A DNA stretch of 64,000 nt, from NCBI GenBank assembly GCA_036172245.1, contig JAYWIR010000019.1, positions 2,418,001-2,482,000 of the forward strand, written 5' to 3'. Positions 1 through 64,000 of the stretch are shown here, piece by piece; within the stretch, counting starts at the first letter, position 1; every line of letters begins with the position of its first letter. The position numbers and the translations under genes were made by a program. The notes beneath the pieces are model-generated. The model did not search any database, was not told the DNA's origin, and saw nothing but the letters and a program-made list of their open reading frames with translations. This DNA comes from Raillietiella orientalis. Taxonomy: Eukaryota.

Positions 1-19
1 CGTCTCATGAATCACAGAA

Positions 20-520
20 TAGGTCGTGGGAACCCAAACGCATCTCGTTTTGCCTCTGCATTTTCTGAGCAGATCTCTTCACATCGATCTGGCCTTGGCG
101 TCGCTGGGGAAGGCGATCGCCAGTAGAAACCTTCCTTTCCTGTTTCCCTCTGACGTCATCACCAAGTCGAGAGGAAAGAGTCCACCTCTACTTTCCTCTC
201 CCTACCCCTTCCACCTCCGCCAGTCCTGGTCCGCTTCCTGGCATTGGCCAAGAGGCCAGGGACGTCTTTCTACAGCGCTCGAGGATGTGAAAGGGGCAAC
301 AAAGCCAAGCAGGCTGTCGCGCACAAGAAGTCTTGAGTGGTCTGGCTCCTTCATTGCTCGGATAGATTCCAGGATGTTTTTCGAAGAGGAAGCTTACATT
401 CACGTCTGCACCTACTCTGCGTGGGGAATAGATGCCGAGGCTTCCTCCTCCCGCTTCTTGACAGAGGACACGAGGGGACCACTCACTTAATGCATTCCTC
501 CAGAAGAAGGGCATCCGCTC
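20..520 (-). mobile_element. Possible decayed RNase H-like domain of a non-LTR retrotransposon
   Basis: Stop-interrupted minus-strand readings give ADA..., SIPHAE, RLLVRDSLLG and KTRCVWVPT, in the order of the LINE RNase H motifs (TDxS / AE / xDSxS / xWVP). Very degenerate and the spacing is imperfect. Confidence 0.3.
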
Positions 521-1719
521 CGAGCTGAGTAGGCGGAGGGTATGGGAAGACGTGCCCCCGCAACCGAGGGGGAGCGCAACGGACCGTCATCAAGAAGCGA
601 GTGGGGGGCAAGTCAAACCAGGAAGTCCCCCTTCATGGTTTGCTGGGGAGCCACTGGAAGTAGAGGTCTCTCAGCAAGGAGGCGGTGAAAGAGAGGTTGC
701 CGTTTCTGCGAAGGACGCGCCTCTAGGAAGGCTAAAGCTCCTTCCTCGACCTTCGGGTCCTCTGTCCCTGGAGGAACCACGCAAGGAAAGCCATTTGCAA
801 CGGGAAGAGCATGCTGGAGGGGTGAGCCGGAGACATGGGTGGGGGAGTCGCGGATGCAGACGGGTCCCTAGCTTGCAGGGGGGGGGGCGCTGATCGACGC
901 CCGACCACCTGCGCGCGCTCCCGTCCTGCGTTCCCCGTTACGGCGAGGACAAGCGGAAGGCTTGAGCTAGGCGCCTGGAGCCTTTCCTTGAGGAGGATGG
1001 CCGGGGAGAGATGCTGGATCGGGGAGCAGCTGCCGCGGGCTCGCCCCTGAGCAGAGGATGTCATCACGCGCCACCGGAAAGATTCCTTCGTATCTCTGCA
1101 CTAGGAGCTTTCCTTCCCAAACATGGAGAGCCGGAGGAGAAGGATCTATACGTCTCCGCGTGGCAGGGGGCTTTCCCTCGCCTTCCCGGTTACCTCTCCT
1201 CCTTCTTGGAGATCCCTGCGCAGCCCCATCTTCGAAACATGCGCGGGCGCCCGAAGAGGCACCATGCGAGCTTTCGAGGGAAGTTGCATCTCCTTGCGGA
1301 CTCCAGGTAGAGCTCCCTTCCCTTTCTTCTTTCCCCACCGCCTTCTTCTCCCGACTTCTCCGGATTCGAGGCCTCTCTAGGAAGCCGCGCGCAAAGGAGG
1401 AAGGGGAGCGAGCGATCGAGGGGGGGGGAGAGAAGGTGCACCTGACGGACAGGGAGCGCTCTTCCTTCCCCGCTCCTCGCAGCGCTCCCCTCCACGTGTT
1501 ATTTGGGAACACGGTCACCCAAGACCGAAGTGCTGGCCTTCGGGGGGGGGGGGAAGTCGCCTCCGGTCCGCTTTGGAGAGGCTGCTCTCGGTGAAGCTGC
1601 AGAGGCCGGCAACGGCGCGCACAGAATCAGAGGCGCCAGCGGCGTCGCCTCTGGGGAGGAAGTCGACGAGGACCCTTCCCTCCCTCTTCCTTAAGAGGCA
1701 GTGGCAATGAGAGGGAAGA

Positions 1720-1835
1720 AGGGGGCGAAAAGAGGAGGAGAGGAAAGAAGAGACTGCAGGAAGGCGAAGAATGGGAGAAGGAAGATAAAGGGAGGGAGGG
1801 AAGAAGAGAGAGAGAAGAGGAGAAAAGAAGGACAA
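1720..1835. repeat. Purine-rich (GA) low-complexity tract
   Basis: Almost only A/G on the + strand. Confidence 0.85.
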
Positions 1836-2329
1836 AGTTTAGAGTCCCTTCAGCTCGGTGCGCACGCGCAGCGGAGGCGATCGAGGAAAAGAACGATTGT
1901 GCCCGAAGGGAGGCGAACGCCTGCCAATGTCCAGGGAAGCAGGAAGATCTCTTCCGCCCGCCAAGGAAGAAGGAAGAGAGAAGGAGGAAAAGAGGAACAG
2001 AAAGATGGACTTACATTTCGCTTCGGGAGGAGGGCTGGCTTCAGCAAGGAGCCTCAGAAAGGTCCCGGGAATTAAGGGACGCCTCCGAAAAGCAGCGCAC
2101 TGCAGACATCCCGGCGAGCTGTGTGGCGCACTGGAAGCAGACGCCTGGCACGGGGACGGATGCATATGCTCCCGACGGGAGCGCAGGTGTGACAGAGAGC
2201 GATGGTCTCGCGGCGGGGAGAGTCGCATCCTTGCAGCTGACTACGGGCGGGCAGAAGGGGAAGGGAAGAAAGGTAGATGAAAAGGAGAGCCTCGCAGGGA
2301 CTCTGGAAGCGGCCCTGCTTGGCGGTGGC

Positions 2330-2595
2330 AATGAGGGAGAAAAGAGGAGGAGGAAGAGGAAGAGGGGGAAAAAAAGAGGAGGAGGAGAGGGAAGAAGAGT
2401 CGGAAGAGAGGCAGAGGATGGGAGAAGGAGGAGGAGGAGGAAGAGAGGTAAGAAAAGAGGAGGAAGAAGGAAGGGAGGAGGAGAATAAAGAGGAAGAGGA
2501 AGCATAAGGAGAAAGAGAGGGAAGAGAGGATATGGAAAGGAGGAAAGGAGGAGGAGGGAAAGATGAGGAAGAGAAGGAGAGGGAAGGAGGAAGAC
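2330..2595. repeat. Purine-rich (GGA/GAA) low-complexity tract
   Basis: Degenerate GAG/GAA repeats over ~265 bp; source of the Arg/Glu/Gly-rich spurious ORFs. Confidence 0.9.
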
Positions 2596-2629
2596 TCACA
2601 CCTTCTCCCCACTCGGAAGAGCAGTACCT

Positions 2630-3740
2630 TTTCGTTCACCCACGCCAACGCAGCGAATTTGGAACGTGTCATATCTGGAGGTATTTCATCTCCGGGAAAG
2701 GCCAAGGGAGGGAAACAGAAAGCTGTTGCCAAGACACAGAATCTTCAGAGGGAACGGAATCTCCGACTGGAATCTGGAGGAGAGAGAAGATAGCTGCAGC
2801 TGGCACGGTCGGCGACCGCCTTCGTCTTGAAGGCGCCTCCCGGATGAGATCAGATGCTCTGCTTCCTGTCGGAGAGGCAGGGAACCCATCCTGGGGTCGC
2901 ATCTCGGCAAGCCGTCGTGCTGGAGTTCGTCCCAATGGAACGCAGCGCCCGCGCCTCCGCAGACGTCTTCCGAGCTTTCGGAGCGGTCTCTCGAGTGAGG
3001 GGTTGAATTGTGACCTCGATCGGGTTGCTGGAGGCATTACCCCGCTGGGATGGTGGGTTGCCCTCAGAGCATCGGGACGTCGATTACGGCCGTGGCGTGC
3101 AGGAGCACGCTGGCTGCGCTCCGCCAGCGCGAAAAAGAGGCATTCCAGGTAGGGTGCGCCTGTCTACTCAGTGGGTGTCAGCAGCGCGTGACCAGACGCC
3201 ACGTGGAGCCTGTGACAACGCGACCGTTGCATGGCTCTCAGGCACGTCCGTCGGTAGGAACGGGATCCTGGAATGCTCCCAGCTCGCTTCTCCGAACTCC
3301 CTCTCGAGGGAGTGACGACCGCGTGCTCCCTCGAGAGGAACTCCTTAAGGGTAGAGTGGGAAGTTTTTCCCCCGTGTTGAGGGTCCCTGAGAACCGCAGG
3401 AGCGCCGAGACTCACGAGGATCCGACGAAAGGGTAGGACGCCTCTTTCGCTTCAGGCGGGGTCGTGGGTGAAGCCTTCCTGCCCTGAGTTCTTGACCTCC
3501 GTGGCACCCTAAACTGCTGCTCCCCTTCCCCGAACAGAAGACCTATGACACCTCCTGCCAATTCGTTGCGGAAAAGAAACCAGGGAGAGGAGGACATTCC
3601 CTTCCCGATCCCGCGATCCTCACGGGAACAACGGGGATGACCAAGAGAAGAGTGGGAGGAAGAAACGAAGCCTCTCAGCTTCCCCAAACGGTTCCAGGGG
3701 ACTCCGGAAAATGCGCGGGAGCTCTCAAGAGGGCGTGCGC
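2630..3740 (-). mobile_element. Decayed reverse transcriptase domain of a LINE (I/Jockey-group-like)
   Basis: Minus-strand motifs appear in canonical RT order across frameshifts: ESSRAFS..GKL (YRPISL..GKL), EQQFR..RSRT (QxGFRxxRST), TLKEFLSRE (WIxxFLSxR), SIPGS (PQGS), AAD (YADD-like), EMKYLQI*HVPNSLRW (KYLGxxxDxxLxW). Some inter-motif gaps are longer than canonical. Confidence 0.5.
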
Positions 3741-4309
3741 TGCAGCTACCCGGGACTCTTTACCTTATGAGGAAGCATCGGCAGCCTCGCCCGCGGTTGC
3801 CGAACCGCGGCGAGTCAACTCATGGACGAAGCAGCACCTCCTGGTCTCCACCGGCGGCGCCAGAAGCGAGAGAGACCAGCTAGGAGGCGTTCTCGAAAGC
3901 GACACGCGTGGGAGACAGTGGTCGCGCGTGCGTCGAGATTCATCCTGTATGCTGCTGTCCCTTCCTCCGGTCCTTGTGGAGTCCACGTCCTCCCTGTGGA
4001 CGTGCAGAACTACGCCCCCCGCGACCATTCTTTCGAGGATCCGCTCCATTCTCCCCTTTCCTTCTCTGGTTACCGGCTCCACTTTCTACAGAAGCCAAGG
4101 ACAAAAGCCAAGTTCCTGGACTGGTCTAGCCGGTGGATCGACGAAAGCAAACGAGGCAGCGTTCAGCGCACGTCCTCCCCAGACGCTCAGCTGCTGTTGA
4201 AAATTCCTTCCGGATCAGAAGGAGACGGACCCAGAGGTTTCGGGAACATTCAGAGGGAAGAGACACACGCTGACAAGTCTAGTCTGGCCTGGCATACGCA
4301 GGCGACTTC

Positions 4310-4535
4310 CAAGGAGGAGGAAGGAAGAGTGAAAAAGAGGAAAGGCGGAAGAAGAGGAGGAGGAAGAAGGGAGGGAAGGGGGGGAAGGAAGGGGGAGGAG
4401 GAAGAAGGCGAGGAAGGAGGGAGGAGGAAGGGGAGGAGAGGAAGAAGAAGTGAGGAAGAGGGAGAGAGAAAGAGAAGGGGAGAAGAAGAGGAGGAGAAAG
4501 AAAGGAAGGAAGGAGAAGGAGATAAGGAGAGGAGG
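4310..4535. repeat. Purine-rich (GGA/GAA) low-complexity tract
   Basis: Near-pure A/G run on the + strand. Confidence 0.9.
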
Positions 4536-4849
4536 GATCCTTGTGCTTTTTCTCTGCAGCAGACGATCCAGAATCAGCAGGAAAGCACAGAAAAAGCCAC
4601 CTCCTTTCTTCCCGATGCTCCTCTTTGTCATCATCTCCTTCGCCTCTTCCTCCTCCTCCATACGAGGTTGTCCGATCCGGGGAATTCTGGTGACTTCTTT
4701 CCGAGGAATGCCTTACTCCCTTCCCTCCGTAGTTCCCTCCGAGAGGAAAAAAGCGCCACCGGGAAGGGGCCCTATTTCCCATCGGCATTTTCGGCAGCGT
4801 TTCCGGGGAGCGAAGCGGCGTCTTTTCGTTCCCTCAGTCCTGCCTCAAT

Positions 4850-5100
4850 GGACGAGGAGGTGAAGGCGTGGGAGCAGAGCCGGAAAACTCTCTTCTTCCA
4901 AGAGACGTGCTACACGTCCTCTACATCGTTGAGGACGCGAACCGGAACACATCCGGGCGGATGGACTACGTCCTTCCGAACGAGCTGATGGTCAGCGAAG
5001 CGCATCAGGTTGGCCTCCAGGTCGGGAACCCTGAAGACCTGATCGCGGGAGTTCCTGAGCCCCGTGGAGGAGGCTGCTGCCAGCGCAGCGCAGCACACTT
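4850..5100 (+). mobile_element. Possible AP-endonuclease remnant of an L1-like element
   Basis: FQET followed, after a frameshift, by NTSGRMDYVLPN, resembling the APE motifs QET and SRIDYxL. Confidence 0.3.
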
Positions 5101-6199
5101 CGTTCCTCTGGATGCAAAACGATGGTCATGATAAACTTCTGGTCTCGAAATGATCCTTCCTGAGACCTCAGGGGTGTTGCGTCCTGTCTGTGCTCTGTTG
5201 GCCTAAATATTTCTCTCCTCTCTTCCTCTTCCTTCACTTCATCCATGAGCGCGACGAAGGCGGGCGTTCTGACCGACGGATCGGTCATTCTCGCCTCAGG
5301 TTTCCAAAATCAGAAGAACCAACATGGAAGAACCCGCAGATGCAAGATTGAGGTTTGAAGTGCTGAGCAGTAGGCTGACATACGTCAGGACTTACGTCGA
5401 GCTTTTCGCCAGCCAGCCCACCAGAGTCGGGGGGGTCATTTTATCTCAAAAACACGTGAGCACGGTGCTATTTCTCATGGGAGTTCCACGCGTCGCAGGT
5501 CAATCGAAGACATCGTTCCCATTTCTCACGAGCTCCAAGGAAAGGGATAGAGGTGAAGGTCACGATCTGGGGTGTTGTACTCGGTGTCTTTCATTGAGAT
5601 GCCTGTTGGCTTCTTGTATCTTCCTCTGAGTGTAGTGGAGAGTCCAGGCTGGAACTCTACCGCGTCCTTCTGGTGTCAATCTTGAGTTTGCCGATCGGGA
5701 CGTCCCCTGCTCGCCGCTCCGGAGAACTCGTCCTCCTATTGAGGACGCATCGGATGAAGAAGGCGACGAATACCCTCACCGTGGGGTCGCAGGATTGGTC
5801 AGGACTTACATCCGAGTCTCCTGCTTCACGACTTTCCGATCCCAGACAAGTGGCCGGAAGGAGGAGTGGAGGTGGATCATTTTTGGTACTTCCTCTTGGC
5901 GACCATCATCGGGTTTCCGGTCCATCCCTCCGCGACAGAAAAGTAGGAGGTTGCGTGGGATCTCCAGACGACTGTCCCTATGTCTAGTGGGTTCTGAGAA
6001 GGTTGTCCGAACCGCGCCCGCGTCGAGTCCATCTCTTGCTGAGGAGTGGGGGATGGACGGGGTGCACTCTCGGAGCTCGGTCCTTCCTCTTTGCCCACTG
6101 CGAGCTCTAAGCTTGTCATCGATGTTTGTGGGTTGCCCGCCCTTGCATCTGACGTTCGCACCTCGTGGGTATCCTCATTGGTGGGGAATCAGATGTGGT

Positions 6200-6850
6200 C
6201 TCCTCCGATGCCACCCTTCCGTGGGCTGCGGGACGCTTGCAAAAAGCGGGATCGCCATGGCCATCTCGTCGCATCGGAGTTCCATGCACTGGAGCTTTCG
6301 GCGAGGTTTTGCTTCCTTGGCCGGGTCGGATCGCTTCCGTTCCGGACAGGACCGACAACGGTCTGTGTTGGGTAGGCTCGATGGGACGTGCGTTCTCTCC
6401 AGACTCTGAACGGTGAGTCTCGCTTCTGGAGCTCACCGGCGAACGGAAGCTCCAATTTCACCCGCAGCTGGGCGTTTCGCCGGACGAGAGCCACCTGGCT
6501 AGGTGTCCAGACGCTTGAACGCCTCCTCCGATATGAGGCGGAGGCCAAGTTGGATGCGAGCGATCCGCTCCGCAGGGGTCAGCAGCCAGCGTACCGCGCC
6601 GCACTCAGTCTTATCATGAAAACGCGGAAAGCGCTGCGTGCGATTTCTCCTGTCGTCCTCTGCGCAGGCGCCGTACTCCGTATCGATCCAGATTGAGTAT
6701 GGGCACCGCCAAAGCAGGGAAGACCGGGACATCCCATTCACTGGAAGGGGGGAACTTCCCGATTTGTCGGCATTCCCAGCAGCGGCCTGAGTAGGGCAGC
6801 AATGCTGGCAGATGCCTTCTAGATACCGGCCTCAGGTTCAGGAGGACTCC
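6200..6850 (-). mobile_element. Decayed ORF1 (Gag-like, zinc knuckles) of a LINE
   Basis: Minus-strand LLPYSGRCWECRQIG (RCxxCxxxGH), CFGGAH (CGGxH) and ASYRRR..VW...AQLRVKLELPFAGE (ASYRGCPxW...xxKVxxxIxFxEA) occur in the order typical of I/Jockey-group ORF1; frameshifted. Confidence 0.5.
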
Positions 6851-9800
6851 AGAGCACCGAAAGCGTCCCAGGGAAGGTCCACTCACCGAATTCACCCCTA
6901 ATGCCAGGACGAGCCACCAGGGAGACCAGCGACAACTGATGAAGGGTTTGGTAGCCTCCGTATGCAGAATGCCTCTCCGGAAGACTTCGAGACTAGCTCG
7001 TTGGCAACGAGGGTCCATTATCCGGAGAGGAAGGGTCTTCTCCCGGATGGTGGGGTCATGGAGAAGGTGTTATCCTGGTTGTGGGCCTCAGAGAGAATCA
7101 CGAATATCCTTGGGAAAGCATTTGACCAGAGCTTGTATCCTGACCGGGAAGAGAAGGGTTCCAGAGGTCAGAGGATCGTAGCAAGGGTGCCGTCATCACT
7201 CTCCAGAATCCAGTCTTCCATGTTACAAGTGAAATCTCCCACTGGGGGCCACGCTGGAGAAGAAGGCAAAGCTTTCTCTCTCTTCTTCCTCTCGGCTAGG
7301 GGGAGACGGAGGATCGTTCTTTGGCGATGGTGAGGATCAACCCCTCTTTCGCAGAGCCTTCCCTCTTTCGCGACACAACGGTCCCGCGGTGGATCGCAGA
7401 TGCCGAAGATCGACCTCTAGTTCGCGAAGTGGGCCGCGCTTGGTCTGCTGCTCAGCTGCAGCCATGGCAGCCATTGCCGCCAATGCCACGCTGGGAAAAA
7501 GGGAACCAAGAGGACGGTCTCAAAGACGCTTGTTCTCTCCTTCCCCCACCTCATTTATCGATGTTGATGCCGTGCAGAGGCAAGAGGAAGAAGATGACAC
7601 TAAAAGGCATCTCGTTCGCAGACTCCCTCTTAGATGGCACTGGGAGCTCATTGAGCGCATGATTCCGCGAGCGGCCAAGTGAAAGCTCCTCAGCGAAGAC
7701 TGAAGCCCTCCAGGAGCATTTGTGAAAACAAGACGTGCCTTCCCCTTCCGAGAGCGTTCGGGAGATGCTCTCCAGGGATCGACGTCACCACTCCCCTCTT
7801 TTCGGAGGTGCCCTGCTGCGCCCTCTGCCGTAGCGAAAACATTTTCTTTTCCTGCTAGCCGCGCGGAGGGGGAGAACAGACGCGCGCTTTTCGCGTCGCA
7901 ACCGCCGCTAAGGGGGAGGGGAAGGAGCTGGTTGTTAATCCATCTTTTGCGTGAAGACAAGGAGGCAGAGAAGAGGGAACCCGCAAGTAACCCTTCCGAT
8001 CGCGGCCTTGCGAATGCGTAGCGTGCTCCCTGCCGGCGTGTCTCAGGTGCTTCGGGCGAGAAGACGCCAACAGCTTCGGTCGAATGGAAGCTGAAAGTTT
8101 GTACCGAATGCTGCCTGCCGGAGGGATAAAGGAGGTTGGTGGCTCCGCCGACACTTCCAAAAGCAAGAGTGGACTACCGGTTCCCCGCAACCCGGTCGCT
8201 CCTCCAAGAACGTTTCTCTACGGGGAACTCCAGAGGGGTGGGGTGGGGACTCCTGCGCCGCGGCCCGCGTCCGCGGTGTCCATTCTGCTGGCTCCTCCGC
8301 TGCAGCAGCGGCATGGGAGGAATCTCCAGGGCATCCTGAGGAGACGCCGTAGCTTCCGGTCATCTTGCACGAGTTTCGGATTTCCGGACGCTCTCCTGCC
8401 CTCTTGCTTCCGGCTTGCGTTGACCCTGCCGCCTCTCTTCGGGCTCTCGGAGGAACTCTAGGGGGAGGAACCCTCCTCCCCCTCCGAGGGAAACCGAACC
8501 ACGACCTCTCCGGCACCTCGAAACATGGCAGGAGGAAAGCTGGGCAGACTTGAGTTCTGTCCTCAAATCCTCCCAGATTTCCTCCCCTCCTGGACAGGCG
8601 CAGAAGCACGGAAACCCATTGGCAGCTACGCGACGACCTGCCTTGCCGACGCGACTCCCCATACTAGGGCAAGGCTCTGAGGGCTATCTGTTCCTATCAG
8701 TGGCCCTTCTCCTCCCTCTTCTTATTCCTGAACCAGCACGCACTTCTCCACAACACGCAGCCGCCGACAGCGCGGGGTCCTTTCCATGGTACTAAGAGAC
8801 GACTGGTGGACTTGTCGGTATCCAAGCGGCAGACCAGGACACCCTGGCAACCGCCGAAGCAGCGAGCCCCTCTGATCTTCACCCGCTATCACCAACTACA
8901 TATTTATCTACATATTTTCGGCTTCTTCAGTGCCCCTCTCCTCCTGGTTTTACCCGTCCGTCTGAGACCAGCGGCGCGTCCCGGCAGCACCGCTTCCAGT
9001 GGGACTCTCCTGTTCGCCCTCCTCCTTCTGCGCTTCCTCTTGAGGATGCTGCGAAATTCTCATCCCCGACCGCCGAGCCTACCGGTGGGAAGAGGAGCCC
9101 TTCGGCAGAAGAGGAAAGGCGGCAGGGACGGGCCGGCCTCACGGTGGCGATCCCACGAGTCTCCTTCTCCCCAGAGGTTCGGAAGGAGGAAGGATGCGGT
9201 GCTGTTGCCGCTGCTGCGGTCAGGGGGATCCGACCCGGCCCGACCGAGGGCGGTGTCCCGACGCTGTTTTGCCCTTCGACCCCCCAGTTCTGGTCGCAGC
9301 CGTCCGGGGCTGTCTGCGGCGCTAACCACGACGTCCTTCCTCGGCTGCAGGAGGCCAGTCCGGAGGCGGCCAGAGAGCCCGGAGAGGTGGACGTCCTTCG
9401 GACCGAAAGGCAGCGAAAGCTGTCCCTTGGAGCACACACCCCCCTGCCACGCCCTCCCTGCCCCCTGCTGTTGCAGTCCGGAGCAACACCTGCAAGATGG
9501 AGGGGCGCCAGTGGCGAGCAAGCGAGGGGGCGCGAGTAGGGAGTGGGGGGGGAAGAGGCGAACGGGGACGCAGAGGCGCGCGTCATGCAGCCCGCGATCC
9601 CGAAGTGGCCTCAGGGAATGCAAAGTCGCTCTCCCCGCCCCGCGGGCCAGGAGAGAGGGTGTTTGTTCGGGAGCTGCTCCGTGAGTCGGCCGAGACGCGC
9701 TTCCCCTCGGGCAGCGGGTTTGGTCACCCCTGTGACCCGACGAGTCGCCTCCACCTCCCTCTCTTCAGGAGAACTCACTTCTCCGTCGTCCCGCCGAGGT

Positions 9801-11750
9801 GAAGGGAAAGGTCGCGCGGCGACCTGGATGGCCTCGATTTGGGCCCCGGAGAGCGGGTCGGCGTCGCCCAGGGGTGTCTACCCGAGGGGGAGTTTCCCCT
9901 CGGGCGGGGCTGCTGGCGGGGCCCCTCCTTACGGCTGCACGGAGGACGCAGGCAGGCGCCACCCGGAGGATCGAGACTTTGCTCCGGAGATTCCGATGCT
10001 GCGCCGAGGACTCGGGCGCCATATTGGAAACTGAGGCACTACTCCGGGGGCGAGGACGTCAGGAAGAGAGCACTGTCGCGTGTGCCATGGTACGTGCATC
10101 GAGGAACCTCTTTGTGCCTTCGTGCCTTCCCTCCGTCTTTCCCACTCGCGCCAGCAGCAGTGGTGGCGCAGGACTCTGGCGCCACTCCGAGGACTAAAGA
10201 GCCATTTCGAAACGGGATGATTTGGGACATACAGAAGTCAGCTCCTGAAGAGGAGTCGTGCGGCGACATTCCGAGAGCAGGACGGGAAAATTAGGAGGGC
10301 GCGAGGAGCAAGGGTCGGCACTGGCGCGGAGGGCAGCGGCAAGGACGGGTGCGAGCGCCGCCGGTCGGGGCGGATGTGCTGCCTTCCCCGCGGAACCGCT
10401 GCCCGAAGGGACGGCGCGAGACTCCGCCGGCCGATTGGGCGAGGCGCGGCCTCCGTCAATATTTGCTGGAGACCCGACCCGGAGCGCGGCGGCGGCGCCG
10501 TCGGATGGGCGAGGCCGGAGTTCCTCTCGGAACCTCTCCTTCCCGACTTCTTTCGTTACCGGCGGAAACGTCTCTTCCGCTGTTTTCCCGGACTTTTCCG
10601 CTCTCCGGTGGTCGCCGAAGTATCCTGGGAAGCAGGGCAGCGTTGGCAGCGTCGGTCCGGTCGGCGCGGAGGGGTGGACGGGAGAGCTCGCCCTCGCTCG
10701 CGTGAGCGGGCGGACGTCCTTGGAACCCTCCTCCCTCCCCCTTTCTCCCCTCCGAGATGGCGGTACACGGCTGCCTTTCGAGAGCTCTGGCGACCATAGC
10801 ACTCTCTCTCGGGCGATTCCAAAAGCTGGCCACTGCTTGCTCGGCGCGGCGCGTCCCGAGCAGGGAAAGAGGCGCCGGCGATGGGTTTTTCGACGTTGCT
10901 TGTTTTGCCCACTTACCTGGAGAAGGTGGCTGACGCAAGAAGGGCCCGTGTAATCGATGTTGATGTTTTCCCCCTTCGCCTGGCGCCTGGCGTCGCACCA
11001 TGGCCTCCTCCTTCCCTTTCAGCTTCCTTTGTTTTCCCTCGTCCAGAGAAGCTCGGCGTGTTGCTGATGCAAAACACCACATCCTGGAGACAATTTATGT
11101 GCGTTTCTTCCTCCCTAGACGGTGCGGGAGATTCATTGTTTCCGAAGGAAAAGATCCCTCCAGTGTCTCGTGATTAAAATAAAAGATGGTTGCCCTCGGC
11201 GGTTTCTGGTGTCGCTCCCCCGAAATTCGAAGGTGTTTGTCGGTCTCCCGAGGTCTTCTACGCCTCACCGTGCCGTTGCAGGATCAATCAGAAAGCGGAG
11301 GGTCGACCAGCCGTGGGTCCATAGGTCCAGGGAGACCCTGAAACGACCCGAGTTACGCGTCCGACGACCAGCTCTCGACTTCAGTCTGCCATGGTTTTCC
11401 ATTTGATCACTCTTTAGGGGCTGAATAAAAAAGATGCCTTGGACTCCGCACCTGGTCACGTGGGCAACCCTCCCTCGGTTCCCTCCTGCTCCTTTATTAT
11501 CTTGGTGAGCTGCTCTTCTACGTCATCCGGATCGCGAATGGGTGCTCGGAGGAATCAAGAAGCAGAGGTAATTCATTGATTCTTTCTTATTGCCGGTGTT
11601 TCCTTGGGATTGAGATCTGAGCAGCCTCCATTTCAGACAAGAACTGCACCGGACTTGCTCAGTAACCACGAAGACCAAAGAAAAAAGGAAAAAAAAACTA
11701 GAGTGATGCTGCTGCTGAGTTCATTCTCATTGGTGAGTCCGCTGAGTCTT

Positions 11751-12450
11751 TCTTTTTTGGTTCGCCAAGTGCTGAAGAACCGTTCGCCTCCTTAGAGGGG
11801 GCTCCCGGAGCTCTTAAACGCGGTCCACATCACCCCACGAAGGTGCGCGTAACTATTCGAGTCAGGGGGCAACTCCGGAGGGATCGCCCTACGAATCCGG
11901 GACGGTTCCGGAGGAAGCAGTCCGTTCCCCTCACGCTCGGGAGGGGAACGCCGGAGGGAACCACCTCTTCCTTGTTCTCTCCGGAGGGACTTTCCGGAGA
12001 AACCCTTTGGAAAGGATCAGCTCCTGACTTCCTCCTCTGAAGAGAACTCCGGAGGGCCGCTTCCCAGTTTCTCTGAAGGGCTCACCCTAAAAGGAGCAGC
12101 GCTCTCTTTAACACTCTTCTACACCTCTGAACCAGCAGCTCCATGGCACCGCTCCATTTTCACAACCGGGGGAAATCCTGAAGGAAACCGGCGCTCCTGG
12201 ATCCCTGTGGAATCCCGGAGGGTCACCTTCCAGTCCCGGACACTCAACAGGGTACATCCGGGGCTTTCCGGTTTCCAGCAGTGACGCACTCGAATAGGCC
12301 TACCGGCGTCATCCTGAGGGGGGGAGAACTCGAAACCCACGCCTCTTGCCCCCCGTTCTCGGCGTTTACCCTTCGCCGCCCGACGAGTCCGAAGCCGCGA
12401 CGCCTGGCGCCATGTGCGGAGGAGACCGCAGCCATGTGCCCGCCAACCTG
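11751..12450 (-). mobile_element. SINE-like family A, copy 1 (tRNA-related head at ~12326-12450, A-tail at ~11753)
   Basis: Alignable by eye to the copies at 51011, 55545 and 59240: shared AGTGCT(G/A)AAGAACCGT in all four and CTCCATTTTCACAA in copies 1-3. The T-run at the left end is a poly(A) tail on the minus strand, and B-box-like motifs lie at the right end. Confidence 0.7.
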
Positions 12451-12736
12451 GAGTAGGGGGAGACCTTGGAGATGGAAAGGGAGGCAGGCGCGAGGACCGA
12501 TCGCCAGCGATAACCATGCTTTGAAGATCTCTCCGAGGACCTGGGATGGAGTGAACCACGCTCAAAGGCTGTTCCCATGGAGCCCCTCCTTCACATCAGA
12601 CCTCCTGGAGTCCATGCCAGGATCTGCGCCGACGGCAGCGGCTCCAAAGGGGGCAGTCGCGACAGTAGCCCCTACTTGTTGGCGTCCCCGACGCCGGAAG
12701 GGCTCTGCTCCGGCGGGTGGGCGGTGCAGAGCTGTT

Positions 12737-12780
12737 ATACTTACCTGGATTCAAGGTGTTTAATTGTGATCAAGATGGAT
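12737..12780 (+). pseudogene. U1 snRNA-like 5' fragment
   Basis: ATACTTACCTGG (12737-12748) is identical to the universal U1 5' end. GTGATCAAGATGG (12766-12778) matches the U1 stem-loop I loop (GAUCACGAAGG) at about the expected offset. No stem-loop II or Sm site follows. Confidence 0.5.
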
Positions 12781-13399
12781 GGACTTAGCCGGGACTCTCG
12801 CGCACTGTCCCACCTCCAGGTCCGCAGCGTTGCTTAGGCGGGCGAGTCGCTACCCGCGCATCCCGTAGCGGCGGCTTCCTGCTGCCCTTGGCAACCGGCG
12901 CCATGGCCCGGGATGCGACGGGCGCGCCGCAGTTCTCCGCGCCACCTCTGCTCACTGCTGCGGGCCCACCGGGTGGCGCTCGGGCAATCCGCGTCGTCGT
13001 TCGAGGCGAGCCGGGCTTCTCGCCCGCGCCTCGAAGCCGGAGGGTAGGTCGAGACCCACTGGTCGAAGACTCTCCTTTCGCTTCCTCTTCGGCGAGCTCC
13101 AGGCGCTCCGAGGAAAACTGCCAAGGGATCCGGCAAGACGTGAGGAAACTGGCAAAGCGAGGAGGTTCCCGGGACGCTCACTTACTCCCCCCATGTCTCC
13201 GACAAGGAGATTCCTCGCGCACGCGCGTGGCACGCCGGCAGAGGAGTAGGAAACTTCCCAGAGAGTCAGGAGCAGCTCGTTCGCCGCGGGACACCGGGTG
13301 CGACGCGACGACGCGGTGATTCATTTGAAGTTACGTCCCGCTTCAGACTCGGGTGTGGATAAAAAAAAACGAACCAAAGGAGTCAACAGCAACGCATTT

Positions 13400-15960
13400 C
13401 CCGGCGAGCTGCGGGTCCGAATCCCCTCCCCCCCTTCCGTTTGCCACACAGCGCGTGGGCGCAGGAACGCGCCCTTGCCACTCTGCCAATGCAAATCAGT
13501 AGATCGCGACGGCGGATCGCACCCAGTGGATGCAGCTGAAAACCTGCATCCGCGCGGATCCAGTGCGAAAAGTGTCCTGCCTGGCAACTGCTCCCTCTTT
13601 GCCCGTCGCGAGAAGGGAGAAGTCGGAATCGAACCATCGCGCGTCTTTGTGACAGGCTGTCAATAGGATTTTACGTCATTTGTTGGTTCCGCACAAGTCA
13701 CGAGAGTTCCCACTGCATCTTTTCTTCCCCCCTTCCCCCCTCCATCTCCTAACGGGACTGCGAACACTCCACCGAGATTTTCCGTTTGGAAACCGAGTCC
13801 TCTTTGGTACTCTCCCTGCGTCCGTCCAACTGGGAGGCTGCGCGGAGGGACGCCGTGCGCAAGACGCTTCATCGTTGAGCGGAGCAGGGGTGCCAGGCTG
13901 GGGCGAGCTACCCCCATTGCTCTCACGAGTTCCGGATGCCCGCAAAGCTTCCGGATCGGCAAGCTGCCTTGGTGGAACGAGAAATGTGGTCCTGCTGACC
14001 GAAGAGGAAGCTGGAAGAGGAGCTGCCTTAGACCCTTTTCCCAGGTTCCAGAAGGACACTCTCCCGGAGGAAAGGAACACCTGACCAGAGAAATTGCCAA
14101 CTCTTTGGCGGTGTTCCAAGTTGTACTGCATGCAAAGCAACTTCTGCAGCAACGTGACCGTCAGGGAGTTAGTCGTCCAAGGCGCTGGTCGCTCGGCTCC
14201 CGGCGACTCAGGAAGAGACGCCTCGTGGGAAGGTCACTCCGTAGTCAGAGGAGAGAGTAAATCCCTCGGAATGGGCTGCATGCACTAGAGAACACGAATG
14301 TTCACTCAGCAAGGGTCCTCCTGATGGCAGGCCTTGGGAGGGCCCATCGACGGGAGTCCGCAGAAAGGAACGAACCTCACGCTCAAGAAGAATCCATCCA
14401 CTTCTTCGACGGTGTATCCGAGACGCACGTGATGGGTCCAGCTCGTCTGCGACCAAGGAAGACGGGGGACGGATGGCTTAGAAGAAGACGTGGCTCTCTC
14501 GAGGAGCAAATGAGGACGGGCTGACGGCTGGCTGTGCCGCTCCTCGGATTTGCTTACTTTTTGTGGACGGAGGGGCCGCCGGTGTTCTTGCAAGATGGAG
14601 GGCCCTTCTCTCGTGCTTCCCGCGGCTTCCATCTTGACCCTTTTCTCTTCTTCCTCGGCCGCGCGGACCGCATTCCCCGTCGCACAGTCAGCAAGCGCGA
14701 CATCGCTTTCTGTTGAACGCCCGAGGCAGGAGCGCTCCCACACCGGGGTTTCAGAAAATTTTCAGCGGGAGGAGAGACAAGTTGGGAGAGCAACCCTCCT
14801 CCTCGAAACGTTCTTCCTTCACGGAAGAGGGAAGCAGGAGGAGAATGGAGCAGTTCCGAAATCAGGACTGACAGCAGCAGGGTGGGCGCAAACATAGGTG
14901 CACCATAGGTTTTTTGTTTGGCTCCGGGGCTTGTGGGGATGATTGATGAAGTTCCAATTGTTCCGTAAGGCCCTTCGGAGTGCACTGCAAACCGGAAACC
15001 CAAGGCAAGTCTGCCGCGCGGCCTGTAGCGACCGGGTCCGGAAAGGAATCCTTCCTCGGTTTTCCTGCGAGATCGCAGGCAGGCGGAAACTGATGAGTGA
15101 ATGGACCATGGGACAGTTCGCGCATGTGGCAACCCCGAGTGCCCTTCCACGAGAATCACAGCACTGGGGAGAGCTGCCCAGCATTCTTAGAGAAGACCTG
15201 AAGTGGCTCCCAGTGCACAACAACAGCAGCACCCTTCCCCTGAAGTGGCAGGGGTCGGCACTAATGCTGTTGCAATGGGATTCCCCCTGAAACGCCCGCC
15301 GACATCACTGAACGCTGAGGAGGGCGAACCCGGACTGTCTCACGTGCGGGGAACGCGAATCCTCTCTCTTGCACCTGCTCGTGGACTGTGTTGTCCTCCG
15401 GTCCCTGTGGTAACGTTTGGGACCGGCCATCCGGATCCCGGTTGACACCCCCGGGGACTCTTTACGGCTCCTCTTTGTGCGGGACGCCCTGCAGTCAGCG
15501 GTCAGCCGCAGCCCCAGCAGCGCTTTGCTGTAGTTGCGGGATTATGGCGGTCTGGACTCGAAGCCGAGAGAGAAAGGGACGAGAGGGACATCGTCCAGTT
15601 CGTAGCTCGCTTCCTGAGGATAATGGTGGACAGATGGCCCCACCTGGGACCTATTCGAACGGATCTTTCTGGCATCCTGGAACAGATGAAAATTCCCTCC
15701 AGCGGACAGTGATCCCCTCACGACCCTCCAGATTGCTCTTATTTATTTTTATTTATTCTTTTGTTTTCTTTTTCTTTTTCTTTTCTTCCATCCCTCTCTG
15801 CTGCCGAAGTAAGCCCGTCGGTCTGCGTACCGGTGACCCGGCAGGTCCATCGAAGAATCAGTCGTGTGTGTGTGTGTAGGGGGGGGGGACTGCGTGCTCC
15901 ACCATGAATGTTGTAAGTTTGTTGCTTTGATTCAATAAACGCCCCGGCGTGGCAATCCCG
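13400..15960 (+). mobile_element. L1/Tx1-clade non-LTR retrotransposon family B, copy 1 (decayed RT, C-terminal CCHC and 3' UTR)
   Basis: LHP...VLPG (IHPxQxGFVPG), RGARLG/ELPPLL (RGxRQGxPLSPLL) and KSLGM (KYLG); CLTCGERESSLLHLLVDC (CX2CX8HX4C) at 15336-15389; T-rich 3' UTR and AATAAA at ~15934. Confidence 0.8.
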
Positions 15961-15969
15961 CTCTCCCTC

Positions 15970-17190
15970 GGAACCAAAGGGCCCGCATCCTACCTTTTGT
16001 GCTCCGGCCGAAAGGTGAGAAGGTACGGACTCTTCCACGGACGGATGATCACCATGGCTAACGAGAACAACTGGATGACCTGTTGCCACCGCAAACTCTA
16101 GCGCCTGGATGGAAGAAGAAGCAGTCTGCACGTGGGCGAAAATAAATGAGCCCAGCTCGGAGACGTCAAACCTCCTGCGATTCAGCAGCTACGCTCGCTG
16201 CGGAGGACCGTGGAGAGTCCCAGCATGAGCGAGTGAGTGGAGCGGACCCCTCTTGCTGCAGCGATGCCTTCCCTGAAGAAGGCAGTTGGCAGCGGCGAAC
16301 AGCCAAGGTGGGAGGTCTCCTGTGAGATCTCAGAAAGGAGGAAGGAGATGAGCGGTTGTACCATGGGGCAGCTGGCGGATGCTGTGATGCCTTTCCACGA
16401 AGACTTCAACGCTGGGGCAAGCTGCCCGGTGTTCCTTGCGAAGAATTCCTTAAGTAACTCACAGAGTTCGTGGACAGCAGTAGCAACCTCCCTGCGAAGT
16501 GGCAGGAGTTGGTACTACTGTTGTTGGATTGTATTCTTCCCTGCAACCGACATCATTGGACACTGGGGAGTGCGAATCTGGACTGTCGCAGGGAATCTCT
16601 CGGGAATCTCTCCTGCACCTGCTTGTGGACTCTATTGCCCTCCGGACCCTATGGGAACGTTTTGGGACGACCCTGCAGACCCCAGTCGGTCAACCTCAGG
16701 GACGTTTTACAGCTCCTCTTCGTGCGGGATGTCCTACAGCCAGCCGCAGCCTTAGCAGCTCTTTGCTGCATCCACGGGGTTGCGGCGGCCTGGAGAGACG
16801 CCGAAGCAGGTCCGAACGAAAGAGATGCCATCAGAGATTGCAGTTCGCTTTCTACGGACAGCAGCAGTCAGATGGCCCCTCCTGGGCACTAGGCAGATGG
16901 ACCTTGCCGGCACCCTGGAAAGGATGCAGAGGACTCCTCCCTCCAGCGGGAAGTGATCTCTTCCCATCCCTCCAGAGTGTTTTTATTTATTTATTTAATC
17001 TTTGTTTTTTTTCCTGCTCGCCGCCGCTGCCTAGGTGAGCCTCGCCGGTCTGCGCACCGGCAACCCGGCACGTTTCTGGTAGATTGGAACATGGTAGGAC
17101 TGCGTGTCTCACCGTGGGCTTTAGCGAGTCGGGTGTTGTTTCAATAACCTCCCCAGCGTGACCGGGTGGCGACCCCGGTTTCCCTCGCGC
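15970..17190 (+). mobile_element. L1/Tx1-like family B, copy 2 (5'-truncated, head-to-tail with copy 1)
   Basis: Colinear similarity to 14870-15960, including ESLLHLLVD, LLFVRD, AALCC, CAGATGGCCCC and the T-rich 3' UTR. Confidence 0.8.
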
Positions 17191-17285
17191 CGATCTTCTT
17201 CGACTCAGTGTCGAAGGCATCCGGACGGCAGAGCGAAGCTCGCGGAAAGGAATCTTCGATTTGCCTCGAAGAGATGCACGAGGGG

Positions 17286-17322
17286 GAAGGAAGGAAGGAA
17301 GGAAGGAAGGAAGGAAGGAAGA
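17286..17322. repeat. (GGAA)n microsatellite
   Basis: About 9 tandem GGAA units. Confidence 0.9.
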
Positions 17323-19594
17323 AAATTGTACAATTAACCACTTTGGCGATTTCCGGGATGATTTACGATCTCCTTGCTGCATAATTTAAATGATCGTTTC
17401 CGTCACGTGATGAACCCTTAATTTCATCATCTTCGGAACGGCCTATGCAGATGAATCGTCGGGAAACACGTACGTGCGTAACCGCTGCTGCTCTCAGGAA
17501 GGGTATTCCCGGCACACGCGTCTCCTCACCAGCGAGGAGATGCATACGTCTTCCCCATCTTGGCTCGGCGCTCCGCCGTATCGTTTACACATGTATTTAC
17601 CCAAATCTCCCATTTCGCATCGGATTCAGTTGGTTAAGGTTGACTTTCAGCTGAGGGGATCCTTCTTCCCGTAATCTTCGACGAAGGGCACGCGCGTCGT
17701 TTCGAGATTTATCCCGTTCCCAAGTTTTCGCCACCGTTACCGTGGTCATTAACAACGGCTGATATCCTAGAGACGCGAAATGCAAAAAAAGGAAGGGAAA
17801 AAAAAAAAAAAAAAAAAAAAAAAACAGCTCGCGCTCAACGTTGCTTCGCCATCCGGGGAAGCTGAACACGTGCGTCTTCCGCGTAGTGAATACGCACCGC
17901 CACTTAACGTGTATCCATTTCCTTAATTGTGCGCACGGCGTGCACCTATGTGCTCGCATACACGAAAGTACCGGTGGAACGTTCGCGTAGCTGTGCACGC
18001 ACTTGAACGCGTGCACAACACGGTGCTTCGCTTACGACATTAGCCATCATTACTTATGTAATGTTAGCCCTATTTAATTATAGTGTTGGATGAAATAGCC
18101 CGGTTTGGAGCGAGCTTGTGCGTTCGTCGAGGCTCTGATGGGAAGGATGGGCAAAATGCTCCATTCCCTTGTACCAATAAGAGGAAAGTAGCGTAGAGGG
18201 AAATGAAAAAGAAAGAAGAAGAAGAAGGAGGAGGAGGAGGAGGAAAAAAAAAAAAAAAAGAAGTGCCAAATACGAAAGAAGATTAAGAGAAAGAAGCCAG
18301 CAGCAGGTTCTCAGCATTCAAGACTGATCTGCTGGCATCGCAGATGCGAGCAATGAGAATCCACAATACACCTCCCCCCCTTTTTTTTTGGTTCTTTCTT
18401 CCTTTCTTTCCTTTTTTTCGCGCACGTTGAATCAGGTTTATTTGACCACAAGGCGCGCTCCAGCAAAAAAAATGGGAGTAATAGGCAGTGTTGCTCGATT
18501 TTTATGGAAACTCGGCTTGTAATAAGCAAAGGTGTCCCATTGCATCCGACGGAGCTGGCGGAAACCTCTCTCCGCACATACCCTTGGGCTCTCGTTGGTT
18601 GTTTTGCACTTCCCAGGCTTCGAATCGACGGGTGAGATCATCCGCAGAGAAGCTAACGAAGGAGAGAAGAAGAAGAAGAAGAAGAAGAGGGAAAAAAAAG
18701 GAGAGGATCGCGCACGCAAGATCGACAGCTGATTCGCAAGATGAGATAAATGCTGACAAACCCCTGTTCAAGATATGAAAACGTGGAATCGATGTTTTAC
18801 AGGGATCGTTCTGGCGATCGCGAGCAATCACGGGAAAAACGATTCAGAAACTCCAGCTTCCAATGGAGTCAGCAGCCTGGAACATCTGGAATTGAGTCGA
18901 GTTTATAAACAAACAAATGAAACGGCCGGAGGAATATGTGTGTTTTTTTTTTTTTTTCTTTCGCTGCAGACCCGCAGTTTCCAAAGCTCCAGCAGCAGCA
19001 ACGGAAAGAGCTACCCCCCCCCTCCCCTCCCCCATGCTTCAGCAGAATAAGTTACCAAGAACTTTTTTGTAGCGCAAGTAATAAGCCGAGGAAGGAGAAG
19101 AACGCATCCCAATTCAAATTTCCGTGTCCACGGAGGGAAACCTACCCAAATAAAGATGGTACTCCTGTTTTCGGCGAGGAGTGTTTGCTCAGAGAAATGT
19201 GATTTTGCGGGCATATTTGATCGAAGCATAACGGGACGCGTTTCCAACGCAATAACACTAAAAGATGGGAGAAGACACCTCGCCAGCAGCAAGTAAAATT
19301 TATTAATATCGCGAGATCAAAGTGCTAAAAAAAGCAAAAACTGTTATCGTATTTCACCGATGTCATGTATGGGAAGTGCAAAAGCATTCGTCTCGATGAT
19401 AAATTGGCTATGAGATAAGCTTAATGATTTTTCCTACCTGTAAAGTGGAGAGCTCATTTCGACGTGATTCATCATGTGACCGTTCTGATCAGCCGATTAT
19501 CCGGGATTTCCAACTTGCGATGCCGTGTTGGATCAGTTTCGAACTTCCATTAAATTCGTACTTTCTTTCTTTTACTTTATTTCATTTCTTGTTC

Positions 19595-19595
<1 letters not shown>

Positions 19596-19628
<33 letters not shown>
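19596..19628. repeat. (CT)n microsatellite
   Basis: Perfect dinucleotide run. Confidence 0.9.
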
Positions 19629-19629
<1 letters not shown>

Positions 19630-20779
19630 CTGATGATCTCATTCACGGAGTGCACAATAAGCAAGATCCGACGCGCAGAACCAAATTTCATTCTGCCATC
19701 TTGCATAGGCAGCTCTCATTAAGGGTGGGCTAAAAAAAAGAAGAAGAGGAAGAAGAATAGTGGGCATAAAGACCTATTGCACGCATGTGTCTATAAAAAT
19801 GCCTACTCCATCATATCTTGGAATTTCTACTAATCAACTCAATGGGCGACGATCGAGTTAGTAATGTCAGAGAAGGATCGTTAGGGCTTCTTCGTGTTCC
19901 GGCAACCGATCCGCCGTGGTGCATGGTGCCGCGCACCTCTGCTGGTCCACCGTATCGGTGTGGAAACGGCTGGCTGCAAGCTGCGCGTGCTTGCATCGTA
20001 CGCATGCAACAGGTCTCGTGGGCTCTGCGTGCAGCAGACGCAAACACATCACGCACGCTGAGAAACGCGAGAATAGGGAGCAGCGTAATGCCCGGTTCGT
20101 TTACCTAAACGAACCAAACTGTAAATTCTCGAGAGCCTGCGTGATTTCAATCCCAGGCTGATGGAGACTGGGAAGAGAGACGTGCGCAACGCCGGGGCAC
20201 GTTTCGAAATTCCGTCGAGGGTGTCGGAATTCGAGACGCAGAGGGACAGCATGGAAACCGTTTAAACGATTCGTGAGTTTCCGTCAAAGAGCGACGCTTC
20301 TTCCCCTGGGTGGAGTAGCCGGTGGGAGAGATCCGAGAGGCAGCTCACGAGGGGGGGGGGGGGGAAACGTGCTGCGGGATGGGATAAACACGGCACACCC
20401 TCGCCGAACACCTCTCCATCGAGCGGCGGTCTGCCTCCTCGTGCCACGCTCCCCAGTCCCGGCTGGGAATCGGCTCCGGGTCCTTCCGACGGAGAGAGGT
20501 GGAGCGGAACGGGGAGAGGAGAGATTCCTCCAAGAGGAATTTCGTTTCGCGCCACGGTACGGGGAAGCAAAGCCGAAGCAAATAGGCACCCTACGATCGC
20601 AGTGGCCCAATCGTGGTGGATGATGGCCTGCTGCTAAGCGCTCGCGGTAGGAAAACCCCTACCCTGTTGCGCGTCCGCACCACGTGTGCCAGATAGGCCC
20701 TGTCGGAGCAGGTGGAAGGAGCTCCGTGGGGTTCGGCGGACCCCGGAAGCGCGCAACAATTAGGCGCGATAAATTTCCC

Positions 20780-21056
20780 CGAACAATGGATAGGCGGCCG
20801 CGCGCGCGGCGCGAGGAGCGCGCGTTGCGGCTGTGCGGCGGCGGCGGCGGGCGGCACGAGAAATGCGGCACGCAGGCCCGGCCCACGAGTCAGTAGCGCG
20901 GAGCCGTGCGAGCGCGGAGGTGTGCCGGCCCTGCGCCTCTGGAAGATGCTTCCGTGTTCCGTTCCGTGTGTTGGCCGACGCAGCGAGCCGTTCCGGTAGC
21001 ACTTTCGCGATGTGTGCCACCGCGCAGGGATCACTTCCGCTGCTGCTGCTGTGAGC
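20780..21056 (+). promoter_or_regulatory. Putative Pol II core promoter and non-coding first exon (Inr + MTE-like) in a CpG-rich island
   Basis: TCAGT initiator at 20890-20894; CGAGCGC at +18 (20909) matches the first 7 positions of the MTE consensus CSARCSS; GC/CpG-dense patch in AT-richer DNA; possible donor GTGAGC at 21051. The link to the gene at 36.6 kb is inferred. Confidence 0.45.
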
Positions 21057-22771
21057 TCGGCACGGTCCACGGGCGCGCCGAGAGGTCCACGCCGGAGGGG
21101 ACGCGCGCCACAGCTCGTCCGTCTCCAGCCGAGCAGTTTGGCGGTGCGTGGTCGCGGGAACTTTCCTCGTGGAGGTGTGTGCCACCGCCCCACTGTCCAG
21201 ATGGAAGAACACTGCTGCTGAAACAGGTGTTTTGCGGGAACTCCCACCGTTCGAAAGTGCGAAAGCAAAGTGCTCGTGTCTTCTCCACAAGTCAAGCGGT
21301 GCGAAGAGTCAGGAGCAAGTTTCGTGTTACGACGCTGTGATTCACATGCATAGACGTTTTCTCTTTGAATGGCACTCGTACGATAGTGTGTGCACTTTTT
21401 CCAGAATCCGAGAGGATGGTTTCCAAAACTTCCGGACCCAGAGTGATGTTTGTATTTCTGTTCAGTGAGATGTCTGACTTTCGCAGTTCAAATGGCTTCA
21501 TGCAGCCTCCGTTTAAATTACTCAAATGAAATTTTTAAATTGTGGCAGCGTAAAAAAATATCTTTCCGGATTTCCTTGTCATGGTAATTCATTGCTAATG
21601 TCAGTAATTGTGTGAATTATCACCGAGGCTTTTTTTTTTTTTTTCTTTTTAAATGATGTGCATGCGGCTTCCATGTGCGATTCGATTGCACTTTGCTTGA
21701 TACATAGGGCCAGCACGTGTTTTTTGTACATAGCCATGCGGTGGTAACATTGTATTCTCATGTGTCAGAGTGATGCATGGAAAGGCGTCTGTTCACTAAT
21801 GTGCAACTAAGTACTAAAAAAAAAAAACATGAAGCGACATATGCATAACGCAGGCATAATTAAGTAAAGTATGGTAGCATTCGGAAGGAAAGAGCAAATT
21901 ACTCGAATCATTCCGTACGCAAGAAAAAAAAGAAGGAAAGAAAAAGTAACCAACGCGAAAGCGATGAAGTCAAAAAAAAGGAAAAAAAAAAAAAAAAGAA
22001 GCGCGTTGTCTGTTTGCTTGGCCGGATTTTCCACATGCTAATCTGTGCGGTGGATCGTGCAAGTCATACTGGTTCAAAAACGATGTGTACCATATCTTTG
22101 GAATGATCTCTTCCCATTATCTCGGGAGATTTGGTTTCGCGTCTTTGGCTGCCCTGTCCGTGCGCGCGTAGGCGCCCGCGACACGTTGCCGGGTGCGAAA
22201 CGTTCACACACACACGACGTAATTACATAGCTACATGCGTGATCTTACGAGCAGCGTGTGTGTACGCACGGGCGTGTGTGTACACCCACGTACGCGTTTG
22301 TGCGAACCGTAGCCCGTGTTCGTAATTCCGGATGTACGTTCTCCGTAACCATGTGACCACCGCAGCACACGTGTGTGTTTGGTGCACGTTTCTCACTCTT
22401 TCGTATCCCAGGGAAACCTCCGCCCTGGAAGCAGTACGCGCGCGCGCGCGTGTGTGTATGTGTACGAAGTATCAAAGAGCGAGGATGTGTGTGTCTATGT
22501 TACATATCTGCTCAATCCTTGGTTCGCGGATGCCATGAAGAAGGATGAGTAGTTTTGATGCGCGTGGAAATGGACCAGGGATGAGTGGCACGTAGGGTGT
22601 TTTGGTGTAGTCGCACTGTTTCGCAAACCTTTATTGTAATAAATGTGGGAACGTGTTTGTAAATCCTTTTTTTTTTTTTGTTTGCCACGGAGGATTTAAA
22701 GCTTATCCTGCCAAATCGGAGTTTAATTTTCATTTCATGTGTTGCGTGCTCAGTAAGAATCTGTGACATTG

Positions 22772-22791
22772 CTCTCTCTCTCTCTCTCTCC

Positions 22792-22835
<44 letters not shown>
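22772..22835. repeat. Compound (CT)n(GT)n microsatellite
   Basis: Adjacent CT and GT runs. Confidence 0.9.
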
Positions 22836-22837
<2 letters not shown>

Positions 22838-24519
22838 TTTTAATCATCCCACTTGCATCGACCCCATTTCAATTTCAGAAATTCATTACGCGATTCATTT
22901 GCTCTTTGCTTTTTCATTTTTGCATGGGCAGGGATGCGATGCACCAGCTCTTTCATGAAAGGGTTGCCACGCAGTTTTGAAATCTGTGATGCTGTACGAA
23001 GGAATCGCTTCGGGAGCGTGAAATCACATTGATGAGGACCTTCCTAAACGCTGTGCAGCCATAAATCATTCCTATCGTTAATGCTTTGCCACAGTGTGCT
23101 AACAGTATGACGGCGAACGATCTGTGGATGATTGCAGGAGAACATCGATTGATCCTGTTGCGCGTGTTGTTCCAAATGCTTCGGGTCCTTTCGCTTCGGG
23201 ACGGTGGCTTGGCACCGCCAGCTGGGTCATCCAGCATCCTCAAGCCATCCGTCGGCGAAGATGGTGAGCTGGCCAGCGCGGCGGCGATCTTGCTGCCCGC
23301 GTCCACGCTCACGTGGTGCTTTCTCATTTTCGTCCGAAGAGGCACGTTGTTCCACAGGTCCGGATTAGACCCGTGGACCGTCCTTCCCTGGATCCTGCTC
23401 CCACGTCGTCCTGACGCTTTAAAATCGGTGCTCCCGGATCGTCCTGCGGATTGATGAAAAGCTGGGGGAGGGTTACCTACCCCAGATCGTGCGCTTTTGT
23501 GCTGCGTGTAGCTGCGTCTTCATTTCATTCCGTTTTGTTTCACCTGTCAGCGAGTTCAGGAATACGGGGGGGGGGGGGGAAGAAAAAATGCATCAGAGCG
23601 ATGGGGGGTTTCTGGCAGGCAAGTCTCGTGCAACCGTTCGCGAAGAATTGCTCGTCCTTAAACGGAGCGATTCGGTTGTTTCGGGACCGTTTCCAACGAG
23701 CAAGGACGAGAGCGGTGAATCTCACAGTCGCGTCGTGGAGCCCACAATTTGACAGAGGTGAGCTCTTCGGCATTCGAACCAGAAGAGCTCAACTCGTGAT
23801 CGGCTGCAGCGCAGTTTCCAGCGAGGCCATCCATCCAAACGAGGCGATCCCCCCCTTGGCTCAGATGGTTCACGAAATGATCCTTTCAATCATCTGCTCA
23901 TCGCCTCCCATGATTTCCAAAATTACGCACTGCCGATGCCTTTCCTCCCCCCCCCCCCCTCTTTTCTTCTTCCCCATCCGCCTGTGTGTTTCGTCTGTCC
24001 GTGTTGGTTATGCTGGCTGTTCGAGGGCCTGCCCCGGGATCGCGAACCTGATGCATCAGCCTGCTTATAAAGGAGTTTTGTTACTGCATGGAATCCATTA
24101 TGGATCGTTGGCCATTCTTTGGGGCATTTCGCATTGGGGTTTCATTTGGTCGCAGTGGTGTGCTCATGAGTTGCTCATGTTTTTTGCTTCGGTGTGCTCG
24201 GGCGTATGCATCCATTAAGCGTTGTGTATCTCGCTTTGTGTGCGTGGTCGTGGGGGGGTACAATTCTAGTTGGAGAATCGTAACGTCATTTGTTGTTCTT
24301 TCTGCGAACTGTTCTGAAGGGTCGAAAGCAGTCCTCCTATCCGTGGTTGAATTTTGAAGCGGTGGGCAGAGGCGAAGTCTTTGCATCGTTTCCATCTGTC
24401 CCGCAACGCGCCGTGGATGATGCTTTTTCGTGGTTCCGTCCAGCGCAAAGAAAGCCGTGCGGTGCGGAACCGCAGAGTCCGGAGATCTTAGCTCTTTTCT
24501 GGTTTCATCTGATTCCTGC

Positions 24520-25070
24520 TTGAAGGATGTAAGGGGCTGAGCAAGTAAATTAAAATGGGCACTCACTGCAGATGCAGATCGTCTTCTTGCTGCAAAGGTT
24601 CGACGACGGCTGCTGGTAGATCTCTCTCTTCGGTTTCCAGCTGCGCCGCCATTGCGTTGCCTTCGTATTTGCATGTTCTTTCTCAGTTTCACCACGTGCT
24701 GGTCTCGTATTGATCTCGCTCGTTGATTTCGGAGGCTCTGGGTTGTAAACTTTGCTTCTCAATCATTTTTTCTTCCTATAAAAACAATTCTCTCGTCCTC
24801 AGCAGCAGCATTACCTTCATAAAACATCTCTGGAAGGAAAAGTTTTTGTTTTAAGGGATGGCACGACTTTGATGTTTCAGGACTTTGTGGCAGTGGGATC
24901 CTTCCGAAATCTTTTCGAAAGACCACCGTAGTTCTGGTTAACTTCCTGGATGATTTTCGATTCAGGTTCAAAACATCCGCGTGCTTGCGCTGCTACGGTG
25001 ATAGAAGTGTTGTAATCGTGTCCGCCGATGAATGTGTGGATTCATAAGGACGGGCTAATAACGATGTAAT
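24520..25070 (-). mobile_element. Decayed piggyBac-like transposase, C-terminal part
   Basis: PVLM/STH (VxMLSTxH), KIIQEVNQNYGG (PxIIxxYNxxMGGVD) and NLCSKKTICICSEC (C-terminal Cys-rich domain) in the correct order, with frameshifts and stops. Confidence 0.5.
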
Positions 25071-28000
25071 TACTTGCAGCCGCATCTTCGCCGTAGAAAG
25101 AAATGTGCAATTTACCTTCCTCAAGATGCTTGGAAAAGATGTTCGAAAACAGACTGACAAAAAAGGCCTCTGGAAAGATGTTTCGAGTGTCTATCTTTTG
25201 TTGCGATAGGATGCTCTTAGTAACCCCACCGTTTGTGGTGTGATCCGATATGAGGTTATGAGACGAGATTAGACATGTGGTTGCTTAGAGTCGTTTTGCA
25301 TCATTGCCTTCGTTCTTCAGCATCAAGTTTGGTCTCTCTCGTTTTTTAAACCTCTCACTCCATTTGCTTGGCGGTCACGGAGCCGCACTTTTATGATTAC
25401 CATCCAGGCATTCGAATACCACCTTCAAGACAAAGACTCTGCGAAGTGCGTATTTCAGAATGCCTAGTAGCTCGATCATTTTGACATCTTGTTGTCAGTG
25501 AGATGCCTGGCAGAGCTCAGAAAGTTTTAATTAAATTTCGAGAAGCCCCAGCAAAATTTCCAGTGGTTGTGTTTTAAGCATTTGGTTCCCTCTCATTCTC
25601 TTTTAGGATTATTACGAATTCTGTTATTCTTATGCGTTAATAGAAGGAAAGCATCGTGTTTGGGAGACACCCACGTCAAACAGGAGTTGACGACATTCCA
25701 CGTGGTTGTGCGTTTATTTGTGGGGTTTTCGAATTCTAAAATATTTTAGGACGCACGGTTAACCGTGGGTTCGGTTCCGTCAACGCGTTGAACCTGAAAC
25801 TCTCAGCAGCACAAGAAGACCAACCCCCCCCCCTCCCCCCGGCGGCTGTACGCTGAATCGCCCCTGACTTTGGCTTGAGCCTCACGAGCCAATCTTTCCA
25901 TTTTGAGCCATATATTAAACTTGTTGCTTCCCTTCCCGAATCGCAGACATCTCTTTACGTCTCTCGGAGGAGAGATCGTTAATTGACTCTCGTCTTGTCT
26001 TTGAACATGGAACGTACGGAAATTGGGTTGATTTTTAATCTGACTACGGTTATTAATCAGCTATTTCTTAGATCATGCGATTCATGCTGTTCCAAGGAAG
26101 ATCCGCGGAGAGGATGAAGCGACTCCGAGCGCTACTGTGTCCATCTCGCTAGTTTTTTGATCATCCGCGCGGAACTGCAACATCCTTTGACACGTTGATT
26201 GAATTGGTCCGCTCGATGATTTCAAATAATTCATGGATGAAAAGGATGCTTGTGTACGTGAGGAAAGGTCAGCATCAGTAGATTTAGGGAGCGAGGTGAC
26301 ATTGTAGTATGTGCATCAACGTGTTCGCCACTGTGCCTCATCTCATATTCATTGCTCTCATCAGGTTTCTGTAAGAACGGGATTCCATCAGTTCCCGCTG
26401 TTCACGAACGAGATTGAACAAATCTGATCCCGATTAATATTTAATGTAATCTATGAATTGATTACCATAAATAATCAGTTGTTATAGCGAGCAGTAATAA
26501 TTCATCTCGAGTGACGGCAGGAAATCGTAACCTAGGTGAAATGTGAACTGAGGTGTACGTACGAAATGCTGCCGCGGCAGTTTCGGAGTCCTGCTGCATT
26601 CAATGAATGACCGTGTTCGAATGGAACTTTCGAGACGTTTGATTTTTATGCGGGGCAGCAGCGTTTGACTTCATTTCTTTTAGATTATGCAGATGCAAGG
26701 TGTATTTGACAAGAACATTTAATAATGATAATGATAATAATAATAAAGCACTTGCACCGGATTTCGTCCTTCATCAGGTGGTAGCCTGGTTCCTTCTCTA
26801 ACTTTGGGCCTACAAGCATAGAGCAGGGGCAGCCGCCATTTTGAATATTCAGGAGTCCATTCACGGCTCGGTGAGAAAAGTTTGCCGACATTTACCGTAA
26901 ATTATTTACCTGCACTCTCGTTTGATGTTTAAATTTTCCCGAGTATAGTGGTGCGTGGTGTCGAAAACTGAATGTCCGCGTTGTGAAGAGCAGAGGTTGA
27001 TGATTCATGACGTTCTTGTTCCAACCTAAAATTTACTGGGAGGGAATTTTTGTTCGTCAACTACTGGTAGTTGAGGTCAGGTCGCGTTCAGTATCTTGAT
27101 GGTGACTTTATAAATTCAGGCCGGCGATGAATTTCGGTGTGGGAGTGAACGTGTGCGATGCGTGTGTTCTAAAAAGTACGAAACAACGTACGTATCAGAT
27201 GTCAGCAGGAAAATTCGTTACTTGCGAGCTCGTCTTCTAAATGGAAGTGCAAATAGAAGAAGAGTGTCAAGGCGACGCCGTTGTCGTCCTTGCTTATCCT
27301 GTGAATAGTTGAAGCACTTGATTCTAGTGGTACTAATTCCTAGGGATCCACGCATGAATAGGACACGTAAAAGTTATTATTTTCTCATCGGACCGTGATC
27401 TATGCCTTGATTCAGTGTGGAAGGTGTTCCTGTTTGCTCCAGCATTTCAATGCGAGACCGAGGAAGGTAATTTTTGAGGTATGGAAATCCCCCTTTCCCA
27501 GAGTTTTTCGTGTTCCGATTTCGAATTCAAAGAATGGTTCGTTTGCTGGATTGCAATTACGATCAAGCGTTTGCCTTATTTGATGGGACGCGGTCGAATT
27601 CACCGCTGCCAGTTTCTTACGTCTCCCGTTGCATTTTTCATGTGCATTCTGAGTTTTCCCGAATTCTGTGCCTTGGTTATATATCGACTTTGCTGCTCAC
27701 TGATTTTAATATTCATTAGCTTCTATTGTCTATTTGTGCATTTTGTTTCTGAGCGAAGATGTAAAAAAGAAAAAAAAAGAAAAAAAAAAATTTCCCTCTT
27801 TCTGCCCGGATCCGTTCAAACTTTCCATCCATCCTTTCGTTTTCGGGATAGTTAATTAGAGATTGCTAATTTCGAAGACTGATCGTCGCATTTCTAAGGC
27901 ACCTTCTTTGGAGAGTTTGCGGCGATGTTCGCGAATATTCGAGCGGCAACGGGTAATTATTATTAGGCTCGATCCTGGCTGATGTAATTATCGCTTCCCG

Positions 28001-31000
28001 GTCTGCATTGGTTTCCTTGTTCCTGCCGGATTGCCGCACTTTGCCACGGGTTTGCTTCCTTCTTCCTCGCCCTCCTCCTCCTCCCAGCTTTTCTTCCCTT
28101 TTCAGTCGCGACCGGCCACGGGAGTTCTATTGCGCGTCGTCAACGTTTCCCGACTCGATCCAGGCGGTGACGCTTCGGGATGTTTCCCCGTTAAAGTGCA
28201 TCTGTTTCTTTTCAGGTGCAAAGGTACACCCTCGTTCTGCATCCTCGTTTTATCAATCCATTCACGCGTCCTCAGCATCATATCCTTCGACTCGAGATCA
28301 CCTGTTGAAAAATTTATCGATCAGCGCGACGAGCCTCCTCGGTGTATGGTTCCCTCCCCCTTTCCTCCTCCTCCTCCTCGTTTCCCTTGCTATGATTTCG
28401 CCAGCTCTGCAGAATGCCCGTCTCGCCCCGAGCACGGTGAAAATGTAGCACCATCGGGAGCTGATTAGAACTTCAGTGACCGACAGCATCTTGTTTTGAA
28501 TCACGTGTGTCTTTTTCGCCGCGGACCTTCTAGCTGAATGCTGACCCACTTGTTGATGCGGACGAAAACGGGCCCCGGTCGGCCTCACGCGTTCCCAGGT
28601 CTTGGGGATCACCCTCTCCCGAATCAGGCGAATTGCCCTTCTACATCCGTTTCGGGATCGCGCTCGATTTTCACCCGGGTGCACCGTTATTGCAAGAAGT
28701 TGTGGTTGGACCGACCACGGCCGATTCAGGGGAGACCCGCCGGGTCTCAGACCGGCGCGGTCCACCACGGCAGCGGGGTGATGGGGGTGGGGGACAAACG
28801 AAAAGAAAAAAAAGAAAACAAAAACAACAACCCTTTGGGGGAGGAGGTTCGGGACCGCGCTCGAAGAGTACCTGGGCAGGATCGGGCCTCGTCTGAGGGA
28901 CCGACCGACGATTCACCGATGGCACCACGTATCCGGTGGTGCCACTTTTCTAACGGAAGTGCTTCGTAGTTACTACCAATGTGATAACTCGGCCGCCGTG
29001 GTGTGTGTGCCTCGCCTTATGCCCAACGCACATTCATTAATTTGAAATGAAAAGGCGGCCGGGCGTTCTTCTGTGGGATTCGGTAGGGAAATCCTTCCAC
29101 GTGTTCGGTGGTTGCCGCGTTTCTGCATCTCGGATCAAGTAAGCAATCAAAGAGTGTCCTTCTTCTTTTTCTTGTTGCTGTTTGCAGGCCCATTTACTTC
29201 CCGCAATTTTCTTCCTGCGTGGCCCATCACTAAAAAATAATGCGCGTCAGAAATACGCGATGTTTTTTTCTTTTTTTTTTCCTTCCAAACCCAGCAAAGT
29301 GGTCTTTGGTTCACACGAGAGGATTTCGTTCCGTGAATGACTTGAAATGAGTGATCTCCGTAACTTACCGCCGTACGACATTCATGGTACTCCGCATTTT
29401 TAAATCATAATGAAGGACCGAGGCCGTGATGAGATCGTAATGAACAGGTTGCGAGGTGACAAGTGATGCTCAGCGTCTAGACATCCCTTCCTGCGAAGTA
29501 TATTTACAGCCTGAATCTCCAACAGGCCTGCTATTCAGTGATAGAGCGTTTTCGTCTTCTCCGTCTCGTGCTTTCCGCATTGGCTTATTGCTGCTGCTTT
29601 TTTTTTTTTTTTTTTTTTTTTTTCGCAGCTATTTATTCAGGAGGCGAGCGAAAAACTTTCAGTACACTGATTCTCGGGATTTTTCTCTGTGCCACGCTGA
29701 TCCTGTCTTCGCCCGTCCCTTCATCAAGCGATATGGGACCTGTGGGGGTCACCCGCGGGTTCGCCGCCGACTTCCAGTCGCAGCGATAACGTCAGGGCGA
29801 GATGCAGCCATGGAAACCTGGAATCAAAACGCGGGCTCCCGGGACGTAGGTTTCGGGAACCCGCGTTTTTCTTCTTCCCCGTGTCTCCCCGGGATGATGG
29901 AAGCTCTTCGGCTGCGCAGCAGGGTCATCGGTGCGGAGTGAGAGCGAGTTTGTAGGCAACGCCTGCGAAATCCGCGCTTCATGGGAACCTTCCTGGCGGG
30001 ATCCAGCGTTCTCCCACTCGGGTGTGGGGTGTGGGTGAGGGGTTGCGATCAAGGTTGACTCCTCGTCTGACCCAGGAAAGACGGTGATCTCGCCGTACGT
30101 CGATGAATGAGTTCAGACGGTTCGGGTTGATGTTGAATTTCGAAATGCCTCTTCTCCGCAGTCACAAGTTTCCCTTTTTTCCTTCCCTTTCCCCAGCCCG
30201 TGGGAAGTTTCCTATTCCCGAATCTAAAAATTGCCTTTGGTCCACAAGACAGTTTCGGAGTGCAGTTCTCCTGTGAAATCGTAGTTTAAAAAGTTGAGAT
30301 TCTGAAAATTAACGGGCGCAGCAGCCCGCATTTTACGGAAGGCAACTGCCATCCGGGAGCTTTCCGTGGAGAGCAATATTAAAGAACTTTTTGGTTTTTC
30401 TTCGAAAATATGATGGGACGTCATCTCTCGCAGCCTTTCCTCTGCGTTTCGAGGCGCTGCTGCTGTTTTATTAATGTTTATTGGTGCATCGTTTTCCTCG
30501 TCAGTCCCGACTTGGACTCTGGAGCTCTCCTGTGGAAACCGGGATTTCGTTTTGCTGCTGGGCCTCTTGCAAACGGACGAGGCATTATCTTTCATCGGAG
30601 ACGGAAAGATTATCCTTAATTGCTCTGATGAGATCCGTTATTGCTTCAGAGTTTATACGTTGCGACCGTTGGTTTATTTTGAAAACGTATCCGTTACGAT
30701 TTTGGTTTTAATTGTGCGGAATTCGTTTTTCAGCCTCTGAAGTGAAATTGCTGGTCTGGACCTCTCTCTGTGCGCAAACGCTGATTGCATTTCCACTGAC
30801 CACATCTGCAAATCGTTGAAATGTTTGTTTTTTTTCTTGCCGTGAATTATTTGGTGCGTTGCGTTATTTCCTCCCCCATTCGAAATTCATTCGGATTTTT
30901 CCACCAAACTTTTCCTTTCCCGCGCACGCAAACATAACGTTATTGATGGCTACTCTTCTATCAATCGGTACTCTGCAAGAGGTAAACAGAAAGATGGATC

Positions 31001-31239
31001 TCTGGAAAGATGGAACGAGAGTGAATCCGTGTCTCTTAGCAGGCTGCCACAAGTGTTGGAAGGCGTTTTGGAGTGTATCGAGAAATACATAGTTCAGTTT
31101 GCCATCCCTCGTGGTCCCTGAGATTCCGTGGTGTCTGTTCAGTTTTTTTCTTTTTTTTTTGAAATTCACTGGATTTACTTCGACTTCCACAGTCTTTTCA
31201 CAGGCAGTGATGTATGCATAACAGATCCAAAACCAGACC

Positions 31240-31276
<37 letters not shown>

Positions 31277-33129
31277 GTATCTGCGAATAGTTTATATTTT
31301 TTACCCCAGGGTTGCTATGACGAAACGTTCGTCTCCGTCGTTCCGTGCTGCTGACCCGTAACTGAGGTGTGCTCTTTGCCACCAATCCGCGATGGTCGCA
31401 TGTATAACATTGCATTTCTGTTGCACCCATAACATCGTAGGTGACCTAGTGTTGAGCTCGACGAACTCGAGCGCAAGAGTCGCATGCACACGCATGACCT
31501 ACGGAGTGTCGTCTCGGTATTGATTGATGTGCACTAATGTCTGGTGTCCTCAGCGACGAAGGTGCCGGGATTTCGTGTTCCGCGACTGCGTTCCCCATGC
31601 CTTGTAATTTTCAGACCTGCCCGTCCGATTCTTCCGATTGCTCAAAAGTAGACCTAGGCGTTGCATGAATTGATTTTTTTCCCCCAACTGGCTCTCTTCT
31701 ATTAGAAGGCGTGTGAGGGCACGGCTGCTCTGTGAGAGGTATGGATGCGTACGGGATGCCCGTGTTTCCAGGGGTGAGAGTTCGCAGCCGAACACTTGGT
31801 GACCAGTGTTCGACAACTTTTTGGTCACCGCATACGCGGGCAATACTTGGCCGAACAAGTGGATGATGACACCGTTATCGTTATCGTCAGCAGTGTCATC
31901 GATGTGTAGGGAGAATATTTTTTATATGCAGTTTCGGATGTCGACGGATCCTTTAAAAAAAGGGGAGGAGGGGAGGGGACAGCAACAAAAAATTTGGCGC
32001 AGAATTTCAGCTTCCCAAATAGTGCAGGAGCATCGCAAATGGAAAATGCTCATTTCGTATGATAGAGATTATTTCGTGTGTCCATTCTTTAACACATGTT
32101 TGCTTCACTATCACTCGAATGTCTGATAGGAATTGTAATTATGATGCCAAGTATAATTCCAATTAGGAATTCGTTAAATAGGGAGCACTCGGAAACGGAT
32201 TATGTGTCCTAATCGTACAGATCCTTGAAGATAGGATGGAAATATTAGACTACGGCACTGCTTTTAGGTCTGCTTTTCGACTACGGGCCTTTTCAAAAGT
32301 TTGACCGGCAAGTTCCTCAACCTTGTCGTTTTCCAAACAGCTTCGATAGGAGTACCAATAAACATGGCATCATGTTAACAACCGTTTTATTGTCTGCGGG
32401 GATGTGAATTGATCTAACCCACTGGGAACAACGTAATTTATAATATTTTCCTGCTGTACATACCCGAAACACATCATTCAGGACGGGGGGGGGAAAGAAA
32501 AAAAAAAAGATGCTGTTTGGAAAAAAAAAAAAAAAAACTCGATTGTGGACACGGTTAATAAGTTTCTTTGTGTTTAGAGTTGCTTTTTTTGGTCTGTTTT
32601 TGCACCGAGACTGCTTCTTTCTGTTGATCTGTTGTGATGCAAGAACTTTTAATTCAATTACCAGTTTTCAAAAAACATGTTTAAGAAGCGTGTTTGGGAT
32701 TAGCGAGTTCTTGTGAACCGGGGAGGGGTTAAAAGAAAAAAAAAAAAAAAGAAGAAACAAATCATCCTCATAAATGCTTCGACGAAAGAATCCCGGAGAA
32801 TCGTAAATGCAAGGAAAGATCAGAGCAGCTGCAAGATTTAAATCAAAAATGCAGAAAAATGGGCTTTGCCAGCTTCTTGGTGCTTTATGGAGAGCTAGTG
32901 CGTTTCTCAATTGCACTGCATGAATCCACCGAATGTGCAGTGGTGCGAAAGGGACTGAAACAAGGAATGGTGTACGAGTAGCAGAAAAATATTCCCAGAA
33001 GGAAGCAGATGGCGTTACAAATGCAGAAGGTAATAACCTCTGTTTATGCGAGGGTCTGTTCTCCCAGGAGCGGTATCGAACACTCTTTGGCCTCAAATCT
33101 TGGTCTTCTAGCGTGTTAATTGCGAGATT

Positions 33130-33290
33130 TCGATCCTCTCAAAGCCCATTCTGAACGCACCCTTTCGATTGTAATTTTGATGCTCCCATCAACGATCCAG
33201 GAACAGGACACAGCTTGGCAGAACTTTACGCAACCATGGATTCATCAACTTGCAGAGTTGGGCAAAAGTTTTCTCTAACTGTAGAAAACG
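33130..33290 (-). mobile_element. piggyBac-like transposase fragment
   Basis: PTLQVDESMVA (VDESMV at 33232-33249) matches the first catalytic Asp motif, followed by an RMGF (RFGFK-like) segment. Confidence 0.45.
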
Positions 33291-36200
33291 TTAGTGTAAA
33301 TAACCCAGAAGGTCACGAGGCGGTTTTTTTTTAGCCCGAATCTTTGGTGGATGACATGAATTCGTTAAAGAGTAGTTTTGCCGGTGTCCCTCTTCTCGGG
33401 GACTGCGATGCCATGAAGTCTCAGTAGGTGACCACAAAGTACCTTCGTTTTTTCCTTTCTCCGTAGCCTTCATGACACGCTGGTGGTTCCGATTAAGATG
33501 GGTGGTTCGGTACTTCTTGGAATTCGAAAATTTGCAAGCCGAGTGTAAGTGGCGTGTTGTTTCGTGTGCCGTGGCATCTGCGCTTCTCAGAGTTGGAAGC
33601 TGCTCGCATTCGGTGTGTCGACTAAGTGACCAGGGAACCAACCTCGTCTTTCAGAATGTGCTCACCGGTGATGTGTGTTTTCCTTTGATGTTGAGAGTGC
33701 ACCAACAGCGAACTCGGAAACACGACAAGTCTTTGAGCCAAATTCCAAGCCATGCGTCACTTGTGCAACACGATTGTGTTCAGACGCATCAATCTCTTGT
33801 GTGTGTGTGTGTGTGTGTTTTTTTTTAAACATCCTATTTAGATATTACGTAATTGTCATGCCATGCGACGAATTTACATTGATTCTCATATACAGTATCT
33901 TCATCTCGATGTGGAAAGTTGTTCATGCGAGAGAATGGTTGTGTAAGTGTGCATTAACGAACGTTGTCTGTTTTCGATAGCACGAGTAGGCGCAGGGAGT
34001 ACTTACTGCAAACGAAATCAGGATAAGTAATCCTTGAGGTCTTTTCCCGATCCTTTGCTTTGCCCTCGATATTGGCACGCGATGTTTTCGTGCGTGTCGC
34101 GGTGGAGTCACCACTGTATGAGGTGTGCTCGGATGGGAGCACCCTTGTACACCACCTGCGCAAAGCCCGGGGCTGCGTTCCAGGACGACGCGATCTCTTC
34201 GGCGTGAGAGGCTTTGCGCGCGCGAAGACACATCGGATTTGGGGACGGTCTATTGACCGAGGTGTACGTAAACACTAATCGACAATTTACGAGCGTTCCA
34301 GCAATGCGTACGGGCATTCTAGAAGATCCTGGGATAAAACTAGCATCAGACAATACTTGAAAATTACCTGACACATATATAGGATGGGAGGTTTTGTCTT
34401 TTTTTTTTTTTTTTTTTTCTAAGAGGATTACTGCGTTGAATGTGTCGCAGTGCCCTTTCAAGCAGAGGTTCAAAAGATGTCTTCTGATTCTGTAATGCTG
34501 AGTAAGGGAAGCATTTGTTAGAATTACGAAAGTCGAAGATTATCCACCTCGTAAGATATATATATATATATTTTCCTTTGGCCGGTATGAATCATTTTCC
34601 TACCTGCAGACGAAATCACTCAAGTGATCATTCCAGGGAAAAGTCGCTGACGTCTGCGCGCGCAATCCTAGAGGAAACGTTTGTCGGAAAGAACGAAATA
34701 GGAGTAATCCCATCCGACCTTTCAGGATTGTTTAAATTAAAATATGTAAAGACTGTCACCCTAACCCCGTTAGGGGAGCGTGGTAGTTTGAAAACATTTC
34801 TCAATATGCAAATCAGACGCCACTGCGTTTCCATAACAACGTGGCTACTGCTAAGCGCGATCCTGAGCTGCTTGCTACGTAGCTGTTGTTCGTGGTTGTT
34901 CAGATTGGATGTGTGCCTGGTTGGGCATGTTGTTTTTTTGTTCATGTGTAAGCTGGAAAAGGCTTCGATGTGCACCTAGGTCTTCTCAGAGATGGTGACG
35001 CCATGCTGCCAGTTCCTTTCCCTAAATTAAGGTCTTGCGAAATGATGCTCCAAGGTGATCAGGCGGCTGGTCTGGAAGGTGAACACCTCTCCCTGTTTTC
35101 CGCTCATCCTTCCGAGAATTCTTTTCCCTGCGGGTTCGAGCCGCTGGTGGTGCACCGTTGGTCCAAGCTGGATGCGGAGCGTGAGTTCGATGATGCGTGC
35201 ACACCCGGGAAAAAAAAAAAAAAAACAGTTACATTTTGGCACTTCAAATTTTAGCATTTTCAAGAGAATTTATCCAGACAGTGAAGGTTTCCACTCGTCG
35301 TGTGCTTCTTAGCTTCTGAGAAGAGAAAAACTTCGTACGTTCCCTTGTTGGCGCCTTGTTATTTACTGCCGATGCCGATAAATAGCACATCTTCACTACA
35401 TTACACGGTTCCGTCGCACTGGCTCTTAGAAATCGGTACTGGCGGGTACCGTTATAACAGCAAATAGGGATTTTATTCTTGCGTAAGCTGTTGGGAAAAG
35501 AGAGAGATCCTGATCTTTGATTCAGTTCACGGGGAAGGATGAACCTTTCCTTTCCCGGGGAACCATCCTACAAAGAAGAAGATACAGCGCGATCATTAGT
35601 TTTGATTCAGATGCGGTTTTTTTTTTTTTTTTTTGGCGGACGCCGTGCTCTTCTTGATGTCGAATAAAAAAAGAAAAAGAAAAAAAATTCGGCATCAGTT
35701 CTCCTCCTTAATCGGTCCTCGCGAGATGTAACTCTTGACAATTTCGGGAATTAAAGCGAAAAGACAAACACTTATCGTAATGATATGCAGTTTGAGACTG
35801 CCAAGCGTCCTGATTTTTTTTTTTTTTTTCCTCCTTGCCCTCCTCGAAGGCAAGGGGAAAAGATGACAAAATTATCCGATTCTTATTATGGGATAATAAT
35901 TCTCTTAAGAAGTGGACACGGAACAAGAAAAGCGATGCTTGATAAGCGATCGTTTCGTGTTCTCGGATGCTCAGCGTAGGCGTTGCACCAGAGGATGTTT
36001 GATAAGCGAGTTTTTCCAGTAAATCCATCACCGTGAGCTGCTCACGTTGAATTTCGGCTGTCCATAAATCTCAATTGCAAAAACGGAAGGAATGCAGGCT
36101 CCACGGAACGGCCGAATGCCTCATTCCGCTTCGTAAAAAGCCAAGCCCGGTAGAGTCACGCCGTGGTGAAGAGAAAGTCTTTTGTTAACTGTAATTGGAT

Positions 36201-36582
36201 TAATCCGGTAGCTGGACCAGTCGGCCTCATTTGCTGATTCGATTTCGCGTCACTTCAATAATTTGGGGTTGTTGTTTTCCTTGCGGAAATTCCTCACGGC
36301 GAGCACGCCGCTTCCCGTAGGACTCCTCAGGCGGAGGGGAACAAATACGTAAATTCGTTTCCAGGATGCCAGCGCGGAATAACAGCAGCTGAAAGTTCGG
36401 ATGAATTTCTGCGCGCAGGGCAAAACAGATACCCTCATTCTTCGGTAATTCTTTTTTCGCACCAAGAAACTTGCCGCAGCGTTCAGCACACCAGGGAACA
36501 CCCTCGTGTCCTGAACTTGAAATGCTTGCTGTGTTTGTCCTTCCGTGCTTTTGTCAGAAACTCATGAAACTCTCTTTGTAGA

Positions 36583-36741
36583 ATGGAGAAGATCAAAATT
36601 GATATAGAGAAGCTCCCGCCAGAAGTTTCCTGTAACTGCCCTGAGCCACCTCCTGTATTTAACATTCCCCCTCCTCCTTTTCTCGAGCAGGAAGGAAATT
36701 GTAAATCAGGAGCATATTCCAATAACTGTGATATTTTACCT
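36583..36741 (+). CDS. Uncharacterised single-pass membrane protein, coding exon 1 (Cys/Pro-rich N-terminus)
   Basis: Acceptor TCTCTTTGTAG immediately precedes A-ATG; MEKIKIDIEKLPPEVSCNCPEPPPVFNIPPPPFLEQEGNCKSGAYSNNCDILP; donor GTAAGT at 36742 (phase 0). Confidence 0.8.
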
Positions 36742-36804
36742 GTAAGTTTCGTGGTTTTTTACCTCCTCCTTGGATACTTGAGTGGACTAGCAAGTGTGCT
36801 CCAG

Positions 36805-36917
36805 ATTGAGGATTCCCAGATCGTGAAGAATTTCGATGCCCCATCCTTAGCGATTGCTTTGCTGTGTTCGCTGTTGTTCGTTGTCGTTCTTCTGTCTTCC
36901 ATCATTTGCTTATGGAG
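36805..36917 (+). CDS. Coding exon 2 (transmembrane helix)
   Basis: Acceptor CTCCAG; IEDSQIVKNFDAPSLAIALLCSLLFVVVLLSSIICLW with a ~23-aa hydrophobic stretch; donor AG|GTAAAT, phase 2. Confidence 0.8.
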
Positions 36918-37647
36918 GTAAATAGCGTGAAAAAAAAAAAAAAAAAAACATGTTTTCCTTCTTCTTCTCCTTGCGTGAACTTTTATTCCCCTGCCAAAAT
37001 GTTCGTTTGGTCTTGCAAGACACCATCGACGCTTTTGTCAAGTCCTCGTGTTCCCATGCATTACAGCGTGTGTCAGCGCGCTGCTCCTTTTCCCTCATCA
37101 GGCCGTCGCCTTCCAGGCGGCAGCAGCAGCAGCATCCCTGCAGCTAAAGTGCAGAGCGTTTCATTTCCGCATCCGCTGCTAGGTAGAGAAAACATCCGTT
37201 GCAACGTGTACGTGCACTCTTGTTTGAGCAGCGAATGCATTCGATTTTTATGCAGATCCTTTTGATCCCTCGCTACACTGCCTGTACTGTTTTTGTTTTT
37301 TGTTTTCTTCCCCACCTCCTCCCCGCGCCTGCTATTTGTTCGCTTTCCATTCGGAGATCCCAGCGCTCTGGACAACCGTTACGCACACTGTGCATAACTT
37401 GCAGAACAGCATGCAACCTCCTGCTCAGCATCTGGATCTCCCTACCTGCCCGAAATTTACATTCTTTATGCACTAAACTGTTCGTACCTCCTATCCTTTC
37501 GTGGAGGTGCAGATCCACAGCAACCCAATATAAAAGTGAACATTAATTTCTGGAATGAATTTGCACTTTCTTGACTCAGTCGAAGGTGGGAAGGTACGCT
37601 TAATAATAATAATAGTAATAACGATTTTCTCGTATGTGTGCGCGTTT

Positions 37648-37681
<34 letters not shown>

Positions 37682-38264
37682 ATCGCATCTTCGGCAGCAT
37701 TGCCTTGCAAATGCTGCGGCATTCGTGCAGTAATGATCACACCTAACCCCGAAGTTATGTTCCGATAACTTCCTATTGAATCAAGGCACGTCGTATAATT
37801 GATAATTTAATAATAAGAGTGATTAAGCGCACTCTCGTTCCCCTCATTTTCGACGCGCCAGGTCAATAGCGAGCAGCTTTCCAGATTTCACTGGGATGTG
37901 AAAATTCCGGGAACCCATTAAAGAAGCACTGATTTCTGCACGCGCCCCGACAGTGCCTGTACTTGAGAGATTAGTAAAGTTTGAGAGAGAGAGAGGAAAA
38001 AAAAAAACGTTCCTGAGGGAAAATACCCACCATAACACTTTCATCAGGAAATCGTACTGCACGTGCACGAACTTGTTCTCTCGAGTGGTGTACGTGAACT
38101 TTCGTACGTGCCCAAGATGCAAAACCTCATTCTCTCCCCCCCCCCCCGCCTCTTTACAACTGATGTCTAATAAAGTAAATCAAATCTAGAAGGGAATGAC
38201 GCATCGGATTTTCATAATAGTCCTGATTACCAGACGCTTTCACCCAAGTGCTGTCGTATTCCAG

Positions 38265-38391
38265 GAAACGGACTCAGAATGCGCAGTCTGTCAAAGAGGA
38301 CACGAATCTCTACGAGAATCAAACCCACTTCGACGACTGTTCGACTGCTGCTGAAAGATTGATGATGTCCGGCAAGTTGCGCCGCCAGGAG
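38265..38391 (+). CDS. Coding exon 3 (juxtamembrane basic residues and YEN motif)
   Basis: Acceptor TATTCCAG; the phase-2 join gives W-R-K-R (positive-inside) then TQNAQSVKEDTNLYENQTHFDDCSTAAERLMMSGKLRRQE; donor GAG|GTAACT, phase 0. Confidence 0.75.
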
Positions 38392-41300
38392 GTAACTGTG
38401 ATGTCTTTACAAGGAGGTTTTGGTGCTCGTCGCGCGCTTAGAGTGGGGTGCACCCGGGCGAACCTTCCGGGAAGGTGGCTGGGAAGGTCTGTCTCGGGTG
38501 TGTGCTCGCGACACGCGAAGAGCGATTCCATGGCGTTCCCTCGCCGTGCTGGAAGAAGGAACGCTTCGCCCGTTGCCTGGTGGTGTCTTTTTATCTTGCG
38601 GAGAGATCGCGTTTTCGAAATGGTACCGTGTTTATTCTTCTCGGCTAAAAAAAGCCACCATTTTCTCTCCCTTGCGTAACTGTTCGATTTTTTTTTTTTT
38701 TTTTTTTCGTTTTTATCTCCTGAAATGCGAGTCGTTCAGCCGCAGTGAAACAAATGGATATGTCTGTTTGAAAATCGCAAGGTGACGGCTTCCTTTCGGT
38801 TGCGTTTCTCGCGTTTCATAGGAAACCAATCTATGTTTAGAAAATTAATGCGATTTAGCATTGCGACTCTCTAATTATAGATTTAGATAGTGTCTATCTG
38901 TGTTTGCTCTCTCTGTCGGCTCGCATCTGCCACGAACTTCCTCCGAGCAGCCTGTAACCAGGGATCCGGCTAACTGCGCACCTAGGAAAGAGCTGCTGAA
39001 ATGAAAAGAAGAAATCCAAAATTTCATGCTCCGCGGTGTTTGGACCTTCCTGCTTTCTGTTTTGTTTTTTGTTTTTTAAATTACTGCAGCTTCTTTCCTT
39101 CCATCTTTGGAGGATTTCGCTTATGGTAACTGACTCCCTTCTGGGTGCCATGTGTTGACAATACTGACTATGCGAGTGCAAGGAGTACACTTCAGTGATT
39201 AACTAAGATTCATACGACAATTTGTTTTCTTGTCACTAATTCGTTCTTGATCCCGCCGAAATCATTCGTAAACATGTATACAAGATGAAAGGAGATTTGG
39301 AGGTTCTCCCAACTGCATAGGGAGATTAATAGCAGTTGACAGGTTACTCTTGGAAGGAAAAAAAAAAAAAAAAATAGGCTGATAGTGTTTCCTTGATTAT
39401 TTGTATGCCAGGGTGTGTTTGTGTGTGCATCCGTTTCCTCCATTCCTGTGCAAACGAAGAAGTTTTGGGAATATGTTGGTGAGCGAGGTACAACCTTGGT
39501 CCAACAAACGGACGAAGACTTTCACGAAATTCAGAGGATTATTACCGTGGTGAGGGATATTTTTTTTTTTTAGATAATGTGTCTGATGCCAAGATACAAA
39601 ATAATCTAACGACAGTGAAAGAATGCAAAGATGTTCGTGTCATCAAAACAAACGTCCGAGTATGCATATCTGTGCTGGTGTTACGGAGTGTTTGCCTGAA
39701 GACCTCGGAACGTGGGATAGGCAGAACCTTTGCACGTATCAGTGGCGATGAGAACCTATTAAGAAACGACAGCTCGGTGTTTCTAGGACCTGGAGTGATG
39801 GGTGTTCGCTTTCAGATTGCCGTGGTGTTCTTTTCTTCTAACACCCTCACCGGCGCTACTTTTTTAATGAACTGAAAACGCGCTACCCACCAGCGTGATT
39901 TGCTTCCAGAAATCGTGCCACCATGGTGTTTCGCTTGAGATTATCGTTGTGAAGAATTCATATAACAGGACCTGAATATGTACCAGAGAGATCTCGCAGG
40001 AAAGAGCGCAGCGAATTAGGAAGTCTCGAAGAACACTCGTGCGCTGATGCCAGAATAGGGGATCCTGAGGGGAAGTTTTTGCGTGTGTAAAGAAATCTTT
40101 CTTCTTCGTGATAGCATTCGCCGATAGGCATATTCAATTGTGTACCTTACTTGGTGAAAGCTAAGGTTCAGTGCGGATTTTTTTTTTTTTCAACACGCTT
40201 GAGGAGGCATCTGAGCAGCACTGGTGTGGCTGCTGAAGGCGAGCATTGCATCGTAGGATACGGCGTGCTTGTTGGACTTTTTAAACTTTCCTTTCAAAAC
40301 TCGATCCGGCCCGATTCCAGAGATTGCTCGAAAAGTTCGTGGAAAAGTATCTTCAAAGAGTAAGTCACGAAAATCTCGGGTTTGATACGATCTCAGTGGC
40401 GCGGTAATGCTTGCAAACGTTTTCAGCCGCACTTTCATTGCCAGCGATTACGACTTCGTCAGCAGAGAAAAATAAGCGCGTACAGATGAATCAGAATCAC
40501 CTTGCAGTTTTTATAAATATGGCTGTGCATGGTGTAGAACAATAAATGAGTGCCATTCCGTCATATAGGGGCGACCAGATTGCGGCTGCGCAGCACACCA
40601 AAGGTTGAATGATGATGAGTAATTACAAACCTGTCCCTGATGAAACTGTTAGTCACATGAGATCGAGAGCAAGGCATGCCTTTTCCAAGAGATTTGGTTT
40701 GTTCCGGAAATATTAATTAGCGATGTCGAATCATTGAACGGCAGACGTGGTTTGTTGGCCACTTGTGACCACGAGAAGGTGGCTAGTCACACACAGTAGG
40801 ACTGGCCAACTTCTTGACGAAGAGTAGTGTAAGTTGCGTGGAAATGAAAGTTTGTCATAATGTATCTATCAAAAACGGTTTGGTTCATGGTAATTCTGAA
40901 TCAAATCCAAAATCAAACGAAGGACATTTATCGAAAATATTATTCCTCAAGCGCGTCCTCGAGATCCAGACTAAGTTGCCCATGGGTTAAAGGGAGCACT
41001 TTCATGCATTTTCGTGAAGTAAAATACACACCCACACTGTGTGTGTGTTTTCAAAGTAAAGCCCTTGATAATGGAAACACAGGGAAAGAGCGGGTTTCTC
41101 TTGATCGAGGGTATCTGGGAATCTTGTGATTTGGCAGAAGACCCGCGAACTACGCCAGGCGCTTTGTTTGCATTTCGTTCGAGAAAAACTTTGGTAGCTC
41201 AAGTCAGAGCTCTGTCCAAAATACTTGTTTAGCGTTATAGTGTCATGCAAAGGTTGAGCTCATAGCTGACAGTTCCTTTCGGAGGTGCCAAGGTGCGCAA

Positions 41301-41699
41301 AGAACTAGGTTTATTGCACTTTCAGAGGCACGATTTTCAGCGAAGCGACACTTCCTTCAAACAAGAATTCAAGAGGTTTGGAAATGTTCAATTCCACCAT
41401 AAAATTTAACAGCGTTTGTTCCGATAGTCGCCTGAATTTCTTGGTTGCGAATTCGGAAAGAGTCCATGTTTTCTTCCTTGCAGTGGTGGTCTGCCGATCT
41501 TAGTTTTTTGTTTTTTGCCCCTGCAAGGGTCGAGAGAGACGCCTTTCATCATGAATTTAACGAATAACTAATTCCTTCAGCTGTGTTTGCTGTAGTCATC
41601 CATTGTGCCTCCTTGTACCTTGCAGAATATTGAGGGCGGCTGCTGTCCGGTGACAGTAATCAGCACGTCTGCGATGTATGGTTGGCCGACCTAATCGGT

Positions 41700-42020
41700 T
41701 CACGGTGTCAACCGGTAGACATGACTCACAGGCAACGCGTTTCCATTTTTCTCGTGAGAGAAAGTAGTGCAGAATCGAAACGAGGAGGAAACGCAGGATT
41801 CGTATCAGTGGTGAGGAGCAGGCGGAAGAAAGCTGCTCGACACAGGCTCTTGGGCGCAGACTGAGGTTTTTATCACATGTGCATCGACGGGACAGTGCAG
41901 CCGATGAAGCTGCCTGCGCAGAAACCAAAGTGTGAGAATCGGATCTTCCAAGTGGCGTGTGTGATTGCTAGTGGAAGGCAACAGCATCCCAAAGTGGATA
42001 TCTGCAACAAGCAGGAGCGC
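41700..42020 (+). mobile_element. Possible piggyBac-like transposase fragment
   Basis: HMCIDGTVQPMK...QKPKCENRIFQVACVIASG resembles xCIDExxxPxK...KPxKxGIKxxxLCxxxSG. Confidence 0.3.
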
Positions 42021-43229
42021 GGTGTTTTTGGTGTTGGGTGCGTTCTCGTGAAACCTCCTTATCATCACCGGCCCATTGTCTCTGTGAATCTCGCTTGAAT
42101 TTGAAGGAGAGCTGAGGGCACAAGAAAGTTCCACGGTTCATCCTTTGCAAACGAAAGCCTCTCAAGATGCCCGAGGGGAAAATATATATATATGGCAGAA
42201 GGCACTTCCGGGTTCTGCTCCTGTGGGTTAAGATGCTCAGGAAACGAAGCAGGTAGCTGATTCCCTGCGCAATCCGACTGCAGTCTCACAAAAGATTCGT
42301 CTTGGTTGCTCCTGATGGCTCAGTTCCGGGTACGAGCTCGAGAACGCTGCGTTCGCCAAGTGCAGTCTTCAAAGATGCACGCATCTCAGCTGCAAGGCAA
42401 CAGGCTGTTGGAATGGGGGGCCGCGCGGCGCGACTGTTACGCGAGAACCGCTGTGAGAAAGAGGGAAGAGAAGAGTTGTGTGGATCGCATGAACACGAAG
42501 CTCTTGGAAACACTTCTGGAAACCGTTTTTGAGACACGATTCATCCAAGCCCAGAACACCCTCTGGCAGGTGAAATCTGAGGACGAGGATCAACTTTTCA
42601 CCGGAAGGTCACGCGCTTCTTGCCACGAAAATATTCTGCGTGCATCAGTGCTGTACACCCCGCTAAATCCACATCACTAGCCACTAAATCCTGTTTATGC
42701 AGGCACTTTTCCCACCTCAGGGGAAAGTGATTGCAGGGCGAAAGAAGTTTGCAAGCACAGAAGCGCGTCGAGGTTGCCGCGATGGCTCCACGGAGGGGTG
42801 TCAATGGTCCACGCTCCATCCGGCATGCGGGAAAGTTCGAGACTCGTCTTGGCGGTCTTGGCCGGTGAAAATTGCAACGAGTATGTGGATTTCATAGATT
42901 CTCGAGACACTGGAGAAAATACCTGTGCTTTACAGGTTCATAGATTCTTGAACCTGTAGAGCACAGATGTTTTCTGATGATTTTGAAATCACTGCGTGTG
43001 AGACCTTGGTCCTAGAAAAGTCTCCCGTTCAATGACTGTCTTCATGTTAAAAAGGGAAAAATTATGACGTCAGACTGCATGTCTTACTACAAGCACGGCT
43101 ACATGTTGCCGTGCTTTCGTGCATTTATTATAGAAACGGCAGAACGAGAGTCATTCTTCCGAGTCGTTTCTGATGTTTTGATGTGTCGCTTAGGTTTACG
43201 GTTTTTCGGGTTCCCTCTCGGGTTCCGAC

Positions 43230-43420
43230 TGGAAGCATTTACAGGAGTGGGAAGCGTGGATGGTTATTAAGCGATGACATGAAACGTGCATCTTGCGGAG
43301 AGATGCGGTCCGCAAATGAGATACGAGGGAGAAAAGAGCAGTTACGAGTGAGGATCAGCGGAAAACTTCGACGCTACCGAATGACGCAGCTGTTGGAACG
43401 CTTAAGGACTCGAAGGATCA
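43230..43420 (+). mobile_element. RTE-like LINE 3' coding remnant
   Basis: YRSGKRGWLLSDDMKRASCGEMRSANEIRG...RI resembles YGxExWxLxxxxxxRxxAxEMRxLRxIxG...RIRN of RTE-clade elements. Confidence 0.4.
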
Positions 43421-44913
43421 TTATTTTTGAAGGCATGGAATTGGTGTGAGGACAACGTGTTGCTCCCAGAGAGCCGGTGGCGACTTGTGCCATGAGCATT
43501 ACGTGAAGCGCGATGATTTACCACAGCATGATTGATGATATCTCGTGCGAAATTGCCAAGTGCCAACCGGTGTTTGAGGAACCTTCGTAAACCATGCCGA
43601 GGAGAACCCAGCGGCAGCAACTCGGGCTCTTTGCTCGGTCAAATTCTATTTGAAGGATGAACAGGGGAGAGTTTGGTGAGAGGTTCGTTGGAAACCCCGC
43701 GCTACCTCGCAGCTGCCCAGAACAGAACTCAGCCGAGAATGGTGTGGGACTACGAAGAAGAAGAAATGTTAAGCATCCCAGTAATGATTCGGTGGCTGCT
43801 GAAGAGAAACCCTGCCCTTTTATTTATTTATTTTTTCCAAAATAATGAACCAGTTCTGATCGCTACGTGGCACCCAAGGATGGAACGGGAAATGAGAAGA
43901 GGCGCTAATTCACAGGGAAGATAAACCCTTTCTGTCGTAGACAGGCATTTGCAATAAAGGGTTAAATGGCGAGCATTTCCAAAGGATGCACTTCGACAGC
44001 CGAAGAAGCACTAGCGGGCACCGTTGGCATTAACGAAATACGAAAATTGTCGTACCCAAAAGTGACCTTCATCATGATCAGAGTAGCTTCGAGCGAAATT
44101 TTGTGGCACGCCCACACCAATTTTCGAAATGGAATTGTTGCAGCTGTTTCCAGCCGTAAACGCAGTGGTTATTAAGAAGTAGTCAGTGGAAACCTTGAAG
44201 ATTTTTTTTGCATCTCATTAATTCTGTGTACACACCCTGTGTGCCAACTGTACTGGCTTAGTGGCAAATCACCCTGGGAATCCTAAATCGGGACTCTTTA
44301 TTATTATACTCTTTATCTTACAGAGTCATTCGGCTGTTTTAGAAGGTAAACTATCTGCATGTCATTGTGCAGGGCAGCATATATGCATACATATGTATGT
44401 ATGTATATGTATGAAAGGCGTCGAATGTTTCTCGACGCTCCAAAGCAAACATTTCATTTCTGCTGCGGCAGTTCGCTTTCGCGTTTTGGGAAAATGAGAA
44501 TTCCGTCGCAATTCGGCGTGCTTAAAAATTCCAGGACCTGAAATCCTTCTCCTTAATTCCTACAGGTGCATACAGCTACTCATGTATCACTCCCAGAGAT
44601 CAGCAGCAGAACTCTCAGTTATCAGGAGAGAAGAAGATCGAAATGACATCGCAATGATTCTTGCCGTTATCATAACGTGACAGGCGCAAATAATACGAAG
44701 AAGAAAAAAAGTTTTTCAATTTTTTTTTTTTCTTTTTTCGGTATGAACACGAATAACGTATGCATCTAATGAGATGCACAATTCCTTGACTTCGTGCACG
44801 CTTTTGTGAGGGTCATGTTAGACGACAAATTTAGAGACGCTTCGCGCTCACCGGAAATTATGTGATGTTGATTTTATTCTTTGGAGGTTCCCAGCTCGCA
44901 AGTTCCTACCCAG

Positions 44914-44995
44914 TTAATTTATGCTGATCCATACATGGGACCAATCGATCATTCTCTCAAGCGCATCAGCCCTATCTACGAGGAGATCCTGGATG
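44914..44995 (+). CDS. Coding exon 4 (YAD and YEEI motifs)
   Basis: Acceptor CCTACCCAG (alternative in-frame AG gives a start at 44887); LIYADPYMGPIDHSLKRISPIYEEILD; donor G|GTAAGT at 44996, phase 1. Confidence 0.7.
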
Positions 44996-45042
44996 GTAAG
45001 TAGGATCCATCCCAGCAAATGTATTTTGATTCCATAACTCAG

Positions 45043-45338
45043 AAATCCGTGATGTCCTTCCCATGCAAGAAAGCGAGTCTTGTTTAGCTCAAGTCATAGA
45101 GAAATTCCACCGGAAATCACTGAGACGGCAGTTAGCATATCAGAGCGATCGATCTTTGCCTTCTGTCGCGGGATCCTATGTAGCATCGTGTTCCTGTTCG
45201 CAGTGCCCACATACATCCCGTAGGACGCCTCCACTGCATGTGGTTCGTTGCCCAACGTACGCATCACGGAGCTGCAAGCGGCGTATCCCAACTGCCGAAG
45301 AAGAGACGTTTTTCCTGCCGTCTCTTTCGTATAGCTGA
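45043..45338 (+). CDS. Terminal coding exon 5
   Basis: Acceptor AACTCAG; the phase-1 join gives E-IRDVLPMQESESCLAQ...LPSLSYS*, in frame with track ORF 45063..45338. The five exons sum to 777 nt (258 aa + stop). Confidence 0.65.
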
Positions 45339-45404
45339 CAGTTTGCTGTTTGCAAAGTTTAAAACATCGTTTCGCTTTTAAAGTACTAGTCTGTGTTCAG
45401 GAAG

Positions 45405-45410
45405 AATAAA
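45405..45410 (+). terminator. Putative polyadenylation signal
   Basis: AATAAA starting 67 nt after the predicted stop codon. Confidence 0.4.
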
Positions 45411-47019
45411 CCTTTCTTCACTGCAGACTCCTTCAAAATACAGATGTTCGTTAGATTTGACTGGAGCTTTTATTTCCGTGGTTGCCCGCACTCCTGGAAA
45501 TCTCTCAAAGGAGAATTTGCAGATACGACCTAGAGCGTTCCCGTCTGCCCATCTCCATGGATACGGTGATCCCACGAACCAGATCATGTCGCTTTCTGCC
45601 ACTCTAAGGCACCGTTGCTCTCTTGTTGGGAAAGCACTGTGCAGTTCCTAGCACCCTTTGTTTCTGGATCGCTAGTGACGTGTGCCTTTATCAGCAAGCC
45701 TTCTTCTCTTGAAGACCGAACTCATTCTGAGGTATTATTATTATCATTTTTTTCACTTTGTGATTTTGGGGGTTACACATTTCGTGAAAAGCGGTTACAA
45801 GAAAATCCTGAAATCACGAGTGTGTTCTCGTGTAGTCCGAAATCTAACGAAAAATCGCAACCACCCGAAGGAAAAAAGAAAAAAAAAAAGAAGTCATGCG
45901 TTCTTGATATACTTTTTGTTTGTTAGCTTGAGACGGAGTAAGCAAAAAAATCTCTCTCCCCCCCCCCCCTCGGAGGTTAAAATCTGCCAGAAACAGCACC
46001 GGTTTTTAATTTCGAAACAAGGGGGACCAGTGGATGGGATGCAAGGAATTTTCGTGCACTAGGTCCGTAATGAGATCTGAAGCACATCCACAGCATCTGA
46101 ATCCGAAGCAGCGGGAAGTGGCCCCAAACTCCTCTGGAGTCGGTCGAAAGAAAGGAGATTCCGGAAGAAGTGCGTATTCTCAGCGGCGTACCCCTATTCG
46201 AATTCTGCAGGAGTGCCATAACTACCTACAAGAAGGCTTTCAGCCGCCTTCCTCTTCTTCCAGGTGACATTTTTATTCACGTAAATCCGTCGGGCTGCTC
46301 ATGCTCTTTTCCTTTCATTATTCCAACCGTCTTTCCGATGATTGATCTGCACTCGCGTCAGACGGTGCGAAACGTGGAAGCGAGTCTTCATTTGCGGATA
46401 TAATGAGTGAGAAAAGTATTAATGCACGTGCGCAGGTAAAGTCAGTGATTTGTTGATCTCACAAATCACTGTTTTGCCGTGCGGGACGATCCCGAAGTGT
46501 CTCGGAGAAAAACTCTTCCCTCGAGGTCCTTGTCGCCCTCGCGATCCGAGCACGCTTCAAAGATCCGGTTGGGTGGGAAGGAGGAAGTTTGCAACGGCGA
46601 GGAGGTAGATCAAAGGCGATGGATCCGGCAGCTGCATCGGGCAAATCTTCAATCGGGGTAGGCTGACTCGAAATTGATAAAATGAAAGACGGGCAGATAA
46701 AATCAGCAGAGGATGCTAAAACGGATCTTCGTTGGTCGCGTTCGTCTCGCGACATTCCACGCTTCCCTAAAGAAAGGACTGCCGGAGCGGAATAGGGCAT
46801 TGGCAAGCTGCGGATGCCGTCTTACGGATAATCCCTTCGTTTTCGAATGGAGATACGACTCGGTGGAGATATCAATTTCGCGATAAATCTGCAGCGGAAT
46901 TCTAGCCTCCAGTTCTCCGTCTGAGGCATTCCGGGGCACGAAAACGAAAGCCGCCGCTTAATTAATCGAATGACGTCAGAACCCAGCCTGAAGCAGCGAG
47001 CTAGTACTCGAAGCCGTCA

Positions 47020-47600
47020 GCCTGGACGAAACGTTCCTCGTCGAAAACCACCGGATGCATACGCGTGATTGATTGGCTTCGGATACATGCAAACGATCTA
47101 GTCTGGCCCAGGGATCTGCCTATTGATTTTGGGCTATCGGGTATTACGACACTGCATCTTTCGTAGCTACCACTCTCGGCAGAGTCGAGCCGAAGCCAGG
47201 AATCCGCGCCGCTGGCGAAGACGGGATCGCAGCAGCCCTCGTGAGGATCGTGTGCCACGTTGCAGTTTCCATTCGTGGTGCAACCCGCAAATGGCCTACG
47301 ATGTGTCGGTGTACACTCTATATCGCAGGTTCCGATCTGATAACTGCGATTGCCCTTTATCCGGTGACTGCTCTTCCCTTTGTTTTTAACAGGCGATCTC
47401 CACGCGCTAATTCTCAGGCACTTCGAATCGTTCAGGACAGCGATGGTCACAGTTGTCACGTGGTCGACCCAACAACCGCGGGAAGCCCCGAAGGTGTCCC
47501 GTTTCCGAAGAGACCAGCCAGTTTCTCTTGGCGTTCCCGCGAACCGTACGGAAAGGCGAGTTCGTGGGGAAATACGTGCTCCGTGGACATGAGGTGGATG
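47020..47600 (+). mobile_element. Decayed AP-endonuclease domain of a LINE
   Basis: AVSLDETFL (LxETxL), GEDGIAAALVR (GGGVAxLVR), VYTLYRR (YRPP), LFLTGDLHA (GDxNA), VDPT and CSVDM (SxID) in canonical order across frameshifts. Confidence 0.55.
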
Positions 47601-50600
47601 AAATGGATTTTCCCCTTTCGGCGACGAATGCAAATGGAGGTTTGCGCCCGTTTTTATTGCGTGCTGAAGAGCTTGCTCCATCCGCGGAGTAGGTGCATCT
47701 TTGCTGATTAACGTCGCCGCATCGCATTCATGGTCTTCGGAAATTTTCGCAACGTCTGGTTCATGATAAATGATGAACTACGAATTTGGAGGAATAGGGA
47801 GGAAACACGGGTATCTTTGGCGAAATCGGGATGAGGGGGAATGCGAAATCTAAAGGTGTGTTGCAGCCCCTTATCTACTTGAGATTGTGTGGAGTTATCG
47901 CGCCGTGTGACGCTGGGTTGAGTACTGATAGATATGAAAATGGGGAATGCCTCGGAGTCCGAGGGAAGGGACGTTCCCGAAGCGTTGCTCACAGGTCGTC
48001 ATCGGACCAAGCACCGACGAAATGGACCTGGCAACGTGAAATGCCCGTTGCCTTGTCGACTCTCACGTAGCCGCGCGATACACCTGAAGTCTCCAAAATA
48101 CGTGGAACATGTTGCAGAGAGCCTCGGCAGGAAGGGAAGGGTTTTCGACAAGTTTCGAGGTCCTGGCATCCGCAGGAATGCCGAGCTACGGACGCTGGAA
48201 ACGGATCTCGGGAGCGCGAATCTCGCGATAGCGGGCCACGCAGGATGTCTTTCTGATGGCTTGCTACTGGCAGACTGTGTATTGGATGTTCAGAAATCCG
48301 CGTCACTACGAAACTACGAGGCAGGAGACCGGGAGGGACACTTGGGTCATTTGGGTCGGGGTGATTAAGGCGTGAACAAATCCGTCCTTCCTTCCTTTTT
48401 TTTTTTTTTTTTTTTAAAGTGCCAGGACCGATCGAAGCAGCAAATAAAAAAAATCTCTTGAGTCTTTCGGGCATCGTTCGAACACTCCTTTCGACGCATC
48501 TGAGATTCTTGACAACTGCTAGCCCAGTCAGTTACAGTCTCTGCTCTCCGATCTCCCATCATTCGTCTTCCTCGAATGGAATTCATACCAGCGAATGCCG
48601 ATGCTCTCTAGAATCTTCTCGATTCGAAGCTTTCGTTCAAGTGAGGGTCATGATGGTCGCGCTTTTTTGTTTCTTTTGTTTTCCTTCGGAACATCCGGAA
48701 TTCCTTCCCTTCCGAGGAGCCCGTCTCTCCCGATGGCTGGTTTTCTTTCAGCCCGTGACTGGGTTTACGATTCCGGGGTGCCACAAACACGAGCTCCTGC
48801 TCGACAGTTCACTCGCATGCTGCAGCTTTGTCTTCTAAGGTTACACCTAGCCGGGTGCGATCGAAGCTGCCGCTGTCTCATTCGTTCAGCAGCGACGCCT
48901 TGCAAGATTCCTGTTGCCGCGCGCATCGGTGTGCCTCCTTCCACAGAATCACCACGCATTTCTTTTTCATCCCCCCTCTCTCTCTCTCTCTCTGCCTCTC
49001 TCTCCGCTGCTGAGGATACCGCGAGGTCCTCGCTCCATTTAGCCGACGAGAGAGAAACCGAAGAAACGCGCCGAGCTCCGCTTTTTTCCCGTCCGCGCTT
49101 CCCCCCCCGTTCCTCTGTTTGCTCTTCGCTTCGGCTCCGCCTTGCTCCCTGCCACGTTTAAGAGGGGACGTGGCACATCCGCTTCGCGGTCTCAGCGGCT
49201 CAGCTTTCCGGGTTGGCACCACGCGCTTGTCGCTGCTGAGCTGCGGTGCAGACCGGAAGGGTACGCGCCTTCGAGCCACCTCGTTCCGGGACCCAACTTT
49301 CTCTTTTGGCTAGCAGGTCTGGCGTTCTCTCGCTCCCTTTGGGGCTCTCCTGGAAACCTGCGGGTTCCTTGGACGAACTTCCTCCTCGAGAAAGGCAACC
49401 TTTCGCCCCTCGCGATGATACCACGGCGCATTTTCCGCGTACTGCAACCACCCTTCGGAGGCCGAAATTTCCTTTCAGCAGTCCGCGATGGCATTCGAAT
49501 CTTTCCAATTTTCGACTTCTACTTGGGAAAGGCGCGCGCGCTGCAAGTCGAGATCGAGGCCATCATCAACATGCAGCGCAGGTCCGTTTCAGAGTTCTTT
49601 GCTCATCCACTGCCGTTTCCCTAATCAAACGTCCTTCTTCCAGGTCCCCCTCCCCCTTTTCCAAATCAATATTTTGTTTCCCTTGTAGCTGTTACGAGGG
49701 AACGCCTGAAATCACGCTCTTTTATGAGCTATTTGGATTTGACTCTTTGCTCTGTCGAGTTGCCAGACCCCGGGAACCGCCTTCTGTTTTTCTGTCCGTG
49801 TCGGTTTTGCGTGCGGTCCTCCCCGTCCTAAATCAGGGAATGTTCACGGAGAGTTGACACAATGGTACACACGCCTCGCGTGTACGCGTTTGCCTCCATT
49901 TGCATTCGAATGCAAACACCGAGCGCGCAGCAACCATCCATCCTCTTCCCCCTTTTTTAGTATATGTACAGCCGAAGCGTGTCCCCTGTTTTTGCTTTGC
50001 GGAGATTTGCCTCGTGCTCTTCGGGCGTTCGTGCGTCCCCAGACCCGCGCTGTGTTGGCCCCTCTCTCTGGCTCCCCTCTCTCCTTCCGGCCCTTCGATT
50101 CCTGGGATTTTTCCGAGGTTCCTCCACGAAAGCTGGCGACCCTTTTGACGTTTCCTTGGAGCGTCCCGAGGATGCTGCATGCTCGAGCACACTATCCCTT
50201 CCCCGACAGGTACTCGGCCTGCTTCTTGGGAATTGCTTGCTCCCTTCACCGCTTCCTAGATCCCGGGATTTCAGGTTGCTTCAACACAGCTGCCCTTAGA
50301 CAGTAGCAGACGCTCCTTTGGAGGCGAAGTATAGAGCTGGCCGCGTTCTCCTGGCGTGCCCCTTTCCAATGTCGTCGATGACCACTTCTCCAAGGTCAAG
50401 CGAAGTCCAGCATGGCCACCTTCTCTTCTCCCTGAAGGCCTTGGCTTCAACTTCAGGTCTGTTCCCGGAGGAGTCTGGATCATTCCCATCTCTGGCGGAT
50501 GGGATGCCCGGCCAGAAGGTCGACTCGCTCAGCATGAAGGAATCTGCAAACCAGTTCCTGCCCGTTGGATAGAAGAAACCCGTTTTGTTCCATTTTGTTG

Positions 50601-51010
50601 GGCTCGGATCTCCATGAATTTGTCCGTTCCTCCTGTCAGTACGGGTTTATCCCTCCCCCCCTCTCCCCCCCCCAAAAAAAAAAATAAAACCGGGACGCAT
50701 TCAGGAGAAACTCGCCTGCACCAGAGGGCGACCGACCTCGAAGGGAGCGGAACAACGAGATGCCGAGCAGGAGAGTCCATGCGATGATACGAATAAAAGT
50801 CGGGGTTGGCACCAGCGCCAAGCAGGGTCGGTGGACCCAGAAGCCACGAAGCGAAGACCGAGGGGTACCGAGGAAGGTGGGAGAATATTCGTACTTGCTC
50901 CGGACCGAAACGGAGGGAGGCCGCGAGGGACGGACGGCTCCGTCCCTCCCGACGAGGACGCGCCCCGCGGCGTTTGCGTCGGCCGAAGTAAGCCGAGGAG
51001 ACGCCGAGCT

Positions 51011-53015
51011 TTCCTTTTTTGGGGGTTCCTCAAAGTGCTAAAGAACCGTTCGCTCCCCGAGGGGGAGGGGGACTCGCAGAGCTCTTTAATGCTGTCCACG
51101 CTACCCCAGGGTGCGTGCAATCCTTCATCTTAGGGGGTCATTTTTGGAAGAGACCACCCTATGAACCCAGGATGGCTTCCTCTCACTCTTCCTCGTTGTC
51201 TCCAGAGGGAGCCCCCGGAAAGGATCCGCTCCTGAAATTTCTTCGGAGGGAATCCGCAAGGGAACCGCTCCTTGCTTACTCCTCTGACAAGAACTCCGAA
51301 GGGACGCTTCCTGATTTCTCCGAAGGATCGCTCCCCGAACAGCACGCTTCTTTGCACACTGGAGAGGTATCAGCCCAGCAGCTCCATGGTACAAGACGGA
51401 CGGTTCATCCACGAGGGGGAAAGGGCGACTCCATTTTCACAATCAGAGGGGAACCCGGAAGGAAATCGGTGCTCCTTGGTTCCTGGAAGGAACCAAGGAG
51501 AGCCAACTTCCAATCCCTCCCACTCAGCGAGGGCATCCGGATTCCACCAGTGCCGCCAAGGAGATGCAGCTCCGGTTTCAGACACTTGTCCTCGTGACAA
51601 ACCTGTGGAGTACCACCTGGTGCAACCTACACGTCTTCTCGTCCAGCAGATCACCGGCAGCGTGGGACTGGCGTCCTTCCTTGCTCACCCTCCACTCAGG
51701 CTCATCCACTGCGGACTGCACCTTCAGCAGGTGGCCATGCTGGTCAGGAAAACGGAAGGATCTCGTGCCACCCTGCGAACAGTAGTGCCTGGTTGCAGGG
51801 AACCGTTTGCACGTGGGCTAGGACCCGGGAACCAAGAGACCAAGTGTGGAACAGGTACGACGTTTCCTGTAGGCGCCTAACAACAACTGCACGCTCCGGG
51901 ATCCTGGAAGATCCTGCGAAGAGTGCATGGGAAAGCAGAACCTCCCTCGCCGCCGCGCTGCCCTCTCTTAAGGAGCATATGAACAGCAGTCTTACGAATA
52001 GATGGGAGGTTGCTGCGGAAATCTCCGGAAGAAGGAAAGGACGGGCAAGCTCACCGACGCTGCAACCCCGATTGCTCGACCTCGTGGACTTTTGCTCTGG
52101 GGCGTGCAACTGGGTATTCCGGTGGAAGACCTTCAGTGGACCCCAGTACTTCAGTGGACATCCGTACCCCCCCTTTAAAGTGGCAGTAGTCGGAGTTGAT
52201 GCTGTTGCACTGGGGCCTCCCGGCATCATTGGACATGGGAGTGTGTGAATCCAAACTTGTGTGCAAGATGCGGGTAGCGGGGATCCCTCTCACACCTCCT
52301 AGTGGACCGTGTTGCCCTCCGACCGCTGTGGGGATGCTTTGCCGCGCCCCTTGGAACTCCCTGCGTCAACTCCGTAGATGTGTTAAAATGTCTCTTCCTG
52401 CACGACTCCCTCACGACGGCCATAATCCCAGCAGCACTTTGCTGCCCACGCGGCGGGATCGTGGCTGCATGGAGCAGCAATGCCAGAGGAGGCCAGGACG
52501 ACAGGGACGTCATCTATTTTGCTGTCCTCTTCATGAGGGCAGCGTCAAGATGGCTTCATCTGGGAGTCTTGAAGCAGAAACTTGCCGGTATCCTTACAAG
52601 GATGCAGAGGACACCCTCCAGCACACGGTGATCCCTTCCCGAACCCCTCCATTTTTTGACTGTATGTTTTTCGTTTTATTTTTTTCTTTTTCTCTGTCTC
52701 CCCTTCCCCTGTACTGCCGGAGCGAACCCGGCTGTCCTGTGTGCCAGTTCCCGGCAGGTTCCTCCTCGTATTTACAAGTAACGAGACAGGATCAAACGTC
52801 CTGCCACTGACATGTATGTTTATTTCATAAATAAACGACCCGGCGTGACCGGGTGTTAACCAGTACTGCACCCGTGCCACCGGAAGCTCAACCAGCAGGG
52901 GGACTCGAAACACACGATTCACTCATGTCTCAGCGTCGATCCTTCCCCGGGCGGGATTTGAACCCGCGATGCTTGGTGATGCCACGCGTGGGGGAGACTG
53001 CAGCCACGAACGTCC
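51011..53015 (-). mobile_element. SINE-like family A, copy 2 (51011-51556 + 52859-53015), interrupted by L1/Tx1-like copy 3
   Basis: Colinear with copy 1; B-box GGTTCAAATCCC at 52953-52964 (minus strand); the body resumes after the insert. Confidence 0.7.
51557..52858 (+). mobile_element. L1/Tx1-like family B, copy 3 (5'-truncated)
   Basis: Similar to copies 1 and 2 (HLLVD, PAALCC, RWLHLG, T-rich UTR, AATAAACG..GGCGTGACCGGG end); flanked by the degenerate duplication ACCAGTGCCGC (51546-51556) / ACCAGTACTGC (52859-52869). Confidence 0.75.
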
Positions 53016-54343
53016 GGACCTGTCCACCTTCCCCGCCATGGGCAAAGCCGGGAGGTCTCCCAGGAGGCTCGCGTCCCCCCCTTCTCTCCGACGAGAAGTC
53101 TCTACCCGCATGCGCGCGGCGCCAACGCGGGCGTGCAGTCGACAAGGACCATTCGGAAGTGGAGCCACTCTGCCAAAGAGATGCTGTGCGAGGATCCCTG
53201 GTATCCTGGCGAAGCGGGGTCGGAGGCTTCGGAGAACGAGGGCGTGCGCGCCGAGCCGGGACAGCCAGGGGCCTTCCGGTTTGGTGAAATTTTTGGAGAC
53301 CTGAACCCGGACTGGGGTTTCCAGATGCTGACGCGAGGCGCAGCAGCTCCCGGAGCCGGCAGCCGCGGTGTTCGATTCTTTCGGGGGTGCTCCGCGCGCT
53401 GAAACTCCGCGATCCGAACGCGAGTTCGAGAATTTTCGATTCCGGGAACCCTCCGTCCCGACCTGGAGGGGGAGGGAAATTTCTGACATCCATTTCTCCA
53501 AGCGCGTGGGCGCTTCCAGCTTGCTGGTGTCCGTCGAAACATGGATCCGTGAAGATCGGGGATCTTTCAGCCCGCTGTATCCGGAACCTCAAGGAAGGAA
53601 GGCGGGGGAAGGCAGGGGAAGGGAGAAGGGAGAGAACTCGCATCCGAAAACCGAGGTTTGTCTCGGGATAATCCGATTTTCCGGGGAGGAAGAGGAGAGC
53701 CCGCATGCCACTCCGCTCCGGATTCATCTTCATTTCTGGAGATGGGCGCAGCCGAGCGGGCATTGGCTGCCTGCGCCTAATTAACAGGTCGCGACCGCAC
53801 TCGCGCAAGAAACGATGATGAATTTGTTCTTTCCGCAGGAAGGGGGGGAGGGGGGAGGAGGACTTAGTGTCCTCGGAGAGGAGGAAGAGGAGGAGGAGGC
53901 GATATTCCTTTCGCTCGATGGCAGCAGAAAGCGGCCGCCGAATTAGGATGCCAAGGCAGCGGCGGTGGCTCCTGGTTCGACAGCGTGTCGGGGGGCCGTT
54001 CACCGTCCCGGAAGACTTGGCCCTCCTGGATGTTCCTTAATTCCTCAACGCGTCTTCAAGAGCGGCACGGCGAGACCCTGCTAGTCGGCAAGCTCTCGCA
54101 GCATTTCTGGACTGCTCGTAGCGGCAGCGGGATTCCCGGTAGCCTAGTCCACGGATTTTTTTGTGTTTCCCTACTCCCCCTTCTTTCTCCAACCCCTGTT
54201 CCCCTTTTTCCACCAAAGATGTAGCTTTCTCTCTTAAGTATACACTGTATACCATTACTTACCTCATATTTCACCAATTCCACATTATACCGTTATCATT
54301 TATTTTGGGAAGTACTATATAGTTTCACGTTTTCCTTTTTTAC

Positions 54344-54445
54344 TTCGTTCCGACTTACGAGTCTGCAGTGCCTGACTTGCTTTTAAAAAGTGGGGCAGCT
54401 ATGCTCGGCAAGCTCAACATGGATGAATTTGTCATGGGCTCTGCA
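54344..54445 (+). pseudogene. gatA: Fragment of bacterial Glu/Asp-tRNA amidotransferase subunit A (amidase signature region), probable endosymbiont-derived insertion
   Basis: FVPTYESAVPDLLLKSGAAMLGKLNMDEFVMGSA matches the GatA amidase-signature segment (F.P.YESTV...GA..LGKLNMDEFAMGS); similarity stops abruptly on both sides. Confidence 0.85.
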
Positions 54446-55773
54446 GGTTCTTTCCGCAGTCTGATATGGCAGCTAATTTGCCAAGCCGCATTATATTTGT
54501 TAGGCGGTCTACCTTTGGAGGTAATAAGGATGGTCTTGACGGACTATCGGAAATACGGAGCAGTCTTGGAGGTGTCGAAACGGCCTCGAAAAACATTCGC
54601 TCAAAAGAGCTGCTGCCAGAAGCCTTCCTTTGTCACGCGCGCGCGCGCGCGCTCATACACACACAAAAAACACGTTAAACCAGGCCGTTTCGCAAGGATG
54701 AAAAGGAACGCATGCACGCACGTACGCGCACACGCGCGCGCGAAGTGTGTGTTTTCCCCTAGCTTTCCACAGTGATCCTCTCCATCCATCATGTCGGATC
54801 CCGCAGATGGGAGCTTCTTCTCAGATGGCCCCCTCGCCGATGCTTTCCGATCTCCGCTGCAACCTTCCTTGATCTCCACGACTCGCCGAGGTCGGGTGGT
54901 GCGGCGGCCGGGGAGAGTCCCGCGTGCGGCCGGATGCGGCTCCCGATCTCGCTCTTTGCGATCCCGAGGCTGCGATTTGGAGCCCGAAGCAGGGATGCAG
55001 GTGGCCCTCCGCTCGGAGGTTTCTCACCTCCCTCCCTTATCCGGGAGAGGTTGCCCTCCCGAGATGTCGACAGTTTCTCCCACCCGGGCAAAGCGATCCG
55101 TTACTCCCGCGCCCTCTCGGCGCTGATGCTGCGGGTTCCTGCGCTGCTCGGAGACGAGTGGAAATCTCATCGGAGGAGGCTTGCGCGCGCGCTCTCCCCG
55201 TTTCGGTTCCCTCCAAAAGGCGAACCCGTTCCTGTTCGCTTAGGAGGTAATTGGCCATCGGTTACGTCCGAGATGGTTGCAGCAGCATCCGAGCGAACGG
55301 CCCTGTAGGCCACAAATCAATGCAAATGAAGTTCTTCTCCCTTTCAGCTGCATGAGCGCGGCTCAGCCCCGAAGACACCCTGCTCCAGCAGGGCTCTGCG
55401 AGTGGCGAGCTGTGCAGTGAAGTACGAAGGTGACCATTAAGGAGATGGCGCTCATGACTGCATCAAGATACGAAGGCGCGTCAACGTCTTTTTTTTTTTG
55501 AAGAAAAAAAAAAAATTTCTTTTAATTACTTCTTTTCGGGTTTCCTTTTTCCTTTTTCTGGTTCGCCGAGTGCTGAAGAACCGTCCGCCTCCTCGGGAGG
55601 GGCTCGCGAAGCGCTTTAACGCTGTCCGCTCCACCCGAGGGTCTACGTAACTCTTCGAGATAAGGGGGAGTACCTCTATCACCCCTATGACCACCTTAGG
55701 AATCCGAGAAGGACTCCGGAGGAAGGAGTTCGTTCCTGCCACACTTAGGAGGGAACCTCCTCCTTGGTGGTCT

Positions 55774-56690
55774 GCGATTTCTACCCGGACACGCCGTAGG
55801 CGTTTATTAAAAGTGAAAACAAACTCCTATACTGTAGTAGGACTCTGGTCCTATCACCCTCAGTCGGTCCACGCGCCTGTCGGGTAGCCAGTACGCAGAT
55901 CGGCGGGGCTCCCCTCGACAGCGGAGGAGGACAGGAGAAAACAAAAATAAAAAATAAAAAGAAAGAGTAAAGAAAAATAAATAAAATTTTTTGGGAGGGT
56001 CGGGAAGGGACTACTGTCCACTGGAGGAAGTCCTCTGCATTCTTTCCAGGATGCCGGCGAGGACCGTCTAAATAGGTCCCAGGTGGGGCCATCTGGCCGT
56101 TATCCGCAGAAAGCGAACTGCGAACTGGACGGTGTCCCTCCCGTCGCGTCCCCTGTAGGCCTCGCTCCAGGCCGCCGCAATCCTGAGGATGAAGCAAAGC
56201 GCTTCCGGGCCTGCGACTGGCTGCACAGCGTCCCTCACGAAGAGAAGGGGAAATCTCATCGGAGGAGGCTTGCGCGCGCGCTCTCCCCTCGTAAAGAGTC
56301 CCTGGGGGTGCCGACCGGGATCCGGATGGTCGTCCCCAAACGTTCCCACAGGGGCCGGAGGGGCCGTTCCCTGCAGTCCACGAGCAGGGATTCGTGTTCC
56401 CCGCACGTGCGACAGTCCGGGTTCGCCCTCCCCAGCGTTCAGTGGTGTTGGTGGGCGTTGTAGGAGCAACCCGAGTGCAACAGCAGAAGTGCCGGCTCCT
56501 GCTGCTTCAGGGAGAGGATGCTGCTGTTGAGCATCGGGAGCCACTCCAGGTCTTCGCTAAGAATGCCGGGCGGCTCTCCCCGGCGCTATGGTCTTCGTGG
56601 AAGGGCACTCGGGCACTCGGGGCCCCAGCTGCCCGATGGTCCATCCTCACTCATCAGCTGCTGCCTGCGTGCGATCTCGCAGAAGACTAG
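55774..56690 (-). mobile_element. L1/Tx1-like family B, copy 4 (5'-truncated, inverted)
   Basis: The reverse complement closely matches 15060-15950 (CCCGGACTGTC.CACGTGCGGGGAAC.CGAATCC; VQFAVRFLRITARWPHLGPI); degenerate flanking duplication CCTTGGTGGTCT / CCTGGTGCTCT. Confidence 0.8.
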
Positions 56691-57025
56691 CCTGGTGCTC
56701 TTCGAAGGGAACCACCTCTTCCTCATTCTCTCCAGAGAGAACCCTCGGAGGGGCCACTCCTCTTTTCTTCTCCGGAGAGAACCCGGAAAAGATGCGCTCC
56801 TGGAATTTCTTCCCTGGAGGGAACCCACAAGGGAACCGCTCCCCGGTTTCCTCCTCTGGAGGAATCCCGAAGGGACGCTTCCCAATTTCCTCTGAAGGGC
56901 GCTCCCCGAAGGGAGCAGGGCGCTTCTTCAGATTCTGGAGAGGTATCGATTTACAACCCTCCATTGGTACGCGATGGAGTATTCCCCCCAAGGGTGGGAG
57001 GGGGGAGACGGCTCCATTTTCACAA

Positions 57026-57912
57026 TTTTTCCCCAGTTCCGACAAACAGTGGGGTGGGTTTATTGATCAACAACAAATGTCCCCAATGGCAACAACAATA
57101 ACTCGCACTCTTGCACTCACCTCTGTGGATTCCCACAGTTTGCTTTTTGCGCACGTAGCGTCTGCAATGCCACGATCGGGGTGGTTTCCTCGGAATAGGG
57201 GGAATGAAGGGCGGTGCACTCGCTCGGGTCACGTCCGCGATTTGCAAGATGTAGCGGTACTTCCAGGAGGGTTTTCCTGACGTGATTCCTGATCCCAATC
57301 TCTCGCTTGATCGGTTCTTGTAGTATGGCGATGGCGGGCGCTGTAGCTCCCGTGTTCCTCATCTTTGCCCTTCTGATCACGATCGCTGTGATGGAGAGGG
57401 CGATGGTGGTCCGAACCATGGGATTGTATCGCGGAGCCTTGGCGCTCCCGCTAAGATGTTCACTTGTGGTCCTCTGCAGGCCAGTCATCGCCTTCAGCGT
57501 GCTCCAGTCCTAACGCAGCGTCGGGCAGCTGAAGAAGCGGAGCCGGGTTTTCCTGCTGTCATACGCCTTGCAGAGCTCGCTATCGATGTTGCCAGTGTGC
57601 TGTCCTGCTCCCACTCAGGATGCCTCCATAGTAGGAGGAGGTCGTTTTGAATGCCTGGTGGTAGGTCGCTCTCAAAAGGCTGTGGTTCCAATCGCCTGCA
57701 AGTTCACCATCCGTGCCCCGTAGCCGTTGGTAGCCATGGTGAGGACATCTTTCTCCTGGTAACGTTGCTTCATTGAGTCGCAGATGTTGGCTTCGGTGGT
57801 CAGGATCCAAGCGTTGGATGCGTGGTGCTTCCAAAGCTCTCGCGCCTTGCCGGTGAATCTTCCACTCATGGTTTGCGCGTAGCAAAACAGTCGCATCTTG
57901 TGGCTGCTGCCA
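57026..57912 (-). other. 887-bp retroposed sequence of unknown origin with a 14-bp target-site duplication
   Basis: CTCCATTTTCACAA occurs at both 57012-57025 and 57913-57926; A5 tail at 57026-57030 and AATAAA at 57059-57064 on the minus strand; paralogous empty sites at 12152-12165 and 51429-51442. Confidence 0.85.
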
Positions 57913-59239
57913 CTCCATTTTCACAACCGGAGGGGAACCTCAAAGGACTCCTTGATTTCCGGAAGGATCCCAGAAGATCCGATGGTCAGTCCAAAGGGGC
58001 ATCCGACTTCCACGAGTACCGCACCCGAATAGGCCAACCAGAGTCATCTTTGCGAAGGGGAGGAGGGAATCGAAACCCACGACGCGTCCCCCGTTCTCGG
58101 TGCCGATCCTACACGTGGGGATCCGAACCAGCAGCTCATGGTGCCACGCGCGCGGAGACCGCAGCCGCGCGGCTGTCAACACGGGCTGGCGTATGTGGAC
58201 ACGACACTCAAGTGTCCCCAAACTCGGCATTGCGCGTACTGCGCGTCCCGTCGAGGAGCGTCGAATGGCATTGCTAACGCGATGGGAAAGGCGCTTCCCA
58301 AGAAAATTCCGCGGGAATTTCGAGAACAGGGATCCGCGGCTCTTGAGAAGCTGCCACGGCAGGGATTCCACCAGCCCTTTCGATGTTCTTCCCTTTCCGC
58401 TCCCTCCCTCAGGACCGGCTGAGCGGGCTCCGAGCTCTTCGTGCGCGGCGGGGACCGGTGTTGCACGGACCCGCTAGCGCCTCGTTCGACTTCCGGACGA
58501 GTCGGGAAAATCACGCGGGTTCTCACCGAGCGTTCCATGGCAACCACGCAGATCTTCAGGGGTTCTAGAAAGAAAAAAAAAAACCTCCCCGGGCGGATCC
58601 CTTCCTCTTTGAGACGAACCGCGCTCTGGAGTAGGGGAGGAAGGTCTCGAGCAAAGATCCGGGACTGAAGGGTGCACGAAGGGTGTCCCTCACGGAACGA
58701 CCTGCAGCATCCTGAGAACGTGACTGCACAGTGGAAACTCTGGAAAGGAAAGCACCAGGAGCACTCGTTCCCGCTGCTCTCCCAATCAATCAGCATGTTT
58801 CAGTACTCTTTATCTGGTACAGAACCCGTCCAGCTGCTGCAACATTTCTCTCCCTCTCCCCCTCTCTCTGTGTATGTGTGTGTGTGTGTGTGAATGGGAT
58901 TCTTATCTGAAGCGGGCTGAAGGCGCGTAGCTGCAGATTCCCTCTGGAACGTGGCACGGGAAGATCAATTTTGTTCCGCGGCGGAGGGAGCGACTTCCTT
59001 CGGATTCCGAGGACGCAGCCAATTAGGACGAAGCGGGAACCTCCTCGGTTGTTGATAGATGCCCAGGAGGAGCTCCTCCGGTAATTCGTTCTTCGGACGA
59101 AGACACAATGCTCGCAGCAGCGTCGCAACGGGAAGGGTGGAACCCGGACTCAGGAGCGTGCCGGCGCAGGGCAGGCACGGCCGCGTCCATTCTGGCAGTC
59201 TTTCTTGCCTGGCGCTTGAAGCTAATGGGATGCTGAGTT

Positions 59240-59670
59240 CTGATGGCAAGTGCTGAAGAACCGTTCGTCTCCTCAGGGAGGGGCTGACAAGGCTCTTTGA
59301 TACCATCTGCGCCATTCGAGGGAGCGCGTGACTCTTCGAGCTAGGGGAGGGGGGGTACTCCGGGAGTGGACCGCCCTATGGATCCAGGAAGGCTCCGGAG
59401 GAAGGAGTCCGTTCCACTTTCGCTTGGGAAGGGAACACCGAAGGGATCCTCTTCCTTAAGGGCTATCCCGAAACGTCGCTTGGATGGGGCCACTCCGAAG
59501 GGAACCCTCCCTCCTTGATTCCTGGAAGGTCCCCGGAAGCCAGCCAACGGGAGAACCGCTCCCTCCTCCCTATGTCTCCCGAGTCGACCCTTCCCCGGGC
59601 GGGATTCGAACCCGCGACGCTTGGCTCCAAGCGCGGAGGAGACCGCGCGGCCACGCGCCCGCCAACACGG
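59240..59670 (-). mobile_element. SINE-like family A, copy 4 (internally deleted, best-preserved tRNA-like head)
   Basis: A-box-like TGGCCGCGCGG (59643-59653) and B-box GGTTCGAATCCC (59601-59612) on the minus strand; the body matches the other copies. Confidence 0.75.
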
Positions 59671-62600
59671 GGGCCGAGTGTTGAAGAGAATGCGTCTTCT
59701 GTTCTGCGAACTCGGAGTACACCAACCGTAGGAACGCGCGCTGCTCGCGAGCAGTCCGTGTCCTCATCCCTCTCGAACGAGCCGTGGCAATGCTGGACCT
59801 CACCGTTTCTTCCTTTCCTTTCTTTTAATGATCCCGACCTGCTTGGACCGTCGGGAGTGCATTCCGCGCACGTTTCCGGTTTCCATCGTTCGAGGTCGTC
59901 GTCGGGAACGAAGTTTCCCTCGAGCGCGGGCACCGCGAGCGTTTCCTAAGAAATCCGTCGACAGCCCAAAGTGTGTGCGAACTTTCGGTTCCCGCCCAAG
60001 GGCGTCCTTAACCTCCTCGTCACTTTGGTCTCTCCTCTCCCTGATCATCCAGAAGAAATTGGAGAGAGAGAGAGAGAAAAGAAAAAAACAGGGCAAGAAG
60101 ATTATGGAATTCTCCACAGCGGTTAGGACACACCTGGTTGCGGTGCTTCTCCGTAACGTGGGTGATGGTGACCGAAAGCACCGATGTGTGATGCACGCTT
60201 TGCTTCCGATCTGCGCTACCTCCAGCAGGCAACGCATCCCCCATGTGATCAACGTTCTCCACGTATGGAGCATGAAATACACCCGGCACACTCCCCCTTT
60301 GTGATGCCGCCGCGCGTGTGCGTGCGTGTTTTCTTCAAGAGCTTGGCTTCCTGATTTTCGTCGACGGAGAGACAAAGGAAATCCGCGGATATTAACTCGG
60401 AGAGGTACCCACGTGCGAGGGAGCGCCAGATTCTGCTTCGTACCCCGGAAAACCCTTTGCCGCTTCACCGACCCATCGTCTCGGGAGGGATGGGAATTAC
60501 TTCTTACCTGCACCCAATTCCCCGCACCTGCCTGCCGTACGCGAAAACTGGTACAGCGCTCTTCCATCCGAGCTACGTCATCGCCACCGCGGTGCTTTTC
60601 CGCGAGGTGAACCTCCCGTGATAATCTGATTCCAGTGATTTTTGTTTTATGCTCCCTCGGCCCCGCTTACATTCGGAGCCTCGAAGAAACGACGGTTCTT
60701 CTTTTTCGTTGCTACGCGGCGCTCTCTCCGTGGGCCTCGTACTTGTTCAGCCGTCAGCCACCGCGCAGCAAGGAGAAAACACGTGATCAGGAGTCCCCGA
60801 TAAAGTCATCCCACCCTTACAAAGAACTGCAGCTCATCTTGAATCCGTGAAACCAAAATCGCCAGAATCTCTCGGGCATGCAGATTATCTCCTGGTTTAG
60901 CTCTCATTTTCCCCTGATTTTCCCGCAGAATCGATTTGTCGGGGGAATTTTCGTTCCCGTTCCATTTTCAAGTCCGTCCTCGAGGAGAGGCGTGTTGGGC
61001 CGTGGCAACACGCTGGAGCTGCTCCTTCTGCCCGCCACCCCATGCCGCGCCGATGCGGCGGGGTTTTCGCGTAACGCACAGCTCAGAGATGCAGAGCTGC
61101 GCGTCCAGGCAACGCCGCAGCCCTCTAGGTGGACCGAGAGGGAACCAGCAAGAATGGATTGACCTTTTTTTTCCCTCCTCCTTAATCCGCAGTGTGGATT
61201 TTCGCTTTAAAACTCTCGTAGTCCTTCAGATGCAAATGAGCGCCCGTTAAAGAGACCTCCCCGTTTCAAAGCACTTTCAGGGAAGAGGGGGGGGGGGACC
61301 CCTCTTATTTCTGAAGCGTTTCAAGCAATGCAGCTTCGAGTGCTTCCTAAAAGTTTGTTTTTTTTTTTTTTTAATTGCGGCCATCCCGACGGCGAACCAT
61401 GAGAGAAACGCGCGCACCAATCCATGCAATCGAGGAAGGGAGTTCTTCGAGGCGCCATCTCAGAGGACCAGCAAACGCCTGCGTTTCAAGACGAGCATAT
61501 CTTTGAACGCGCGGTTCCCAGTTCCAACACGAGCAAACATCTCATTAACTCAGAGGAAGAATCCGATTACGCTGTCTGGGATCTCGAACACGGTGCTCTG
61601 CCAATGTTCAATCCCTGGATCTGCCTCGCAAATTGCGTTTCCCGCGCGGAGAGCACGCGATGCTGCGGACGCGTTCCGTCGAGGGCGCGTTCGTTTAAAG
61701 CCATCATGCAATTCAGCTGCTGAAAGGAGTTCTTCTTTCACATTGCTTTTTATTTACTTTGGTCCCCCAGCAATATGTCAATCAGATGAAGATAGTGAGA
61801 ACGGGCTTCAAAGGAACTGGGAGACTTGTTTGTCAAGATAAGCGGATGACGTCCGGGCGACGGGTTGCTCTTCCATCCCATTATTCTCTTCTCCCTCTGT
61901 TTTCTGCTCACCGATTACAACCGATTCATGAACTGTAAAATGTTTCTATTATTTGGGGCAAAAATCATTGGAAGAATGTCGCGGAGAAATGAAATAATCT
62001 TATCAGCTCCCCATTGTAAACAAATTACTGCTGGAGAGACGGACACCTGGAGGGAAAAATTCCACCTTTCGGGAGGGAGTAACCGGGCAACGAATTCGAA
62101 ACCAAGGCGAAAATTGCCAGAAGTCCAATTACGCAGAAATTCCGTGGTCAGATGAACTGCGTGCGCGGTAGGCGATGGTTTTTTCCTCACCTGACGTAAC
62201 TTCCCGAATTTCAAACGACGTACGTGGCAGGGTGGTACTATCTCGTCCGCTCTCTGAGATCCCCCCACCTATGGGAATCCCGGATTTCCCGGGGGGAAGG
62301 AGAAGACCGCGCAAAGGTTATCTGGAGCTTGCTGGCTTCGGGAGTTGCGAAAATTGTTTCTTCTTCTTCTTCTTCTTTTCCCGGCGCGTTCTGCTCCATT
62401 TGATGCAGCCGTTTCGGCGAGCCTTGAAGAATGTCAACCTGCTGCTGCTGCTTGCATGCGAAGACTGCACAAAGGCCGGGGCAGCTCGAAATCAAAAGGT
62501 CTGCCATCACTTTTCGGGTTCGGGAATGTGTTTTTGGATAAAGTCCGTTTTTTCCTCTCTCTCTCTCTCTTTTCCTTGAGGGAGAGGAGGAAGAGGGAGA

Positions 62601-63489
62601 AATTACTCATGCCTACGAGAACACTTCGTATCCTGGCTGGTGCTAAGTGCACTGCTGTTTTCGTGGGGTTGTTAAAATAATAGGAGCGAATCAGATAATC
62701 ACGACGTTTAGTGACAGGCTCCTTTGTTTCCGATCTGGACACGGAGGGATGCAGGCTTTCTGGTTTCCCTTACCGAAACATCCCCCCCCCCCCACACTTC
62801 TCCGCTCGAATTAATTGACCCATATAATATCCTCTACATAAATGTTTGATTGCTTTTATGACTTTCTGACTTTAATTTCATTCGGATCGACAGACCCTAA
62901 CCACCGTCATTTATTCATTATCGGCGTGTTGTTGACTGAGCAGGAACTTCACCCTCCCCCCCATTTCTGATTCCCATCGACGCCGTGGTGATTTTTGTTG
63001 GGATGATGTGATGGACGTTCTTTGAATACTAAGGAAGACGAAAGCGTGCCTGCGCTTTTGTCATCGTTAATTGCAATGATGCTCTCGCTCCGCGGCCTGG
63101 TCCTTCCCAAGTTGTCAGTCGGGATAGAATGAGTAGTTGCACGATTACTTTGCTATCACTGTAATTAGGGGATGCATGGATGCGGCGGTCTCCGGCATAT
63201 CCATGGACCTCGTGCTTAAGAAAGTCTTCATGCGGGAGATTCGTAAGCGACGAGCTGTTTTCCGTGCTGAGAGCACGAATTATCTCATTAAGCGGGAAGA
63301 TGATTACAGGATTCATTAGAACGTAATAGCTTCAAGTATTTGCAATAGTAGTAGCTTTTTCATCTTTTTAGTTGTGGGCCGAAAACATGTCATGGAGCAG
63401 CCATGTTGGTGTTGGTACATGGAGATGGATTTATTTTTGGAAACTGAACCGCTTCTCCCGTCTCCTCGTTTTCCTTTCCCTAAGGGAGG

Positions 63490-63750
63490 ATCACGGAGAT
63501 CCAGGTCGAAATCGTAATGGACCCTGCAGCGCGGCAGGTCTTTCGCGGAGAGGGGAGCGAGTGTCACCGTGCCCCGGAGCTCGGGAGCTCCCTGTGGATT
63601 GTGGACAAGTAGATCGATCGACGGTACTGGCATGCGTCCGGGTTCTGGGGTTGGGCTGTGAGCGGCTGCGGGCAGCCTCGCGTGCCGCTGGGCCGTCCCT
63701 CCTCTTGTCTCGGGGACATGCACCCGTTGCCCGGACAACTCCCAAGTTTC
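63490..63750 (-). mobile_element. Possible AP-endonuclease C-terminal remnant of a LINE
   Basis: HSPT...PSIDLLV resembles the PT...SxIDL APE motifs. Confidence 0.3.
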
Positions 63751-64000
63751 CTATCCCGGAAGCTCTTCGGATCTGGTTCCTGGGAGGGGCCTCGACCCCG
63801 GAAGGAAATGTCCCAGTAGTCCGCTCTTCGATCGCGCGAACAATGCGCTCTTCACCGAATCTCACTCCTTGCAGCAACCCGGAAGCGAGGGATTCCACGG
63901 CAAAAAAATATCCCGGGAACGAAGGGAAGGAAGGGTGCGTCTTCTGTTATCGCTCCTCGCGCTCACCCCACTCCCCCAAGAGAACCTGCAGGCCGGCGCT

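Follow-up and report, generated by a model that had tools for sequence, protein, structure and literature searches.

How did a short stretch that reads as bacterial gatA come to lie in DNA that otherwise looks eukaryotic, and is it still part of a gene? This is the question raised by the forward strand at positions 54344-54445 of the window, that is, of the whole 64,000-nucleotide (64-kb) stretch of DNA analysed here. A sequence-only reading of the locus had proposed a fragment of gatA transferred from a Wolbachia-like endosymbiont to the host nucleus, and we consider in turn the identity of the fragment, its source, its state and its setting.

Identity of the fragment

Translation of 54344-54445 on the forward strand is free of stops and returns exactly the 34 residues first quoted for it, so that the description of the locus as 34 uninterrupted codons is accurate. 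These codons lie within a stop-to-stop frame of 150 codons (54323-54772) that exceeds the homology: only 54344-54445 is GatA-like, the open frame is preceded by an in-frame TAG stop (54320-54322), and the sequence CAG/GT comes after the final homologous base. The match to GatA is far beyond chance. Indeed, when ten Wolbachia-type GatA proteins were compared with the 64-kb window by tblastn, each gave one significant match (E 1e-12 to 3e-17), the next best having an E of 0.021; the matches span 54344-54451, with one query starting at 54332 and one ending at 54436.

As regards the family, the Pfam Amidase profile (PF01425) matched the 34 residues with an E of 1.2e-5 over profile positions 72-110 of 445, and a stretch of 46 residues with an E of 1.5e-6 and a score of 28 bits, just over the cutoff of 27. 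The whole 150-aa ORF scored 24.5 bits, and the scores for the fragment range over 25-28 bits around the same cutoff of 27. Among the three NCBIfam matches, TIGR00132 (gatA) was the best (E 8.7e-8), above generic amidase and allophanate hydrolase; the alignment covers positions 83-121 of this profile and reaches 31.3 bits against a curated cutoff of 481. A search of the PDB gave 13 matches, the four best of which were bacterial GatA, with residues 99-131 of Staphylococcus aureus GatA at the top (E 1.7e-6), whereas yeast mitochondrial GatA was matched far more weakly (E 0.022). The earlier assignment to GatA rather than to another amidase is thus upheld by both the NCBIfam and the PDB rankings. 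The argument that the motif GKLN, in place of GKTN, marks the sequence as bacterial is weak, T being found at that site in 40 of 172 bacterial GatAs.

On the Wolbachia GatA P0008, the fragment aligns to residues about 100-133, its end falling at 133-135. With 34 codons out of some 490, it amounts to about 7% of the protein and lacks a start codon, the catalytic motif and the rest of the gene. The glycine/serine-rich signature motif of GatA carries the catalytic serines. In P0008, the stretch GGSSGGS...GSDTGGSVRQP begins near residue 158, outside the fragment, and a glycine/serine signature segment was found neither in the fragment nor, by tblastn, in the rest of the 64-kb window. The phrase 'amidase-signature region', which had been used for the locus, is therefore a loose one, as the signature motif proper starts downstream of the fragment. 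With neither TIGR00132 nor Pfam does the match amount to a complete amidase domain that passes the curated threshold. Judged by these profiles, it is a piece of the GatA family and not a member gene.

Relationship to Wolbachia

Searching 5.8 billion proteins through a word index, confined to the longer ones, gave 11 candidates, 10 of which passed. Five of these 10 carry a name, and all five are Wolbachia GatA: they come from the endosymbionts of Muscidifurax, Mansonella, Meromenopon-type and Onchocerca ochengi hosts, and from W. pipientis. By direct count, the fragment shares 27-31 of its 34 residues with the 10 Wolbachia-type proteins. By contrast, in a control set of 401 evenly sampled alphaproteobacterial genomes with no Wolbachia among them, 384 gave a match and the top identity was 71% (the set includes the unpublished genomes G041 and G241, which leave the result unchanged). 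The earlier statement that the fragment is very close to Wolbachia GatA is borne out by this comparison.

Broader searches point the same way. HMMER against 1.84 billion cluster representatives gave 66 matches at an E of 0.001 or better, the best being 73% identical, and the median identity of the fragment to 172 GatA loci (those counted out of 174 fetched) was 62%. Residues typical of Wolbachia are rare in other GatAs at site 12 (L, 2 of 171) and at site 19 (A, 1 of 172). A scan of genome contigs, dominated by matches to a conserved motif, yielded 80 loci, none of them from Wolbachia; in five small genomes that gave no peptide match, identity to P0008 does not exceed 52%. At the order and family level, the searches that set out from G299 and G045 covered 2 and 3 genomes.

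The comparison at the DNA level was made with two metagenome contigs, L095 and L096. The window is identical to L095 at 91 of 102 bases (89%; blastn, ungapped, E 1e-34) and to L096 at 81 of 102, also ungapped. The GatAs encoded by L095 (398 residues) and L096 (481 residues) are 91% and 85% identical to P0008, and both are inside the range of 84-93% found among Wolbachia-type GatAs. Note that the GatA of L095 has an in-frame stop inside its glycine/serine motif, and L095 is therefore used here only as a Wolbachia-type sequence; it may not derive from a living Wolbachia, and could be a dead copy, perhaps inserted in another host, unless the stop is an error of sequencing. Its gatA occupies positions 482-1669 of a 1669-nt contig with a GC content of 0.39. 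We also observed that three short proteins from assembled public runs, P0002 (104 aa), P0003 (181 aa) and P0010 (136 aa), start as N-terminal parts of Wolbachia-type GatA and then continue with residues that bear no relation to it, which is the pattern that a frameshift leaves. These proteins could represent additional gatA copies, broken or transferred, from other samples.

The 34 residues do not suffice for a tree, but they indicate a Wolbachia-like origin, closer to Wolbachia than to the other bacteria sampled. The source could also have been indirect or not Wolbachia itself: an unsampled relative within the Anaplasmataceae, a mobile element, or an earlier insertion in another host. What speaks for this is that the closest DNA match, L095, is a broken gatA in a metagenome contig, and that 34 residues are too few to resolve a supergroup or to rule out a sister genus. 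However, every named relative is Wolbachia, and both L095 and L096 fall within the Wolbachia-type range of identity, so that we regard a source of this kind as improbable.

Substitutions in the fragment

With L096 as the outgroup, lineage-specific changes could be polarised: five are specific to the window, six to L095 and 16 to L096. Those of the window are A>G at 54361 (silent), A>G at 54365 (T8A), A>G at 54370 (silent), T>C at 54371 (S10P) and C>T at 54432 (A30V); four of the five turn A/T into G/C, and the region around them is GC-rich. Residues T8, S10 and A30 do not vary among the 12 Wolbachia-type sequences, and their replacements are hardly or not seen in other GatAs: A8 in 1 of 79, P10 in 0 of 79 and V30 in 0 of 77, as counted in subsets that were not selected on sites 8, 10 and 30.

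That the three replacements are each a single transition at a conserved site, as had been proposed, is confirmed by these alignments. They had also been put down to neutral decay. Of this explanation, the replacement of conserved residues stands, but the rate does not: with five changes in the window against six in L095 there is no excess, and the substitution rate therefore gives no sign of decay. The ratio of replacement to silent changes in the window lineage, 3:2, has no statistical power. A loss of constraint would fit the sites that were replaced, and the data are compatible with neutral decay.

Ends of homology and flanking DNA

Homology stops sharply at both ends of the fragment. Upstream of 54344, the window and L095 are identical at 9 of 30 and 16 of 60 bases, and downstream of 54445 at 7 of 30 and 14 of 60, which is the random level; over the same stretches, L095 and L096 are identical at 25 of 30 and 47 of 60 bases upstream and at 23 of 30 and 49 of 60 downstream. 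Since similarity is at the random level outside 54344 and 54445, the coordinates given by the sequence-only reading are exact to the base.

The left flank (54180-54343) is AT-rich (GC 0.35), is unrelated to the sequence upstream of gatA and contains the TAG at 54320-54322; its ORFs gave no Pfam or NCBIfam match, and it has no second copy within the window. The right flank (54446-54530, GC 0.45) is unrelated to the sequence downstream of gatA and opens with a 13-mer that is repeated at 53826-53838. The fragment lies inside a 350-bp AT-rich island (GC 0.35-0.46) amid DNA of 55-70% GC. No terminal repeats or transposase remnants were found to frame this island, its best inverted pair being 25 nt long with 72% complementarity. 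AT-rich flanks of no recognised origin are what an indirect source might leave; against such a source, the island shows neither terminal repeats nor transposase remnants, nor any Pfam or NCBIfam match.

Elsewhere in the 64 kb, tblastn with the 10 Wolbachia-type proteins gave no other significant GatA segment. It thus finds a single locus, in agreement with the earlier remark that no other part of the gene is nearby. Exons of the QRSL1 type, which had been named as something to check for, were found neither in the 54 kb upstream nor in the 9.5 kb downstream, and the match to the yeast mitochondrial GatA is far weaker than that to bacterial GatA. The absence of any other GatA part in the 64 kb means that the fragment does not belong to an intron-split host gene within the window. 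Two weak GatA-like matches, at 15349-15561 on the forward strand and 56401-56267 on the reverse strand (E 0.03-0.3), were rejected as chance matches in a host interspersed repeat; they are gapped, rich in G, S and P, and disappear with low-complexity filtering. From 51.3 to 57.5 kb, another 101 ORFs, 33-149 residues long, were compared with NCBIfam, and no other bacterial family was found. A homologue search with the 150-aa frame recovered the gatA part only, with no independent record of the junction among the matches.

These results, together with the substitutions described above, bear on whether the fragment could be part of a working host gene, either as an exon of an intron-split gatA of acquired or mitochondrial type or as a 41-codon exon recruited into another transcript. 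The frame is indeed open over 54323-54772, an AG (54321-54322) follows a T-rich tract, and the CAG/GT at the 3' end provides a GT at 54446-54447. However, the window has no other GatA segment on the forward strand, homology begins 21 nt inside the putative exon, conserved residues are swapped for ones that functional GatAs do not use, and the catalytic motif is missing. In addition, the sequence after the GT at 54446-54447 appears to depart from the usual splice donor consensus. Of the explanations weighed here, a working exon seems to us the least probable, and we give it very little credence.

A second copy of the junction

An incomplete duplicate of the 3' end of the fragment and of the right flank lies upstream on the forward strand, at 53817-53838. 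It was recognised from an 11-mer at the end of the gatA part (54422-54432) and a 13-mer at the start of the right flank (54447-54459), both exact, each of which occurs twice in the window against expectations of 0.07 and 0.20. At 53817-53838 the two blocks are adjacent, with strand and order unchanged, 620 bp upstream of the main copy, and 16 nt corresponding to 54431-54446 are absent. The first two of these 16 nt are GT and the last two AG, and there is a GT repeat next to the deletion.

In a lenient local alignment of 53753-53838 with 54358-54459, the bases agree in 66 of the 80 ungapped columns (z 4.9, a value reached by none of 500 shuffles); we tentatively extend the upstream copy to 53753-53838. 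Compared with gatA alone, the upstream copy did not rise above shuffles (z 0). A simple tandem duplication was considered and rejected, because similarity to the right of the duplicated junction (53839-54130 compared with 54460-54720) is not above the level of shuffled sequences either (z 0.5). We read the upstream copy as a small local duplication or a templated repair patch, later than the insertion.

The second copy also bears on the reality of the first. A Wolbachia read or k-mer path might have been misjoined into a host contig during assembly or through contamination, and the 350-bp AT-rich island (GC 0.35-0.46) amid DNA of 55-70% GC is a feature that such a misjoin could produce. A low-depth public DNA run (X1; 0.16 of sampled words) could be read in the same sense, though it decides neither for nor against the junction: compared with 52000-57000, it gave exact contigs at 53541-53710, 54674-54853 and 55100-55353 and none over 53837-54504. 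However, the foreign part is just 102 nt long with non-Wolbachia sequence on both sides, when a chimeric read normally brings far more, and it departs from every Wolbachia-type sequence at three otherwise invariant residues. Moreover, a single false join is unlikely to lie behind the fragment, because the junction between fragment and flank is present twice and the two copies differ; one such join would not create a diverged second junction 620 bp upstream. We therefore consider an artefact to be very improbable.

Genomic surroundings

The window has a GC content of 52%, rising to 55-70% around the fragment; it is heterogeneous, with 0.42-0.47 at about 24-46 kb compared with 0.55-0.65 at both ends. 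The observed/expected ratio of CpG is 0.98 in the window and near 1 throughout, and this absence of CpG depletion would argue against a vertebrate-type methylated genome. When 99 ORFs of at least 150 aa were compared with Pfam, Amidase on the fragment was the sole match to reach its curated cutoff, and one match to Phostensin_N was sub-threshold; the same comparison between 17 and 47.5 kb, where it covered 150 of 154 ORFs with lengths of 75-149 aa, gave no match. Neither recognisable protein-coding exons nor Rfam families were found in the window. In sum, the window looks like gene-poor eukaryotic DNA, and the surroundings of the fragment are non-bacterial. The sequence-only reading had spoken of animal DNA; the results support a eukaryote-like setting, and an animal host is an assumption of that reading.

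An interspersed repeat family is present, with 55876-56500 matching 15845-15250 at 71%. Its copies, at 55876-56500, 15250-15845, 16713-17070 and 52497-52650, are about 70% identical and occur in both orientations, and a 241-residue ORF of this repeat has no protein homologue in the searches made. The sole element reported by the tRNA scan lies at 59591-59673 on the reverse strand; it is tRNA-like, with a 4-base anticodon that has no assignment. A related stretch lies at about 52.9 kb, the translation of which shares a motif that is presumably typical of tRNA-derived short interspersed elements. Simple repeats, (CG)n and (CA)n, form an imperfect hairpin at 54630-54745, where the contigs of run X1 reach a very high depth (265 in that bin). 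Low-stringency Rfam matches to microRNA families at 54630-54743 were dismissed, as they reflect hairpins of simple (CG)n/(CA)n repeats and score well under the gathering thresholds.

Proposed history of the fragment

We conclude, with a probability of roughly 80%, that the fragment is a short dead relic of Wolbachia-type endosymbiont DNA in a eukaryotic host chromosome. The protein and DNA comparisons establish its Wolbachia-type origin, its truncation and the sharp limits of homology, and we infer its nuclear location, its loss of function and the mode of its insertion. In the proposed sequence of events, 102 bases from the middle of gatA would have been captured into the host chromosome from Wolbachia, or from a very close Wolbachia-like endosymbiont, probably through repair of a break by end joining, as for organelle-derived insertions. 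The inserted piece would then be a non-functional fossil, altered at positions conserved in working GatA enzymes, and a later rearrangement of the neighbourhood may have left the degraded duplicate junction that lies 620 bp upstream. The isolation of the piece counts against a transfer, many described transfers being larger or clustered.

Such a relic would mark the host lineage as one that carried, or still carries, a Wolbachia-type symbiont. Combined with the identity of the host and a count of similar pieces across its whole genome, it could help to date and type the infection, and it also matters in practice, as fragments of this kind can cause false-positive detection of Wolbachia by PCR or from reads. 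Taken alone, one more short dead fragment adds little, since transfer from Wolbachia to its hosts is common and well described: it is reported in roughly 20-33% of the arthropod and nematode genomes sequenced (PMC4299567, PMC3798261). The fragment would be of greater interest if the host were outside the known range of Wolbachia or uninfected today. The GC-rich, gene-poor host genome is unlike the usual AT-rich hosts of Wolbachia. It is conceivable, but unlikely, that the host lineage has no known Wolbachia today and that the 102-bp piece with its degraded duplicate is a fossil of a palaeosymbiosis, the sole trace of a lost infection. A variant bolder still would have the open 41-codon frame, bounded by AG and GT, in use as an exon.

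Comparison with known systems

Compared with a functional GatA as represented by TIGR00132, or with mitochondrial GatA/QRSL1, the fragment is alike in that its 34 residues align to TIGR00132 and to S. aureus GatA. It differs from functional GatA in comprising about 7% of the protein, without the GGSSGGS region, and in carrying A, P and V at sites 8, 10 and 30, where GatAs never or almost never have these residues; it differs from the eukaryotic mitochondrial GatA/QRSL1 in that yeast mitochondrial GatA is matched at an E of 0.022 only.

Closer parallels are found among inserted pieces of cytoplasmic genomes. Numts and nupts are short dead pieces of such genomes, with sharp ends and often with local rearrangement or filler DNA. 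The fragment would resemble them in being a short, apparently non-functional piece with sharp boundaries. It differs in its source, a facultative endosymbiont and not an organelle, so that it would also record an infection.

The closest kind is that of the nuclear Wolbachia transfers (nuwts) of arthropods and nematodes, with examples in Brugia malayi (PMC3849323), Drosophila ananassae (PMC4299567), Dictyocaulus viviparus (PMC4046930) and the filarial 'ghosts' (PMC12693587). According to PMC12693587, nuwts range from a few hundred bp upward and most insertions are pseudogenised, that account reporting no strong evidence of function; they are also described as fossils of lost infections (PMC4046930, PMC12693587). 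As in the nuwts so described, Wolbachia-type sequence is found here in non-bacterial DNA, truncated and with disabling changes. The fragment differs from them in its length, 102 bp against the 'few hundred base pairs' that PMC12693587 gives as the lower end, in standing alone in 64 kb, and in the unusually GC-rich DNA of its host. A fossil of a lost infection is what was argued for Dictyocaulus viviparus (PMC4046930), and the same reading would apply here if the host lineage were free of Wolbachia. In its origin, its truncation and its probable decay, the fragment fits the nuwt kind.

Follow-up and report, generated by a model that had tools for sequence, protein, structure and literature searches.

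A retroposed, 5′-truncated copy of a polyadenylated coding transcript in an old interspersed repeat of Raillietiella orientalis

Within a 64-kb stretch of DNA from Raillietiella orientalis (64,000 bp, analysed as a whole and here called the window), one copy of an old interspersed repeat is interrupted by 887 bp which are missing from two related copies. The first-pass annotation had taken this segment for a retroposed, coding-like RNA and had proposed as its source either a captured, nucleoprotein-like mRNA of an RNA virus or a host transcript. The locus raises the question of which transcript was copied and how the copy was integrated. The insert is a retroposed, 5′-truncated and now broken copy of a polyadenylated coding transcript. 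The retroposition reading is supported, and the insert is most likely of an ordinary kind, either a truncated LINE copy or a processed pseudogene. No evidence ties it to a virus, and the viral reading is unsupported.

Boundaries of the insert and its insertion site

The 14-mer CTCCATTTTCACAA occurs four times without mismatch in the 64-kb window, at positions 12152, 51429, 57012 and 57913, while only 0.04 occurrences are expected from shuffled sequences and none of 100 shuffles reached four or more. When three mismatches are allowed, 10 sites are found against 7.4 expected, so that the six additional sites are at chance level. Two of the four exact copies form a target-site duplication (TSD) around the insert (57012..57025 on the left, 57913..57926 on the right). 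They are identical in 14 of 14 positions as had been claimed, and because the bases immediately outside both copies differ, the duplication is exactly 14 bp long. The insert between them covers 57026..57912 (887 bp) and has the minus strand as its sense strand.

The other two exact copies represent empty paralogous sites, the first located inside the old interspersed repeat (12152..12165) and the second at 51429..51442. In the alignment of the paralogues (A1), the left and the right flank of the insert together correspond to uninterrupted paralogue sequence and thus form one continuous copy of the old interspersed repeat. When the flanks were joined in silico and compared by blastn, a single HSP (query 469-779) crossed the junction at 725 and matched 51199-51504 with 72% identity (E 1e-37). 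The insertion boundaries which had been deduced from these two sites could thus be confirmed by the alignment as well as by the junction-spanning HSP. As the copies of the host repeat around the insertion site are 65-81% identical to each other while the two copies of the TSD match in 14 of 14 positions, the insertion is younger than the repeat family.

At the 14-mer of the TSD, alignment A1 has a block of twelve consecutive columns (203-214) in which all rows agree, while identity between the copies of the host repeat is otherwise only about 72-81%. Five more invariant columns in the neighbourhood (195, 196, 200, 215 and 216) stand apart from this block. Since the paralogues had been found via the exact 14-mer, the invariant block may be explained by ascertainment; it may also mark a core of the repeat that is conserved, or a site at which insertion is preferred.

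At its 3′ end, on the minus strand, the insert carries a residual A-tail of five nucleotides (57026..57030) which directly abuts the TSD. The poly(A) signal AATAAA (57059..57064, minus strand) is found 28 nt upstream of the tail and is the only AATAAA of the insert on either strand. Both features agree with the earlier description, the tail being short. The probability that AATAAA lands by chance in a zone of 26 nt is about 0.012, and that for AAAAA is about 0.006 per position; the joint chance of AATAAA, 28 nt and then five A on the minus strand is well below 1e-3. Terminal repeats are missing from the insert: none of the 6 inverted-repeat pairs found connects its termini, and among 11 families of direct repeats only the TSD does so, which leaves no long direct terminal repeats (LTRs). 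TSD, poly(A) signal, short A-tail and empty paralogous sites together bear out the signature of RNA-mediated insertion on which the first-pass annotation had built. A TSD, a poly(A) signal, an A-tail at the junction and the absence of terminal repeats are the signature of target-primed reverse transcription (TPRT) by a non-LTR retrotransposon.

Alternatively, a piece of DNA or cDNA could have been captured when a staggered double-strand break was repaired, or an unconventional DNA transposon could have been at work. Uptake of foreign DNA by routes other than retrotransposition would be exemplified by a short Wolbachia-derived fragment 2.6 kb away (see below). However, the classic marks of TPRT are present, with an A-tail exactly at the TSD, a poly(A) signal and a duplication of 14 bp which is clean; the insert has no terminal inverted repeats, and we know of no DNA-transposon superfamily that makes 14-bp TSDs. 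We consider such a route very improbable.

The surroundings of the insert show some further features. On the plus strand, about 120 bp (54332-54451) code for 36-40 residues which are 78-83% identical to residues ~98-135 of GatA from many Wolbachia strains. Of the 23 protein matches to this region, all 14 named ones are from Wolbachia, whereas identity to 80 other bacterial GatA loci, all non-Wolbachia and used as identity control, is 42-71% (median 65%). Its immediate surroundings are AT-rich (GC 0.40), and the rest of gatA is missing from the window. An amidase exon at 54323-54772, initially assigned on the basis of a single Pfam match (E 1.8e-5), was replaced by this GatA assignment of 54332-54451. 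The fragment is probably a short nuclear Wolbachia insert, as judged from about 40 residues. This would point to an arthropod or nematode host which carries or once carried Wolbachia and has bacterial inserts in its genome. A recognisable host gene was not found in the window. With ARAGORN, no tRNA was detected in the insert; a tRNA-like structure with a 4-base anticodon is predicted at 59591-59673 (minus strand), and this region is repeated at 52925-53001 with 81% identity. The two regions may represent the head of a tRNA-derived SINE. With Rfam, no match in the window reached the gathering threshold, and near the insert there was a single chance match below it.

Codon-phase composition and state of the reading frame

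The window is strongly depleted in TA (observed/expected 0.51), while CpG is near 1 and the GC content is 52.6%. It contains 275 stop-free frames of at least 100 aa, which are spread across all six frames. Of the 215 frames with at least 110 aa, only one has a Pfam match at E up to 0.001 while 214 have none, and no RT-like ORF is among them. The longest ORF of the insert has 130 aa; first-order Markov simulations (1000 runs) average 135 aa, and 51% of them reach 130 aa. With TA depleted and ORF lengths at chance level, ORF length is no evidence of coding in this window. The first-pass annotation had described a near-continuous reading of the minus strand, and the three peptide pieces which it quoted do occur in the frames given for them; their continuity, however, does not exceed what is expected by chance.

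A coding signal was found at the level of codon phase. The period-3 signal of the insert is 4.35, while 316 tiles have a mean of 1.65 and a 95th percentile of 2.82, and only 0.6% of them reach 4.35. The GC content of the minus strand of the insert differs between the three phases (0.64, 0.51 and 0.51). The phase-by-base chi2 is 25.5 for the whole insert (p 2.8e-4), which is the highest value among 71 tiles, the maximum among the 70 other non-overlapping tiles of 887 nt being 14.8. The signal is concentrated in the first 630 nt of the minus strand (57282..57911; chi2 34.1, p 6.5e-6), where frame 1 has its codons starting at 57911, 57908 and so on, while periodicity is absent from the last ~250 nt (257; p 0.79). 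The claim of a coding-like RNA with the minus strand as sense strand is thus upheld.

The composition by codon position is also that of a gene. In frame 1, taken over the whole insert, position 1 has A.35 and G.26 (61% purine) while T is rare; the stretches on which the phase model was trained have A.39 and G.25 at position 1 as well as C.42 and G.31 at position 3, with a GC3 of ~0.73. Such a pattern is usual for GC3-rich genes, and the strand that shows it also carries the poly(A) signal. It is thus supported that the insert is coding-derived, and this support comes from codon-phase composition and not from ORF length.

The coding look might be a compositional accident, the template being a non-coding RNA or a non-autonomous retroposon. 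ORF lengths at chance level, with a single Pfam match among the 215 ORFs of at least 110 aa, would fit such an explanation, as would the lack of a homologue in the searches that were run. It is at odds with the phase-by-base chi2, for which the insert ranks first among 71 tiles, and with the agreement between the strand of the codon positions and that of the poly(A) signal. We regard an accident as very unlikely.

Outside the insert, the three highest chi2 values include two, 14.8 and 13.0, from tiles (starting at 55882 and at 15080) which overlap two copies of an old repeat of ~800 bp. This repeat occurs in three copies (15065-15845, 16318-17073 and, inverted, 55876-56682) which are 65-73% identical and have no Pfam match. 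It may be a fragment of an ancient coding transposable element.

Returning to the coding-derived insert, frame 1 is disrupted by an in-frame TGA at 57672..57674, a second TGA at 57615..57617 and a TAG at 57510..57512 (all on the minus strand). From ~57705 to 57612, the phase model, trained on other parts of the insert, prefers frame 0 over frame 1 by 5-10 bits, and in this stretch frame 0 also outscores frame 2, to which the first-pass annotation had switched. While its main frame (frame 1) carries the phase signal, its middle frame (ESDLPPG...) turned out to be the least supported of the three in its stretch. This suggests that ~57612-57705 is either a frame excursion between two compensating frameshifts or a compositionally odd stretch. 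If frameshifts bracket this local excursion, the first two stops of frame 1 would fall within it. A retained intron was considered as cause of the excursion but, by eye, no GT...AG pair reopens the frame.

The last stop of frame 1, a TGA at 57117..57119, might be the original stop codon, although periodicity is lost already from ~57282 downwards. The stretch without periodicity (57031..57281) is read as 3′ UTR and/or as decayed end of the ORF. The insert is thus a decayed copy of roughly 210-265 codons followed by an untranslated end of 90-250 nt. With three in-frame stops in frame 1, this copy is now without function. At the other end, codon periodicity sets in right at the start of the insert, as would be expected if the copy begins within an ORF.

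Search for relatives of the insert

Within the 64-kb window, a further copy or a related fragment of the insert was not found, the only match being that to itself. A tblastx match between the insert and 17045-17146 (E 0.001) is weak and failed as a DNA alignment.

None of the reading frames could be assigned to a protein family. Pfam was searched with six ORFs of the insert, with its plus-strand ORFs and with the X-read-throughs P0003 and P0027, and no family was found, the best matches being irrelevant ones to NadA (E 0.019) and Trp_oprn_chp (E 0.11). The 165-aa C-terminal reading (P0001), which rather than the N-terminal reading P0002 was the only query of the exhaustive phmmer search, remained without a match (E up to 0.001) in a set of 1.84 billion representative proteins. 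A word-index search among longer proteins returned 299 candidates for P0001 and 9 for P0002, none of which scored. Among PDB sequences, the best match was Dpo4 at E 0.6, which is not significant, and a capsid match was not found. Three scans of 2.9 million viral contigs, as well as scans of metagenome contigs, gave pattern matches but no relative by tblastn; such scans find close relatives only. Structure prediction, which the first-pass annotation had suggested as a check, was run on P0001 and P0002 with AlphaFold2 without an alignment, but the models are unusable, their mean pLDDT (36.8 and 48.9, respectively) being too low to support a fold search. All of the predicted secondary structure is helical, at very low confidence.

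These results bear on the proposal that the insert is an endogenous viral element, derived from an RNA-virus mRNA for a nucleoprotein-like protein which was captured by LINE machinery. The retroposition signature is compatible with such an origin, as are the absence of a cellular homologue of P0001 among 1.84 billion proteins and, at very low confidence, the all-helical prediction. However, no similarity to any viral protein was found with Pfam, with the PDB, with the 2.9 million viral contigs or with the scan of 1.84 billion proteins, so that the viral part of the first-pass annotation could not be substantiated. Moreover, a canonical AATAAA at 28 nt from the tail indicates that cleavage and polyadenylation took place in the nucleus, and a GC3 of ~0.73 is atypical for RNA viruses. 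The mRNAs of mononegaviruses and orthomyxoviruses, by comparison, are tailed by stuttering on a U tract. Judged from the position of the signal and from GC3, the template would have been a nuclear Pol II transcript and not the mRNA of a cytoplasmic RNA virus. A viral source is, in our judgement, a shade less probable even than a compositional accident.

A single lead on the identity of the template comes from the ESM Atlas. For the N-terminal piece of 82 aa, the nearest clusters are annotated as 'Retrotransposon gag domain' (scores 0.93 to 0.88, recognition 2550), although these neighbours share just 117-136 of 256 features and the tool classes matches of this kind as leads. The C-terminal ORF of 130 aa has no neighbour, with a best score of 0.76. 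For P0002, P0003 and P0027, the Pfam model Retrotrans_gag (PF03732) did not match at E up to 10. The resemblance to retrotransposon Gag, as obtained from a language model, is thus weak. It seems unlikely that an unsampled virus or an unsampled lineage of capsid/gag-like genes supplied the mRNA that was retrocopied here; if this were true, the insert would be the fossil of a family that is otherwise unsampled.

The Gag-like lead also fits a processed pseudogene, for which an mRNA of a host gene or of a gene derived from a transposable element (e.g. a gag-like gene) would have been reverse-transcribed in trans by LINE machinery. Its parent would be lineage-specific or missing from databases. TSD, poly(A) signal and tail are equally expected in this case. 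The GC3-rich, purine-first codons are typical of nuclear genes, the insert is single-copy in the window and has no LINE-like match, and an ATG with A at -3 is located 16 nt from the 5′ end, so that a near-full-length short mRNA is possible. Against this stand the searches that were run, in which no piece of the insert had a homologue while a conserved host gene would have matched, the silence of the Retrotrans_gag model and the low Atlas score of the 130-aa ORF, as well as the rarity of processed pseudogenes relative to LINE fragments in invertebrates. We consider a processed pseudogene possible but doubtful.

Proposed mechanism and comparison with known systems

We infer that TPRT was the mechanism and that the template was a LINE. 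A Pol II transcript, protein-coding and polyadenylated, would have been copied into cDNA and placed in the genome by a non-LTR retrotransposon with its endonuclease and reverse transcriptase; the insert would be this copy, now dead. A staggered cut in the old interspersed repeat would have been followed by priming at the A-tail, by copying towards the 5′ end which stopped early, and by a fill-in which yielded the 14-bp duplication. The template would most likely have been the RNA of the retrotransposon itself, with the insert corresponding to the 3′ UTR and to the C-terminal end of ORF2, a tail without domains, of a poly(A)-type (Jockey/L1-like) LINE family which is missing from databases.

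One reason to favour a LINE is a matter of priors, as truncated LINE copies vastly outnumber processed pseudogenes in invertebrate genomes. In many LINE ORF2s, the last 265 codons lie downstream of the RT domain and are free of Pfam domains. This also affects an argument of the first-pass annotation, namely that the insert does not look like the 3′ end of a LINE because it has no RT motif. The absence of an RT domain was confirmed by Pfam, but the conclusion is weak since the tails of ORF2 beyond RT lack known domains, and the insert is thus compatible with LINE membership. Published descriptions point in the same direction: according to passages of PMC1947958, the 3′ end of Juan-A (Jockey clade) has a canonical polyadenylation signal, and most non-LTR families largely consist of 5′-truncated copies.

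Several findings speak against a LINE. Pfam detects no RT, endonuclease or other domain in any frame of the insert, and P0001 has no relative among 1.84 billion proteins, where a widespread LINE family might have matched. Neither a second copy nor an RT-like ORF is found in the window, the A-tail has only 5 nt, and GC3 is ~0.73, a value which one would sooner expect in host genes than in many insect transposable elements. On balance, we see an even chance that the insert is a 5′-truncated copy of a poly(A)-type LINE.

The insert represents a textbook retroposition event of an ordinary kind, and it may be useful as a clean, datable insertion marker. A more general lesson is that long ORFs mean nothing in TA-depleted DNA while codon-phase composition still discriminates. 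The locus would gain greater weight only if its template were viral or a novel gag-like gene.

When compared with known systems, the insert differs from endogenous bornavirus-like N elements by having a canonical nuclear poly(A) signal and no similarity to viral proteins, while it shares with them a TSD and an A-tail around a coding fragment of the size of a single gene. The capsid domain of retrotransposon Gag (PF03732) is resembled in the language-model features of the first 82 residues and presumably also in the peptide FTGKARELW, which by eye looks similar to an L-x-G-x-A-x-x-W-like motif of Gag capsids, but the insert has neither an HMM match at E up to 10 nor a capsid match in the PDB. 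In LTR elements, moreover, Gag is far from the 3′ poly(A) end, unlike in the insert. Processed pseudogenes mediated by LINEs have a parent gene, while for the insert neither a parent nor a homologue turned up in the searches run; the insertion signature, the coding-type codon pattern and the decayed frame are the same. Truncated copies of Jockey (Juan-A) and L1-like elements differ from the insert, which is devoid of RT and endonuclease, has no database relative, is single in the window and carries a tail of only five A. Like these copies, the insert has a TSD of the variable-length kind (here 14 bp), a canonical AATAAA close to its 3′ end and an A-tail directly next to the TSD; it is likewise truncated within an ORF and free of terminal repeats.
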